Positions 1 to 55,251 of a stretch of 55,251 bases of DNA are shown here, one piece after another (positions within the stretch are counted from its first letter, which is position 1; the number at the start of each line of letters is the position of its first letter). A program made the translations under genes and the position numbers. The notes below the pieces were generated by a model that saw only the letters and a program-made list of their open reading frames with translations, was not told the origin of the DNA and did not search any database. The DNA is taken from contig DATATR010000302.1 of NCBI GenBank assembly GCA_036268695.1, forward strand, positions 1-55,251. The letters are read 5' to 3'. The stretch is from Polyangiaceae bacterium. GTDB taxonomy: Bacteria; Myxococcota_A; Polyangia; Polyangiales; Polyangiaceae.

Positions 1-52
1 GGATCCCAGATGCTTCGCAGGGTCACCCTTCGCGACGCCGAGGCGCGAAGTC

Positions 53-68
53 AGTTGCAAATGCAACT
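53..68. promoter_or_regulatory. Inverted repeat AGTTGCA-AA-TGCAACT, candidate repressor operator
   Basis: Perfect 7-bp inverted repeat with a 2-nt spacer in non-coding, AT-richer sequence. The regulated gene is probably outside the window. Confidence 0.4.
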
Positions 69-246
69 AGCATTTCGGCTTCGCACGGTGTCGCTCTGCC
101 CTCACGTCAGAGGGGATGGGTGCCCGCGGCGGCGGGACGCCGACGCTTGGGGACCCCGGCGCGCGCAGCGGAGCGAGCACGCCGGCCGCGCTGTGACGCG
201 ATCGGCGAGGGGCAACTCAAAAAAATTCGGAGCTGGTGCGCGACGG

Positions 247-1020
247 CTACGGTGTGTATTGCGCGAGCGGATCGAAGGTGCCGGTCGCGGTGTGCGCCGG
301 CGCGATCGCGACGATGTGAATTTGTTCGGGGCGGAGCCGATCGGCGAGGGCTTTGAGCGAAGCGTGATTTTGTGCGCTGTCGTCGGAGAAGGCCCAGGGC
401 GCGCCCGCGAGTTTGCCGCTGGTTTTTAGGCCCGCGCTGTCGCCGAGGAAGAGTACGTTGCGCACGAGGTACGCCGCGCTGCCTGCGGTGTGGCCGGGCA
501 CGCCGAACACGCGCACGGTCGCGTCGCCGACGGAGATCGCGTCGCCATCGTGAAGTGGGTGCGTGATTTTGGTGCCGTTCGAATGCGGCGAGAACAGCTG
601 CGTGACCGGACCATGCGAGCCCGCGCGACCTTCGGCGAGCGCGACGTCGGGTTCAAGCGCGTACACGTCGGCTTTCGGGAACAAGTGCACGCCGGCGGTA
701 TGATCGGGATGGCCGTGCGTGAGGAAGATCGCGCTCACTGCGTCGCTCGTGAGCTTTCGGCGCGCGAGCTCGGCGAGCAAGGGTTTGCCGCTTGCGTCAT
801 TGCCGGCGTCGATCAAGAGGAGCTTATCGTTGCCCGCGTCGATCACGCCGATGCTGACCACGCCGTCTTTGAGGATGCGCACGCCCGGCGCGGGCTCCGC
901 GCCGTCCACGATTGGCGCATTGCCGCCAAACGCCGAGTAAAAGACGCCGAAGATCGCGAGCACGAGCACCGCGATCGAAGCTCCGACGATTTGCAATGTG
1001 GTTTTGACGGCGCGATTCAT
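247..1020 (-). CDS. MBL-fold metallo-hydrolase with N-terminal membrane anchor
   Basis: THGHPDH (HxHxDH), GHTAG, FLGD and C-terminal PAH metal-ligand motifs. Hydrophobic N-terminus. Confidence 0.9.
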   Translation of the reverse strand: MNRAVKTTLQIVGASIAVLVLAIFGVFYSAFGGNAPIVDGAEPAPGVRILKDGVVSIGVIDAGNDKLLLIDAGNDASGKPLLAELARRKLTSDAVSAIFLTHGHPDHTAGVHLFPKADVYALEPDVALAEGRAGSHGPVTQLFSPHSNGTKITHPLHDGDAISVGDATVRVFGVPGHTAGSAAYLVRNVLFLGDSAGLKTSGKLAGAPWAFSDDSAQNHASLKALADRLRPEQIHIVAIAPAHTATGTFDPLAQYTP

Positions 1021-1150
1021 GTCGAGCTCAGCCTAGCGCTTCGCGCCGCGGAGACTACCGGCCGATTTCAAGCCCGCGAATTGGGTGATGCCGGCGTCGT
1101 CGCCGAAGTGCGCGCTGCCGCACCGGCTCACCCAATCACGATCGGGGGGC

Positions 1151-2146
1151 TCAGTCCGCCGCTTCTTCCATGTCGTTCGCGTGGTCTTTCAGATGCTGCG
1201 CGAACTTCGCGCGTTGATCGGGCGTGAGCACGGGGAGCACCGTTTCCACGAACTGCAAGCGCGCCGTCGCCATGGCTTTCACCATCTCTGGCGCTTGCCC
1301 GCCGACGCCGGCTTTTTTGGCGTCGAACTTGTCGCCCTCGAACGCGGTGCCGATCGCGTCCATGTGCTTTTCCGCGGCTTCCATCTTGGTCTTCATCGCG
1401 GCGTGATTCGCCTTCATTTGCGCTTCGAGCTTGGTGTGGAGCTTGGTCTTTTGATCGTCGGTCAGCGCGAGCTCGTCGCCGAGCTTGGCCATCGGACCTT
1501 CGCCCATGCCTTCGTGCTCGTGACCTTCGTGCTCCTTGCCGGCGCCCGGGCCTTTGCCTTCGTGCTCGGCCATGTGCTCCTTCATTTCCTTGCCCTTGGC
1601 GCGCATCGTCTCGACGAGCTTCTTTCGCTGATCCGCGTCGAGCGTCTTGTACAGACGGTTCATTGCGTCTTGCATTTGCGGCTCGGCGCCAGCGACTGCG
1701 TCCGCCATCGCTTTGATGTCGGCGTCGGTCTTCTTCTTGTCGAGTTTGCCGGCGGCGACGCCGTCGGCCACGTCGGTTTCGAGCTTCGCGCGCGAGTCTT
1801 TCGCCGCGTCGCCGGTCTTCTCCATGTCGCTCTCGATGCTGTCGATCGCCGTCTTCTGCTCCGGCTTGAGATCGAGTGAGTCGAGGCTCGTCATGAGCAA
1901 CGCTTCCATGCCATGGCCATGATGATGCTTCGGCGCGGGTGGCGGCGCGGCTTCGGCGGCGGGCGGCGGAGTCGTGTCCGCGGGCGGCGGGGGCGGCGGC
2001 GCAGGCGGCGGCGTGGTCGCAACTGGCGGCGGCGGCGGCGGCGCAGGCGGCGGCTCACTGCCACCACAGGCCGGCAAAATCGCGAGCCCGAGACCGAGCA
2101 CCAGAAATAGGGAAGAGCGTTGGATGGGGGAGGTTGCTTTAGTCAT
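1151..2146 (-). CDS. Spy/CpxP-like (LTxxQ motif) lipoprotein with Pro-rich linker
   Basis: Start re-set to ATG 2146 (MTKATS). Lipobox ILPAC, poly-Pro linker, helical domains with LKPEQ, LDADQ, LTDDQ and LTPDQ motifs, His-rich patches. Confidence 0.8.
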   Translation of the reverse strand: MTKATSPIQRSSLFLVLGLGLAILPACGGSEPPPAPPPPPPVATTPPPAPPPPPPADTTPPPAAEAAPPPAPKHHHGHGMEALLMTSLDSLDLKPEQKTAIDSIESDMEKTGDAAKDSRAKLETDVADGVAAGKLDKKKTDADIKAMADAVAGAEPQMQDAMNRLYKTLDADQRKKLVETMRAKGKEMKEHMAEHEGKGPGAGKEHEGHEHEGMGEGPMAKLGDELALTDDQKTKLHTKLEAQMKANHAAMKTKMEAAEKHMDAIGTAFEGDKFDAKKAGVGGQAPEMVKAMATARLQFVETVLPVLTPDQRAKFAQHLKDHANDMEEAAD

Positions 2147-2151
2147 GGTCG

Positions 2152-2211
2152 GTGTGTGGCAGAGCCGAGCAGATCCCGTCGCTCGTTGCAACCGGCTCTT
2201 CTGCCACACAC
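2152..2211. other. Strong intergenic hairpin
   Basis: GTGTGTGGCAGA (2152-2163) is the exact reverse complement of TCTGCCACACAC (2200-2211). An inner GCCG/CGGC pair extends the stem after a 3-nt bulge. Confidence 0.7.
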
Positions 2212-2214
2212 GAT

Positions 2215-3498
2215 TCAACTTCGAGCTCGAGCGCGCTGCCGACGCCGAATACGGCGCAGGCCGAACGCGAAGCTTGCGAGCAAGCCCGCGAAAGCAAAGG
2301 GACCGCGCGCGGTGCCGAAACCCAGCGCGCAATAACCCACGGTTTGCGGCGTGGGGGTGTTATCGGAAGTGTCACTGCCGTCGAGCGGCTGGAGCTGGCC
2401 GGGCAGTGCACCCGCGTCCGGGTCGACCACGCATTCGCCGTTGCGGCAAGCGAGCCCCGGCTTGCCGCACAGCTCGAGATCCGTGCCGTTGTCGATCACG
2501 CCGTCGCAATCGTCGTCGAAGTCGTTGCATTGTTCGGCGCGCGGCGCTCCTGGCGTGCAGATCGAGGTGCAACCCTCGGCGTACTTCGCGCACCAACCGA
2601 TGCCGCACACGAGGCGCGCGTTTTCGTCGATCTGATCGTTGCAGTTGTCGTCCCGGTTGTTGCAGAGCTCCGGCGCACCCGGATAGATCGTGGGGTCTTG
2701 GTCGTTGCAATCGTTGTCGCACAAACCGAAGCCTTTGCTCGGCCCGCAGCCGGACATGGTTTGCGCGCCGCTCACGCCGTGACCGTCGCCGTCCGCGTCG
2801 GTGCAGTACTGCATGATCGGTAAGCCTTCGTCGATCTGGCCGTTGCAGTTGTTGTCCTTGCCGTCGCAGATCTCGGGCGCGTTCGGACTCACTTTCGCGT
2901 CGTTGTCGTTGCAGTCGGTGCCGAGCGCGGAGAAGTACTGTGGCTGAGCGCAGTTGATCGTGTAACCCGAAGCGGCCGAGCCGACGCCGTCTCCGTCGTA
3001 GTCGTGATAATATTTGGTGCCGGCGCAGCCGTACGCGGTGCTGAAAAATCCATCGCCTTCGCCGTCTCCGTGATCCGTTCCGTCGCCGTCGGCGGAGTTT
3101 GCCCAAACGTAAAAATCCACGCCGCCCGGCGTGCTCGGCGCGGTCCAACCGACTTTGAACGTCGTAAATCCGTTGCTGCCCGTGCGTGGCTGGGTGTGCG
3201 TCACGCCTTGCCCGATCAACTTCGTGCCCGAATCGACGATGTTGAGTTTGCCGAAGCCGTTCGTTTGCAAATAGAAGCCCGCGACTGGACCGTTGGTTTG
3301 CGAGATCGCGATCGTCAGCGTGACCAGATCGCCTGGGTTGATCGTCGGTTTGTCGAGCGTGATGTTGACGGTCGCCGGCTTGCCGCCGGTGTGACAGCCA
3401 CTGCAGCCTTGCGCGGCGACGCCATTTTTGTGCGCTACCGCCGGCCGGCTCGCGCAAAGCGCGATCAGCGCGACGAGCCAGAGGAGCAGCGGTTTCAT
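2215..3498 (-). CDS. Secreted protein: CxxCH plus Reeler/choice-of-anchor-V-like domain, MopE-type Cys/Asp repeats, MYXO-CTERM-like tail
   Basis: Start re-set to ATG 3498 (MKPLLLWL...AVA|H signal peptide). CSGCH motif, WTAP motif, repeats such as DCND..PNAPEICDGKDNNCNG, and a C-terminal Cys followed by a hydrophobic helix and Arg cluster. Confidence 0.8.
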   Translation of the reverse strand: MKPLLLWLVALIALCASRPAVAHKNGVAAQGCSGCHTGGKPATVNITLDKPTINPGDLVTLTIAISQTNGPVAGFYLQTNGFGKLNIVDSGTKLIGQGVTHTQPRTGSNGFTTFKVGWTAPSTPGGVDFYVWANSADGDGTDHGDGEGDGFFSTAYGCAGTKYYHDYDGDGVGSAASGYTINCAQPQYFSALGTDCNDNDAKVSPNAPEICDGKDNNCNGQIDEGLPIMQYCTDADGDGHGVSGAQTMSGCGPSKGFGLCDNDCNDQDPTIYPGAPELCNNRDDNCNDQIDENARLVCGIGWCAKYAEGCTSICTPGAPRAEQCNDFDDDCDGVIDNGTDLELCGKPGLACRNGECVVDPDAGALPGQLQPLDGSDTSDNTPTPQTVGYCALGFGTARGPFAFAGLLASFAFGLRRIRRRQRARARS

Positions 3499-3821
3499 CG
3501 AATGTGCACGGCGGGGGCAGCGATGCGGCCGAGTCCGGGAAGCGCTCGGCCCTGCAGTTAAGTGGGCGAATTCTCGCGCGTCGATCACCGAGAGTTGGTG
3601 TACGCAGCGCGGAAGTCCGCTGAAAACAGGCGAAGGAACCAAAAAGATCGCGCATCCTTCGGAATTTTCCGAGCGCACCCGCATGCCCCTCGGCATTCTC
3701 CGGGAGAAAGCGCCGGCGCCCGCTCGGAACTGGGCGCCGGACCCAATCGAGACTCTGGCTCGTTGCGGGCGCGGCGAAACGCCCGTTGTGAGCGCCAGGG
3801 AGCACGCTACGATGGCAGAAA

Positions 3822-4838
3822 ATGGGCGCACTGATCCTCGTGGTCGACGACAGCGCGGCCATTCGTCGGCAGATCCGCGCCGGGCTCAAGGAGCTGCAAG
3901 AGCTCGAAGGCGTGCAGGATTTTTTGGAGGCCGCCGATGGCCTGCAAGCCTTCAAGCTGCTCGTCGATCGCAAACCGGATTTGGTCGTTTGCGATTTGAT
4001 CATGCCGGGCTTCGACGGTTTGAAATTCTTGGCTTTGCGCGCGACCCGACCAGAGCTCGCCAACATCCCCGTGATCATGCTCACTGCCGAGGGTGAAGCG
4101 TCGCGCAAAGTCGAAGTCTTCGAGCTCGGCGCTTCCGACTACGTGACCAAGCCCTTCGATGACGAAGAGCTGATGGCGCGCGTTCGCGTGCACTATCGAC
4201 TCAAGATCCTGCAAGATGAATTGCGTGAAGCGAACCGGCGCCTGGAAGCGCTGGCCGATACCGACGGACTCACCGGCTTGTACAACCGTCGTTACTTCGA
4301 CGCGCTCTTGTTGCGCGAGCTGCAACGCACCGCGCGCTACAAGACTCCGATTGGCGTCGCGCTGATCGATATCGATCATTTCAAATACGTGAACGACAGC
4401 TTCGGCCACCCCATGGGCGACGAAGTGCTGCGCAACGTCGCTCGGCTCGTGACCGCGGGCGTGCGCGTGACGGATTGTGCCGCGCGCTACGGCGGCGAGG
4501 AAGTCGCGATCGTGTTCACGCAGACGACCGCTCAAGGCGTCGCCGAAGTGACGGAGCGCTTGCGTCACACGCTCGAGCAATTCGAACACGTGTACGAAGG
4601 GCGCTCGGTCAAGCGCACCGCGAGCATCGGCGTCGCTTTGATCGACGGCAAAGGCGTGCCGCTCACGCCGAAGGAGCTGGTCGAACGCGCCGATCGCGCG
4701 CTCTACCGAGCCAAGCGCAGCGGACGCAACCGCGTCATCACTTGGACGTCCGAGCTCGACTCCGATCCAGAGCTCGGCGCAGATCGACCCGAACTCGCGG
4801 ACAAGCGCGCGATTACCGAACCACCCGCGCCGCGATGA
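3822..4838 (+). CDS. Response regulator diguanylate cyclase (REC-GGDEF)
   Basis: ILVVDDS, CDLIMP and KPF receiver motifs. DGLTGLYNRR, DIDHFKYVND and RYGGEE motifs with an RVTD (RxxD) I-site. Confidence 0.95.
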   Translation: MGALILVVDDSAAIRRQIRAGLKELQELEGVQDFLEAADGLQAFKLLVDRKPDLVVCDLIMPGFDGLKFLALRATRPELANIPVIMLTAEGEASRKVEVFELGASDYVTKPFDDEELMARVRVHYRLKILQDELREANRRLEALADTDGLTGLYNRRYFDALLLRELQRTARYKTPIGVALIDIDHFKYVNDSFGHPMGDEVLRNVARLVTAGVRVTDCAARYGGEEVAIVFTQTTAQGVAEVTERLRHTLEQFEHVYEGRSVKRTASIGVALIDGKGVPLTPKELVERADRALYRAKRSGRNRVITWTSELDSDPELGADRPELADKRAITEPPAPR

Positions 4839-5022
4839 TCTCGCGCATCTCGACCGAATGCATCGCGTCCGTCACCGTCGCGTTCGCGTGGCCCCGCAAC
4901 CGCGCTTCACCGGATCGTTGCTTCTTGTTTGATTGATGGTCACGAAATACGGCGCTGGCCGGCAGAGCCTTCGGCGACGCGTCAAGGTTTGCCACCGGGT
5001 GCTGCGACAATGCGCGCCGTAA

Positions 5023-5490
5023 CTACGCTCGATCGCTCGCTCCGAAAACGCGGCGCGCCAAAATCTCGTCCAACGAGACCATGCCCGGTCCGATCACGAG
5101 CAGCATGACGAGCACACACAAGTACGTGAACTCATCTGCACCTACCAAGTCGAATATGCCGTGAATGTCGGATAGCTTCGCGGTCAAGATCGCCACAATC
5201 ATGCTGACGATCAACGGCAAGGTTGCAAGCCGCGTGCACAAGCCGATCACCAGCAAGCTGCCACAAATCAATTCGCTGTAGCCCACGACGACCGCATTCA
5301 GCCCCGGCGCAGGAATGCCGAGCTTGACGAAAAATTGAGTTACCTTGTCCAGGCTGTGCACCTTGCCCCACCCTGTCGACAAAAACAGAAGCCCGACCGC
5401 CAGACGGCCGAGCAACGGCGCGAGCCATTGCGCGCGTTCGAACGGCCGGAGCGCGAGCGCACGGTATTTCGCCAAAGCATCGTTTGCCAT
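5023..5490 (-). CDS. DoxX family membrane protein
   Basis: Multiple hydrophobic helices with GRL..G..F..TGWGK, ELICG.LL.IGL.TR and GPG.VSLD motifs. AGGA RBS upstream of ATG 5490. Confidence 0.9.
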   Translation of the reverse strand: MANDALAKYRALALRPFERAQWLAPLLGRLAVGLLFLSTGWGKVHSLDKVTQFFVKLGIPAPGLNAVVVGYSELICGSLLVIGLCTRLATLPLIVSMIVAILTAKLSDIHGIFDLVGADEFTYLCVLVMLLVIGPGMVSLDEILARRVFGASDRA

Positions 5491-5517
5491 TTGATTCCTA
5501 CTCTCACACCCTTTTCG

Positions 5518-6963
5518 GTGCTCGGTCTACTTGCTTGTGCGTTTTGCGCGCTGGGCTGCGCGCCGCACTCGCCCGCGGTCGCGGTTCTGCCAAGAGTACG
5601 CGCGCCGGCGTCCGCGGTTACCGTTGCGAATGCCAGCTCGAATCCAGCGTGGCGTTACGACGTGCGGCTCGAGTCCGGCCGTGAGCTCGCCGTCGACGCG
5701 AGCTTCGACGCGACCAACGATGAAGTCTTTGCCGTGGACGAAGCCGCCGCGCGCTTCGTGCAAAAAGTGCAAATCGCGGACGGCGCAAACTTCGTTGCTG
5801 CAGCGCCGCAAGGATCGGGTTTTCACGTGCCTTGCCGCGCAGGCTGCCGCGTGCGCTACCGCTTCGCGCTCGCCGAAGCCGCAAACGCTTTGCACGACAT
5901 CGATACCGCGATTGCTTCCGACGACGCGTTGATGGCACCGCCATCGACCTGGCTCTTGTCGCCACTCGATCCGCCGCCGGGCGGCTTGCTGCAATTTCAC
6001 GTCGATCCCGGCGCAAATGGCCATTTTGCGAGCGGCTTTCGGCGCGCGGAAAACAGCGCGCCGGATACGTATCTGCTGCCCGCGGGCGCGCTCGACGACT
6101 CGAGCTTCACCGCGCTCGGCGCGATTCACGTCGCCGAAGTTCCCGCCGGCGACACGACGGTGCGACTCGCCGTCGCGCCCAAAGGTCTGGCACTGACGGA
6201 GGCCGACGCCGAAGCGTGGCTCAGCGCATCCGCGGGCGCCGTCGCGCACTATTATCTCGGTCATCTGCCGGCGCGGCACACGCTGGTCGTGATCATGAGC
6301 GGGTCGGGCAGTTCGACGCGTGGCGAGACGCTCGGCGGCGGAGGGCCCGCGGTGATGGTACGCGCGTCCGATTCGGTCAACGCGAACACGACGCGCGACG
6401 ATTGGATCGTCGTGCACGAGCTGCTTCACGCCAATTTTCCGGATTTGGGCCGGCAGCACGCGTGGCTGAGCGAAGGCCTCGCGACGTACGTCGAGCCGAT
6501 CGCGCGCGCTCGCATCGGCCAAGTCGATGATCAAAAATTCTGGCGCGATTTGGTCGAAGGCTTGCCGCAAGGTTTGCCCGAAGCCGGCGATCAGGGCCTC
6601 GAGAACACGCACACGTGGGGCCGCACGTACTGGGGCGGCGCGCTCTTTTGCTTGCTCGCGGATGTGACGATTCGGGAGCGCACGAGTAACACGCGCTCGC
6701 TCGACGACGTGATTCGTTGGATCGGAAGCACCGGCGATGTCGACGACGTGCACTGGGAAATGCAGCGATTCATCGCCGCGGGGCAGCAGGCAACCGGAAC
6801 CGAGGTGCTGCGCGAGCTCTACCAGTCGCTGGCAGAAAAACCGGGAACGGTGAATCTTTCCGAGCTGTTCGCGCGACTCGGCGTGCGTCTCGCGCAAGGG
6901 GTACTCAGTTTCGACGACAGCGCACCGCTCGCAAAAATTCGCCGATCCATCACGGCCCGTTGA
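5518..6963 (+). CDS. Gluzincin metallopeptidase (M61/M1-like), probable lipoprotein
   Basis: HELLH zinc motif followed by WLSEGLATY and RTYWGGAL. Lipobox-like ALGC. Start uncertain (GTG 5518 or TTG 5491). Confidence 0.8.
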   Translation: MLGLLACAFCALGCAPHSPAVAVLPRVRAPASAVTVANASSNPAWRYDVRLESGRELAVDASFDATNDEVFAVDEAAARFVQKVQIADGANFVAAAPQGSGFHVPCRAGCRVRYRFALAEAANALHDIDTAIASDDALMAPPSTWLLSPLDPPPGGLLQFHVDPGANGHFASGFRRAENSAPDTYLLPAGALDDSSFTALGAIHVAEVPAGDTTVRLAVAPKGLALTEADAEAWLSASAGAVAHYYLGHLPARHTLVVIMSGSGSSTRGETLGGGGPAVMVRASDSVNANTTRDDWIVVHELLHANFPDLGRQHAWLSEGLATYVEPIARARIGQVDDQKFWRDLVEGLPQGLPEAGDQGLENTHTWGRTYWGGALFCLLADVTIRERTSNTRSLDDVIRWIGSTGDVDDVHWEMQRFIAAGQQATGTEVLRELYQSLAEKPGTVNLSELFARLGVRLAQGVLSFDDSAPLAKIRRSITAR

Positions 6964-7178
6964 CCGAATCCGGACGATCGAGCGATCGATGGTAACCGTT
7001 TGGTTCGATCTGAATACGGAAGACAGTCGTAGCCTTGTCGGTGCTCACGGTTGACCGGAGTTGCGGGTTAGCGGAAGTATCCGTGCCACTCGCAGCGCCT
7101 CGGCCGTGAAACGCCGCGGACTACGAGGCCGCGTGCGCCTGGCGCATTCGGATTCGCTAACTTCACGAGGGAATAGCA

Positions 7179-7478
7179 ATGAATCTCACGAACACTCTGA
7201 TGGCTGCTGCGGTTACTGGCATCATGGCGGGCGCGACGGTGGCCTGTGGCGGATCGACGCCCCCGGCGGCTGCGCCGGATTCGGCGGCTGCGCCGGCTGC
7301 TCCGGCCGCTGATGCGGCAGGTGCCGCGGCTCCGGCTGGCGACACCGCGGACGCCGCGGGCGCGAAGCACGACTGCAAAGGCAAGAACGCGTGCAAGGGC
7401 CAAGGCGGTTGCAAGACCGACTCGCACGGCTGCAAAGGCCAGAACGATTGCAAGGGTAAGGGCGGTTGCAAAGGCTGA
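7179..7478 (+). CDS. Cys-rich RiPP precursor (bufferin BufA2-like), predicted lipoprotein
   Basis: GAGGGA RBS. Signal ends in TVAC, followed by an Ala/Pro linker and two HxCKGxNxCKGxGGCK repeats. Lies directly upstream of the DUF692 gene. Confidence 0.85.
   Translation: MNLTNTLMAAAVTGIMAGATVACGGSTPPAAAPDSAAAPAAPAADAAGAAAPAGDTADAAGAKHDCKGKNACKGQGGCKTDSHGCKGQNDCKGKGGCKG
7368..7472 (+). repeat. Two 48-bp imperfect direct repeats encoding the precursor core
   Basis: 7368-7415 encodes HDCKGKNACKGQGGCK and 7425-7472 encodes HGCKGQNDCKGKGGCK. Confidence 0.9.
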
Positions 7479-7544
7479 GCCTTTGACCGCAGCGCGCTAC
7501 GCTTGCATTGACTGCGAGCGTAGCGCCTCTGCACTTTTGATCGG

Positions 7545-8375
7545 ATGTCGAATCGCTTCGGGCTTCCCAATCTCGGAATCGGCGTCGGGCTACGGACGGT
7601 GCACTACTCGAGCATCCTCCAAGCGCAGCCGAAGGTGGATTGGTTCGAGATCCTGAGCGAAAACTACATGCGCACGGAGGGCCGTCCGCTCGATTTTTTG
7701 GACGCGATTGCCGAGCGCTATCCGGTCGTGATGCACGGCGTGTCGCTCTCGATCGGTTCGACCGATCCGCTCGATCGCCAATACTTGGGCGAGCTTCGTG
7801 CGCTGCGCGAGCGCACGAAAGCGCGCTGGCTGTCCGACCATTTGTGCTGGACGGGCGTGAGCGGCAAAAACACGCACGATCTTTTGCCGCTACCGTACAC
7901 CGAGGAAGCGCTCGCGCACGTGATCGAACGCACTCGCGCGGTGCAAGATTTTTTGGGTGCCCCGCTCGCGCTCGAGAATCCTTCGAGCTACGCGCAGTTC
8001 GCCACGGACAGCATGCCCGAGTGGGAATTTCTCGGTCGGCTCGCGGAAGAGGCCGACTGCGCGCTGCTCCTCGACGTGAATAACGTCTACGTTTCGAGCC
8101 GAAATCACGGCTTCGATCCGCTCGACTACTTGCGCCGCGTCCCGTTCGATCGCGTCGTGCAGTGTCATGTCGCCGGGCACACGGATCACGGCACGCACAT
8201 CATCGATTCGCACATTGGGCCCGTAATCGATCCGGTGTGGAAGCTCTTGGGCGAGGCGCATCGGCGCGCCGGCGGTGTCTCCGTGCTGCTCGAGTGGGAC
8301 GCCGAAATCCCGAGCTTCGCCGAAACGCACGCGGAGGCTTTGCGTGCACGAGCGTTCATCGGGGAACCTTCGTGA
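7545..8375 (+). CDS. bufB: MNIO (DUF692/UPF0276) multinuclear non-heme iron oxidative enzyme
   Basis: GVGLR..HY, WFEILSENY, HGVSLSIG, SDHLCW, HDLLPLP, ENPSSY, LLDVNNVYV, HVAGH, DSH and LLEWD motifs. Confidence 0.95.
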   Translation: MSNRFGLPNLGIGVGLRTVHYSSILQAQPKVDWFEILSENYMRTEGRPLDFLDAIAERYPVVMHGVSLSIGSTDPLDRQYLGELRALRERTKARWLSDHLCWTGVSGKNTHDLLPLPYTEEALAHVIERTRAVQDFLGAPLALENPSSYAQFATDSMPEWEFLGRLAEEADCALLLDVNNVYVSSRNHGFDPLDYLRRVPFDRVVQCHVAGHTDHGTHIIDSHIGPVIDPVWKLLGEAHRRAGGVSVLLEWDAEIPSFAETHAEALRARAFIGEPS

Positions 8376-9301
8376 GCGACGTAGAGCGCCAAATCACTGC
8401 GGACTCGCTCGGCTTGCACGAGCGCGCCAGCGCGACACCCGCGCGCGAAGGCGCGGAACGCGTCGCGAAGCACGGCGCCGCGCCAGAATGGACACGCGGC
8501 GAGCTCACGCTACGCGCGCAACAAGAGTGGTTCGCGGCCGTCGTCAGCGCGCCGGAGTCCGAAGCCGCGCCGATCGACGACGCTTCCGCGTCGCGCTTGG
8601 TCTCGCCCAGCAAAACGCTGAGCTCACTCGAGCGCATCGAGATATACCGCAGGGGTTATCACGCGCGCTTGATCGAGTGCCTGACCGACGATTATCCGGT
8701 CTTGGCGCACACGCTCGGCGAGGGAGCGTTCGAAGCCTTGTGCCGGACGTACATCGCGCGCCATCCTTCGCGCGGGCCGAGTCTCAATTACTTCGGACGG
8801 CACATGGCCGAGCTCTGCCGCGCGGATTCATCCTTGCCCGCTTTTTGCGCCGATCTGGCCACGCTCGAGTGGGCGATCGTGCTCGGCATTCATGCGCCGA
8901 CCGCGCCCGCCTTGGGCTTCGAAGATTTGGCGCAAGTGCCGCCGGAACGCTGGCCCGGGGCGCGCTTCGAAGCCAATCCGTCGCTTTCGGTTTTGAGTCT
9001 TAACTATCCGGTCAACGCTTACCTGCAGAGCTTTCGCGACGCTCGACCCGCGCTCGCGCCCGAGCCGGGGAAGAACGTCGTGGCCGTATATCGAACCGGC
9101 AAAAGCGTGTGGCGCCTCGAGCTCGATCCTGCGCTCGTTACCCTCGTTCAAGCGCTGGTCGACGGCGCGACGCTCGGCGCGGCGCTCGAAGGCGTGCAAA
9201 CCTTGCTCGCCGATCGCAGCGAGGAAGAAGCCGCCGCGCTCGTCTCGACTTGCTTTCGTCACGCGGTCTCGAGCGGCCTGTTTTCGACGCTCGTGCTCTG
9301 A
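8372..9301 (+). CDS. DUF2063 (HvfC/BufC-like) MNIO partner protein
   Basis: GTGA overlap with the MNIO stop codon. ERIEIYRRGY..RLIECL..DYP, F..L.R.YI..HPS and DLA.LEWA motifs. Confidence 0.88.
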   Translation: MSDVERQITADSLGLHERASATPAREGAERVAKHGAAPEWTRGELTLRAQQEWFAAVVSAPESEAAPIDDASASRLVSPSKTLSSLERIEIYRRGYHARLIECLTDDYPVLAHTLGEGAFEALCRTYIARHPSRGPSLNYFGRHMAELCRADSSLPAFCADLATLEWAIVLGIHAPTAPALGFEDLAQVPPERWPGARFEANPSLSVLSLNYPVNAYLQSFRDARPALAPEPGKNVVAVYRTGKSVWRLELDPALVTLVQALVDGATLGAALEGVQTLLADRSEEEAAALVSTCFRHAVSSGLFSTLVL

Positions 9302-9399
9302 TTCGCACCGCCGCGGGGGATGTAGGCCGTGCGCCGCGCGTAACACGCATGCTAGACATGGTCGTTCGAGAGGTTGGGCTTTCGTCGGGGAGTTGAGTC

Positions 9400-11277
9400 A
9401 TGCGCTTTGAAACGAAGCTTGGTCGCGGATTGCCGCTGTTTTGTTGGTTGTTTGCCGCCTGTGGACCGTCGAATTCGGGGTCAGGGAATCAGGCCGGGGC
9501 GGCGGGGTTCGGCGTCAGCTCGAGTGCGGGAAGCGGCGGAAACTCGGGCGGATCGGGCGCCGGAGCAGCGGGCAGCGCTGGCACGCTCGGCTCCGCGGGA
9601 ACTTCGAGCGGGGGCACGAGCTCCGCGGGTGCAGCTGGCAGCTCGAGTGCAGGCGCGGGAGGTCAGCCACTCTCGGACGTGGGGCCACAGCAGCAAGCGA
9701 ACAAGCTGGACGTGCTGTTCGTGGTCGATAACTCGGTCGGCATGGCTCAGAAGCAAGCGATCCTCGCGTCGTCGGTGCCTTCATTCGTGAGCACACTCGC
9801 CAAGACGAGCAGCGACATTCACCTCGGTGTGATCACGACCAGCCTCGGCAACCACGGCGGCACGATCTGCACGCCATCGGTCGACGCGCCCGAACTCGAC
9901 GATCAGGCTCAGCTCTTGCCGAGCAAGCGCAGTGGCCTCACGAGTTACATGAACTCCGGCTTTCTCGCTTATGACTCCACCGGCAAAGCGGGCGAAACCG
10001 ACGCCGCGCAGGTCGGCGGCGAGCTCTCCACGATGATCACGGCCGCGGGCGAGAACGGCTGTGGTTTCGAAGCGCCGCTCGAAGCGATGTATCGCTTCTT
10101 GATCGATCCAGAGCCGCCGATCGCGATCGTGAACTCGCAAAACACCAGTATGTCGACTGGAGTGAACAGCACCTTGCTCGCGCAGCGCAGCGCGTTTTTG
10201 CGGCCGGACTCCGCGGTCGCGATCGTGATTTTGACGGACGAAAACGATTGCTCGATCAGCGACCTCGGTCTCGGTTGGTTCGTCGCCCAGGCGTCGGCGC
10301 GTATGCCGCGCGCGACGAGCGCGTGCGATACGGATCCGAACAGCGCGTGCTGCCGGTCTTGCGCGCAAAACGAGGCCGCGCCTCCGGCCGGATGTAGCTC
10401 GCTCGCGTTCGACGCGAACTGCGAAGGAGCTCCGGCAGGTTCCTTCGCGACCTGGGACCAAGCGCACGATTCCCTCAACTTGCGCTGCTTCGATCAAAAG
10501 CAGCGCTTCGGTTTCGACTTGCTCTATCCGATCAATCGCTACGCGGTCGGCCTGACCAACCCAATGCTGACCAATCGCGCGGGCGCGCTCGTGCCCAATC
10601 CGCTCTTGACGGGCCGCTCAGCGAGCTTGATCAGCCTATCTGTGATCGTCGGTGTGCCGTGGCAAGATTTGGCGACCGCTGACAGCCTGAGCGCCACCGC
10701 GCTCAGCTTCATGTCCGGCGCGGATCTCGCGACCAAACAGCGCTGGCCAGTCGTGATCGGCGACCCCGAGAACTACACGCCTCCGAGCGATCCGTTCATG
10801 ATCGAGTCGATCGCGCCGCGCTCGGGCATGAACTCGATCGCCAACGCCTCGATCGCGCCCGCGACTTCGCAGAATCCGCAAGCGAACCCGATCAACGGCC
10901 ACGAACAGAACATCCCCGACAACGACGATCTGCAATACGCCTGCATCTTCCAACTCGCCACGCCGAGCGTGTGCGCGAACGGTGACGTCGAATGCAGTTG
11001 CTCGGCGTCGAACAGCGGCGACGCGAGCGCGGTCACGGCAGCCAATAGTCCGACCTGCCAACCGCCCGGCGGCGGCGCCGCGAGCACGACGCAATACTAC
11101 GCCAAGAGCTACCCCGGCATCCGCGAACTCACGCTCGCGCAAATGCTCGGAGACCGCGCGGCGCCGGCTTCGGTTTGCCCGAAGACGCTCGGCGCGACGA
11201 CGGATCCGAACTTCGGTTACGAACCCGCGCTCGCATCCCTCGCGAGTCGCGTCGCGGCGACTCTGAAATCGCCCTAG
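9400..11277 (+). CDS. Cys-rich lipoprotein with Gly/Ser tether and vWA-like domain
   Basis: Lipobox FAAC, Gly/Ser/Ala linker, KLDVLFVVDNSVGM (MIDAS-like), GCGFEAPLEAM, FLRPDS and ILTDENDCS motifs typical of myxobacterial vWA-like lipoproteins. Confidence 0.8.
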   Translation: MRFETKLGRGLPLFCWLFAACGPSNSGSGNQAGAAGFGVSSSAGSGGNSGGSGAGAAGSAGTLGSAGTSSGGTSSAGAAGSSSAGAGGQPLSDVGPQQQANKLDVLFVVDNSVGMAQKQAILASSVPSFVSTLAKTSSDIHLGVITTSLGNHGGTICTPSVDAPELDDQAQLLPSKRSGLTSYMNSGFLAYDSTGKAGETDAAQVGGELSTMITAAGENGCGFEAPLEAMYRFLIDPEPPIAIVNSQNTSMSTGVNSTLLAQRSAFLRPDSAVAIVILTDENDCSISDLGLGWFVAQASARMPRATSACDTDPNSACCRSCAQNEAAPPAGCSSLAFDANCEGAPAGSFATWDQAHDSLNLRCFDQKQRFGFDLLYPINRYAVGLTNPMLTNRAGALVPNPLLTGRSASLISLSVIVGVPWQDLATADSLSATALSFMSGADLATKQRWPVVIGDPENYTPPSDPFMIESIAPRSGMNSIANASIAPATSQNPQANPINGHEQNIPDNDDLQYACIFQLATPSVCANGDVECSCSASNSGDASAVTAANSPTCQPPGGGAASTTQYYAKSYPGIRELTLAQMLGDRAAPASVCPKTLGATTDPNFGYEPALASLASRVAATLKSP

Positions 11278-11293
11278 TTTTTTTGGGGTTAGC

Positions 11294-12841
11294 CTAGTGC
11301 TTCGGAGCGAGTCGCTGGAGCGTCGCTTCGTCGCGCTGCTCCAGCGCGTGTTCGGCTTCGAGGCTCGCGTGGTCACGGCCAATCGTCGCGAACGCGAGTG
11401 TGCGCTCGCCTTTGCGAAACGCGACCGCGCAGTCGAGCTCGTCGATGTTGCCCGCGACGTCGATGCGATCCCAAGCTTCAGCGTGGCCGAGGTACGAAAT
11501 GGTCGTGTCGTAGTGCGCGCTCCAGAAGAACGGCACCGCGTCGAAGGGCTGCTCGTGCCCGAGCATGTTGAGCGCCGCAGTCTCGCCTTGGCGCGTGGCG
11601 ACGACCCAATGCTCGACGCGGATTTTTTCGCCGCTCTCCGCATCCGGGAAGCGCGCGACGTCACCGGCCGCGAATACGTCCGGCGCGTTCGTGCGTAAGA
11701 ACCGATCGACACTGATGCCGCGATCGACTGCAATGCCCGAAGCTTCCGCGAGCTCCAGCGCGGGCCGCACGCCAATTCCGAACACGACCAAGTCGGCTTC
11801 GAGCTCAGTGCCGTCTTCGAGCCGAACCGCGTGCGCGCTGATCGCCGCCGGCCGCGTGCCCAAGCGAAACACGACGCCGCGCGATTCGTGCAGCTTCTGC
11901 ACCCTGCGACCGAGCGCTTCGCCGAGCACGCGCCCGAGTGGCACCGAATCCGGCGCAACAACCGTGACTTCGACTTGACGCGCGCGCAGCGACGCCGCCA
12001 CTTCGAGCCCGATGAAACCCGCGCCGATCACCAGCGCACGCTTCGCACCCGCGCTCTGTTCGATGATCCGCCGGCTATCCGCAAGCGTACGCAGCGTGAA
12101 GACATGCGGCAGATCGGCGCCCGGAATGCTCGGCGCGATCGGCGTCGCGCCAGTCGCGAGCAAGAGCGCGTCGTAGCCGATCTTCTGCCCGTCAGCGAGC
12201 TCGACCGTTTTTGCTTTCGTGTCGACGCGTACGGCGCGCGTGCCTTTACGAAGCTCGATCTTTTGCTCCGCGTAGAACTCCGCGGGCCGAAGCGGAATCC
12301 ACTCTTCGGGCGCATTGCCCGCCAAATAATCCTTCGACAAATTCGGGCGATCGACGGGCGGCGAATCTTCGGCGCCGAGCAGCGTAATTTTTCCCGCATA
12401 GCCCGCGCGGCGCAATTTCTCCGCGGCCGAGTTACCCGCCGGACCCGCGCCGACGATCACGATCGAGCTTGGTTCGCGCGGGTTCCGAGCCGGCGCTTTC
12501 GGTTCGCGCTTGCCGAGCACATACAGCTTGCCGCCGCGCTCTTCGACGTCGAAACAGGCAATGGGATCGCGCGCGGGTGCGCGCTCCGCCGCGCCGGTCT
12601 CGAGCGAAAAGCAGGCGTGATGCCAGGGACAGCGCACGGTCTCGCCGATCAAAATGCCGTCGGCGAGCGGACCGCCGTAATGCGTGCAGTGCGCGCCGAC
12701 CGCGAACACTTTTTCTGCCGAGCGCGCGAGCAACACCGCTTCGCCGCCCGCGTGCCCGACCAACATTTGCCCTTCGCCGAGCTCGCTCGACGAAACGCCC
12801 GCGCTCAAATCCGGACCGCTGAGTTCTTGGCTGCCTGACAT
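11294..12841 (-). CDS. Rieske [2Fe-2S] ferredoxin fused to an FAD/NAD(P)H-dependent reductase
   Basis: Start re-set to ATG 12841 after a GAGGAG RBS. CTH...CPWH Rieske ligands, and GAGPAG, ATG, GAGFIGLE and FAAGD flavoprotein motifs. Confidence 0.95.
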   Translation of the reverse strand: MSGSQELSGPDLSAGVSSSELGEGQMLVGHAGGEAVLLARSAEKVFAVGAHCTHYGGPLADGILIGETVRCPWHHACFSLETGAAERAPARDPIACFDVEERGGKLYVLGKREPKAPARNPREPSSIVIVGAGPAGNSAAEKLRRAGYAGKITLLGAEDSPPVDRPNLSKDYLAGNAPEEWIPLRPAEFYAEQKIELRKGTRAVRVDTKAKTVELADGQKIGYDALLLATGATPIAPSIPGADLPHVFTLRTLADSRRIIEQSAGAKRALVIGAGFIGLEVAASLRARQVEVTVVAPDSVPLGRVLGEALGRRVQKLHESRGVVFRLGTRPAAISAHAVRLEDGTELEADLVVFGIGVRPALELAEASGIAVDRGISVDRFLRTNAPDVFAAGDVARFPDAESGEKIRVEHWVVATRQGETAALNMLGHEQPFDAVPFFWSAHYDTTISYLGHAEAWDRIDVAGNIDELDCAVAFRKGERTLAFATIGRDHASLEAEHALEQRDEATLQRLAPKH

Positions 12842-12997
12842 CCCTGTCTCCTCGCGCTTCGTTTGGACCGCGCGACCAGCATGCCCGAAGGCGAGCGAAA
12901 GGACAGCAGCGACCAAACGATCGCGACGCTTCCGCGAATCGAGTACGTTGCGGCGCGTTGGTTCCGCAGGAAAGCGCGCGGCGGGTTCTTTTTTTGG

Positions 12998-13192
12998 TTA
13001 AGCCTTGCGCTCGCGTTCCGGCGCTTCGGGCGCCGGGTGCACGCGGACGACGCCGTGCTCTTGCAAGATGCGGAGCTTCGTGCGTGTGGCGGCCGGCAGG
13101 CGCTCGTAGTCGCTCTCGGTGACTTCGTTCGGTCCGCGTTGAATCGCGACGCCACCCTCGGCGTGAAAGTGCTCGGTCGATTCAATCAGCAT
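12998..13192 (-). CDS. Small hypothetical protein (64 aa)
   Basis: MLIESTEHFHAEGG...ERERKA has GC-rich third codon positions and protein-like composition. No family recognised and the start is uncertain. Confidence 0.5.
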   Translation of the reverse strand: MLIESTEHFHAEGGVAIQRGPNEVTESDYERLPAATRTKLRILQEHGVVRVHPAPEAPERERKA

Positions 13193-13541
13193 GACGCCAC
13201 CGCGCGTGCCCGTGCTCCCGCCCATACGGTTCGACCTGGGCGACTCTTGAGTGCGGCCGCATGCCCTCAGAACCAACGAGCGGGGCCCGGTCTTCCCGCC
13301 CGGCATTGGTCCCGCAAATGAACGCGACGCTCACGTCTCTCTAGTGTTCGTTCGCGTGAAAAATCGTTTGAAAAAAAGACGGGCGCCTTGGCGCGGAGGT
13401 TCATGCGGCTGAAAAGTTCTTCGCCGCGAGCACGGCCGCGCTTCAGAGCGGCCAGCTTGCAACTCGCTCCGACTCGTTCATCCAGCGGCGCGCGAATAAA
13501 TTGCCGGGCTGGTCCGGGCCAAAGCAGGCACTTTTCGTTCG

Positions 13542-15185
13542 TCAGGTTTCCGAATTTTGCGCGCCGAAACGAATTGCGCGGCCCGCGAGTTCGGCCTCGC
13601 TGAGCCCGGGAGCTCGCGCGAAGAAGGCGGCGAAACGCTCGGCGAGCGCGGTGATGGTGAGGCTCGGGTTCACGGCCAAGTTGCCGGGGATCACGCTGCC
13701 GTCACACACGTAGAGTCCGGGATAGCCGAACACTTCGTGGTGCTCGTCGATCACGCCGTTCGCTGCGCTTTTGCCGATGCAGCAGCCGCCCAAGATGTGC
13801 GCCGTTGCGGGCGTTCGCAACAAGACCTCCGAGATCACGTTTTGCGGCTCGCCCTCGAGCTCTTCGGCCAGGATCTCGGCGGCTTCTTGAGCGATCGGCA
13901 GATAACTCGGTACGCTTTGAGCGCGCGAAGTATCCGCGAGCTTCAACGCGAACGGTGAGCGCCGGAGCCGCAAGCGCAAGTGCTGATCGACCGATTGCAT
14001 CACGAGCAGGATCACCGTGCTCTTGGCCCAATCGCGCACGCGCCACAGTTTGAACATGCGCGGCAGGCGCGAAAAAATGCGCGCGATCATTTTGAGTGGC
14101 CGCGTGAACGCGGAGCCGTTCGGCGTGAGCGGCACACCGAGCAAACGCATCGCGCCCGAGCCGCTCGGGTAGCGCACGCCCTCGATCTTCGTCAGTGAGT
14201 TCGGGTGAAACGCGGCGCCGATTGCGATGCCGCGCGCGAGATCGCGATGCGCGTCGAAGCTCGTCGCGCCGAGCAGGCTTTCGCCGTTGGTGCGCACGAA
14301 ATCCCCGAGCCGCGGCGAGACGTTCGGCAGCGTGCGGTATTGGTCACGATTTTTCAGCAAGAGCTCGACCGTGCCGAGCACGCCGGCGGCGAGGATCACG
14401 CGTTTGGCCGAAAATCGCGGTCCCGAGCTCGCGAAGAGCGCGGTCGTGGAGCGCGTTTCGAGCTCATAGCCATCATGCTTGGGGATGATGCGCGTCACTT
14501 TCAATTCGGGAAACACGCGCGTGCCCCAGCGTTCGGCGAAATAGAGATAATTTTTGTCGAGCGTATTCTTCGCGTTGAAGCGACAGCCGACCATGCAGCC
14601 ACCGCACAGCGTGCAGCCGCTGCGCTCCGGGCCCGCGCCGCTGAAATACGGATCAGGCACGCTGCGGTTGGGCTCGCCGAAAAATACGCCGACCTCGGCG
14701 GCATGGAAGCTAGACGCGCTGTTCATGCGTGCGCTGACGCGTTCGAGCGTGCGTTCGCCCTCCATCAACGCGCGGTTTTTAGTCACGCCGAGCATGCGCT
14801 GCGCGGTCTCGAAATGCGGCGCGAGCTCGGTTTCCCAATTGACGGCGCGGCTCCAAGTCGGATCTTCGAACACCGCGGCGCTCGGGCGCATCAGTGTGTT
14901 GGCGTAGACCAAGCTGCCGCCGCCGACGCCGGAGCCGTGCAGCACCATCACGCCTTTGAGCAACGTGATGTTTTGAATGCCGAAGCAGCGCAGCTTCGGC
15001 GCCCACAAGTATTTGAAGGCGTTCCAGTTGCTCTTCGGGAAATCGTGCTCCGTCCAGCGCTTGCCGGCTTCGATCAGGGCGACGCGATAGCCTTTTTGCG
15101 CGAGCCGCATCGCGCTCACGCTGCCGCCGAAGCCACTGCCCACGACCACGAAGTCGTACGGCTCGCTGTCGGGCGGCTGCTGCAT
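13542..15185 (-). CDS. GMC oxidoreductase, cholesterol oxidase (ChoD)-like
   Basis: VVVGSGFGGSVSA, GVGGGSLVYAN, CTLCGGCMVGC..NAKNTLDKNYL, TAHILGGC and VNPSLTITALAER motifs. Confidence 0.92.
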   Translation of the reverse strand: MQQPPDSEPYDFVVVGSGFGGSVSAMRLAQKGYRVALIEAGKRWTEHDFPKSNWNAFKYLWAPKLRCFGIQNITLLKGVMVLHGSGVGGGSLVYANTLMRPSAAVFEDPTWSRAVNWETELAPHFETAQRMLGVTKNRALMEGERTLERVSARMNSASSFHAAEVGVFFGEPNRSVPDPYFSGAGPERSGCTLCGGCMVGCRFNAKNTLDKNYLYFAERWGTRVFPELKVTRIIPKHDGYELETRSTTALFASSGPRFSAKRVILAAGVLGTVELLLKNRDQYRTLPNVSPRLGDFVRTNGESLLGATSFDAHRDLARGIAIGAAFHPNSLTKIEGVRYPSGSGAMRLLGVPLTPNGSAFTRPLKMIARIFSRLPRMFKLWRVRDWAKSTVILLVMQSVDQHLRLRLRRSPFALKLADTSRAQSVPSYLPIAQEAAEILAEELEGEPQNVISEVLLRTPATAHILGGCCIGKSAANGVIDEHHEVFGYPGLYVCDGSVIPGNLAVNPSLTITALAERFAAFFARAPGLSEAELAGRAIRFGAQNSET

Positions 15186-15358
15186 GGTGGTTCAGTGATT
15201 TAGCATGGCGGTCGAACCCGGCCGGGACAGAGTGCGGACGCCACGCGGCGCACAGCCCGGAGGGCCGATGGTTCCAAGCGCCGCCCCAACCCCCCAAAAA
15301 AAGGCCCCACGAACTGTTCTGGGAATCTTTGTGCCGTTTTCAGCGCGCGCTTTTTTTT

Positions 15359-15386
15359 CGTAGGCAGTTCCGGGGCGCGTGCGTCG
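15359..15386 (+). promoter_or_regulatory. Candidate ECF promoter CGTAGG-N17-CGTCG (copy 1)
   Basis: Ends 22 nt before the ATG of the EF-hand gene. Same motif and spacing at 34784 (+) and 34675 (-). Confidence 0.75.
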
Positions 15387-15408
15387 GAATGGCTGAAGGA
15401 GTTCGAAC

Positions 15409-15750
15409 ATGAAAAGCATCAAGTCGCGCGTGGGAGTTGGCATCGCGGTGCTCGCGCTATTGGGCGGAGTGAGCTCGCTCGCGCTCGCGGAAACCGGCGA
15501 CGCGCGCCCGCAATGTTCGGGTGCAGGCAAGCAATCCGGTGGCGATTGGCAAGCGCACGCCGAAGAACGCTTCAAGAAAGCGGACAAAAATGGCGACGGC
15601 TTTCTGACCCAAGACGAAGTGGGCGACAAACGCTGGACGCACATTCAAGTCGCGGACTCGAACAAGGACGGCAAGATTTCGTTTGCCGAAATGCAGCAAG
15701 CGTTCGCGGACGGCAAGCTCGGTCACAAGCGCCAGAAGCCGCCGGCATGA
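15409..15750 (+). CDS. Small secreted EF-hand protein
   Basis: AAGGAG RBS, signal peptide ending ALA|E, and two EF loops (DKNGDGFLTQDE, DSNKDGKISFAE). Confidence 0.9.
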   Translation: MKSIKSRVGVGIAVLALLGGVSSLALAETGDARPQCSGAGKQSGGDWQAHAEERFKKADKNGDGFLTQDEVGDKRWTHIQVADSNKDGKISFAEMQQAFADGKLGHKRQKPPA

Positions 15751-15759
15751 ACTGACGCC

Positions 15760-16569
15760 TCAGATTCGCGCGAGCCGTAGCGCGTAGACGAGATAGGTGC
15801 GCCCGAGTGGTCCGGTCCAAAGCCATGGATCGAGCTCTTCGGGTTCGCCTGCATGCTCGGCGAGGATCAAATCGTGGTGCAGCATTTCGCGGATTAATTT
15901 GGGGTTGGCCGCGTGGTAGCTCGCGCCTTCGCGCACGATCTCGTGCATCAGCTCGTTGAGTGAGCGATCGGGCGACAATGAATCGAGCGGATAAGTCGTG
16001 GACGAGACGAGATCGCTCGTGAAGAGGCAGCTGCCGCCGAGCTTCGTGAGCTCGACCAAGGTGCGCAGATGCGTCGCGATGATCGACGCGCGAATCGCGC
16101 CGAGCGCAGCGTGGCGTTCGCCGATCGCCTGACGCAGCGCAAACGCCATTTGCGTGAGCACGCACGCCGAAGCCACGACGTCGAACGGCCCGGGCAGGCG
16201 CGCGCGCAGCGTCGCGAGCGTCGCGGTTTCGGCGGCTTCGAGCTCGGCGCGCGTGGGCGCTTTGCGTTGCCATTTGCCGGCGCGCTTGGGCGTGAGCGGC
16301 GAAAGATCGAGCGGTGAGTGCGGAAAAATGCGCGGGCGAATCGCGACGCTTTGACGTGACACGCCGGCCGCGAGCGCGCTCGGATCGAGATCGACCAAAT
16401 GGATTTCGGAAAATGCTTCGGCGAGTTGCTCGAGGTCGATATCGTTACATTGACCCGCGCCGAGAACGCACAACCTGGCGCCTGGGCCACGCGCGCACGA
16501 CAAAAGCGCGCGCGTGAAATGCGCGCGATGTCCGGCGTAGAGCGCCCAATCGTCCGCGGTTTCCGGCAT
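15760..16569 (-). CDS. Hypothetical protein, class I SAM-methyltransferase-like fold
   Basis: LCVLGAGQCND (motif I-like), IHLVDLD (acidic end of strand 2) and FDVVAS. Confidence 0.6.
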   Translation of the reverse strand: MPETADDWALYAGHRAHFTRALLSCARGPGARLCVLGAGQCNDIDLEQLAEAFSEIHLVDLDPSALAAGVSRQSVAIRPRIFPHSPLDLSPLTPKRAGKWQRKAPTRAELEAAETATLATLRARLPGPFDVVASACVLTQMAFALRQAIGERHAALGAIRASIIATHLRTLVELTKLGGSCLFTSDLVSSTTYPLDSLSPDRSLNELMHEIVREGASYHAANPKLIREMLHHDLILAEHAGEPEELDPWLWTGPLGRTYLVYALRLARI

Positions 16570-16673
16570 CCGCTCGATTATACTCGCGAAAAAGTGCCGC
16601 TTTCACGGGCGCGCCGATTGCTGCGCGGGCGAACTTCGACGCCGCTCGGCGCGCCGTGCTAAAGCACGCCACG

Positions 16674-17600
16674 ATGTCGAGTGAGGCCGTGCGCGCGCAA
16701 ATTTCCGGTGTCGTCAGCGACCACCCCGTGGTCTTGTTCATGAAGGGCACGCGCCGCGCGCCGCAATGCGGTTTTTCGGCGAAAGTCGTGCAGATTTTGG
16801 ATGGGGTGTTGCGCGAGTACGAAACCGTCGACGTGCTCTCGAGCCCCGAGCTCCGCGACGGGATCAAAGAGTTTTCGAACTGGCCGACGATTCCGCAGCT
16901 GTTCATCAACGGCCAGTTCGTCGGTGGCTGCGACATCGTGACCGCGTTGCGTGAGTCCGGCGAGCTCGAGCAAATGCTGACCGCGCCGCATGCTCCGGCA
17001 GCTCCAGTCGAGGTTCCCGAGATCCGCATCAGCGAAGCGGCGTTGAACGCCTTCAAATCGGCGCTCGGCGACGCCGACGGCGAAGTCCTGCACCTGAAAA
17101 TCGATAGTACCTTTCAGAACGACTTGTACTTCGGCGCACGGGAACCGAACACGATCGCGGTCGAGAGCGGCGGCATCACGCTGTATCTCGAGCGCGCGAG
17201 CGCACGCCGCGCGAATGGCTTGCGCATCGATTTCATCGACGGCGAAAATGCCGGCTTCAAGCTCGACAACCCAAATCAGCCGCCGACGGTGAAGCAGCTC
17301 ACGCCCGCGGAAGCAAAAGCGCTGCTCGATCGCAACGCGCTCGAGCTGTTCGATGTGCGGCCCGAGTTCGAACGCGCGCTCGCCAGCATTCCCGCCGCGC
17401 GCGCACTCGACGAAGCTGGCCAAAAATACCTACTCTCGCTCGACCGCGGCGCGCCGATTGCGTTCTTGTGCCACCACGGCATGCGCAGCCAAAATGCAGC
17501 CGAACAAGTGCTCGGCGAGGGTTTCCGCAACGTCCACAACGTCAAAGGCGGCATCCACGCCTGGGCCGAGACGGTCGATCCGAGCGTGCCGCGTTATTGA
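16674..17600 (+). CDS. grxD: Monothiol glutaredoxin (Grx4) fused to HesB/IscA-like and rhodanese domains
   Basis: LFMKG..PQCGFS, WPTIPQLF and GGCD motifs. The middle domain ends in IDF..GFKLDNPN. C-terminal DVR..E, CHHGMRS and GGI.AW motifs. Confidence 0.93.
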   Translation: MSSEAVRAQISGVVSDHPVVLFMKGTRRAPQCGFSAKVVQILDGVLREYETVDVLSSPELRDGIKEFSNWPTIPQLFINGQFVGGCDIVTALRESGELEQMLTAPHAPAAPVEVPEIRISEAALNAFKSALGDADGEVLHLKIDSTFQNDLYFGAREPNTIAVESGGITLYLERASARRANGLRIDFIDGENAGFKLDNPNQPPTVKQLTPAEAKALLDRNALELFDVRPEFERALASIPAARALDEAGQKYLLSLDRGAPIAFLCHHGMRSQNAAEQVLGEGFRNVHNVKGGIHAWAETVDPSVPRY

Positions 17601-17633
17601 TTTCGATTCAGTCGAACGTTAGAAGCGAACAGC

Positions 17634-17900
17634 ATGTCAGCGCATCCAACGAACTTTCAGGGCTCGGTCATCGACGCTCTGCGTGAAGCGATCGAACGCG
17701 AAATTCCGGGTAGCCAAGCCAATGTGAGTGGCGGCGGCGGGCATTTCACGATTGAGGTCGTGTCGAGCGCGTTCGCCGGCAAGGGCATGCTCGAGAGTCA
17801 GCGCATGGTGTACGGCGCGATCGCGCACTTGATGAAGGGCGACGCGCCGCCGGTGCACGCCGTCGACAGCTTGAAAACGCGCGTGCCTGCAGCAAGCTGA
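17634..17900 (+). CDS. bolA: BolA/IbaG family protein
   Basis: GGHF.I.VVS.AF.G....QRMVY and VHA motifs. Lies next to grxD. Confidence 0.9.
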   Translation: MSAHPTNFQGSVIDALREAIEREIPGSQANVSGGGGHFTIEVVSSAFAGKGMLESQRMVYGAIAHLMKGDAPPVHAVDSLKTRVPAAS

Positions 17901-17912
17901 TTTCGCGCCGGA

Positions 17913-18605
17913 TCAATACGGGTCGGGCCAGCCCGATTGCATCGAGAACGTGGCGTAGTGCGACGTGATCGCGTCCACGTACATTTGCGCGCGCGCGTTG
18001 TACATGCCGCAGCCGAGCACGGCGTCGTTCCCCGAGTTGAACGCGCCGGCCGCCATCATGTTGTATTGGGCCGCGGTGCAACCCGGATACTTCTTTTGCA
18101 ATGCCTTGAGGCTGTCGGTGTCGGTTTGCACACCGGCGTCCAAGTTGATCGTCGGGTTGAACACGGAAGTCGCCCACAGAGCCGACGTCATGTCTTGATC
18201 GAGATTAGGGTGACCGTTGGCGAGCAGGGCGGCCGTGGCTTCGCCGCAGGCCGGCGTAGTTTGAATCAAGCCGAACGACTTCGACTCCATGTCCGTCCAT
18301 CCTTGCGGATCACCGCACGGGCTGTCGCCGCTGATCGCGAGCACATTGAAGCTCGATTCCTGCTGGATTTGCGATTTGACGATCATCGGATCCGGCATGC
18401 CGTATTTGGTGCACACCGCAAGGATCTCGCAATCGTAGGTGTCTTGTTTCGTCTTGCCGGTTTTGAGTGGATCCACTGCGGGGCAGCTACCGGCACCGCC
18501 ACTGCTGCTGCCGGCGGTGCCCATGTTTCCAGCACTTCCGTTCGCACCTCCGGCGCCGCTCGTGTTGTTCGAGCCCGCGCTGCTCGTGTTCGAATTTGCT
18601 CGCAT
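17913..18605 (-). CDS. Lysozyme-like/SLT transglycosylase domain protein, possibly 5'-truncated
   Basis: QQESSFN, SFGLIQ, FNP.IN and AFNSG motifs. The ORF opens with a Gly/Ser tether but has no signal peptide. Confidence 0.7.
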   Translation of the reverse strand: MRANSNTSSAGSNNTSGAGGANGSAGNMGTAGSSSGGAGSCPAVDPLKTGKTKQDTYDCEILAVCTKYGMPDPMIVKSQIQQESSFNVLAISGDSPCGDPQGWTDMESKSFGLIQTTPACGEATAALLANGHPNLDQDMTSALWATSVFNPTINLDAGVQTDTDSLKALQKKYPGCTAAQYNMMAAGAFNSGNDAVLGCGMYNARAQMYVDAITSHYATFSMQSGWPDPY

Positions 18606-19125
18606 GAATTGCGCGATTCGCTATTTTTTATGGCTAGTTCTATTCATTCTTCAGCTTTCGTCCCTCGCTGCGCGAAGCGAACGCGCGTGACCCGCATCAT
18701 TGTTAGGGGAAGTGCGAAGTCGATTGGTTTGAGCGCATACGGCCTGTGAGCGAGATCGCTATTGCGCGTAAGCAAGAGGCGAAGTCCGACACCCGCGTGC
18801 GCGCGAGTTCAGAGGAATTCAACATTCCAGCTGAGCGCGTTATTTAGCGACAAAGCTGGGCGCTCTGCGCGCGCCGACACATCGTCGTTCGTCATGTGAG
18901 CGCCATCGAACTCAATGCGTGCAACGCAGTTTGCACAGTGCGCACTCTCACGAGGTATCGAATTTGACGAGAAGGGGTGTCGAGCGATCGTGCGCTCCGT
19001 GCCTGTCAGAAAATTCGCGCGCGGAGGGGCAAATTCGTCTCATTGGTAGCGAAATGAATATTTTTGAACATGCTTTTTTAACGAATCGTTGAGCCGGGCC
19101 ATGGGTTCCCCAACACAGATTCTAC

Positions 19126-19671
19126 GTGAATGGGTTCGCACCAATTCGTGTGCGCTGCCATCCGCACGACGGCGAGCCTTTGCGCTCGGCGAAGACGGAG
19201 CAGACTGCCGCGGCCGAAGCGTTCCGCCTCTACGGGCGTTACGTCGCGGCGATGGCTTACCGCGTGCTGCGTCAGAAAGACGACGTCGATGACGTGGTGC
19301 AGGAGGTTTTCTTGGACGCGATCCGCGGTCTCGATCGACTGCGCGATCAACAATCGATTCGCGCCTGGCTCACGGTCGTGACTTTGCGCTTGGCGCGGAA
19401 AAAACTACGGAGTCGCGTGCTGCTCTCGATCAATGCCGAGAGCGACGAGTACGAGCAAGTGCCGGCGAGTGGTTTCGATCCGGAGGAGCACCTGCGACTG
19501 ACTTGGGTCGCGAGCATCCTGGAGAGTCTGCCCAGCGACGTTCAGAGGCCCTGGATCTTGCACTGTATGGAAGGTCTCGGCTTGCCCGAGGTCGCGCGGA
19601 CTTGTGCTTGTTCGGTCACGACCGCCAAGCGCCGGATCGCGTTCGTGCGCGCGCGCATCGCCCGCGCCTAG
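19126..19671 (+). CDS. ECF RNA polymerase sigma factor
   Basis: DDVVQEVF and AWL region-2 motifs, plus a region-4 HTH (EVA....S..TAKRRI). Start uncertain. Confidence 0.85.
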   Translation: MNGFAPIRVRCHPHDGEPLRSAKTEQTAAAEAFRLYGRYVAAMAYRVLRQKDDVDDVVQEVFLDAIRGLDRLRDQQSIRAWLTVVTLRLARKKLRSRVLLSINAESDEYEQVPASGFDPEEHLRLTWVASILESLPSDVQRPWILHCMEGLGLPEVARTCACSVTTAKRRIAFVRARIARA

Positions 19672-19717
19672 TTCAACCAGCGGAAACACGGCGTTTTCCA
19701 CAATAACAGGAGCATCC

Positions 19718-20965
19718 ATGAAACTCGGTCAATCGTTCCAATTCACGGCTCGGTGCGCGCTTCCGCTCGGCGCGCTGGGACTCGTCATGCTCCCCAGTTT
19801 GGGTTGCTCGGCGACTTCCCAGGGTGAAGACGGCGCAAGCAGTACGAGCGAAGCCGTCGTGAACGTCAGCTTCAGCAACCCAATCGCCGGGCTGAGCGCG
19901 GCCGAGCTCGCTCGTTTCAACGCCGGCCTCGCTGTCTTCACCGAAGTCGAAGGGCCCGAGGACGGACTCGGCCCGATCTTCAACGAAGCGTCCTGCGCGA
20001 CGTGTCACGGCGTGGGCGGACCGGGCGGCGGCAGCACGCGTGTGGAGACGCGCTTCGGCAATACCGTGAACGGCGTGTTCGATCCGCTGACCGCCAAGGG
20101 CGGATCTTTGATTCAAGATCACAGCATCGGCAACGCAACCTGCTCTTGGATCGGTTTCGACTCGGTGCCGGCCAACGCCAACACGCTCGCGCAACGTCGC
20201 ACGACGCCGCTGTTCGGATTGGGCTTGGTCGACGCGACGCCGGACTCGACGTTTCAAAACCTGGCCGCGTCCGAAGCGGCGAGTAGTCCTTCGACTGCGG
20301 GGCGCGTGAACTTGGTTACGAACCTCAGCACCGGTGCGACCGTCGTGGGTCGATTTGGCTGGAAATCCCAGGTGCCGACGCTGTTCCAGTTCTCGGGCGA
20401 CGCGTATCTGAACGAGATGGGCGTCACCAGCCCACAATTCCCGGTCGAGAATTGCCCGAACGGCGACTGTTCGCTGATGGCCGCGTGCAACCCCAGACCC
20501 GATTTGAACGACGACGGCGGTGACGTCACGGCGTTCAACGATTTCATGCGCATGCTCGCGGCACCGCCGCGCGGCACCATCAACGCGACGGTCACCGCGG
20601 GCGAAGCCGTGTTCAACAGCATCGGTTGCGCGAATTGTCACGTCGGGACGCTCACGTCCGGCGCGAGCCCGATTGCCGCGCTGGCCAACAAGACATATCA
20701 CCCGTATTCCGATTTCTTGCTCCACGACATGGGCACTTCGGGTGACGGCATCGGCGCGATGGGTCGCGCGACGACGACCGAGATGCGCACCGCGCCGCTC
20801 TGGGGCCTGCGCGGGATCTCGACCTTCTTGCACGGCGGCAACGCAATCTCCATCTCGGAGGCGATCGCGCGCCATCGCGGCCAAGCGAACGCGGCCGCGA
20901 CACGCTTCAACAACCTGAGCAGCACGCAAAACACGCAGCTACTCGCGTTCCTGAATTCGCTGTAG
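19718..20965 (+). CDS. Di-heme oxidoreductase (DHOR) family lipoprotein
   Basis: AGGAG RBS, lipobox SLGC, GLGPIFN..SCATCH, GRFGWK, NEMGVTS, GCANCH, YSDFLLHDMG and RTAPLWG motifs. Confidence 0.92.
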   Translation: MKLGQSFQFTARCALPLGALGLVMLPSLGCSATSQGEDGASSTSEAVVNVSFSNPIAGLSAAELARFNAGLAVFTEVEGPEDGLGPIFNEASCATCHGVGGPGGGSTRVETRFGNTVNGVFDPLTAKGGSLIQDHSIGNATCSWIGFDSVPANANTLAQRRTTPLFGLGLVDATPDSTFQNLAASEAASSPSTAGRVNLVTNLSTGATVVGRFGWKSQVPTLFQFSGDAYLNEMGVTSPQFPVENCPNGDCSLMAACNPRPDLNDDGGDVTAFNDFMRMLAAPPRGTINATVTAGEAVFNSIGCANCHVGTLTSGASPIAALANKTYHPYSDFLLHDMGTSGDGIGAMGRATTTEMRTAPLWGLRGISTFLHGGNAISISEAIARHRGQANAAATRFNNLSSTQNTQLLAFLNSL

Positions 20966-20971
20966 CGGGAA

Positions 20972-22057
20972 TCAGTCGAACCCGGCTAGGCGCCGCGCCA
21001 GCGCTTCGACGCGCAAAATCGCGTTGAAGTTGCTGGTGCGGTGCGCGTAGTCCATCGCGGCGAACAAATGCGTCTGCTCGAGCTCGAGCCTTTCCGGCGA
21101 ATTCTCGAGCAAGCTCATGTAGTGTTCGAACACGACTTCGGGCGAAAGTTCGGTGCGAGGCGTGAGCGCATAGCGCACGACCGCGTGCAACGTGAAGCGA
21201 TCCTTGACCGGTTCTTGCACGAGCCGCCAAGCAAGCAGCGGCTCGAGCGCGGGTTCGAGCTTGCCGCGGATACCGGCCAGTTTGCCGAGCGACGCCCGAT
21301 CGACGTGATCGCCTTCGATGTGCGCGAGCACTCCGAGGATGCGGCGACTCGACGTGCCGAGTCGCTGCCAGGCCCACTCGACCAGAAATGCGATCTCCGG
21401 CAAGTCGTCTTCGTGGGCGATTGCGCGCACACGGCCGACCCCGCGCTGCTCCAAAAAATCAGCGAGCTCCGCTACTGAAGCGGCGTGTGAAGCGACGATG
21501 CCGTCGGCGATGTCCAGCGCTAGCGGGTTCCAGCGCAGCCTGCGCGTGAGCTTCGAAACACGAGGAAATGCGCTCTGGCCCGCGGTCACGAGCGGCGCTA
21601 CGACCGGATAAATCAAGACGCCTGCAAGCAAGCAGCGCCGCGCAGTAATCACGAACGTTACGGGCGCGTCCGCAAATGCATCGAGCAGGCGTGACATGGC
21701 GCGATCGTCTTCGTGGTTGTCGAGTACGATCAGGCGCGAGCCCTCGCGCTCGAAGAACGCATTCAGCCGCTCGACGCGCTCGTCCCCGCCGGGTACGCCG
21801 AAGCGAAGCGCGAGCATCTCCGTCAGCGTGTAGTAGTCCCACGCGCCGACGCGAAACCAGGACACGCGTCGCTCGAAGAAATTCGCCAAGCGGTGGGCGA
21901 GCGCGCTCGCGAGCATCGATTTGCCGCTGCCGCCCGAGCCGACCAATGCGAGCCGCGCCGGCGCCGTCTGTTCGATCGTCCTCGAGAGCGTATCGAGTTC
22001 GATCGCGCGCCCTTTGAGGCCGCGCGGCGGTGGCGGAAGATCGAGCGGCCTTACCAT
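20972..22057 (-). CDS. Stand-alone STAND/NB-ARC-type ATPase
   Basis: LP......GR..EL start, Walker A GSGGSGKS, Walker B LIVLDN, VITAR sensor, PLAL motif and a winged-helix end (RFTLHAVVR). Confidence 0.82.
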   Translation of the reverse strand: MVRPLDLPPPPRGLKGRAIELDTLSRTIEQTAPARLALVGSGGSGKSMLASALAHRLANFFERRVSWFRVGAWDYYTLTEMLALRFGVPGGDERVERLNAFFEREGSRLIVLDNHEDDRAMSRLLDAFADAPVTFVITARRCLLAGVLIYPVVAPLVTAGQSAFPRVSKLTRRLRWNPLALDIADGIVASHAASVAELADFLEQRGVGRVRAIAHEDDLPEIAFLVEWAWQRLGTSSRRILGVLAHIEGDHVDRASLGKLAGIRGKLEPALEPLLAWRLVQEPVKDRFTLHAVVRYALTPRTELSPEVVFEHYMSLLENSPERLELEQTHLFAAMDYAHRTSNFNAILRVEALARRLAGFD

Positions 22058-22104
22058 GCGCGGCCGAGCCTACCCGACAAATTCGCGAGCAGAGCCAGCG
22101 CGAA

Positions 22105-22917
22105 TCACGCGCGGATGCGCCGCAGCAAAATCGCGGCTTTCTCTTCCAAGATGCGAAAGGTAAAGCTTTCGGTCAGGTAAAGTTCGACGTTCGTGCGATC
22201 GTGTGCGGTGTAGCCGATCGAGAAATCCTGGCCCACGCTGATTTCGTAATCGCCGCCGCGGGTCGAGAGCAAGACAGCGCCTTCTTTCAGCGCAGGCGCC
22301 CAAATCAACGACCCCTCTTCGACGCGCTCGTCGAGGCGTTTGCGGATCGGATAGCCGTCATCGCCGTCCGCGGTGAGCTCGTCGTAGGCTTCTGGCCCGA
22401 GGGCGAGCGCGTACGGGCCGTTCACGCCGGCCATGCGCAGCACGCGCTTTGCGGCGCTGACCGCGACAGGCCAGGCTTGCGCCGAGCGCACTTCGACCGG
22501 CGTGTGCGGGCTGGCTTCGATGATGCCGGTGATTTTTCCGTCCGGGAAACCGTGGAAGATCGCGTCGTCTTCAGCGCGCGCGATGCGCTCGGCGGCGAAG
22601 ATCACCGGATCCAAGTCGAGATCATTGGCGCCACGCCCCGCATAATCGAGCTCGAGAATCGGTAGCGTGATCGGTGCGCGCAGCTCCACGAGCGGCTTCA
22701 CTTCGCGGATCGCGTGGGCCACATTTTCGACGGGGCCTTTCTCGATGTGCCTCAAGCGACCGGTGTTCACGCCGCCGTATTGCCAGCCGTGTGGACCGGA
22801 GAAATCGACGAGCTTGCGAGCGGCGAGGTGCAGCTTGAGCACGCGCCGAGCTTCTTCGTCGATCTGCTGCCACGCTTCGTCGACGATGGGAGCTTTCTGA
22901 CGCTTGAGCAGATCCAT
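22105..22917 (-). CDS. Family 1 encapsulin shell protein (linocin M18 type)
   Basis: MDLLKR..API...AW..IDEEA, RKLVDFSGP.G, RGGDYE..VGQDFSIGY and LY.TESFTF motifs. TGATG overlap with the cargo gene. Confidence 0.96.
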   Translation of the reverse strand: MDLLKRQKAPIVDEAWQQIDEEARRVLKLHLAARKLVDFSGPHGWQYGGVNTGRLRHIEKGPVENVAHAIREVKPLVELRAPITLPILELDYAGRGANDLDLDPVIFAAERIARAEDDAIFHGFPDGKITGIIEASPHTPVEVRSAQAWPVAVSAAKRVLRMAGVNGPYALALGPEAYDELTADGDDGYPIRKRLDERVEEGSLIWAPALKEGAVLLSTRGGDYEISVGQDFSIGYTAHDRTNVELYLTESFTFRILEEKAAILLRRIRA

Positions 22918-23300
22918 CACTTCATTCCTTTCAAGCTACCGATGCCGAGCGAAGGTGAGTTGCCACTCGCCGAACCGGTCGATGCCTCGCCGCCACCCGA
23001 AGTCATTTTCTCCTCGACCTCGGTGACCGGCCCGGTCGACTGGAGATACATGTCGATGTTCGCGGAAAAATTCGGGTTCGTGCGCCGCAGCCACTCGAGC
23101 GTCATCATTGCGTGCTCGATTTCCTCGTTCTTGTTGTGAAGGAGGATCGCGCGGAGTTCGTCGTCGCTGCAGGCTTCCGCGCGCTGCTGATACCAATCGA
23201 TCGCCTCGAGCTCTTCCTTGAGCGAAACGATCGCACGATGCGTGTTCTTGGTTCCTTCGGATAGAAGCTCGAGGGGCTCGTGATAGCTCTCGCTACTCAT
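22917..23300 (-). CDS. Encapsulated ferritin-like protein (EncFtn/Flp cargo)
   Basis: Start re-set to ATG 23300. HEP, HRAI.SL.EELEAIDWYQQR and HN..EE.EHAMM.LEWLRR motifs. C-terminal targeting peptide SLGIGSL. Confidence 0.95.
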   Translation of the reverse strand: MSSESYHEPLELLSEGTKNTHRAIVSLKEELEAIDWYQQRAEACSDDELRAILLHNKNEEIEHAMMTLEWLRRTNPNFSANIDMYLQSTGPVTEVEEKMTSGGGEASTGSASGNSPSLGIGSLKGMK

Positions 23301-23381
23301 GGCGGGAAACATAGCCGAGGCAGCGCGTTCGACGGTATGCGTTTGTGTGCCCGCCCCGCTGAGACGCAATTTGTGGCGTTC

Positions 23382-23797
23382 ATGCGAGATTCGTGGAAAT
23401 TCGCTGATCGATTGCGTGTGTGGCTCGCGATATTCAGCGTGAGATTCGCTGCCGGTTCGCTCGTCGTGACGCTCGCGGTCGTGTGTTCCGGCTCTCGGTC
23501 CGACGGTGGTAAGCAGAGTTCAGCCCTCGGAAACAGCTTCGCAATGGGTGGCGTGCCGGCCGGAGCAAGCCCATTCACAGGCAGCGGCGGCATCCGCGGA
23601 CAAGCCGGTCGGCATTGACGGCACGAACTCGTCGAATCGCAGCGGGACGAGCAACGCGGAGCGGCAACGCGGACACGCTCACGCTTTCGCGTCGCAGAGG
23701 CGAGCAACGGCATCGTCGAAGTCGGGCCGATCACGTTCGACACGGAGACGAGAACCTCGCGCTATTCGTGTTCGACAGCCCGCCGGCGGATGGTTGA
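23382..23797 (+). pseudogene. Possible decayed lipoprotein gene
   Basis: Signal-like segment ending LAVVC plus a Gly/Ser linker that stops at 23618. Short protein-like fragments continue in other frames (NGIVEVGPITFD, DENLALFVFDSPP). Confidence 0.3.
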
Positions 23798-24000
23798 GCA
23801 GCGGTCATCCGAATGGAGCAACGCGTGCGATCATTGGCGAGGCGTGCTCGAAGCAGCGCTCAGCCAAAGATCTCGGCTGGTAGCGAAAGACGCCTGAATG
23901 AGTGTGGCAGCTTAGGCGAACTGTGTAAGTTTGTGTAGTTCAGCACTGGTCATTGCTTCCGGATTGCCTGATTCGCCGAGGGCGGCGAACATCTTGCCCA

Positions 24001-25287
24001 ATGCGTTCGTGGCTATTTTGCCTGGCGTGGGGCTCGGCGACCCTTGTCACGGTCTCGTCCTCGGCACAGGAACTCTCGCTCGAGACGGTGGTGAAAATCG
24101 CGCTTACCCGCAATGAGCGGGCGGAAATCGCCGCGCAATCGGTGGTGATCGCGGACGCGGGCGTGATCAAGGCGCGCGCCGCGTTTCTCCCGACGCTGAG
24201 CATGGCTGCGGGCGAAACATTGCGCCCGCAAGCGCTCACTCAAAACGGCCGCACGGTCGTGCGAGACAACGCGGGCACGGCTTCGCTCACGCTCTCGCAA
24301 TCGCTGTTCAACGCGACTTCGTTTCCGCTCTACGCGAGCGCGAAGCACAACTACGAGGCCGCGCGTTACACCCACCTCGACCAGCGACGACAGCTGGCGT
24401 TCGACGCGGCGCGCGCGTTCTTCGCCGTGATCGCGCAGCAGCGCGTGCTGAAGGCCGCCCAGAGCCGGCTCGATTTGGCGAACGCCACGCTCGACGACAC
24501 CCGCGTGCGCGCCGGCGCAGGCCTCACCAGTAGCAATGACGTGACGCGCGCAGAGATCGATCGCGCTTCGGCCGATCAGAGCTCGATCAACGCGGACGAT
24601 TCGCTGGAGGCTGCGCGGCTCGGTTTGGAATTTTTGATCGCGACGCCAACCGAGATTCAAACCGATCTCACGGGCCCGAGCCAGAGCCTCGCCCCGGCGG
24701 ATCTGAGGTTGGCTGGCCTCGTCAACTTGGCGATCGCGACGCGACCGGATTTGGCATCGCTGCGCGAGGCGGCCGTGTCCGCTGCAGACGCCGCCGATGA
24801 ACCGGATTTGCGCTTCGTGCCGACCTTGAGCGCGACCGCGCAAGCGCGCGCCGCGGATCAACCGATCGCCGCGACTCGCTATTACGACACGACGCTCGGG
24901 ATCAACTTCAATTGGACGATTTGGGATGGCGGCTCGCGCAGCGCGGACAGCCAATCGCGCGGCGCCCAGCGCGTGCAAGCGGAGCTTCAGCTGCGCTCAC
25001 TCGCGCGCAAAGTCGAAATCGACGTGCGCACGTCGCTCGCCGAGCTGAGCGCGGCGCGCAACTCGCTCGTCGCCGCGCAGCAAGGTGAAGACGCCGCCGA
25101 TCGCAGTGCAGCGGAAACCGCGGTGCTCTACAAACAAGGCCTGGCCAAGGCGATCGAGCTCGTGGATGGCAACTCGACCAAGTTCGACGCCGAAGTCACG
25201 GTCGCCGCGGCCGAGCTCAGCGTGCGCCAAGCGGAGCTCGATTTGCGCGCCTCGCTCGGCCTTTTTCCTCTCGACGGAGTGCAATGA
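24001..25287 (+). CDS. TolC family outer membrane efflux protein
   Basis: Signal peptide, ARAAFLPTLS, two helical OEP-like repeats and YKQGL. ATGA overlap with the adaptor gene. Confidence 0.9.
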   Translation: MRSWLFCLAWGSATLVTVSSSAQELSLETVVKIALTRNERAEIAAQSVVIADAGVIKARAAFLPTLSMAAGETLRPQALTQNGRTVVRDNAGTASLTLSQSLFNATSFPLYASAKHNYEAARYTHLDQRRQLAFDAARAFFAVIAQQRVLKAAQSRLDLANATLDDTRVRAGAGLTSSNDVTRAEIDRASADQSSINADDSLEAARLGLEFLIATPTEIQTDLTGPSQSLAPADLRLAGLVNLAIATRPDLASLREAAVSAADAADEPDLRFVPTLSATAQARAADQPIAATRYYDTTLGINFNWTIWDGGSRSADSQSRGAQRVQAELQLRSLARKVEIDVRTSLAELSAARNSLVAAQQGEDAADRSAAETAVLYKQGLAKAIELVDGNSTKFDAEVTVAAAELSVRQAELDLRASLGLFPLDGVQ

Positions 25288-26579
25288 TTCGCCGTTCTTC
25301 ATCGCTGGTCGTGTGTTTGGTTGGGTTTGCCTTGCTCAGCGCGTGCTCGAAAAAGCAGGCGACGGAGGCGCCCGCGGGCGGCAAACGCGGAGGCGGCAAA
25401 GGCCTCGCGTTCCCAGTCGAAGTGAGCAAAGTCACGGCCGACCCGCACGTCGTCGATGTGCAAGCGCCGGGCGTGGTGGACGCGTTCGAACACGTGCAAA
25501 TCACCGCGCGCGTCGCCGGCGTGGTCGACAAAGTGACGTTCGTCGAAGGCCAAGACGTCAAAGTCGGTCAAGTGATGGCTTACATCGACAGCCGTCGCTA
25601 CGCGCTCAGCGTGACCTCGGCCAAGGCCGCAGTCGAAGGCGCCGAAGCCGCCCAAGCCGACGCGCAAGCCGCGCTCGATCGCCGCACCGGCGCGAGTCAG
25701 GCGAATCCCGGCGTGATCGCGGCCGAAGAAGTCGAGACCTATCAAACCAAACTGCGCACGGCGCAAGCCAGCGTCGATCAAGCCAAAGAGGCGCTCAAAC
25801 TCGCGCAGCTCAACCTCGATGACTCGAGCCTGAAGACGCCGGTCGCCGGTACCGTGCAAACGCGCAGCGTGGAGACCGGCCAGTACGTCCAAGCCGGCAC
25901 CGTGGTCGCGACGCTGCTCCAGCGCGATCCGATGCTCTTGCACTTCAACGTGACCACGTCGGAGGCGCCGCGGCTCAAAGTCGACATGCCGGTCGATTTC
26001 ACGCTGAAGGACAGCCAGCAAAAGTACACCGGAAAAATCACGCTCGTCGGCGGCTCGGCGGACGCAGATTCGCGCCTCGTGCCGATGACCGCGCAGATCG
26101 ATACACCGGCGAATCATCAATTTTGGCTGCGCCCGGGATCGTTCGCGCAAGTCGAAGTGAAGCTGCCCTCGACGAAATCGTTCCCGATGATCCCGCAGAC
26201 CGCGGCGCGCCCGAGCGAGCGCGGATTTTTGGCTTACGTCGTCACGGGCGATGTCGCGCACGAGCACACGCTCGAGCTCGGCTTGCACACGCCGGACGGC
26301 ATGGTCGAAGTCAAGACCGGGCTGAACGCGGGCGACATGCTGGTCACGCGCGGCGTCGAAGCTTTGAGCGACGGCGCGAAAGTCAAAATCGTGACCTCGA
26401 TGCCGCCCGGCACGTACAGCGAGCCGGCGGGCGACGCGGGCGCTCTGCCGGGCGCCGCCAGCGCGGCACCCGCGGGTAGCTCCGTGCCCGCGGCTAGCGG
26501 TGCCGCCGATGGCCAAAAACCCCACAAACACCGCGACGGTGGCGCGCCGTCTTCGCCGGTCGCGGCGGGTGAGCCGTGA
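25284..26579 (+). CDS. RND efflux periplasmic adaptor (MFP) lipoprotein
   Basis: Lipobox LSAC, ARVAG.V..V.F.EGQ.VK.GQ lipoyl half, helical hairpin, P..G.V, LRPG and V..GL..GD motifs. Confidence 0.93.
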   Translation: MIRRSSSLVVCLVGFALLSACSKKQATEAPAGGKRGGGKGLAFPVEVSKVTADPHVVDVQAPGVVDAFEHVQITARVAGVVDKVTFVEGQDVKVGQVMAYIDSRRYALSVTSAKAAVEGAEAAQADAQAALDRRTGASQANPGVIAAEEVETYQTKLRTAQASVDQAKEALKLAQLNLDDSSLKTPVAGTVQTRSVETGQYVQAGTVVATLLQRDPMLLHFNVTTSEAPRLKVDMPVDFTLKDSQQKYTGKITLVGGSADADSRLVPMTAQIDTPANHQFWLRPGSFAQVEVKLPSTKSFPMIPQTAARPSERGFLAYVVTGDVAHEHTLELGLHTPDGMVEVKTGLNAGDMLVTRGVEALSDGAKVKIVTSMPPGTYSEPAGDAGALPGAASAAPAGSSVPAASGAADGQKPHKHRDGGAPSSPVAAGEP

Positions 26580-29500
26580 ATTTTACCGAAGTCTGCATTC
26601 GCCGGCCCGTGCTCGCCTGGATGCTCATGGCGGGCACGATCTTGTTCGGCTTGGTCTCGGCGTCGCGGATCGGCGTGAGCCAAATGCCGGACGTGGATTC
26701 GCCGAACGTCACCGTCTCGCTGAGTTGGCCAGGCGCGAGTCCCGAAGAAGTCGAAAGCGGCATCATCGAGCCGCTCGAAGAGTCACTCGCACAAGTCGAA
26801 GGCGTGCAGAGCATTCAGGCGACGGCGCGGCTCGGCAGCGCCCGGCTGACCGCGGTCTTCGCGCTCAATCGCAACATCGACCTCGCGTTGCAAGACGTGC
26901 AGGCCAAAGTTTCGCAGGCGCAGCGCAGTCTGCCGACTGACGTGCAGCAGCCCACCGTCTCGAAGAGCAATCCGGACGACACACCGCTGCTCACGGTCGG
27001 GCTGCGCGGCGCGTTCGCGCGCCAGGTCTTGTCCGACTACGCGCGCTATCAAGTCGAACAGAAATTGCAGACGATCCCGGGCGTCGGTCAAGTGACGACG
27101 GCAGGTTACTTGGATCGCAACATCCGCATTTGGGTCGACGCGAACAAGCTGATCGAGCGAAACGTGACGGTTTCGGACATCAATAGCGCGCTCACCAAGC
27201 AGCACGTGGTGGTGCCCGGCGGCCAGCTCGAAACACCGGGCCAAGACATCACGGTGCAAGTGCTCGGCGAAGCGCTCGACCTCGACACTTTCAAGCACAT
27301 CGTGATCAGCGACAAGAACGGCGCGCCGATCTATTTGCAAGACGTCGCGCTGATCGAAGACGGCTTCGAGGACGCGCGCACGATCGCGCGCATCGACGGA
27401 GTGCCGCTGCAAGCGATGAGCATCTTGAAGCAGCACGGGTCGAACGCGGTGACGGTCGCCTCCGACGTGCGCGCCGCGGTCGACGAGCTCAGAAAGACTC
27501 TGCCCCCGGGCATGGAAATCGACGTTTTGTTCGACACGACCGACTTCATCAAGGAGTCGGTGCACGAGATCGAAACCGAGCTGGTGCTCGCGGTCGGGCT
27601 CACTTCGCTGGTTTGTTGGCTGTTTTTGGGCTCATTTTCCGCGACGTTGAACGTGCTCTTGGCGATTCCGATGTCGCTCTTCGGCACGATTGCAGTGATC
27701 TGGACGGCGGGCTTCACGCTGAACACGTTCACGTTGCTCGGCCTATCGCTCGCCATTGGTCTCGTGGTCGACGACGCGGTGATGGTGATGGAAAACATTT
27801 ACCGTCACGGCGAGATGGGCAAAGACGGCTTCAAGGCCGCGCTCGACGGCACCGGCGAAATCACCTTCGCCGCGCTGGCCGCGACGGCCGCCGTGATCGC
27901 GATTTTCTTGCCCGTGATTTTCATGACCGGCGTGGTCGGTAAATATTTCTTCCAGTTCGGCGTGACGCTGTCCGTCGCGGTCGCGATTTCGTACGTCGAA
28001 GCCGTGACACTCGCGCCGGCCCGCTGCGCGCGCTTGCTCGCGCACCACGGTGAACCGAGCAAGATCGCACAGACCGTCGATCGGCTGTTTTCGCGGCTCG
28101 CCAATTTCTATCACCGCATGCTCTCGCTCGCGCTTAGCCATCCCTGGAAGGTGCTCGGCATTTCCATGGCCGTGACCGCGGGCTCGTTCGCGATTGGCCT
28201 CAGTTTACCCAGTGAATTTACGCCGCCGCAGGACCAATCGAGCTTCAACGTGCGCGTCACCGCACCGACCGGCAGTGACGTCGAAGAGTCGGATCGCGAG
28301 GCGACGAAGCTCGAGACCGCGCTCAACAAGCACGCCGAAGTGTCGAGCGTGATGGCGAACGTGAGCCCTGGCTCGGCGCAGCTCACCGTCAAGCTCGTGC
28401 CACCCGACCAGCGCAAGCTGACGCAGCAAGAGTTTGCCGCGCAGATGCGCAAGCAGTTCGTGATTCCGGGTTCGCGCGTGTCGATTCAAGATCCGTCGCA
28501 GCAGGGCATCGGCAGCTCGCACGGTTCGCCGGTGCAAGTATCGGTGCGCGGCTCGGATTGGAATCAACTCGTCACCACGGCGTTGAAACTGCGCGATGAT
28601 CTCGAGCACAGCGGAGTCGCGACCGACACGGACACGGACTATCAGCTCGGTTTGCCGGAAGTGATGGTCACGCCGGATCGCGCGCGCACCGCGGATCTCG
28701 GCGTCAGCATTCAGGACTTGGCTAGTACGATCAATGCGCTCGTCGGCGGCGTCGTGGTCGGCAAATATTCTTCGGGCGGGCGCCGGCTCGACGTGCGTAT
28801 GCGCATGTTGCTCTCGCAACGGCTCACGCCCGAAGACATCGGCGACATCAACGTGCGCTCGGCCAGCGGCAAAATGGTGCCGATTTCGACCATGGTCACG
28901 GTCGACGAAAAGCCGGTGCTGCAGTCGATCAATCGCATCGATCGCGAGCGCTCGGTGTCGGTGACGGCGAACGTCGCGCCGGGGCATTCGCAGTCCGAAG
29001 CGCTCTCGGTCGTCGATTCATTGACCAAGAATTTCCCTGCCGGCTACCACGCGGTGCTCGGCGGCCAGAGCAGCGACTTTCAGGATTCGATGCAGAGCCT
29101 GGGTTTCGCGCTCATGTTCGGCATCGCGGTTGCGTACATGATCCTCGCCGCGCAGTTCAACTCGTTCTTGCACCCGATCACGGTGCTCACGATTTTGCCG
29201 CTCTCGGTCGCCGGCGCGTTCCTCGGCTTGTTCGCCGGGCACAAGACGCTCAGCATCTACAGCATGATCGGTATCTTACTGCTCATGGGCATCACCAAGA
29301 AAAATTCGATCATTTTGGTGGATTACGCCAATGCCGTGCGCGCCGACAAACGCGTCGATGCGACGAGCGCGATGCTCGAGGCCGGACCGATTCGCTTACG
29401 ACCGATTTTGATGACCACGATCGCGACGATGATGGCGGCAGTGCCGTCCGCGCTTGGGCTCGGCGCGGGTTCCGAAACGCGTGGGCCGATGGCGATCGCC

Positions 29501-29647
29501 GTGCTCGGCGGGCTCACGCTGTCGACGCTCTTGAGCTTGCTGGTGGTGCCTTCGTTTTACGTCGTGGCCGATCGAATCAAGGGGCGAATTACCGGTAAAT
29601 CCACGCTCCCCGTGCAGCATTTGCCTGATCCGTCGCCGACGGCGTGA
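26576..29647 (+). CDS. RND efflux permease (AcrB/MdtBC-like)
   Basis: 1023 aa with I.RPV, GLVVDDAV.V.EN, KKNSIILVD and RLRPILMTT motifs. Confidence 0.96.
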   Translation: MNFTEVCIRRPVLAWMLMAGTILFGLVSASRIGVSQMPDVDSPNVTVSLSWPGASPEEVESGIIEPLEESLAQVEGVQSIQATARLGSARLTAVFALNRNIDLALQDVQAKVSQAQRSLPTDVQQPTVSKSNPDDTPLLTVGLRGAFARQVLSDYARYQVEQKLQTIPGVGQVTTAGYLDRNIRIWVDANKLIERNVTVSDINSALTKQHVVVPGGQLETPGQDITVQVLGEALDLDTFKHIVISDKNGAPIYLQDVALIEDGFEDARTIARIDGVPLQAMSILKQHGSNAVTVASDVRAAVDELRKTLPPGMEIDVLFDTTDFIKESVHEIETELVLAVGLTSLVCWLFLGSFSATLNVLLAIPMSLFGTIAVIWTAGFTLNTFTLLGLSLAIGLVVDDAVMVMENIYRHGEMGKDGFKAALDGTGEITFAALAATAAVIAIFLPVIFMTGVVGKYFFQFGVTLSVAVAISYVEAVTLAPARCARLLAHHGEPSKIAQTVDRLFSRLANFYHRMLSLALSHPWKVLGISMAVTAGSFAIGLSLPSEFTPPQDQSSFNVRVTAPTGSDVEESDREATKLETALNKHAEVSSVMANVSPGSAQLTVKLVPPDQRKLTQQEFAAQMRKQFVIPGSRVSIQDPSQQGIGSSHGSPVQVSVRGSDWNQLVTTALKLRDDLEHSGVATDTDTDYQLGLPEVMVTPDRARTADLGVSIQDLASTINALVGGVVVGKYSSGGRRLDVRMRMLLSQRLTPEDIGDINVRSASGKMVPISTMVTVDEKPVLQSINRIDRERSVSVTANVAPGHSQSEALSVVDSLTKNFPAGYHAVLGGQSSDFQDSMQSLGFALMFGIAVAYMILAAQFNSFLHPITVLTILPLSVAGAFLGLFAGHKTLSIYSMIGILLLMGITKKNSIILVDYANAVRADKRVDATSAMLEAGPIRLRPILMTTIATMMAAVPSALGLGAGSETRGPMAIAVLGGLTLSTLLSLLVVPSFYVVADRIKGRITGKSTLPVQHLPDPSPTA

Positions 29648-29742
29648 CGCACAGGAGCACCCCCCAAAAAAAGTAAAAAGCTGCGGCCGAGTCGTCGCCA
29701 TGGCCCCAGCGTTCGCAGCGCGCGTTACGGTTTCGGCGGAGC

Positions 29743-31014
29743 TCAGTAGACGCGATACTGCCCGCTCAGGACGAGCAAGCTCACGAGATAGAGAATGCCG
29801 TCGTAGTAACGCGGATCGCCGCTCGGGATCGCCATGTTCCAAACTGAATTGACGAAGTCGGCGCGATTCGTGCGTGAAGACGCGACCGCGAGCGCGCCAT
29901 TCGTGGCGGTGAGCCCGAACTCGTGCGTCGCGTCGACGACCGTGCCGTCGAGCTCGTAGGTCTTGCCCGTACTGTTGATGCCTTGAATCGTGAAGAAGCC
30001 GAGCACGCGATCGGCTTCCATGCCTTCCGTGCTCGGTGCTTTGCCCCACAAAGCGTCGAGCGCGAGGTTGAGCTCGGTGCGATAGCCTTGCGGTAGAAAC
30101 GTGTCGAAGTTCGGCACCGGCGAGCCATCGAAGTAACTGCGCATCGGCCAAAGCCCGGTGCTCGCGTTTGCGGTGGCGGCCAGGTGCGCGCGCGCGGCGG
30201 CCGCTGCGCTGGTCCAAAAAGCGTTCCCCGTCGCCTCTGCCCAGAGTTCATAAAATGGCGGAATTTCCAGGGCGGAGCGCGTGTAGCCGGCGTTTGCCGG
30301 CGTTGGTTGTTCGCGCACGAGCGCCGTCGTCGGGTCGAACACACTGATGATGCTCGAGCTCGCGCCGCCGTTTTCTTGTTGTTTGTTTTGCAGTAAATCG
30401 AGTAGCGCGAGCGCTTCGCTCGCGTACGAAGTCGCGCCGCTCGGATCCCAGCGATCGTGCGCGAAGATCAACGCGGTCACGAATTGTTCCATGCCGTAGG
30501 GATCGAGGCACGGCGTCGTGTCGTCGCACACCGAATTGAAATAGCCTTGGCCCGGGCCGCTCGTCTGCTCGAGCGAAGCTTTGGCATACGCCCACAGCCG
30601 ATCGAATTCGTCTCGCTTGTCGAGCTCGACCGCCACGATCATGCACGTGCCGATGCCTTCGCTGCGCACGTCGCCGTGCAGAACGTCCGTGATTTTGGCT
30701 TGATCAGTGCCGACTTGGACGTAAATGGCCTGCGTCGACGGATCGCCGTGAAAGAGCTGTGCGAACGCGGCCGCGAGCTTGGCGGAGATGTCCGCGTCGC
30801 TCTTGCCGGCGAGATCGCGGAACGCATTGCCGTAACTCGCCGGCCCGACCAGCGGCGTGAGCGTGCTCGGTCCGCCATCGATGGTGCCCACTGCTTCGGG
30901 ATCCGTGCCGAGCGAGTCGAGCGTGCTCGTGCAGCCGCCGAGTGCGATGAGCAAACCCATGGCAAACGCGGCGCGGCAGAATCGCGCGCGTGGCCGCACA
31001 AGAGCGCCGTTCAT
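29743..31014 (-). CDS. Glycoside hydrolase family 8 (Rex/xylanase-like) lipoprotein, possibly catalytically altered
   Basis: Lipobox LGGC, DVRSEG, FDRLW.YAK, AL.FA..RW and C-terminal RYYD..LY..SLL.LSG.Y motifs. Confidence 0.82.
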   Translation of the reverse strand: MNGALVRPRARFCRAAFAMGLLIALGGCTSTLDSLGTDPEAVGTIDGGPSTLTPLVGPASYGNAFRDLAGKSDADISAKLAAAFAQLFHGDPSTQAIYVQVGTDQAKITDVLHGDVRSEGIGTCMIVAVELDKRDEFDRLWAYAKASLEQTSGPGQGYFNSVCDDTTPCLDPYGMEQFVTALIFAHDRWDPSGATSYASEALALLDLLQNKQQENGGASSSIISVFDPTTALVREQPTPANAGYTRSALEIPPFYELWAEATGNAFWTSAAAAARAHLAATANASTGLWPMRSYFDGSPVPNFDTFLPQGYRTELNLALDALWGKAPSTEGMEADRVLGFFTIQGINSTGKTYELDGTVVDATHEFGLTATNGALAVASSRTNRADFVNSVWNMAIPSGDPRYYDGILYLVSLLVLSGQYRVY

Positions 31015-31724
31015 TGCTCTGCGTAAGCGCGCACGCGCGACGCGAGAAGACTGTCGGGGTGACGCTTCATGAAGGCTTGTGCGCGTTTCTTCGCTGTCGC
31101 AGTTTGCCCGCTCTTCGCCAGCGCCTCGATGCGCACTACTTCGGCTTCGAGGCCCAATTTCCCGTGCGGAAATTGATGCGCGTATTGATCCAGATCACTC
31201 AGCGCGGCGCTCGGGTTGCCGCCAGCAAGTGCCGAGCGCGCCGTATCGAGCGCGTTGAGCTCGGCTGAAAGTGCCGAAGCAGAGCTCGGCTTGGCTTCGG
31301 CATGCGCGACTGCGCTAGCGCTGTTCGATGCTGATTCGGCGGTTGACTCCGCGCTCGGCGTTGGTTCGGGAGCGGTATCGTTTACTACCGTGCTCTCTGG
31401 CGCGACGGCGCTTGGAGCCGCGTTCGTCGTCGCGATAGCGACTGCACTCGGTGCAGCCGGAGGCGCGGCGCGATGTCGCAAGTATTGCACTGCGGGCACC
31501 ACGCCGCCGACGATCAGCGCCGTCGCCGCTGCCCATTTGACGATTGTGGCTTTCGTCACCGCGGATGCCGCTGTGGTCGACGATGCGGTCACACCCACGA
31601 TGCCGAGCGCAGCCAAAGCTTTCGATCGACTCGAAGTGGGCGCGGTGTACGAACGACCTGCGCGTAAAAGCGAGCGCTCGAGCTCGCTCTCCGGTTCATC
31701 GTAAAGTCGCGTCGGCTCGTTCAT
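31011..31724 (-). CDS. Membrane-anchored anti-sigma-like protein with C-terminal TPR-like domain
   Basis: Translationally coupled to the ECF sigma gene. One TM helix, Ala/Pro/Ser linker, and an LSAEL.ALD.AR.AL...Y...FP.G.L..EA helical domain. Confidence 0.72.
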   Translation of the reverse strand: MNEPTRLYDEPESELERSLLRAGRSYTAPTSSRSKALAALGIVGVTASSTTAASAVTKATIVKWAAATALIVGGVVPAVQYLRHRAAPPAAPSAVAIATTNAAPSAVAPESTVVNDTAPEPTPSAESTAESASNSASAVAHAEAKPSSASALSAELNALDTARSALAGGNPSAALSDLDQYAHQFPHGKLGLEAEVVRIEALAKSGQTATAKKRAQAFMKRHPDSLLASRVRAYAEQ

Positions 31725-32329
31725 GATCCGACCTCCGCGTGGGGGAACGACGACAGCGCGCGCACGCGATCGCGGAAATCCGCGCGCGCTCGTCTGAGGC
31801 GTGATGCGACGGTGCCCTGCGGAATCTCGAGCGCGTGCGCAATCTCGATCATGCTGAGCTCTTCCAGCTCGTACAGCACGAACACCATGCGCAAATCCGC
31901 TGCCATGGTGGCGAGCACCTGGTCGAGCAGCTCACGGGCGCGCTTTTGATCGAGTAGCTGCTCGGTTTGCATCGGCACTTGGACGCGAAGCTCCGCGTCC
32001 GAATCGTGCACTTCGCGGCGCCGCGCGACGGTGCGCCGAGCGTGCGCGGCCATGCGCAGCGCGGTTTGCAGCAAAAAGCTCTTTTCGGCTTCGGGCCGCA
32101 CGTCATCCAGGCGATTCGAAACCGCGATGAACGTGCGTTGCACGTCGTCGTCGATTTCGGCCTCTGGCGTGCCCGCATTTCGCAACACACGCGCGACGAA
32201 ATCGATGTACCGATCGACCATGGCGCGCAGGCGCGTCTCGCGTTCGCTCGCGCGGCTCACGCTTCGAAACGTAGCGATCGACAGCTGGGCTGGCAACCAC
32301 AGTGCCGGTGTGGGCGAATTGGCTACCAT
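31721..32329 (-). CDS. ECF RNA polymerase sigma factor
   Basis: DD.VQ.TF and R.VFVLYELE.LS..EIA.AL.IP.GTVASRLRRAR motifs. Start uncertain. Confidence 0.92.
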   Translation of the reverse strand: MVANSPTPALWLPAQLSIATFRSVSRASERETRLRAMVDRYIDFVARVLRNAGTPEAEIDDDVQRTFIAVSNRLDDVRPEAEKSFLLQTALRMAAHARRTVARRREVHDSDAELRVQVPMQTEQLLDQKRARELLDQVLATMAADLRMVFVLYELEELSMIEIAHALEIPQGTVASRLRRARADFRDRVRALSSFPHAEVGS

Positions 32330-32404
32330 TGGCAGGAGCGATCCTGAACCGAATATTCCCGCAGCCGAACAAACTGATCACGCTGTCCGAAGCGCGTGAT
32401 TCGT

Positions 32405-33361
32405 CTAGAAGCGGTAACCCAAACCCAAACGTAAGATCGGCGAAATAACCGGCGTTTCGGCGATGATTCGCGTGGGAGCAGTCTCGTAGAAGCGGCGCTT
32501 TTCGAGCGCCGCGCTGGCGCCGAGCGCGCTCTCGAACACGAAACCTCGGCCGAGCAGGACCGAGAGTTTGAAGTCCAAGCCCGCACTCCACCAGCCGCGC
32601 GAGACCGTCGCGGGTTCGGCGATGCCACGCCCGGTCGCGCCGAGCACGCCGCCGAGTCCGAGCGCGCAGGGCGCGAGCTCGATGCCGCCGAAGCGAAACC
32701 CGACTGGACAGGCGTCGAGCGCGAGCGCCACGAATTCGGAGCGATGGTCGCTCGGCTCACTGACGAGCCCCGAATCGGCGAATAGCAACGAAAGCTCGAG
32801 TGACGAATCGTAGCTCTCGCCGATGTCGCGCACGAACGTCGCGGACAGCGCGCCTCCGGTGCCAAGCTCGGAGCTCAGCGCTTCGGTGGCAACCGTGTCG
32901 AGCCCGAGTTCGACGTGCAACTCGGGCGCACGTTCGACGATCACCGTGCGCGGCTCGGGCGCCGGCGGACAGACGACCGCTTCCGGCGCGGGCTTCGGCG
33001 CTGGCGTTTCGCGCGGCGCATGCGCGTTCGGATCGACCGAGAGCGCGATCGTCAATGAAAGCGCTTCCACCACTTCTTTGCAGGTGGCGCCTTCGACGCT
33101 GCGTGCGGAACTTTCGTTGTGATTTACCGTCTCGCGGACTTCGCCGGTGAAGCCGCGCTCGCCGCGCGTGAGCCGCACGTTCACGTCGACCGCGGGCTCG
33201 TCGCCCGCGGCGCGGCGCGCGTGATCGGTGCGCGCGCGGATCGCGTCGTAGAGCTCCGCTTCACTCGGGCACGACGCGGGCGCATCGTACTCGATTCTGA
33301 GCGCCGTCGTGTCCTCGCCGAGCGCGAAGAAAAGCATGGACGCGGCCGCGAGCAGGGGCAC
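32405..33361 (-). CDS. Hypothetical exported protein with C-terminal beta-barrel-like domain
   Basis: Cys-containing N-domain (CPSE..., TC.EVVEAL), Pro linker, alternating beta-strand pattern ending LGLGYRF. Confidence 0.65.
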   Translation of the reverse strand: MPLLAAASMLFFALGEDTTALRIEYDAPASCPSEAELYDAIRARTDHARRAAGDEPAVDVNVRLTRGERGFTGEVRETVNHNESSARSVEGATCKEVVEALSLTIALSVDPNAHAPRETPAPKPAPEAVVCPPAPEPRTVIVERAPELHVELGLDTVATEALSSELGTGGALSATFVRDIGESYDSSLELSLLFADSGLVSEPSDHRSEFVALALDACPVGFRFGGIELAPCALGLGGVLGATGRGIAEPATVSRGWWSAGLDFKLSVLLGRGFVFESALGASAALEKRRFYETAPTRIIAETPVISPILRLGLGYRF

Positions 33362-33388
33362 GCGCCGAGCGTCGCACGGGCGTCCGGC

Positions 33389-33805
33389 TCAGGGCAATGG
33401 CTCGAGCGGGCCGCTCGTGGGCGCGCGGCTATCGCTCTCTTTGATCAGCGCGTCGTAGCGCGTTCGTTGATCCGGGCGGAGCGCGCCGCGAATCTCGACG
33501 TCCATGCGCGCCTTTTGGGCGCGCAGTGGGTCGCCGCAGCGATCGAGCATTTCCCGCGCGAGCTTGCGCCGCTCGGGGCTGTACTTGCTGACGATCGCAC
33601 GGACTTGGTCGCTTTGTGCGTCGTCCAAACCCAAGCGATGGGACAGCGCATTGATGCGGCGGTGTTCGAACACCGAATAGCGATCGCGAAAAAGGCCCGC
33701 GTAGCGCCGCTGCAACATGGCGCGCGAGCCTGCGCCGCCGATCAAAAGCCCGAGCACGAACACGAGCAACAAGGCGCCGAGGCCCTTGACTCGAGCGCGA
33801 TCCAT
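33389..33805 (-). CDS. Membrane-anchored Spy/CpxP/ZraP-like periplasmic protein
   Basis: Start re-set to ATG 33805. TM helix, then LGLDDAQ and LRPDQR motifs. Confidence 0.7.
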   Translation of the reverse strand: MDRARVKGLGALLLVFVLGLLIGGAGSRAMLQRRYAGLFRDRYSVFEHRRINALSHRLGLDDAQSDQVRAIVSKYSPERRKLAREMLDRCGDPLRAQKARMDVEIRGALRPDQRTRYDALIKESDSRAPTSGPLEPLP

Positions 33806-34077
33806 CACTCGAGCTCCACGGACGCGTACGAAGTCGCGATCTCGTCGTCCACGGAGCGATCGACTTGGACGGCCCAAACCACGGCCAAAGCCGCCGCGAT
33901 CGCCGCGATTGGTACCAGCCTGCGCGCTGAAAACCAGGCGCCTTCGAGCAAGCTCGGCGCGGCCTCTTCGTTCACTGCCTGCATCACGCGCGCGGAGAAG
34001 CCCGCGCTCGGACGGAGCGCTTCGGTACTACGCGCGAGCCGAGCCAAACGTTGATCGATGTCTTCGTAGTCGGTCAC
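33805..34077 (-). CDS. Small anti-sigma-like membrane protein
   Basis: GTG 34077 overlaps the sigma stop codon. P..GF..RVM motif and one TM helix. Confidence 0.7.
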   Translation of the reverse strand: MTDYEDIDQRLARLARSTEALRPSAGFSARVMQAVNEEAAPSLLEGAWFSARRLVPIAAIAAALAVVWAVQVDRSVDDEIATSYASVELE

Positions 34078-34604
34078 GGCTGTTGTCTCCTCTGGCGCAG
34101 CGCGGCGCGCGCGCGCACCAAGCGTTGCTCCACGGCGCCTTCGCTCACGCCCATCACTTCGGCGATTTCGCCGTTGTTCAAGCCTTCGAAGCTCTGCAGC
34201 ACGAGCGCCGCGCGTTGATCCTCGGGTAAATCTCGGAGCCAATCGTCGAGCTCCGAGAGCGCGAGCCGCGCCTCGGCGAAGGCTGCGCCGTCCCAGCTCG
34301 GATCGATCTGCACATCGCTTGCTTCGCCGCGCCGCTGGCGCCCGCGCTTGGCGTCGATCGCGCCGTTGACGACGATGCGGTAGAGCCAGGTCGCAGTGCT
34401 CGAGCGGCGATCGAATTCGCCCGCGCAGAGCGCGCGAAAAGCTTTGATGTAAGCTTCCTGCACCACGTCCTCGGCGTCTGCTTGATTGCCCATGATCCTA
34501 GCGCTCAGTCGAACGAGCCGGACGCTCGTTGCGTCCACGATTTGTTGAAAGGCCAAGTGGTCCCCGCTCAGGACTCGATCGACGGCCTTCTCGAGTGTGT
34601 CCAA
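34074..34604 (-). CDS. ECF RNA polymerase sigma factor
   Basis: GD..AF, AEDVVQEA, TWLYRI..N and LP..QR.AL.L...EG....EIA motifs. TTG start. Confidence 0.93.
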   Translation of the reverse strand: MDTLEKAVDRVLSGDHLAFQQIVDATSVRLVRLSARIMGNQADAEDVVQEAYIKAFRALCAGEFDRRSSTATWLYRIVVNGAIDAKRGRQRRGEASDVQIDPSWDGAAFAEARLALSELDDWLRDLPEDQRAALVLQSFEGLNNGEIAEVMGVSEGAVEQRLVRARAALRQRRQQP

Positions 34605-34647
34605 TGGCTCTCTCCGCGACCTTCACGTTTCCTCTTCTTACGTGGTT

Positions 34648-34675
34648 CGACGCCGGTTCCGGCCCTCTTCCTACG
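34648..34675 (-). promoter_or_regulatory. Candidate ECF promoter CGTAGG-N17-CGTCG (copy 2, autoregulatory)
   Basis: The minus strand reads CGTAGG-aagagggccggaaccgg-CGTCG upstream of the sigma gene. Confidence 0.75.
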
Positions 34676-34783
34676 CGCGCCCGCATTTTTGTCCGCGCGA
34701 GCTCGGTCCAGAAACCCGCCTTTTCACTAACGTGCGGCAATTCCAAGGTAAATGCGTCAAGATCCAAAAAAATTCGGGCCGTT

Positions 34784-34811
34784 CGTAGGGTCCCCGGGTG
34801 CCGCTCCGTCG
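34784..34811 (+). promoter_or_regulatory. Candidate ECF promoter CGTAGG-N17-CGTCG (copy 3)
   Basis: CGTAGG-gtccccgggtgccgctc-CGTCG upstream of the EF-hand lipoprotein gene. Confidence 0.75.
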
Positions 34812-34843
34812 GATGGATTGAAAGTGAAGGAGACCAAAACATC

Positions 34844-35536
34844 ATGCGCACTTCGATCCTGACCTGTGTCGCTTCTGGTTTTATTGCCTTGTCGCTGGCT
34901 GCTTGTTCCGCCGCGAACAACGAGCCGGTCGATCAGAGCGCGGCCGCGGAGACGGCGGGATTGACCGCGCCGGCTGCGCCCGCTCCGACGGCCAGCGTCG
35001 CGATGGCTGAACACCACGGTCGTCACATGCCCGACCCGGCTGCGATCGTGAAGCGCTTCGACAAGAACGGCGACGGTGTCTTGCAAGTGAGCGAGCTGCC
35101 GGAGCGGATGCAAAAATTCATGGGCAAGGCCGACACCAATGGTGACGGCGTGCTCACGGTCGACGAGCTCAAGGCGGGCGAAGACAAGCTGCGCGCGGAG
35201 TTCATCGCCAAGGCCGACACCAACCACGACGGCGTGGTGAGCCCCGAAGAACGCAAAGCAGCGTTCGAGCAGTTCGCCGAGAAGCGCTTCCAGAAAGCCG
35301 ACAAGAACGGCGACGGTGCCCTGACCAAAGACGAAGTCGGCGACAAGCGCTGGGCCTGGCTGAGCAAGGCCGACGCGGATGGCAACGGCGCGGTGACCGA
35401 AGCGGAGATTCGCACCGCGTTCGAGAACGGCACCTTGACCTTCCCGCGCCACGGGCATCATGGCCATCACCATGGTGACGGCGCGAGCGCTCCGCCCGCG
35501 GCTGGCTCGGCCGCACCCGCGCCGACCGGCACGTGA
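34844..35536 (+). CDS. EF-hand lipoprotein (five loops) with His-rich tail
   Basis: AAGGAG RBS, ATG 34844, lipobox LAAC. Loops DKNGDG, DTNGDG, DTNHDG, DKNGDG and DADGNG, then HGHHGHHHG. Confidence 0.9.
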   Translation: MRTSILTCVASGFIALSLAACSAANNEPVDQSAAAETAGLTAPAAPAPTASVAMAEHHGRHMPDPAAIVKRFDKNGDGVLQVSELPERMQKFMGKADTNGDGVLTVDELKAGEDKLRAEFIAKADTNHDGVVSPEERKAAFEQFAEKRFQKADKNGDGALTKDEVGDKRWAWLSKADADGNGAVTEAEIRTAFENGTLTFPRHGHHGHHHGDGASAPPAAGSAAPAPTGT

Positions 35537-35810
35537 GACTAGGCAAACCAAAAAAATAAACCCGAGGGATGGAGTCGCTCGGTCGACTACGCGAGGCGTC
35601 ACGACGAAAAGATCGTTCTGGCGCCTTCGGCGTTTGTGGCCCAAATGAACAACCCGATCGAAAAGCTTCGCAAGGAGCTTTCGTATGGCGCTGTGCGCGG
35701 CAAAGCGCGGCTGTAGGTGGGGTTAATTCGTCGTTGATCGCGCCGTTCAAAGGTGAGGAGATCTCGGCTTTGTTCGCCTCTTCTGTGGTTCGAGCGGTGA
35801 CGGTTTAAGC

Positions 35811-37376
35811 ATGGCGGCTCGACTCTCGCCGGTGCCGACTCCGATCAAGGCAGTGCCAGAAACCATCGGCGCGAGCGAACGAGTGCCGCTCGATACGGGG
35901 CGCAAAGCCGCGCGCTCGACGGGCCCGCGCAGCGAATATCTCGCAGGCGCCGTGATCGCCGATCGCTACAAGCTCGTGCGACCGCTCGGCGCAGGCGGCA
36001 TGGGCGTGGTTTGGGTTGCGCATTCGCTCGTGCTCGGCGTCGATGTCGCGCTCAAGTTGATTCACTCGGACGTCGCGGGCTCGACCGGCGCCACGCGCAT
36101 GGCGCGCGAGGCACACGCCGCGGCGCGCCTCGGTCACCCTGCGATGGTGCGCGTGTTCGACTTCGGTTGGACCAGCAAGGGCGATCCTTTTTTGGTGATG
36201 GAGCTCGTGCTCGGCGAGAGCCTCGGCGCGGCGCTGCGGCGGGACGTGCGCATGCCGGCGATTCAAGCCGTGCAAACGCTATTGCCACTCGCGGACGGCC
36301 TGCGCACCGCGCACGACAAGGGCATCGTTCACCGCGACATCAAGCCGGACAACATCTTGATCGCGCGCGACGAGTTCGGGCGCCAGCAGCCGAAACTCTT
36401 GGATTTCGGCATCGCCAAGGTCGACCATCACGCCGCCGAAGATCGCAAGCTGACGCAAATCGGCGTCGTGCTCGGCAGCCCCGAGTACATGTCGCCGGAG
36501 CAAGCGCTGGGCCGCGAAGACATCGATCATCGCACCGACGTGTGGGCGCTCTGCGTCGTGTTGTACGAGTCCATTACCGGGCAATTGCCGTGGGACAAGC
36601 CGAACTACAACGCGCTGATGCAGGCGATCATTCACGAGCCCGCCGCGCCAACGACGCAATTTTCTGCCGGCGATTCGGATTTGTGGCGCGTGATCGCGCG
36701 CGGGCTGCAAAAAAATCCCGACGACCGCTGGTCGTCGATGACCGAGCTCGGTGAAGCGCTCGCGCTCTGGCTCTACGAACACGGCGTAAAAGAGGATATC
36801 TCCGCGAACTCGCTGCGCGCGGTTTGGCTCGACGGGTCGCTCTCCGGCGTGCGCATGGATTTGAGCTCGCTGTCGCCGCGCAAAGCGCTGAGCAGTGGTT
36901 CGGAGCTCGCGCCGCGCGCTCCGGCCGCGCGCATGCCGTCGACCGAACGCCCGCGCTTCGAGACTGCGAGTGGACTCATTGCGACGCCCGAGCCAGCGCT
37001 CGCTCCGGTCGTGACTGCGCCAGCGCGCGCTCGCTGGCCGTGGATCGCGCTGGTCGTGTTGGCACTGGGGTTGGGTGTCGGCGCGGGTTTGATGTTGCGC
37101 GCGAATCACGCGCCCGAAGCCGCAGCGTCGGCCGTGTCGACCGCGACTCCGTCGGTCGCAGACGCGCGAGTTGCGGCGAACGCACCCGCGCCGCAAACGA
37201 CACCGAGCTCGGCGCCCACGGTTCCAGCGATTGAATCGGCGCCGAGTGCACCGATACTTCCTTCAGCTTCGCGCGCAACACCGGTCAAGGTCGTGCCGCG
37301 CTCTGCCCCAGCACACGCCGCGCCGGCGAGCCGCGCCGCGGGTGCCGGAAAACATGCTTATGATTTCGGCTTCTGA
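35811..37376 (+). CDS. Membrane-bound Hanks-type Ser/Thr protein kinase
   Basis: GAGGMG, VALK, HRDIKPDN, DFG, GSPEYMSPEQ and DVW motifs, followed by a TM helix and an Ala/Pro-rich tail. Confidence 0.96.
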   Translation: MAARLSPVPTPIKAVPETIGASERVPLDTGRKAARSTGPRSEYLAGAVIADRYKLVRPLGAGGMGVVWVAHSLVLGVDVALKLIHSDVAGSTGATRMAREAHAAARLGHPAMVRVFDFGWTSKGDPFLVMELVLGESLGAALRRDVRMPAIQAVQTLLPLADGLRTAHDKGIVHRDIKPDNILIARDEFGRQQPKLLDFGIAKVDHHAAEDRKLTQIGVVLGSPEYMSPEQALGREDIDHRTDVWALCVVLYESITGQLPWDKPNYNALMQAIIHEPAAPTTQFSAGDSDLWRVIARGLQKNPDDRWSSMTELGEALALWLYEHGVKEDISANSLRAVWLDGSLSGVRMDLSSLSPRKALSSGSELAPRAPAARMPSTERPRFETASGLIATPEPALAPVVTAPARARWPWIALVVLALGLGVGAGLMLRANHAPEAAASAVSTATPSVADARVAANAPAPQTTPSSAPTVPAIESAPSAPILPSASRATPVKVVPRSAPAHAAPASRAAGAGKHAYDFGF

Positions 37377-38406
37377 GCTGGCGCGAAGCGGTCCGGGTCG
37401 CGTCGCGAGCGTCGCTATTTGCGCTAGTTTCTTGCTGTTTCATAGCGCGCCCGCGCACGCCGAAGATGCCGAAATGCGCACCGCCGCGCGCGAGCTCGCG
37501 ACCCAAGGTGGGCAAGCGTTCGACGCGGGGCACTACGAAAAAGCCGCCGATTTCTTTTTGCGCGCCTACGAGCTCGTGCACGCGCCGTCGATTGGGTTGA
37601 TGCGTGCGCGCAGTTTGGCGAAGCTCGGTCAGCTGGTGGAAGCGATCGACGTCTATGAGCAGACGTTCCGCACCAAGCTTACCGCGGGCGCGCCGGAAGC
37701 GTACGTCAAAGCCGTTGCGGCGGCGCGCAGCGAAGTCGAGGACGTGCGGCGGCGCGTGCCGCGCGTGAAGATCACGCTGGCCAACGCGAGCGCGAGCGAA
37801 GCTACTGAAGTCACGATCGACGACAAGCCGTCGCCCGTGGCGCTGCTCGGCGTCGAGCGACCGATGAATCCCGGCGCGCATCACGTCGCGCTCGTCGTGT
37901 CCGGACACACGCGTGCGTCGCGCGATTTCGCGCTCGAAGAGGGCCAGAGCTTGAGCCTCGAGCTGGATGCGACGCCGCCGCCGGTTTCGCCCGCCGAACC
38001 GGCGAAACCAGCAGAAATCAAGCCAGACTCTGCGCCGGCAGTTGCCGCGCAGGTTGCCCCCAACCCAAAAAAATCAACCACGACTTCGAGCTCGACGACT
38101 CGCGTCCTCGGTTATGTCGGCGTTGGGGTTGGTGCAGTGGGTTTGGGATTGGGCACGTACACCGGGCTCGTGGCGCTGCATCACAAGTCCGAGCTCGACA
38201 GCGTGTGTCATCCCGGCTGCCCCGAGTCTTCGGCGGGCGACTTGAGCGGCTTTCGCAGCAATCGCACGATCTCGTGGTTGAGCTACGGCGTCGGCATCGC
38301 CGCGGCTGGGGCGGGTGTGGTGCTGCTCACGCTCGGTGATTCGAAGCGCGAGCAGGTGTCGCTCCGAGTGTGGCCCGGCGGGCTTCAGATTGGGGGCAAG
38401 CTATGA
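37354..38406 (+). CDS. Exported TPR plus PEGA-like domain protein with hydrophobic C-terminus
   Basis: Signal ending AHA|E, TPR-like helices (F..G.Y..AA..F..AY), V.IDD...PG.H beta domain and Gly-rich hydrophobic hairpin. Start 37354 or 37360. Confidence 0.75.
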   Translation: MLMISASELARSGPGRVASVAICASFLLFHSAPAHAEDAEMRTAARELATQGGQAFDAGHYEKAADFFLRAYELVHAPSIGLMRARSLAKLGQLVEAIDVYEQTFRTKLTAGAPEAYVKAVAAARSEVEDVRRRVPRVKITLANASASEATEVTIDDKPSPVALLGVERPMNPGAHHVALVVSGHTRASRDFALEEGQSLSLELDATPPPVSPAEPAKPAEIKPDSAPAVAAQVAPNPKKSTTTSSSTTRVLGYVGVGVGAVGLGLGTYTGLVALHHKSELDSVCHPGCPESSAGDLSGFRSNRTISWLSYGVGIAAAGAGVVLLTLGDSKREQVSLRVWPGGLQIGGKL

Positions 38407-40043
38407 TGCGTTTTCGCATGGCTCCGCGGCTCGCTTTTTTGCCGTGGCTCGGTTTGAGTTTTTTTCTCACCGGTTGTCCACTCAGCGATCACTACTCGTT
38501 GCTCTCGGACGACACTGGCGGCGAGGGCAACGAGGGCGGTGTCGCGGGCTCGCTCGGCGGCTCCGACTCGGGTTCGAGCGGACTCGCAGGCAGCGCGGCG
38601 GGCGCGGTTTCGAGTCAAGCTGGGAGCGCGAACGGCGGCAACGCGAACGCTGGAAATAGCGGAAATTCAGCGGGCGGAGCTGGCAGCGCGGGACTCGGCG
38701 AAGCCGGCGCGACCAGCGCGGGCGGCGAAGCCGGGCAAGCTCAAGCGGGCTCGAGCGGCAGCGCTGGTGACTCGAGCTCATCCGGCGCTTCGGGTTCGAG
38801 CGGCGCTGGCAGTGGCGGAATGAGCGGCGCTTCGGGAAGCAGCGGCGGTTCGAGTTGCGGGCCTTGCTCCAACACCTGTTGTGGCTCGACTTGCGTCGAC
38901 ACCACGCGCGATTTTCAAAACTGCGGCAGCTGCGGCACGTTGTGCAACGCAGGGCGCTCATGCATGGCGAGCGACTGCACTTCAGGTTGGGTGAGCATGG
39001 CGGCGCCGCCAACCGGGTTTGCGGCGCGCTGGCGCGCGGCAGCCGTGGCGATGGGCAAATCGGTGTTCATTTGGGGTGGCTCCGACAGCACGGGCGCGGT
39101 GCTCGACAGCGGCGCGATCTACTCGCCGCAAAGCGACACCTGGACCACGATCGCGAAAGACGCGAATACGCCGACCGCGCGCGTGTTCGCGAGCGCGGTC
39201 TGGACCGGCAGCGTGGTGATCGTATTCGGCGGCAGCGACGCGACCGGCGCGACGGCCTACAAAGACGGCGCGATCTACGATCCAGCCCAAGATGCCTGGA
39301 GCGCGATTCCGCAGGCGGCCACGGCGCACAGCATGCCGCTCGGCTATTGGGACGGCACGAGCGCGCTGTTTTGGGGCGGCATCGGTGCAGCGGGCGCGGC
39401 CGTTGCCGGCGCCGATCGCTTCGATCTCATGACTTGGAGCGCCTCCACCCTCACGGGTGATCCTGGCGCGCTCTCGAGTCCCGCGGCGGCATGGGACGGA
39501 ACTTCGCTCTACCTTCAGGGTGGACAGCTCGCCGGTGCGTACAAAGATGGCGTCTTCACGTACACGAGCGCCATCGATACTTGGGCAGCGCTGCCGAAGA
39601 GCTTGTCCGCGCGCTCGAATGCGTTCGGCGTTTGGGATGGATCGCATTTTTTGATTTGGGGCGGTCGTGACGGCACTGGTCTGCGCAACGACGGCAAATA
39701 TCGAACCGGCGCCACGTGGACCGCGCTCAGCACCGTGAACGCGCCGAGCGCGCGCATGGCGCTGCCACGTCGTCACGGCTGGATCTTCGAAACCTCGCCA
39801 GCTCAGATCGCGATCTTCGGTGGCGAGACGTCGTTGACCGGGCAAGGCACCTTCAGCACGGGTGGCTCGACTTACGACGTGGCCGGCGCGAAATGGTCGA
39901 CCGAGGCTTCGTGGCCGTCAGCGGAGACACACGATTACGGCGTGGCAGTTTGGACGGGAGACGAGTTCGTGCTTTGGGGTGGCCGCAACGGCAACGGCAT
40001 GAATCCGCCCGCGACGCTCACGGGCGAGCGCTGGAAACCCTAA
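38403..40043 (+). CDS. Lipoprotein with Gly/Ser tether, Cys-rich module and Kelch propeller
   Basis: Lipobox LTGC, CCGSTCVD...D..NCG.CG..C module and seven hhhxGG blades (FIWGG, IVFGG, LFWGG, YLQGG, LIWGG, AIFGG, VLWGG). Confidence 0.88.
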   Translation: MMRFRMAPRLAFLPWLGLSFFLTGCPLSDHYSLLSDDTGGEGNEGGVAGSLGGSDSGSSGLAGSAAGAVSSQAGSANGGNANAGNSGNSAGGAGSAGLGEAGATSAGGEAGQAQAGSSGSAGDSSSSGASGSSGAGSGGMSGASGSSGGSSCGPCSNTCCGSTCVDTTRDFQNCGSCGTLCNAGRSCMASDCTSGWVSMAAPPTGFAARWRAAAVAMGKSVFIWGGSDSTGAVLDSGAIYSPQSDTWTTIAKDANTPTARVFASAVWTGSVVIVFGGSDATGATAYKDGAIYDPAQDAWSAIPQAATAHSMPLGYWDGTSALFWGGIGAAGAAVAGADRFDLMTWSASTLTGDPGALSSPAAAWDGTSLYLQGGQLAGAYKDGVFTYTSAIDTWAALPKSLSARSNAFGVWDGSHFLIWGGRDGTGLRNDGKYRTGATWTALSTVNAPSARMALPRRHGWIFETSPAQIAIFGGETSLTGQGTFSTGGSTYDVAGAKWSTEASWPSAETHDYGVAVWTGDEFVLWGGRNGNGMNPPATLTGERWKP

Positions 40044-40920
40044 CCTCGACTTCGAGCGTGTGCGTTTCGCCGGGAGCGAGTGAAACCCGCGCGGGTCCGA
40101 CGTTGGCGCTCTCGACGCACAGCATTGTCGGCCATGCGCTGGCCTCGAAATCAGCCATCTGCGCGGCCTTCTCCGCCCAAGGGTTCCACACGACGGTGTT
40201 TCGCGAGTGCGCCTTTTCGATTCGAAGCGAGCGCTGACCGAGCGAATCCGCGATCGTGCAGCTAGCGGCGCTGTCGTAGACGCGATCGGTTTCGCCGCTC
40301 AAGGCGAGCTCGTCCGCGCTCTCGGTGAACTCGGCCATGCCGCGCACCTTGTCCAAATACTTCGCGCCGCACAGCCCGCTGACCGCGATCTTCCGCACGT
40401 CCGCGACGTGAAAATAGCTGTGCAGCGCTTCTTCGTAGTCGAACGCAGTCGAGTCGCGGTTCGTCACCGAAAACGCGAGCGCGAGCGATTGGCCGAACGC
40501 CACGCGCAACCGCGCTTCGAACGCGTGTGGGAAAAATCCGCGAGTCTTTGCGTTTTCGCCGAGCACGAACTCGAGCTCGGCGCGGCCCTCGCGATCGAGC
40601 CGCGCACCGACGTACTCGAAGTCCATCGTGCGCGCGAAGCCGTGCTGCGGATATTCCTGGTGCGTGCGGTGCGGACCGAACCACGGGAAACAAATCGGGA
40701 TGCCGCCACGCAGCGCCTTACCCGGCTGATAGTTGGTTTTTTCGCTCAGCCACAAAACCGGACTTTGACCTTGCGGCGTCCACTCGGCGACGTGCGCGCC
40801 TTGCAAGTACACGAGCCCAGTCGCTGCTGCGGTTTGCACGCGTACGCTCGCCAGGCCGTGCGTCTCGCCGCGTTCGACGCCGCTCGGCGGCACGAATGTT
40901 TTGGAACTGTTATCGGTCAT
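40018..40920 (-). CDS. D-hexose-6-phosphate mutarotase (YeaD-like)
   Basis: Start re-set to ATG 40920 with a GAGGA RBS. QGAHV, RGGIPICFPWF, HGFAR, ALHSYF, VVWNPW and MLCVE motifs. Confidence 0.93.
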   Translation of the reverse strand: MTDNSSKTFVPPSGVERGETHGLASVRVQTAAATGLVYLQGAHVAEWTPQGQSPVLWLSEKTNYQPGKALRGGIPICFPWFGPHRTHQEYPQHGFARTMDFEYVGARLDREGRAELEFVLGENAKTRGFFPHAFEARLRVAFGQSLALAFSVTNRDSTAFDYEEALHSYFHVADVRKIAVSGLCGAKYLDKVRGMAEFTESADELALSGETDRVYDSAASCTIADSLGQRSLRIEKAHSRNTVVWNPWAEKAAQMADFEASAWPTMLCVESANVGPARVSLAPGETHTLEVEVRVSSARP

Positions 40921-40942
40921 GGTTCCTCGTGCGCTCGGGAAA

Positions 40943-42103
40943 TTAGGGTCGAAACGAGTCCAAACGCCGGCACGCTTCGTCGAGCTCCGCTTCGCGCTTG
41001 GCGTAGCTGAAGCGTAGTAGGTCATCGCCGCGACCGCCCTGGAAAAATGCGCTGCCCGGCACTGCCGCGACGCCCGCGCGCCCGAGCAGCGAGAGCGCGC
41101 GTTCCTTCGCGCTCGAACCGGGGATGCGCCGCGAATCCGCGAGCACGTAGTACGCGCCGCTTGGCACGTGCGGCGAAATGCCGGCGTGTTCGAGCGCCGA
41201 ACACAGCTTCTCCCGCTTGCGTGTGTACTCGCGCTTCAAGTCTTCGTAGAAGCTCGGCTCGAGTTCATCGAGTCCGCGCGCGACGCCGATTTGCAATGGC
41301 GCGGGCGCGCACACGTACACGAGATCGTGCGCGTGTCCGATCTTGTGGCAGAGCTCGGCCGTCGCCAAAAAGTAACCCACGCGCCAGCCAGTGATTGAAA
41401 ATGTCTTGCTGAAACCGGCAATCGTGATCGTGCGTTGTCGCATGCCGGGCAACGTCGCAAACGAGATGTGCTCGCGATTGTCGTACACGAAATATTCGTA
41501 AATCTCGTCCGTGATCACGAACAAGTCGAACTCGCGCGCGACTTGGGCGACGAGCTCGAGCTCCGCGCGCGAAAACACCTTGCCCGACGGATTGCCCGGA
41601 GTATTGAGCACGATCGCACGAGTTTTTGGCCCGATCGCGGCGCGCAACGCTGCGACGTCGAAGCTCCAATTCGGTAGCTCGAGCGGCACGAAGCTCGGAC
41701 CGAGTGACAGCGCGCGCAACGTGTCGAGGTGATAGCCGTAATACGGTTCGAACAGCACGACCGCGTCGCCCGGATCGAACAGCGTCATGCAAGTGGCGAA
41801 AAATGCGCCAGTCGTCCCGCTCGTGACCACGACCTCTTTTTCTGGATCGACGACCATGCCGCTGTCTCGCTGGACCTTGCGCGCGATCGCTTCGCGCAGC
41901 GCCGGCAAGCCGTCGTAGCGGGTGTAGATGTTGAAGCCGTCGGCCATCGCTTGGGCCCCGCCGAGCCGCACGGGCTCGGGCACTTCGGTGTCGCAGACGC
42001 CTTGGGCGAGGTTGATGCCGCTAACCTTCGCGCACTCGATCGACATGTTGCGAATTTCGGATTGGCGCAAAAACGCGAGCTGCTCGGCGGTGTGAAGGCT
42101 CAT
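40943..42103 (-). CDS. PLP-dependent aminotransferase class I/II
   Basis: INLAQG, NTPGNPSG, ITDEIY and FSKTFSITGWRVG motifs. Confidence 0.95.
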   Translation of the reverse strand: MSLHTAEQLAFLRQSEIRNMSIECAKVSGINLAQGVCDTEVPEPVRLGGAQAMADGFNIYTRYDGLPALREAIARKVQRDSGMVVDPEKEVVVTSGTTGAFFATCMTLFDPGDAVVLFEPYYGYHLDTLRALSLGPSFVPLELPNWSFDVAALRAAIGPKTRAIVLNTPGNPSGKVFSRAELELVAQVAREFDLFVITDEIYEYFVYDNREHISFATLPGMRQRTITIAGFSKTFSITGWRVGYFLATAELCHKIGHAHDLVYVCAPAPLQIGVARGLDELEPSFYEDLKREYTRKREKLCSALEHAGISPHVPSGAYYVLADSRRIPGSSAKERALSLLGRAGVAAVPGSAFFQGGRGDDLLRFSYAKREAELDEACRRLDSFRP

Positions 42104-43974
42104 TTTCGTGCTTGGGTTTGGGGGTTACCCTGCGCGGGCGCGGCGCCCGAGTGTGCGGCCAAATATTGCTCTGCGCTCTTTACGACTTCGGCGCCCGGCG
42201 CGTTCAAGTCGATCGGCAAGGGCGCGCCGGTGATTTGCTCGAGCGCGTGGCGCGCAAAGAAACGCACCAGCGGATATTCATTGTCGAGCGTCGCGACCAC
42301 GAGCGGAACCAAATCCTGCCGCCGATCGCGCCCGGCGACGGCGACCGCGGTGCCCTTCTCGTGTGGCTTACCGAACTTCAACGTGGCCTCGAGCGCATTC
42401 ACCGACAAATCGCGACCGTAGAGTTTGTACAGCGCGTCGCGGTCGTATTTTTTGCCCCAGAACCGTTCCATCGTCGTGACCAGCGTCTCCACACTCTTGT
42501 CGGTGTGGCAGAGCGCGCACTCGAGTGGTCGATCGCCTTCGACTCGTTCGCGATCCGTCGGCGAGCCGATGCGATGGTAGCGCGTGAGCTCGTAGGCGAG
42601 CCCCATGTTCTTCTTCGGCATGTGGCAATTCAAACAGCGGCTGCCGGCGCTGCTCGGCGCGTGATGGGTGTGCGCGCGAAGCGCTTCGTCGCCGCGCAGA
42701 TTCTGATGGCAGCTCTCGCACAGCGCGTCGCCTTTCGGCCCTTCGAGCGCGGCGAGCGCGGCCTTCGGATCTTCGGTGTGCGGATCGTGGCAATGCGTGC
42801 AGCTGAGTTGCTTGTTGCAATCGCCGAGCAAAAAATCGCGCGCCTCGCCGGAGTTGATGCTGCTTCCGCCCGGGCCGCGCCGGCGATCGCGTCCTTCCCA
42901 AGTGTACGGATAACGCGAAAAGAGCACGGTGTGACACTTCGAGCAGGTGCGATTCACGTCTTCGGCGTGCGTGGGCTCGGTGCCGCTCGGCGTGGTCACT
43001 TTGAGGAAATCACTGCGCAGCGCGAGTGACGGCCGCACGTGCAGCGGATCCTGCACGTGCTCGCGTGATCCGCCGTGACAGGCTTCGCAGCCGATGCCGA
43101 GCTCGACCAGATTCTTCTCGTCGAAGTTGTCCCGCGTCGCGTCGATGCTGGCGGTGAGTGCGCGCTTCGAGTCGTAGTTCGACGTGTCGCGCGGCCGACC
43201 GAGAAACGCGAGCTCGGCGCCGAGCGCGGCCTTCAATCCGCCTTCGTCCGTGACGACGTAACGCGGGCGCTTGTCGTCCGGCAAATCGACGCTGACCGAG
43301 CCTTGATACGAGTGCGCGCCCGGTCCGTAAATGTCGTCGAGCAAGAGCGAGAGCGACGGTGCGGTGTTGTGGCAGAAAATGCAGCCCGTTTTCCAGACCA
43401 CGCCGGGCTCGAGCGCGGGTCGCTCGCGCACCATCACCGAATAACCTTTGTAGCGCCAATCGCCGTTGAACGACAGGTAAGACACGGGCAAGATCCGCTC
43501 GGCGTCGAGCAGCGCGCCGAGCGGCGCGCTTTGATCGACTTGTGCCCCGACGAAGTCTTCGCGGTAACGCCCGCCGATCACTTTGGTGACGCGGAACAAG
43601 TCTTCTTTGCCGCTTTCGTAGTGCAAACGCATGAAGCGTTCGCCGCTGATTTCTTCGAGCTTCACCGAGTCGTTGCGAAAGTCGAATTTCGCGCCCGCGA
43701 ACGGTGCCGCGATTTGCGTGTGATGCAAATCGCGCGTCATGCGATGCATCGGTGAATCGAGCCAAGCCGCGTACTCGCGAACGTGGCACGGCTTGCATGC
43801 CTCGGATCCGGCGTAGTCCGCGCGCGCGATGTTACTCTGCACTTCGCCGCGTCGCGCGTTGGTGCGACCGTTCGCGCCGATGCCCGCCGCGCTCTCTGCC
43901 GCCGTGCCGTGGCACCCGGCGATTTCCGCGAGCAGGAGCGCGAGCACGAGAGTAAAGTTTCGGCGCAGGCTCAT
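42100..43974 (-). CDS. Multiheme (8 CxxCH) cytochrome c lipoprotein with C-terminal HEAT-like repeat
   Basis: Lipobox IAGC. CKPCH, CIFCH, CEACH, CSKCH, CTHCH, CESCH, CLNCH and CALCH motifs. L.....PLVR..A..AL near the end. Confidence 0.9.
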   Translation of the reverse strand: MSLRRNFTLVLALLLAEIAGCHGTAAESAAGIGANGRTNARRGEVQSNIARADYAGSEACKPCHVREYAAWLDSPMHRMTRDLHHTQIAAPFAGAKFDFRNDSVKLEEISGERFMRLHYESGKEDLFRVTKVIGGRYREDFVGAQVDQSAPLGALLDAERILPVSYLSFNGDWRYKGYSVMVRERPALEPGVVWKTGCIFCHNTAPSLSLLLDDIYGPGAHSYQGSVSVDLPDDKRPRYVVTDEGGLKAALGAELAFLGRPRDTSNYDSKRALTASIDATRDNFDEKNLVELGIGCEACHGGSREHVQDPLHVRPSLALRSDFLKVTTPSGTEPTHAEDVNRTCSKCHTVLFSRYPYTWEGRDRRRGPGGSSINSGEARDFLLGDCNKQLSCTHCHDPHTEDPKAALAALEGPKGDALCESCHQNLRGDEALRAHTHHAPSSAGSRCLNCHMPKKNMGLAYELTRYHRIGSPTDRERVEGDRPLECALCHTDKSVETLVTTMERFWGKKYDRDALYKLYGRDLSVNALEATLKFGKPHEKGTAVAVAGRDRRQDLVPLVVATLDNEYPLVRFFARHALEQITGAPLPIDLNAPGAEVVKSAEQYLAAHSGAAPAQGNPQTQARK

Positions 43975-44137
43975 GGGACCGGCGCGAAGGCTACCATCGC
44001 GTTTCGAGGCGCGCAGATCGGCGCATTGTGGAATCGGTTCCAGCTAGGAAATTCGCTGGTATTTTGGGGTTTTACTGGTTTCATCCGCGCGGCTCCGATC
44101 GGGCGCTGCGTTTTTCCGCTAGCTTCGGCCGAGTCCC

Positions 44138-46359
44138 ATGACCGAAACGCCGCTCTACCGCGATTCCAAAGCACCGCTCGAACGCCGCGTCGCCGATTTA
44201 CTCGCGCGCATGACACTGGCCGAGAAGGTCGGACAAATGATGCAGCTCAACGGGCAGCACGACCCGGTTGGCATCGTGAAAAAGACCCAGCCGGGCTCGC
44301 TGCTCCACATTTTGAACGACGAGCTCGCGACCGCGATGGACGCCGCGGCCGAAACTCGCCTCGGCATTCCGCTCTTGATCGGCGAAGACGGCATTCACGG
44401 CCACTCGTTCCACGCCGGCGCGACGATTTTCCCGTCGCAGCTCGGTCTGGCTTGTTCGTGGAGCGTCGACACGATCGAAGCGTGTGCGCGCGTGACTGCG
44501 CGCGAGATGGCGACCACGGGCGCGCACTGGACATTCTCGCCCGTGCTGTGTTTGACGCGCGATTTACGTTGGGGTCGCGTCGGTGAAACGTTCGGCGAGG
44601 ATCCATTTTTGATTGCGGAGTTCGGCGCGGCGATGATCCGCGGGTATCAAGGCAATGGCCTGGACGATCCCGAGGGAGTGCTCGCGTGCGCCAAGCACTA
44701 CGCCGGTTACTCCGAAACCTTGGGCGGCCGCGACGCCTCTGAAGCCGACATTTCCAGGCGAAAATTGCGCTCGTTCTTCTTGCCTCCATTCGAGCGCGCG
44801 GCGCGCTCCGGCTGCATGACCTTCATGACTGGTTACCAGTCGATGGATGGTTTGCCTTCGACGGCGAATCACTGGCTGCTCACCACCGTGCTCAAAGAGG
44901 AGTGGGGATTTCAGGGCATCCTGGTGACCGATTGGGCGTGCGTGAGCGCGCTCTACAAAGATCAATTCATCGTGCCGGGTCCGAAAGAGGCTGCGGTCGT
45001 CGCGGTGCGTTGCGGCAACGACTTGATCATGACCGTGCCCGACTTCTACGAGGCCGCACAAGCCGCGGTGAAGGAAGGTTTGCTCGACGAAAGCGAGATC
45101 GACGCCATCGTGCGTCGCATCCTGACGCTCAAGTTCCGCATGGGCTTGTTCGAAAATCCGCGCCGCCCGAGTCGCGAAAAGCAAGCGCGCGTGATCGCGA
45201 CCGAAGAACACCGCACGACGAACCTGCGGGCCGCGCGCGAGTCGCTGGTCTTGCTCAAGAACGAAAATCTGTTGCCACTCTCGGCGGAGAAAATCCGAAA
45301 AATCGCGGTAATTGGCCCGAACGCGGACAGCCCGCTCGCTCAGCTCGGCGATTGGTCCCTGGGCACGAGTCAATATGGAGCCGAAAAAGGCACGCATCCA
45401 CGCGAGTGCACCGTCACGTTGCTCGACGGAATTCGCGCGCGTGTTCCGGCGAGTGTCAGCGTGGCTCACGCCGCCGGCTGCTCGATTCGCGACGAGGATG
45501 AGGCGCAAATTCCCGCCGCGCTCGCGGCCTGCGCGGACGCGGACGTGATCGTGCTGGCAATCGGCGACGAAATCAAATTCGTCGGCGAATGCCACTGCAC
45601 CGCGACGCTCGAACTCCAAGGCGGCCAGCGCGCGCTGGTCGACGCGGTGATGGCGCTCGGCAGGCCGGTCGTGCTCACGCTGATCAACAGCAAACCGCTC
45701 GTGCTGCCGGCCTCGACCGAAGGTGCGCGCGCGATCGTCAATGCTTCAATCCGGGGATGCAGGGCGGCACGGCGTTCGCCGAAATGCTGTTCGGCGATCT
45801 CAACCCGTCCGGCAAACTCACGATCTCGTTTCCGAAGCACGTCGGTCAACAGCCGGTCTTTTACAGTCAAGTGCGCGGTCAGCACGGGCGCGTCTACGCG
45901 GATTTGGACCAAACACCGCGCTTTCCCTTCGGCTTCGGCCTGAGTTACACGCGCTTCGAATATTCGAATTTGCGCGTCGAAAAAGCGCTGCTCGAAAAAG
46001 GCGAAGGACCGAATATCTCGCTCGAGATCGCGAACGTCGGTGAGCGCGAAGGCACCGAGATCGCGCAAGTGTATCTTTCGGATTTGGTGACTTCGGTCAC
46101 CTGGGTGAACAAGAGCTTGGTCGCGTTCGCACGCGTCACGCTCGCGCCCGGCGAAAAGCGGACGGTCAGCTTCGCCATTCCGGACGAGCGTCTCGCGCTC
46201 GTCGACGCCTACGAACGAAGCGTAGTCGAACCCGGAGAATTCGAAATCTCGGTCGGCCCGTCTTCGGTCGACTCAGCGCTACTCAAGGCGCGTTTCACGG
46301 TCGCGGGCGAAGCGTTTTCGTTCGCCGGGATTCCCGGCGTCGCGCGGCGCGTGAGTTGA
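44138..46359 (+). pseudogene. GH3 beta-glucosidase/xylosidase with a 1-nt frameshift near 45740 (pseudogene or sequence error)
   Basis: The N-part has RWGR, CAKHY, VTDW and ESLVLLKN. The C-part (CFNPGMQGG, NPSGKL, FPFGFGLSYT, Fn3-like end) is in another frame. GTC-AA-TGC lacks one base. Confidence 0.9.
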
Positions 46360-46367
46360 TGCGAGCG

Positions 46368-47270
46368 TCACTCGCGCCTCGTCTCGGCGCAGGTCTTGGC
46401 CAAGAAATCGCGAAACAGCGAGACTTTGGTGGGCACTTGGCGCGCGGTCGGATAAATCACGTACAAGGCTGCGCCGCTCACGCCATACTCCGGCAGCACG
46501 CGCACGAGCCGCCCGGTCGCGACTTCGGAGGCCGCGATCATGCGCGGAATCAGGCCGATTCCGCCGCCCGCGAGCAACGTCGCGCGCACGAAGCCGTAGT
46601 CGTCGCAACCGATTCGAGATTCGAGCTCGACGCTTTCTTTGCCGCGCGGGCCTTCGAGCTCCCAGCTGATCTTGCCATCGCGCGCGCCGAAGGCGACGAT
46701 CTTGTGCCGCCCGAGCTCGCTCAAAGTGCTCGGCAAGCGCGCGTGTTCGGCGTACGCGGGCGAAGCATACAGCTCGACTTGCAGCGTGCCGATTTTGCGG
46801 GCCACGAGTGATGAAGCCTCCAATTTCCCAGCGCGCACCGCCAAATCGAGCCCTTCCGAAACCAAATTCAACTTGCGATTCGTGAGCATCAGCTCGACGT
46901 GCAAAAGCGGATAACGCTCGCAAAAACGCACGATTTCTTCGGACAAAAACGCGGAACCGATGTCGTTCGGCGCGGTCACGCGTAAAAGTCCTTCGGGTTC
47001 TTTGCTGCCCGAGCGAAGCGTGCGTCCGGCGTCGCGCAGAGAAGACACCAGCGGCGCGACACGACGATGAAACGCGTGCCCTTCACTCGTAGCACTCAGG
47101 TTACGCGTCGTACGATGTAGCAGCCGCACTCCGACGGCTTCTTCCAAACGCGCGACGGCGCGGCTCACGGTCGAGGTCGGCACTCCGAGCTCGCGCGCCG
47201 CCTTCGCGAAGCCGCTATTTTCAACGACACGCACGAACGCTGCGACGTCGTTGAGATCCAATTCCGGCAT
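46368..47270 (-). CDS. LysR family transcriptional regulator
   Basis: N-terminal HTH (F..AA..LG...S.VSR.VA.LE..VG.RLL.RTTR) and a CrgA-like effector domain. Confidence 0.96.
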   Translation of the reverse strand: MPELDLNDVAAFVRVVENSGFAKAARELGVPTSTVSRAVARLEEAVGVRLLHRTTRNLSATSEGHAFHRRVAPLVSSLRDAGRTLRSGSKEPEGLLRVTAPNDIGSAFLSEEIVRFCERYPLLHVELMLTNRKLNLVSEGLDLAVRAGKLEASSLVARKIGTLQVELYASPAYAEHARLPSTLSELGRHKIVAFGARDGKISWELEGPRGKESVELESRIGCDDYGFVRATLLAGGGIGLIPRMIAASEVATGRLVRVLPEYGVSGAALYVIYPTARQVPTKVSLFRDFLAKTCAETRRE

Positions 47271-47336
47271 GCCGGCAGTGTACTCCGAGCGGCGCGGCGC
47301 TTCGAAAGCGCGCGCCTCCGGAGCTCGCGATCACGG

Positions 47337-47870
47337 TTACTTCTGCTGAATCAGTGAAATATCGATGGTCACGTTGACGTCGTTGCCGACCAAAACGCCG
47401 CCCGCTTCGAGCGCCGCGTTCCAGACCATGCCGAACTCGTCGCGCTTGATTTTCGTGCTCGCGGTCGCGCCGACGCGCGTGTTGCCGAACGGATCGACCG
47501 ACGCCGGGCTCGGTCCTTCCACATCGAGCGTGACTTCTTTGGTCACGCCGTGGATCGTCAAATCGCCGACAACGGTCAGATTTTCCTTACCTTTTGCTTT
47601 GACCGACTTGGATTTGAAGGTGAGCTTCGGGAACTTTTCCACGTCGAAGAAATCCGCGCTCTTGAGATGACCGTCGCGCTGCGCGTCGCGCGTGTTCAGC
47701 GAACCCACGTCCACGCTGGCTTCGATTTGTGTCGCTTCGGGCTTCGCGGGATCCCAAGTGACTTTGCCTTCGACTTTTTGGAATTCACCGCGCACGTTGG
47801 TGATCATCATGTGGCGCACGCTGAAATGCGCATTCGAGTGAGATCCATCGACCAGCCATTGATTGGACAT
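47337..47870 (-). CDS. YceI family protein
   Basis: W.VD..HS...F.VRH, RD.HLKS.DFF, GDLTI.GVTK and R..FG motifs. Confidence 0.95.
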   Translation of the reverse strand: MSNQWLVDGSHSNAHFSVRHMMITNVRGEFQKVEGKVTWDPAKPEATQIEASVDVGSLNTRDAQRDGHLKSADFFDVEKFPKLTFKSKSVKAKGKENLTVVGDLTIHGVTKEVTLDVEGPSPASVDPFGNTRVGATASTKIKRDEFGMVWNAALEAGGVLVGNDVNVTIDISLIQQK

Positions 47871-47952
47871 GCTTCAACTCCTCTAAAACGACTCGTGAAC
47901 ACGAGCGCAATGCGAGTCTGCGGACTCGGCAAGCCGCAGGCTAGCGGGGAAT

Positions 47953-47981
47953 TTGCAGAATCACCGTTGCATTTCTGCAAC
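47953..47981. promoter_or_regulatory. Nested inverted repeats upstream of the YceI gene, candidate LysR box
   Basis: TTGCAGAA-N12-TTCTGCAA, plus GTTGCA-TTTC-TGCAAC containing T-N11-A. Confidence 0.55.
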
Positions 47982-48076
47982 GGCCGTTCAGGCGATAATT
48001 TCGAATGATTTTTGATGGTCACGCGCCACGGCAAAGCCGCACTCAGCCTTCGGCGTCGCGGACGGTCGCCGGATGA

Positions 48077-49735
48077 TTACATCGGTCGCGTGCGTTCGTC
48101 CGGTTCACCGAGCGAGAACGAACGGCCGAGCGAATCCGCGACTGCGCCGAGCAGCGCTTGCACTTGGCAAGGCTTGCGCAAAAACCCGAGCGCACCGCGC
48201 GCGTGAACCGCGCGTTCGCGCGCCGGCTCGTCGTGCCCCGACACGAACAAGATGCGCGCGTTCTGATCGACCGCGAGCAAGCGATCTTGCGTATCTTCGC
48301 CGGTCAAGACCGGCATGTCCAAATCCAAGATCACCAGGTTTGGTCGCGGCGCCATGCGCGCGTAGAGATCGATCGCGCGCACGCCGTCTTGCGCCTCGAC
48401 CACTTGGTGGCCGGCTTGACGCAAAAGGCGCGCGAAGCTGCGTCGCACGACTTCTTCGTCGTCGACGAGCAGGATCAGGCCGCGTGGGCTCGGCGCGGCA
48501 ACTTCGTGGCCAGCGGTGATGTGACTCGATTCTTGGCGCGCGCGGTGCAGCGGCAGGTACACCAAAAAGCGGGTCCCTTTGCCCTCCGCGCTGTCGATTT
48601 GAATTTGCCCGCCGTGAAAGGCGACCACGTCTTTGACCGTCGCGAGCCCGAGCCCGAAGCCAGCTCCTTCGCGCTTGGTCGTGAAAAATGGCTCGAATAC
48701 GCGAGCGCGTGTTTTTTCGTCCATGCCGACACCGGTGTCTTCGACCGACAGCAGGACATACGGCTGAGCCGGATTCAGATCGCTCGGCAGCGCTTGGTTC
48801 TGCGAGCTGACCTCGCGTGCTCTCACGCTGAGCACGCCGCCGTGCGACATGGCATCGCGCGCGTTGAGGCAGAGATTCATCAGCACTTGGTGCAATTCGG
48901 CCTGGTCGCCGCGGACGGACAAGCCGGGATGAATCGTGGTGTCGATTTGAATCGCGCGGTCGAAGGTGTGGCGGATGAGGCGCATCACGTCGTTGCACAA
49001 GCTGGTCAGATCGACGTGTGAATGCGCTTGGGCGCGACCGCGCGCGAATTTCAGAATTCCACGCGTGAGCTCGGAAGCTTGTGCGGCCGCGAGCTGAACG
49101 TCGGCTAGGCACTCGCGCACTTCGTCATCCCGGAGCGGGCGATCTTGCGGCAATTTCCCGAGATAATCGACGCTCGCGCCAATTGCGCCGAGCATATTGT
49201 TCAGGTCGTGCGCGACTCCAGCGCCGACGCGGCCGAGCGCTTCCAGCCGTTGTCGCTGCAGCAGCTGGTCCTCGACCGGATCGAACGGCGCGAACAACAG
49301 CATCACATGCGGCCCGACTTGGATCTTGTCGCCGAACGAGAGCAGGTGCCGGTTGATCGGCAAGCCGTTCACCTGTGTCCCGTTCTTGCTGCCGAGATCT
49401 TCGAGCAGGTACGCGCCGAGTTCACTCTTCGACACGCGCGCATGATTGCGCGAGACTTCGGGATCTTCGAGCGCGACCGCCGCGTCGCTGGCGCGGCCGA
49501 TGATCGCCAAATCCCCGATTTTGAATTTGCGACCCGCTTGCGAGCCGGCGACCACGATCAAACGCGCAGGCCCGGTGTCGAGCACGCGATCTTGAGTCGA
49601 AATTTTGCGCGAGCCAGTCGTCAATCGAATTCCGACGCCGAGGTGGGCGGATGTGGACGTTCGAGAACCTGAAATACTAACGACTCGAACTCCAATACTT
49701 TTAGCACGCGCCGCTACAGTACCTAGCCGAAGCAT
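48077..49735 (-). CDS. Hybrid histidine kinase FHA-HisKA-HATPase-REC
   Basis: IGR, SRNH and DLGSKNGT (FHA). GVAHDLNN, NLCLNARDAM, FEPFFTTK and GLGL (kinase). LLVDDE, LDLDMP and KP (receiver). Start uncertain. Confidence 0.92.
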   Translation of the reverse strand: MLRLGTVAARAKSIGVRVVSISGSRTSTSAHLGVGIRLTTGSRKISTQDRVLDTGPARLIVVAGSQAGRKFKIGDLAIIGRASDAAVALEDPEVSRNHARVSKSELGAYLLEDLGSKNGTQVNGLPINRHLLSFGDKIQVGPHVMLLFAPFDPVEDQLLQRQRLEALGRVGAGVAHDLNNMLGAIGASVDYLGKLPQDRPLRDDEVRECLADVQLAAAQASELTRGILKFARGRAQAHSHVDLTSLCNDVMRLIRHTFDRAIQIDTTIHPGLSVRGDQAELHQVLMNLCLNARDAMSHGGVLSVRAREVSSQNQALPSDLNPAQPYVLLSVEDTGVGMDEKTRARVFEPFFTTKREGAGFGLGLATVKDVVAFHGGQIQIDSAEGKGTRFLVYLPLHRARQESSHITAGHEVAAPSPRGLILLVDDEEVVRRSFARLLRQAGHQVVEAQDGVRAIDLYARMAPRPNLVILDLDMPVLTGEDTQDRLLAVDQNARILFVSGHDEPARERAVHARGALGFLRKPCQVQALLGAVADSLGRSFSLGEPDERTRPM

Positions 49736-49825
49736 GAAATCGGCCAGCGAAATGCCGTGGATCTAGGCCTGAGACGCGCGCCGTACTCAGATTGAGACTC
49801 AGATTTTCGATGCCGAGTAACTGAG

Positions 49826-50746
49826 TTAGTCGTCCTTCGCGCAGCGGAATCCAGCCACCAACATGCGCCACTCTGGAGGGTGATGCACGCGGTTCGACGC
49901 GCGTAAACCGCCGGCAGGGTAGTTGAACGCGCCGCCGCGCAGCGCGCGCTCGCAACTGGTCGGGATTGGATTGGAGCCGGTGTAGCCGCGACGTTTCTCC
50001 TTGCGCAACATGGCGAGGGATGCGAGCACCTCGGCGCACGTGCCGGGGATCCCGCGATCGGCACCGGGCCTCGTGTACGCCATGGGATCGTAAATGTCGT
50101 TCGTCCATTCCCAGACGTTGCCGGTCAAATCGAAGTGCCCGTATGGCCCGCGACCATCGGGGTACGAGCCGACGGGCATCGTCGTTGCTCCTTTCGCGCC
50201 GACTTTGCGACCGAAGCAGGCAAGCTTCGTCGGATCCGGCGGCGCGTCGCCCCAAGCGTATTTGCGATTGTCTTCGCCGCGCGCGGCCCGCTCCCACTCG
50301 GCTTCACGCGGCAAGCGCTTGCCACGAAACGCGCAGTAAGCGGAAGCGTCGTACCAAGAGACGCCGACGACGGGCTGCGTCGGTCCGCGAAAGCCGGATT
50401 CGGGCCCGGCGTGAAAGCCGCGCGCGACGTTGTCGCGATAGGGTCTACAGGCCTGCGCTGCTACGCACTCGAGGTATTTTTCGTTCGTGACTTCGGTCTT
50501 GTCGAGCAAGAATCCTTGCACGGTCACCGTGTGCGCGGGTTGCTCGTCGCGCTCACCGACGCCGTCGGCGCCCATCGTGAACGCGCCGCCCGGGACGGGC
50601 AGCATGTCGTCAGGTATCGGCGCCGGGGCGGACGCGGTTGCTGCCGGAAGCGGCGTGGAACTCGCGCTCGGCTCGGCACGCACGGCGCTGGCAGCGAGCG
50701 CGACGAACCCCGCGCACAGCACGAGCGCGCGATGAAAGCTTGCCAT
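49826..50746 (-). CDS. Secreted FGE-sulfatase domain (SUMF1/EgtB/PvdO family) protein
   Basis: Signal peptide, F.MG, EVTN, PVV.VSW.DA..YC, RLP.EAEWE.AARG, GNVWEW, RGG and GFRC motifs. Confidence 0.9.
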   Translation of the reverse strand: MASFHRALVLCAGFVALAASAVRAEPSASSTPLPAATASAPAPIPDDMLPVPGGAFTMGADGVGERDEQPAHTVTVQGFLLDKTEVTNEKYLECVAAQACRPYRDNVARGFHAGPESGFRGPTQPVVGVSWYDASAYCAFRGKRLPREAEWERAARGEDNRKYAWGDAPPDPTKLACFGRKVGAKGATTMPVGSYPDGRGPYGHFDLTGNVWEWTNDIYDPMAYTRPGADRGIPGTCAEVLASLAMLRKEKRRGYTGSNPIPTSCERALRGGAFNYPAGGLRASNRVHHPPEWRMLVAGFRCAKDD

Positions 50747-50749
50747 CCG

Positions 50750-51601
50750 TTACTTGGCGGGCGCGGTTTTGAGCAGCACTTTGAGCGAAACGCGGCGCGT
50801 GTCTTCGTGCTCTTCCGACGCTGCGCCCGCGCCGTACACGCTCGCGGTCATGGCGATGGTGAGCAAGCGGCTGCGGTCGACGCCGAGCGAGACCAATAGC
50901 TCCTTTACGCCGTGAGCGCGCGCTTCGGCAATCGACGGCGATTCGCCGGGCGCGGTTTGCCCGACCACGCCGATGCATTCGAGCGACGGGTTGGCTTGCA
51001 TTTGCTTGGCGATCGCAGTCGCGGTCGCGGTCGCTTCGGGGCTCAGCGCGGAAGAGTCGCTCGCGAACGTGAAACGCTCGGGCAAAACCACGACCGTGCT
51101 GCGCGAACGATCCAAGCGATCTTGTTCGCTCGCGGCTTCGATCGCGGCGCAGCCCGTCGCGTGCGGCGCGGCCGCGACTTGGGCTTTGTCCGGGTCGAAC
51201 GGGACGACGTTCGCGACGATGCCTTCGGGCACGCAGCTGCCTTGCGCGACCGGAGATTGGCAAGACACGCTCGCTTGCGCCTTCAAGTGATCCTGCAGGG
51301 CAAATTCGTATTGGCCGGGCGCGCCGAAGCGTTGCCGAGCTTCGGCGGGCGTATAGCTCGGGAATTGTGGGTTCGCTTGCGGCGTGTAGATCGCTTCGTA
51401 CACGACATACGGAATCGGCAACTCGCGATCTTCGACTTTGGTCAGCGAACGGAGCGTGCAGGTGCCCGACCATGCTTGCGTCGCGCAGTCGCTGCGCGCC
51501 GCGGTTTGTCCGGCACAGCCCGCGCCCGCGCCGCACAGGAGCACCCCCAAAATAAAAACTGCACTCAGCGCTCGCACGCTTTTAATCGGTCGTGTTGACA
51601 C
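50750..51601 (-). CDS. Lipoprotein with C-terminal OmpA-like domain
   Basis: Lipobox GAGC, Cys-rich N-domain, and F..DSS.L, RA..V...L...GV...R and RRV motifs. Confidence 0.75.
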   Translation of the reverse strand: MSTRPIKSVRALSAVFILGVLLCGAGAGCAGQTAARSDCATQAWSGTCTLRSLTKVEDRELPIPYVVYEAIYTPQANPQFPSYTPAEARQRFGAPGQYEFALQDHLKAQASVSCQSPVAQGSCVPEGIVANVVPFDPDKAQVAAAPHATGCAAIEAASEQDRLDRSRSTVVVLPERFTFASDSSALSPEATATATAIAKQMQANPSLECIGVVGQTAPGESPSIAEARAHGVKELLVSLGVDRSRLLTIAMTASVYGAGAASEEHEDTRRVSLKVLLKTAPAK

Positions 51602-51893
51602 GCGCGAAGGCTAACATCACTTTTCGCGCAGCTCAGCGCGTCGCGAAATTGCCCGGAATTTGCTGGCCAATCTCGCGCGACATTTTTGCGAAGCGCGCAC
51701 GAACGGCGCGCGCTCGAGACTGCGCGAGATCAATAATGGGGACGCGACCGAGGGCACTTGGTGGTGGGGGGAGGGGTGCTCCTCGGCCGCGCCCACGTCG
51801 ACTAGCTCACACGACGGTGACGCTTTCATCCACTAGATTGTGCAGTGCGCGCGTTTTTCTTTGTTGCCGTATGTGAGTTGAAATAAAGGCGTG

Positions 51894-51923
51894 GCGTTAT
51901 TCCACGTCGCGTTATTCCACGTC
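51894..51923. repeat. Perfect 15-bp tandem duplication GCGTTATTCCACGTC x2
   Basis: Units at 51894-51908 and 51909-51923, spanning the stop codon of the minus-strand gene. Confidence 0.9.
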
Positions 51924-52637
51924 GTCGATTGCTGGGGCGGTGTTCGCGTCGCGCGCCGACGAATCGCCGAGTTCGGTCTGCGAAAATGGAGTCGTGCGCT
52001 TCGCCGGCGCGCCGCCGATTTTACAACGCTCGCCTTTGCCGTCGAGTGCTCGTCCGTACGGCAAGCGTCGCTTGGCGGGCGCGACATAGACTTGTCCATT
52101 GCCGACGGGCTTCGGAATGATCGCCGCGCTGGTCCGCGGACGGCCTTCGCGCGCGCCTTCGAGAAACACGATCACGTCGTTGCCGACGATGCGATAGCCC
52201 CAATAAGAGGCGCCGTTGCTGCCCTTCGGTTCGTTCGCGCACGGCTGATTCTCGGTCGTCATCGCGAACGTGAGCTCGGTGTCGTCGTTCAAATGCGGCG
52301 CGCCGGCCTGCCACTGAAACGCGGCGGAAGCAGCGCTGCCGATACCCACTTTGACGCAAGCGCAGATCGCATTGGCGTGCTCGCCGACTAGGCTCAGATC
52401 GTGTCGCGCGCCGAGCAGCGCCGTATCCACGACTGGCTTCGATCCGTTCGCGTTGGCGTTGGCACTCGAAGCGAGCGCCTGATCGCCGATCGGCTTATCG
52501 AAGTCCGGGCCTTCCTCGGAGTCCGCGCGCACGTGTTTGGCGGAGGCGTTCGCGTTCACCGAAGCCTCGCAACTCGTTGAAAATAACGCCAGCGCGAGGA
52601 AGCCGCACTCGAGCGCGGCCAGGGACACGCGCGTCAA
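51912..52637 (-). CDS. Hypothetical lipoprotein
   Basis: Only the 3' part of the 522-aa ORF is credible. Hydrophobic segment ending FSTSC, then a globular Cys-containing domain. Start is a guess (TTG 52637). Confidence 0.6.
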   Translation of the reverse strand: MTRVSLAALECGFLALALFSTSCEASVNANASAKHVRADSEEGPDFDKPIGDQALASSANANANGSKPVVDTALLGARHDLSLVGEHANAICACVKVGIGSAASAAFQWQAGAPHLNDDTELTFAMTTENQPCANEPKGSNGASYWGYRIVGNDVIVFLEGAREGRPRTSAAIIPKPVGNGQVYVAPAKRRLPYGRALDGKGERCKIGGAPAKRTTPFSQTELGDSSARDANTAPAIDDVE

Positions 52638-52716
52638 CTTGCGCCGAAAGCGAGGCTCTATCGTACCCACCACAAAAGCCTCCCATCCTTCGCCAGCTTT
52701 GGGCAAACTCTTGGGA

Positions 52717-54024
52717 GTGGACATCGACACGCTGCGCGCCGAGCTCGCCGGCACGTCCGCGCTCAGGCCGGTCGGCAAAGTGGTGGGCGTCACCGGCTTG
52801 ATGCTGCGCGTGACGCTGCCCGGCGCGCGCGTCGGGGACGTGCTCGTCGTGCACCGGCGCGGCGCGCCGCTCAACGCCGAAGTCGTCGGCTTCGACGGCG
52901 GTGAGGCGTTGGTCGTCCCACTCGGCGAGCTGTCCGGTGTGGGTCCGGATGATTTGGTGGAGTCCACCGGCAGCGGGCTCGAAGTCAGCGCGGGCGAGGC
53001 GTTGCTCGGCCGCGTGCTCGACGGCCTGGGCCGCCCAATCGATGGCGGGCCGGCACCGGCCGGGCTCAAATCGGTGCCCGTCGACCGCGCACCTCCGCCA
53101 GCGCTCGGACGGCGCGCGGTGAACACCGCGGTGCAGACCGGCGTGCGCGTGCTCGACGGCTTGATGACGTTCGGCGTCGGGCAACGCATTGGTTTGTTCG
53201 CGGGCTCCGGCGTCGGCAAGAGCACGCTGCTCGGCGCGATCGCGCGCGGTACGAGCGCGGATGTCGTCGTGGTCGCGCTCGTCGGCGAACGTGGGCGCGA
53301 GGTTTCGGAATTTTTGGATCGCGCGCTCGGCGCCGCGGGACGCGCGCGCTCGGTCGTGGTCGTCGCGACCAGCGACGCGCCGCCCGTCGAGCGGCTGCGC
53401 GCCGCCCAAGTCGCGACGGCCATCGCCGAACATTTTCGGGACGCCGGCAAACACGTGATGCTGCTCGTCGACTCGGTCACGCGCGTGGCGCGCGCGCAGC
53501 GCGAAATCGGGCTCGCCGCCGGTGAGCCGCCGGCGCGCCGCGGTTATCCGCCAAGCGTGTTCGCGTTCTTGCCGCGCTTGCTCGAGCGCAGCGGTCAGGG
53601 CGAAATGGGCGCGATCACCGCCGTCTACACCGTGCTGGTCGAAGGCGGCGACATGGACGAGCCGATCGCCGACGAAGTGCGCGGCATCTTGGACGGACAC
53701 ATCGTGCTCGAGCGAACCATCGCGGCGCGCGGGCACTATCCGGCGGTCGATGCCGTTTCGTCACTCTCGCGGGTGATGGAGCAAGTCGTGCCGGCGGCGC
53801 ACGTCGAAGCGGCGCGCCGCGTGCGCCGCGCGCTCGCGCTGTACGAGCAGAAGCGCGATTTGATCACGCTCGGCGCGTATGACAAAGGTTCGGAGCCGGC
53901 GCTCGATCGCGCCATCGCGGCCTTGCCCGAAATCGAGCGCTTTCTGTGCCAAGACGCGGATCAAAGCGAATCCCTCGAGCAGACGCGGCGCGAGCTTTCA
54001 CGCCTGGCCGAGCGCCTCGGCTGA
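52717..54024 (+). CDS. FliI/YscN (SctN) family secretion ATPase
   Basis: GQRIGLFAGSGVGKST, VGERGREV, DSVTR.ARAQREIGL..GEPP..RGYPPS and DEVRGILDGHIVL motifs. Start probably GTG 52717. Confidence 0.95.
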   Translation: MDIDTLRAELAGTSALRPVGKVVGVTGLMLRVTLPGARVGDVLVVHRRGAPLNAEVVGFDGGEALVVPLGELSGVGPDDLVESTGSGLEVSAGEALLGRVLDGLGRPIDGGPAPAGLKSVPVDRAPPPALGRRAVNTAVQTGVRVLDGLMTFGVGQRIGLFAGSGVGKSTLLGAIARGTSADVVVVALVGERGREVSEFLDRALGAAGRARSVVVVATSDAPPVERLRAAQVATAIAEHFRDAGKHVMLLVDSVTRVARAQREIGLAAGEPPARRGYPPSVFAFLPRLLERSGQGEMGAITAVYTVLVEGGDMDEPIADEVRGILDGHIVLERTIAARGHYPAVDAVSSLSRVMEQVVPAAHVEAARRVRRALALYEQKRDLITLGAYDKGSEPALDRAIAALPEIERFLCQDADQSESLEQTRRELSRLAERLG

Positions 54025-54033
54025 TTCAGCCCA

Positions 54034-55185
54034 TCACGATCCGGTCGTGAACGTCCAATCGAAGGTCTTCGGCATACCGCCGATCGTGACTTGGATATTG
54101 ACTTCATAAGTCGTGTTCGCGGTGAGCGGCTTGTCCGCGTACATGATCAGTTGATCGGAGTCGTTGTCGGATTGCTTGTAGTCGATCCACTCATGATCGA
54201 GCGGCGTGTTCGAGCCCATTACCTCGATGCTGTGGCTCACGGTCGTCGCTTTTTGCACGTAGAGGGTGACTGGGATGCCGCTCGGCCAACCCGTCGGCGG
54301 CGCGGGCGGCACGGGGCCTTCGTTCGCGCCGTTGAAGCTGCGCGCGACGCCAGTTTGCCCGGCATAGGGATACATCGCGCTGGTCGTCGCGGGCATTTGT
54401 TTGCCCGGGCCTTGATCGATCACGTCGCATTTGGCGGCATTGCCGTAGCCCATGTCGTCCCACCACGGGCTCAAGAGCGGCGTGCGGTGCCACACGCTGT
54501 TCACCCACTGAGTCACGGCTTTATTCGGATCATCGTTGAAGGCCATCACTTCCGACCAACCGTTGCCCTTGTATTCTGCCGCGGAGATGCGCGCGCCCGG
54601 GTCGGCACCGGTGAAACCGGTGCAACCCGTGACTTCGTCGTGTGCACTGATGTTGCCGCCTTCGCACATCGTGTTGTTGGCGTTGGCCGCGGTGTAGTCG
54701 CAATGCGCTTGCGACGATTGATCGAGCGCCGGCACCAAGTTGGCGCACTCGACGCCCATCGCCAGGCGAATGGTGTTCACCGCGTTCAGCGCGGTCACGG
54801 CATTGTCCGGCACACCCGCGGGCGGTGCCGGGCAGCTCGATAGTGGCGGCGTGCCACCGCCAGCGCCGGCAGTCGGTCCAGTCCCCGCACTCGCGCTCGT
54901 GCCGCCGCTCGTCGCGCCGCCGTTGGCCGTGGAACCACCGCTGTTCGACGCGCCGCCGCTCGTCGCGTTGCCGCCCGCGGTCGAGCTCGCTCCGCTTTGG
55001 TTCGAGCCGCCACTCGTGCTCGCGTTGCTGCCGCCGTTTGCCGTGCTCCCGCCGTTCGCCGTGCTGCCGCCGTTGCTCGACGCGCCGCCGGGCGAGCCCA
55101 TGCCGCCGTCATCCGAATTCGAACTCGAACAAGCGAACGCGAGTGACGCAAAACCGAGCGCGAGCGCTGACCATCGTGCTTGCAT
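54034..55185 (-). CDS. CAP (SCP) domain lipoprotein with Gly/Ser tether
   Basis: Lipobox AFAC, GG-S/T-A-N repeats, and N.IR...G, AH..Y, H.E and W.NS.WHR..LL motifs. C-terminal beta domain ending WTFTT. Confidence 0.88.
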   Translation of the reverse strand: MQARWSALALGFASLAFACSSSNSDDGGMGSPGGASSNGGSTANGGSTANGGSNASTSGGSNQSGASSTAGGNATSGGASNSGGSTANGGATSGGTSASAGTGPTAGAGGGTPPLSSCPAPPAGVPDNAVTALNAVNTIRLAMGVECANLVPALDQSSQAHCDYTAANANNTMCEGGNISAHDEVTGCTGFTGADPGARISAAEYKGNGWSEVMAFNDDPNKAVTQWVNSVWHRTPLLSPWWDDMGYGNAAKCDVIDQGPGKQMPATTSAMYPYAGQTGVARSFNGANEGPVPPAPPTGWPSGIPVTLYVQKATTVSHSIEVMGSNTPLDHEWIDYKQSDNDSDQLIMYADKPLTANTTYEVNIQVTIGGMPKTFDWTFTTGS

Positions 55186-55251
55186 TCATGCCTCCGAACA
55201 CCGAAGTCTCCCGAGCCGACGTTCCTGGCTCGTGAGTACCCAATTCAGGTG

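What the first reader, a model, noticed from the sequence alone, without database searches (positions are those of the whole stretch)
7179..9301. MNIO RiPP cluster with a lipid-anchored, tethered Cys-Lys repeat precursor
Seen: a 99-aa precursor with a lipobox (TVA-C), an Ala/Pro/Asp linker of about 39 aa and two HxCKGxNxCKGxGGCK repeats (6 Cys, each followed by Lys). DUF692 and DUF2063 genes follow with a GTGA overlap. Known: DUF692/DUF2063 pairs convert Cys residues of exported precursors into copper-binding heterocycles (bufferins, HvfA oxazolin), and the CKGxNxCKG pattern resembles BufA2. Inference: the modified core here would stay membrane-anchored on a flexible stalk, as a lipo-RiPP metal chelator rather than a soluble periplasmic peptide. 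The His before each repeat may add a ligand.
Basis: partly seen in the sequence, partly recalled or inferred. Interest (0 to 1): 0.8.

Follow-up and report, generated by a model that had tools for sequence, protein, structure and literature searches.

The report
Lipid-anchored bufferin-type copper peptide operon
Three adjacent genes encode a small cysteine-rich protein with a predicted lipid anchor and the iron-enzyme pair that likely turns its cysteines into copper-binding rings; this kind of system is already in print, and only the short repeat core and a recurring peptidase-like neighbour set this one apart.

Summary
In detail: a 99-aa precursor (Cys23 lipobox, 40-aa Ala/Pro/Asp linker, two 19-aa three-Cys repeats), a bufferin maturase that passes the BufB cut-off, and a DUF2063 partner, in a Polyangiaceae-like genome. 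The lipobox Cys is kept in 26 of the 30 closest homologues and the genome has Lgt, LspA and LolA, so lipidation is likely. It is not new: about 16% of Buf2 bufferins were already predicted to be lipoproteins, and a lipidated MNIO peptide (oxazolin NedA, a 'DAG-RiPP') has been isolated. The stalk is generic for this genome's lipoproteins, and all four MNIO precursors here carry lipoboxes. The His-ligand idea is unsupported. Earlier notes of this scan report lipid-anchored clusters and such a peptidase on other DNA. Verdict: modest variant of a known kind.

The parts
5023..5490 (-). DoxX-family membrane protein (BufD/HvfX-like), divergent from the cluster
   Evidence: PF07681 E 2e-20; NF050144 HvfX 69 bits, under its cut-off of 80; within 4 kb of bufB in 10 of the 19 closest loci
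5491..6963 (+). M61/M1-like HExxH zinc-peptidase-like gene with its own lipobox (Cys codon 5557-5559); true start uncertain (TTG 5491 or GTG 5518; the frame is open from 5335)
   Evidence: HExxH-x14-EG in 120 of 120 homologues; Atlas neighbours carry Peptidase_M61; PF05299 hit by 11 of 52 aligned members at E <= 0.01; best solved match an M61 glycyl aminopeptidase at E 0.01; directly upstream of bufA in 12 of 19 closest loci
7167..7172 (+). Ribosome-binding-site-like GAGGGA before the precursor start
   Evidence: sequence
7179..7478 (+). Precursor gene (bufA, repeat type), 99 aa
   Evidence: NF050166 BufA2 41.2 bits, cut-off 60, profile positions 5-62 of 79 only
7179..7247 (+). Predicted lipoprotein signal peptide (residues 1-22) and lipid-acceptor Cys23
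   Evidence: lipobox pattern in 79 of 120 homologues, 26 of top 30; Lgt, LspA, LolA over cut-off in the genome
7248..7367 (+). Ala/Pro/Asp-rich linker, residues 24-63, predicted disordered
   Evidence: 65% Ala+Pro; 17-53 aa, median 37, in homologues; lowest-confidence part of the model
7368..7475 (+). Core, residues 64-99: two three-Cys repeats of period 19, six Cys-Lys pairs
   Evidence: all six Cys invariant in alignments of 61 and 89 sequences; period 19 in 112 of 119
7489..7532 (+). Strong RNA hairpin between precursor and enzyme genes, likely setting an excess of precursor message
   Evidence: -32.3 kcal/mol, z -4.4, 0 of 200 shuffles as stable; z <= -3 at the same place in 12 of 19 related loci, with unrelated sequences
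7545..8375 (+). MNIO (DUF692) bufferin maturase, bufB
   Evidence: NF050167 MNIO_BufB 349.6 bits over cut-off 310; HvfB model 258 under 360; catalytic Asp252 kept
8372..9301 (+). DUF2063/RRE partner protein (PME1 type), bufC, with a 45-aa N-terminal extension
   Evidence: PF09836 E 5e-19, PF22106 weak; GTGA/ATGA overlap also seen in the related loci

Best explanation
The three genes form a bufferin/captophorin-type operon whose precursor is likely oxidised in the cytoplasm by the MNIO and its DUF2063 partner to carry 5-thiooxazole rings, is predicted to be exported and lipid-anchored at Cys23, and would then bind excess copper at the end of a disordered tether. Shown here: gene content and order, family assignment of the enzyme, conservation of the lipobox Cys and of six core Cys, presence of the lipoprotein pathway. 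Inferred: (1) BufBC removes 4 H per modified Cys, giving a 305-nm chromophore, as in Buf1, Buf2, oxazolin and fontiphorin; (2) Sec export, diacylglyceryl transfer by Lgt, cleavage by LspA, the order shown for NedA and DybA; (3) Lol transport to the outer membrane, since +2 is Gly (neither Asp nor Lys), +7 is Pro, and the long disordered linker favours Lol sorting; (4) pairs of rings give 2N2S copper sites. By alignment C72, C78, C85 and C91 match the four modified Cys of Buf2. C66 and C97 sit in repeat positions equal to modified Cys and the helix that carries the disulfide partner is absent, so six rings (-24 Da) are as plausible as four rings plus a disulfide (-18 Da). The hairpin likely makes the precursor in excess of the enzymes. 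DoxX and the M61-like peptidase are likely accessory, most plausibly for turnover of the peptide.
For: BufB model passed; DUF2063 partner and bufA-B-C order; six invariant Cys-Lys; lipobox in 79 of 120 homologues and 19 of 19 closest loci; Lgt (4 copies), LspA, LolA over cut-off; C-G-G and Ala/Pro stalks are common among 466 roughly predicted lipoproteins of this genome; lipidation plus MNIO modification shown for NedA and DybA (PMC13056109); Buf2 of Caulobacter vibrioides carries four -4 Da Cys, is copper-induced and protective.
Against: No experiment on this subtype. The precursor fails the BufA2 cut-off and lacks profile positions 63-79. The signal peptide has no Lys/Arg in the first 8 residues (38 of 466 genome lipoprotein candidates, 8 of 19 closest loci) and Thr at -3 (18 of 466). 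The enzyme has Ala253 where Cys-Lys-group MNIOs are reported to have a Lys-binding Asp. Lnt-like genes score under the cut-off. No copper-handling or sigma-factor gene was recognised among the flanking genes examined, and the ECF-like promoter pattern of relatives is not matched in the window. Copper binding was measured in detail only for Buf1.
Confidence: 0.7

Rival explanations
1. The peptide is made and anchored as above, but the neighbouring M61-like lipoprotein peptidase cuts or trims the tether, so the working form is a released, diffusible metal carrier and the anchor is a staging step.
For: Peptidase next to bufA in 12 of 19 closest loci and near 8 of the 17 closest BufB copies in a family sample; kept beside buf genes in several gene orders (upstream, downstream convergent, divergent, in-operon after doxX); 27 buf- or DoxX-adjacent copies fall on one side of a tree branch against 21 non-adjacent ones, support 96/77, not starred; 0 of 20 other family copies have bufABC within 4 kb.
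Against: M1/M61 enzymes are aminopeptidases that need a free N-terminus (recalled), and the tether is Pro-rich behind a blocked N-terminus. The gene follows DoxX at least as closely as bufA: doxX-peptidase pairs without bufABC (L104, L121) and one DoxX-peptidase fusion (P0217) exist. 7 of 19 closest loci lack it. Only two lineages were sampled, and kin are not independent.
Confidence: 0.12
2. Cys23 is not lipidated: signal peptidase I cleaves the weak signal and a soluble periplasmic bufferin with an N-terminal extension is released, as in Caulobacter.
For: No positive n-region and Thr at -3; 40 of 120 homologues with the same core lack the lipobox, so the anchor is dispensable for the family.
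Against: An unpaired Cys is kept at the end of the hydrophobic stretch in 26 of the 30 closest homologues, with Gly/Ala at -1 in 77 of 79 and Gly at +2 in 63 of 79, while the linker varies in length from 17 to 53; unlipidated homologues lose the Cys altogether.
Confidence: 0.08
3. The product is a lipoprotein but not a copper chelator of the bufferin sort: the repeat core gets different chemistry or stays as thiols or disulfides and binds another soft metal or acts as a redox buffer with DoxX.
For: Fold elements of Buf1/Buf2 are missing; the enzyme lies in a clade apart from those beside canonical BufA2 (quick tree) and differs at the selectivity site; three other MNIO operons in the genome could cover copper.
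Against: The enzyme passes the BufB equivalog cut-off; 67% identity to a canonical precursor over 36 residues covering five Cys; unstructured repeat substrates (oxazolin, fontiphorin) also receive 5-thiooxazoles and bind copper.
Confidence: 0.1

Closest known systems
Bufferin 2, buf2ABC of Caulobacter vibrioides; Buf2 (BUF_6/12Cys) family (PMC11626156, PMC12452194)
   Same: Gene order precursor-MNIO-DUF2063; six-Cys, Cys-Lys core; spacing of CysI-V (x5, x5, x6, x5); BufB-type enzyme; about 16% of the family predicted to be lipoproteins.
   Different: Characterised Buf2 is soluble (Sec/SPI). Canonical precursors end in Gly-aromatic, a strand and a helix with CysVI 12-13 residues after CysV (10 of 10 loci); here CysVI follows after 5 residues as part of a second repeat, and 0 of 120 homologues have the canonical tail. 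Enzyme selectivity site is Ala, not Asp.
DAG-RiPPs: lipo-NedA (lipidated oxazolin, Neisseria dentiae) and lipo-DybA (PMC13056109)
   Same: Lipoprotein signal on an MNIO precursor; modification in the cytoplasm, then Lgt/LspA/Lnt maturation; NedA is a repeat-type, predicted copper-binding peptide with the same MNIO + partner pair.
   Different: NedA has EGKCG (Lys-Cys) repeats and an HvfB-type enzyme; DybA gets ChrH-type macrocycle chemistry. No lipidated Cys-Lys bufferin was purified in the parts of the paper I read; such clusters are predicted there.
Captophorins, Cys-Lys group (PMC13097082); oxazolin HvfA and fontiphorin FonA
   Same: MNIO + PME1 partner + Cys-rich exported precursor; catalytic Asp kept; multiple Cys-Lys motifs put it in the paper's third precursor group.
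   Different: The paper's experimental work is on Lys-Cys repeats; it reports Asp after the catalytic Asp in Cys-Lys enzymes, whereas this enzyme and its clade read E-W-D-A-E.
M61 glycyl aminopeptidase / M1 gluzincins (for the upstream gene)
   Same: HExxH, downstream Glu in a W-x-x-E-G motif and an invariant Tyr aligned with the M61 Tyr.
   Different: Below every family cut-off, no PDZ domain seen, predicted lipoprotein, and tied to DoxX and bufferin genes; activity untested.

Membership tests
MNIO bufferin maturase BufB (NF050167) | Whole-protein score over the curated cut-off | tested here: met
   349.6 bits against 310
MNIO bufferin maturase BufB (NF050167) | Metal-binding residues and catalytic Asp | tested here: met
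   H64, H99, E144, D177, N180, H208, D221, H223, E250 and D252 lie in motifs aligned with 3BWW; ligand roles recalled, catalytic Asp from PMC13097082
Bufferin/captophorin operon | Order precursor - MNIO - DUF2063/RRE (PME1) partner | tested here: met
Bufferin/captophorin operon | Cys converted to 5-thiooxazole; copper binding | not testable with these tools
   needs co-expression, MS and NMR
BufA2 precursor (NF050166; canonical Buf2) | Score over cut-off across the model | tested here: not met
   41.2 bits against 60; positions 5-62 of 79; a canonical Polyangiaceae precursor scores 76 over 2-77
BufA2 precursor (NF050166; canonical Buf2) | Six conserved Cys with signal peptide | tested here: met
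   six invariant Cys
BufA2 precursor (NF050166; canonical Buf2) | C-terminal strand and helix bearing CysVI (CysI-CysVI disulfide, small folded domain) | tested here: not met
   last gap x5 against x12-13; no aromatic residue or helix segment; both AlphaFold models low-confidence and uninformative
Captophorin Cys-Lys group | Multiple Cys-Lys motifs in the precursor | tested here: met
   6 of 6; Lys after CysI, II, III, V in 87-96% of lipidated homologues
Captophorin Cys-Lys group | Asp after the catalytic Asp of the MNIO (sequence-logo trait, not an absolute rule) | tested here: not met
   Ala253, Glu254 (trait)
DAG-RiPP / bacterial lipoprotein | Lipobox Cys ending a hydrophobic signal, conserved in relatives | tested here: met
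   pattern scan: 79 of 120, 26 of 30, 19 of 19
DAG-RiPP / bacterial lipoprotein | Positively charged n-region; SignalP6 Sec/SPII call | tested here: inconclusive
   no Lys/Arg in the first 8 residues, as in 8 of 19 close relatives; SignalP not on hand
DAG-RiPP / bacterial lipoprotein | Host has Lgt, LspA, Lnt, Lol | tested here: inconclusive
   Lgt, LspA, LolA over cut-off; Lnt hits under cut-off; LolCDE not searched
DAG-RiPP / bacterial lipoprotein | Diacylglyceryl-Cys shown by MS | not testable with these tools
   bench test
Oxazolin (HvfA/HvfB) | EGKCG repeats and HvfB-type enzyme | tested here: not met
   no EGKCG; no HvfA model hit; NF003818 258 against 360
Peptidase M61 (upstream gene) | PF05299 match over cut-off | tested here: not met
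   window protein has no hit; 11 of 52 relatives hit weakly, best E 0.0036
Peptidase M61 (upstream gene) | HExxH plus third-ligand Glu and catalytic Tyr | tested here: met
   invariant H, E, H, E, Y in 52 sequences; 120 of 120

The most novel reading that the evidence does not exclude
A distinct 'repeat-type' bufferin subfamily with its own enzyme clade converts all six Cys of a symmetric, unfolded core into thiooxazoles (up to three copper sites per chain), displays it on the outer membrane, and uses a dedicated DoxX plus M61-like peptidase module to shed or recycle the copper-loaded peptide, which would be a first dedicated processing protease for captophorins and a clue to what DoxX does there.
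Probability: 0.15. Interest if true: 0.55.

Novelty: new variant of a known kind. Interest (0 to 1): 0.3.

Why it matters
As filed, it adds a myxobacterial example to a class described in 2024-2026 and gives a convenient test case for a prediction not yet tested in the papers I saw: that Cys-Lys bufferins can be lipidated. The symmetric core makes a clean mass test (-18 against -24 Da) of how MNIOs choose their Cys. The tie between DoxX and an M61-like peptidase gives a handle on the one bufferin gene (bufD) that has no known function. None of this overturns a current view.

Tried and rejected
Structure: AlphaFold2 on the whole precursor (pLDDT 53, pTM 0.17) and on the core (pLDDT 60, pTM 0.29) gave no usable model, so no fold search was run. 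No solved structure matches the precursor or the single peptidase sequence. No RNA holder was listed for the locus; this is no evidence on expression. Signal-peptide conservation as a sign of a BufC recognition site: identities signal/linker/core were 0.63/0.59/0.80, but low complexity inflates the linker value, so the test is inconclusive; an A-A-x-x-G-h-h-x-G pattern is shared by 67 of 80 lipidated and 29 of 40 unlipidated homologues. His as a lipid-form ligand: rejected. Stalk as a special trait: rejected. Sigma-70 promoter and terminator scans found nothing useful. Sharing by outer-membrane exchange: Cys-repeat and PA14 searches did not single out a TraA gene; dropped as untested. The careful BufB tree did not finish in two runs; only the quick tree is used, and its precursor labels come from pattern matching with some errors (L010, L024, L066, L071 by eye). 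My first HExxH spacing pattern was wrong and was corrected. My lipoprotein scan is a rough pattern plus codon filter that the precursor itself did not pass, so its counts are indicative only. Supplementary files of the papers could not be read; Table S6 and Dataset 2 of PMC13056109, Fig. S2 and Table S1 of PMC12452194 and Data set S2 of PMC13097082 may already list this subtype and its neighbours. The C. vibrioides BufA2 sequence was not obtained, so the Cys-by-Cys match rests on proteins that pass the BufA2 model.
Full report
Observation. The ORF 7179-7478 is 99 aa, starts just after an in-frame stop and has a GAGGGA site six bases upstream. It has a 22-residue hydrophobic leader ending A-T-V-A before Cys23, a 40-residue Ala/Pro/Asp linker, and a 36-residue core with six Cys, each followed by Lys. 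The next gene (7545-8375) is an MNIO that passes the curated cut-off of the bufferin maturase model (349.6 against 310) and fails those of HvfB, ApyH, MbnB and ChrH. The third gene (8372-9301) has DUF2063 and a weak NGO1945_C match and overlaps by GTGA. The three-Cys unit is found in only 2 six-frame ORFs of the genome, both MNIO precursors. The closest enzymes (72-84% identity) come mostly from records titled Polyangiaceae, so the host is a myxobacterium of that kind.

Is the lipobox real? A lipobox-type pattern is met in 79 of the 120 listed homologues and 26 of the best 30, with Gly/Ala at -1 in 77 of 79 and Gly at +2 in 63 of 79, while the linker ranges from 17 to 53 residues (120 of 3448 hits were listed). 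All 19 closest genomic loci have the Cys. The genome has four Lgt, one LspA and one LolA over cut-off; Lnt-like genes are under cut-off. Against: no Lys/Arg in the first 8 residues and Thr at -3, both minority traits among 466 roughly predicted lipoproteins of the genome (38 and 18), though 8 of 19 close relatives also lack the charge. SignalP could not be run. I put lipidation near 0.87. The anchor is a swappable tag: 40 of 120 homologues with the same core lack it, two unlipidated Planctomycetota precursors sit inside the 22-row enzyme clade that holds the window (SH-aLRT 99, quick tree), and the label changes five times among repeat-type rows (labels by pattern, with some errors). It is also the local norm: the three other MNIO operons of this genome (contigs C71, C3, C58) all have lipobox precursors.

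The stalk. In the same rough scan 203 of 466 candidates have at least 75% disorder-type residues in their first 40 positions and 59 have at least 40% Ala+Pro; several begin C-G-G-S like the precursor. About half of E. coli outer-membrane lipoproteins have such a linker and need it for Lol sorting (10.1101/2021.01.05.425367, abstract seen). In Myxococcus xanthus Lys at +2 marks inner-membrane and Ala at +7 matrix lipoproteins (PMC3222651, passages); the precursor has Gly and Pro there, so outer-membrane sorting is the default inference, from a different family.

The core. Canonical BufA2 proteins run C-x5-C-x5-C-x(6-11)-C-x5-C-x(12-13)-C with Gly-aromatic after CysV (10 of 10 loci over the cut-off). 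The window's core shares the first five Cys (67% identity over 36 residues to one of them) but ends with a second G-G-C after five residues; it covers model positions 5-62 of 79 and scores 41.2 against 60. None of the 120 homologues has the canonical tail; the period is 19 in 112 of 119, and 2, 3 or 4 units occur (89, 4 and 26 of 120). In Caulobacter Buf2 the four central Cys lose 4 Da each and CysI and CysVI likely form a disulfide, -18 Da in all (bioRxiv 10.1101/2024.03.18.585515 section 7; PMC11626156 passages). Here C66 and C97 occupy repeat positions equal to C85 and C78, so six rings (-24 Da) are possible, as in oxazolin, where all six Cys are 5-thiooxazoles (10.64898/2026.06.05.730506, abstract seen). 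The enzyme keeps the catalytic Asp but has Ala where Cys-Lys-group enzymes are reported to have a Lys-binding Asp (PMC13097082 section 14); its clade reads E-W-D-A-E. Both AlphaFold runs were uninformative. The His idea fails: His precedes repeat 1 in 95 of 120 and repeat 2 in 55 of 119 (Asn in 50), it is not tied to the lipid form, and Buf1 binds copper through 2N2S from two rings (PMC11626156 section 9).

(a) A hairpin at 7489-7532 (z -4.4), with a counterpart of different sequence in 12 of 19 loci, likely raises precursor over enzyme message. (b) A DoxX gene at 5023-5490 (-), found within 4 kb in 10 of 19 closest loci; DoxX is a core but dispensable bufferin gene. (c) A HExxH gene ending at 6963, directly upstream of the precursor in 12 of 19 loci, with a lipobox of its own in the Polyangiaceae copies read. 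Atlas, Pfam and PDB profile searches place it near M61/M1 aminopeptidases, under all cut-offs; the zinc motif is intact in 120 of 120 homologues. The family is common (96 of 151 genomes searched) and mostly unlinked: 0 of 20 next-best copies had bufABC within 4 kb and 1 had DoxX. Of the 17 closest BufB copies in that sample, 8 had it nearby (two of these are the same loci as L012 and L016). A Verrucomicrobiia locus has bufA (lipobox)-bufB-bufC-doxX-peptidase as overlapping genes; of 6 metagenome loci found with that protein, 4 show buf genes and 2 show doxX at a contig end; of 3 further genomes in a sample of 251 from that class, 1 has doxX only and 2 have neither. One DoxX-peptidase fusion exists, a single-member cluster on 3 contigs. 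In a tree of 48 copies the 27 buf- or DoxX-adjacent rows lie on one side of a branch, support 96/77, neither shown nor rejected. So the link is real in two phyla but may be one inherited subfamily, and it may concern DoxX more than the precursor. The main text of PMC12452194 has no occurrence of 'peptidase' and a search for MNIO, bufferin, peptidase and M61 together found no M61 mention in the 4 papers listed. Earlier notes of this scan describe such a neighbour in an acidobacterial and a verrucomicrobial genome; I saw them after my own count and they are not independent support.

What is known. PMC12452194 (section 14 and passages) states that about 16% of Buf2 bufferins have predicted lipoprotein signals and might be membrane-anchored. 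PMC13056109 (parts 1, 4 and 5 of 7 and passages) names DAG-RiPPs, isolates triacylated, MNIO-modified DybA and NedA, and lists lipidated bufferins as predicted. PMC13097082 (passages, section 14) groups these systems as captophorins with a Cys-Lys class. PMC8692599 (passages) first noted six-Cys precursors before DUF692/DUF2063. Searches showed no purified lipidated Cys-Lys bufferin; the library lacks most subscription papers and supplements could not be read.

Verdict. It works like a bufferin and is very likely a DAG-RiPP. It is not filed under BufA2 proper, because the model cut-off and the CysVI helix were tested and not met. Interest 0.3.

Noticed in passing
L017, L018, L022, L023, L025, L032, L033, L035, L036, L040, L042, L044, L048-L051, L053, L057, L061, L062, L068 (precursors upstream of bufB): A sister group of BufB enzymes in Planctomycetota, Acidobacteriota and Verrucomicrobiota has precursors with twin-arginine (R-R-x-F) leaders, some with a lipobox, and a C-terminal helical tail. 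The main text of PMC12452194 has no 'Tat' or 'twin-arginine'. Tat export of a modified, folded bufferin would differ from the Sec route described.
   Followed up: partly
G000 contigs C71 (L153), C3 (L154), C58 (L152): Three more MNIO operons in the same genome, all with lipobox precursors: a 9-Cys repeat type with C-C and a terminal H-C-P-K, a canonical Buf2 type, and a long Ala/Pro/Lys peptide ending in two Cys beside an enzyme that passes neither BufB nor HvfB cut-off.
   Followed up: partly
upstream of bufA in L003, L006, L007, L009, L011-L014, L016, L020, L056; window 6992-6996: An ECF-promoter-like pattern G[TA]AAC-N15-17-CGT[AG] in 11 of 20 upstream regions (shuffle mean 0.3, maximum 2). 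The pattern was drawn by eye from half of these regions, so the test is partly circular. The window has only the first half.
   Followed up: partly
window 8372-8510: BufC has a roughly 45-aa N-terminal extension with a conserved E-R-A-S-A-T-P motif, shared by 11 of the related Polyangiaceae loci printed and absent from L029 and L031, which also lack the peptidase and DoxX.
   Followed up: no
window 5488-5493: The doxX start codon and the first plausible start of the peptidase gene abut head to head with no gap, whereas relatives leave more room; the promoters must lie inside the genes or one start is different.
   Followed up: no
L066:2416-3942: In a Bacteroidota genome the gene before bufB is a roughly 490-aa protein ending in a bufferin-like Cys module, with an N-terminal part that looks ferritin-like (recalled resemblance).
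   Followed up: no
L058, L060, L069, L072: Chlamydiota precursors place a long helical segment before the Cys repeats; some loci have two precursors, one with G-C-G repeats.
   Followed up: no
L109, L110: Peptidase and precursor (with DoxX in L110) stand together without bufB or bufC in the stretch fetched, suggesting modification in trans.
   Followed up: no
window 2218-3831 (-): Secreted protein with repeated Cu-binding_MopE (PF11617) motifs and a C-terminal membrane tail, about 3.5 kb upstream of the cluster; no link tested.
   Followed up: no
window 16656-17900: Grx4-type glutaredoxin fused to an iron-sulfur-scaffold-like and a rhodanese-like part, followed by a BolA-like gene (read from the translation; names recalled).
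   Followed up: no
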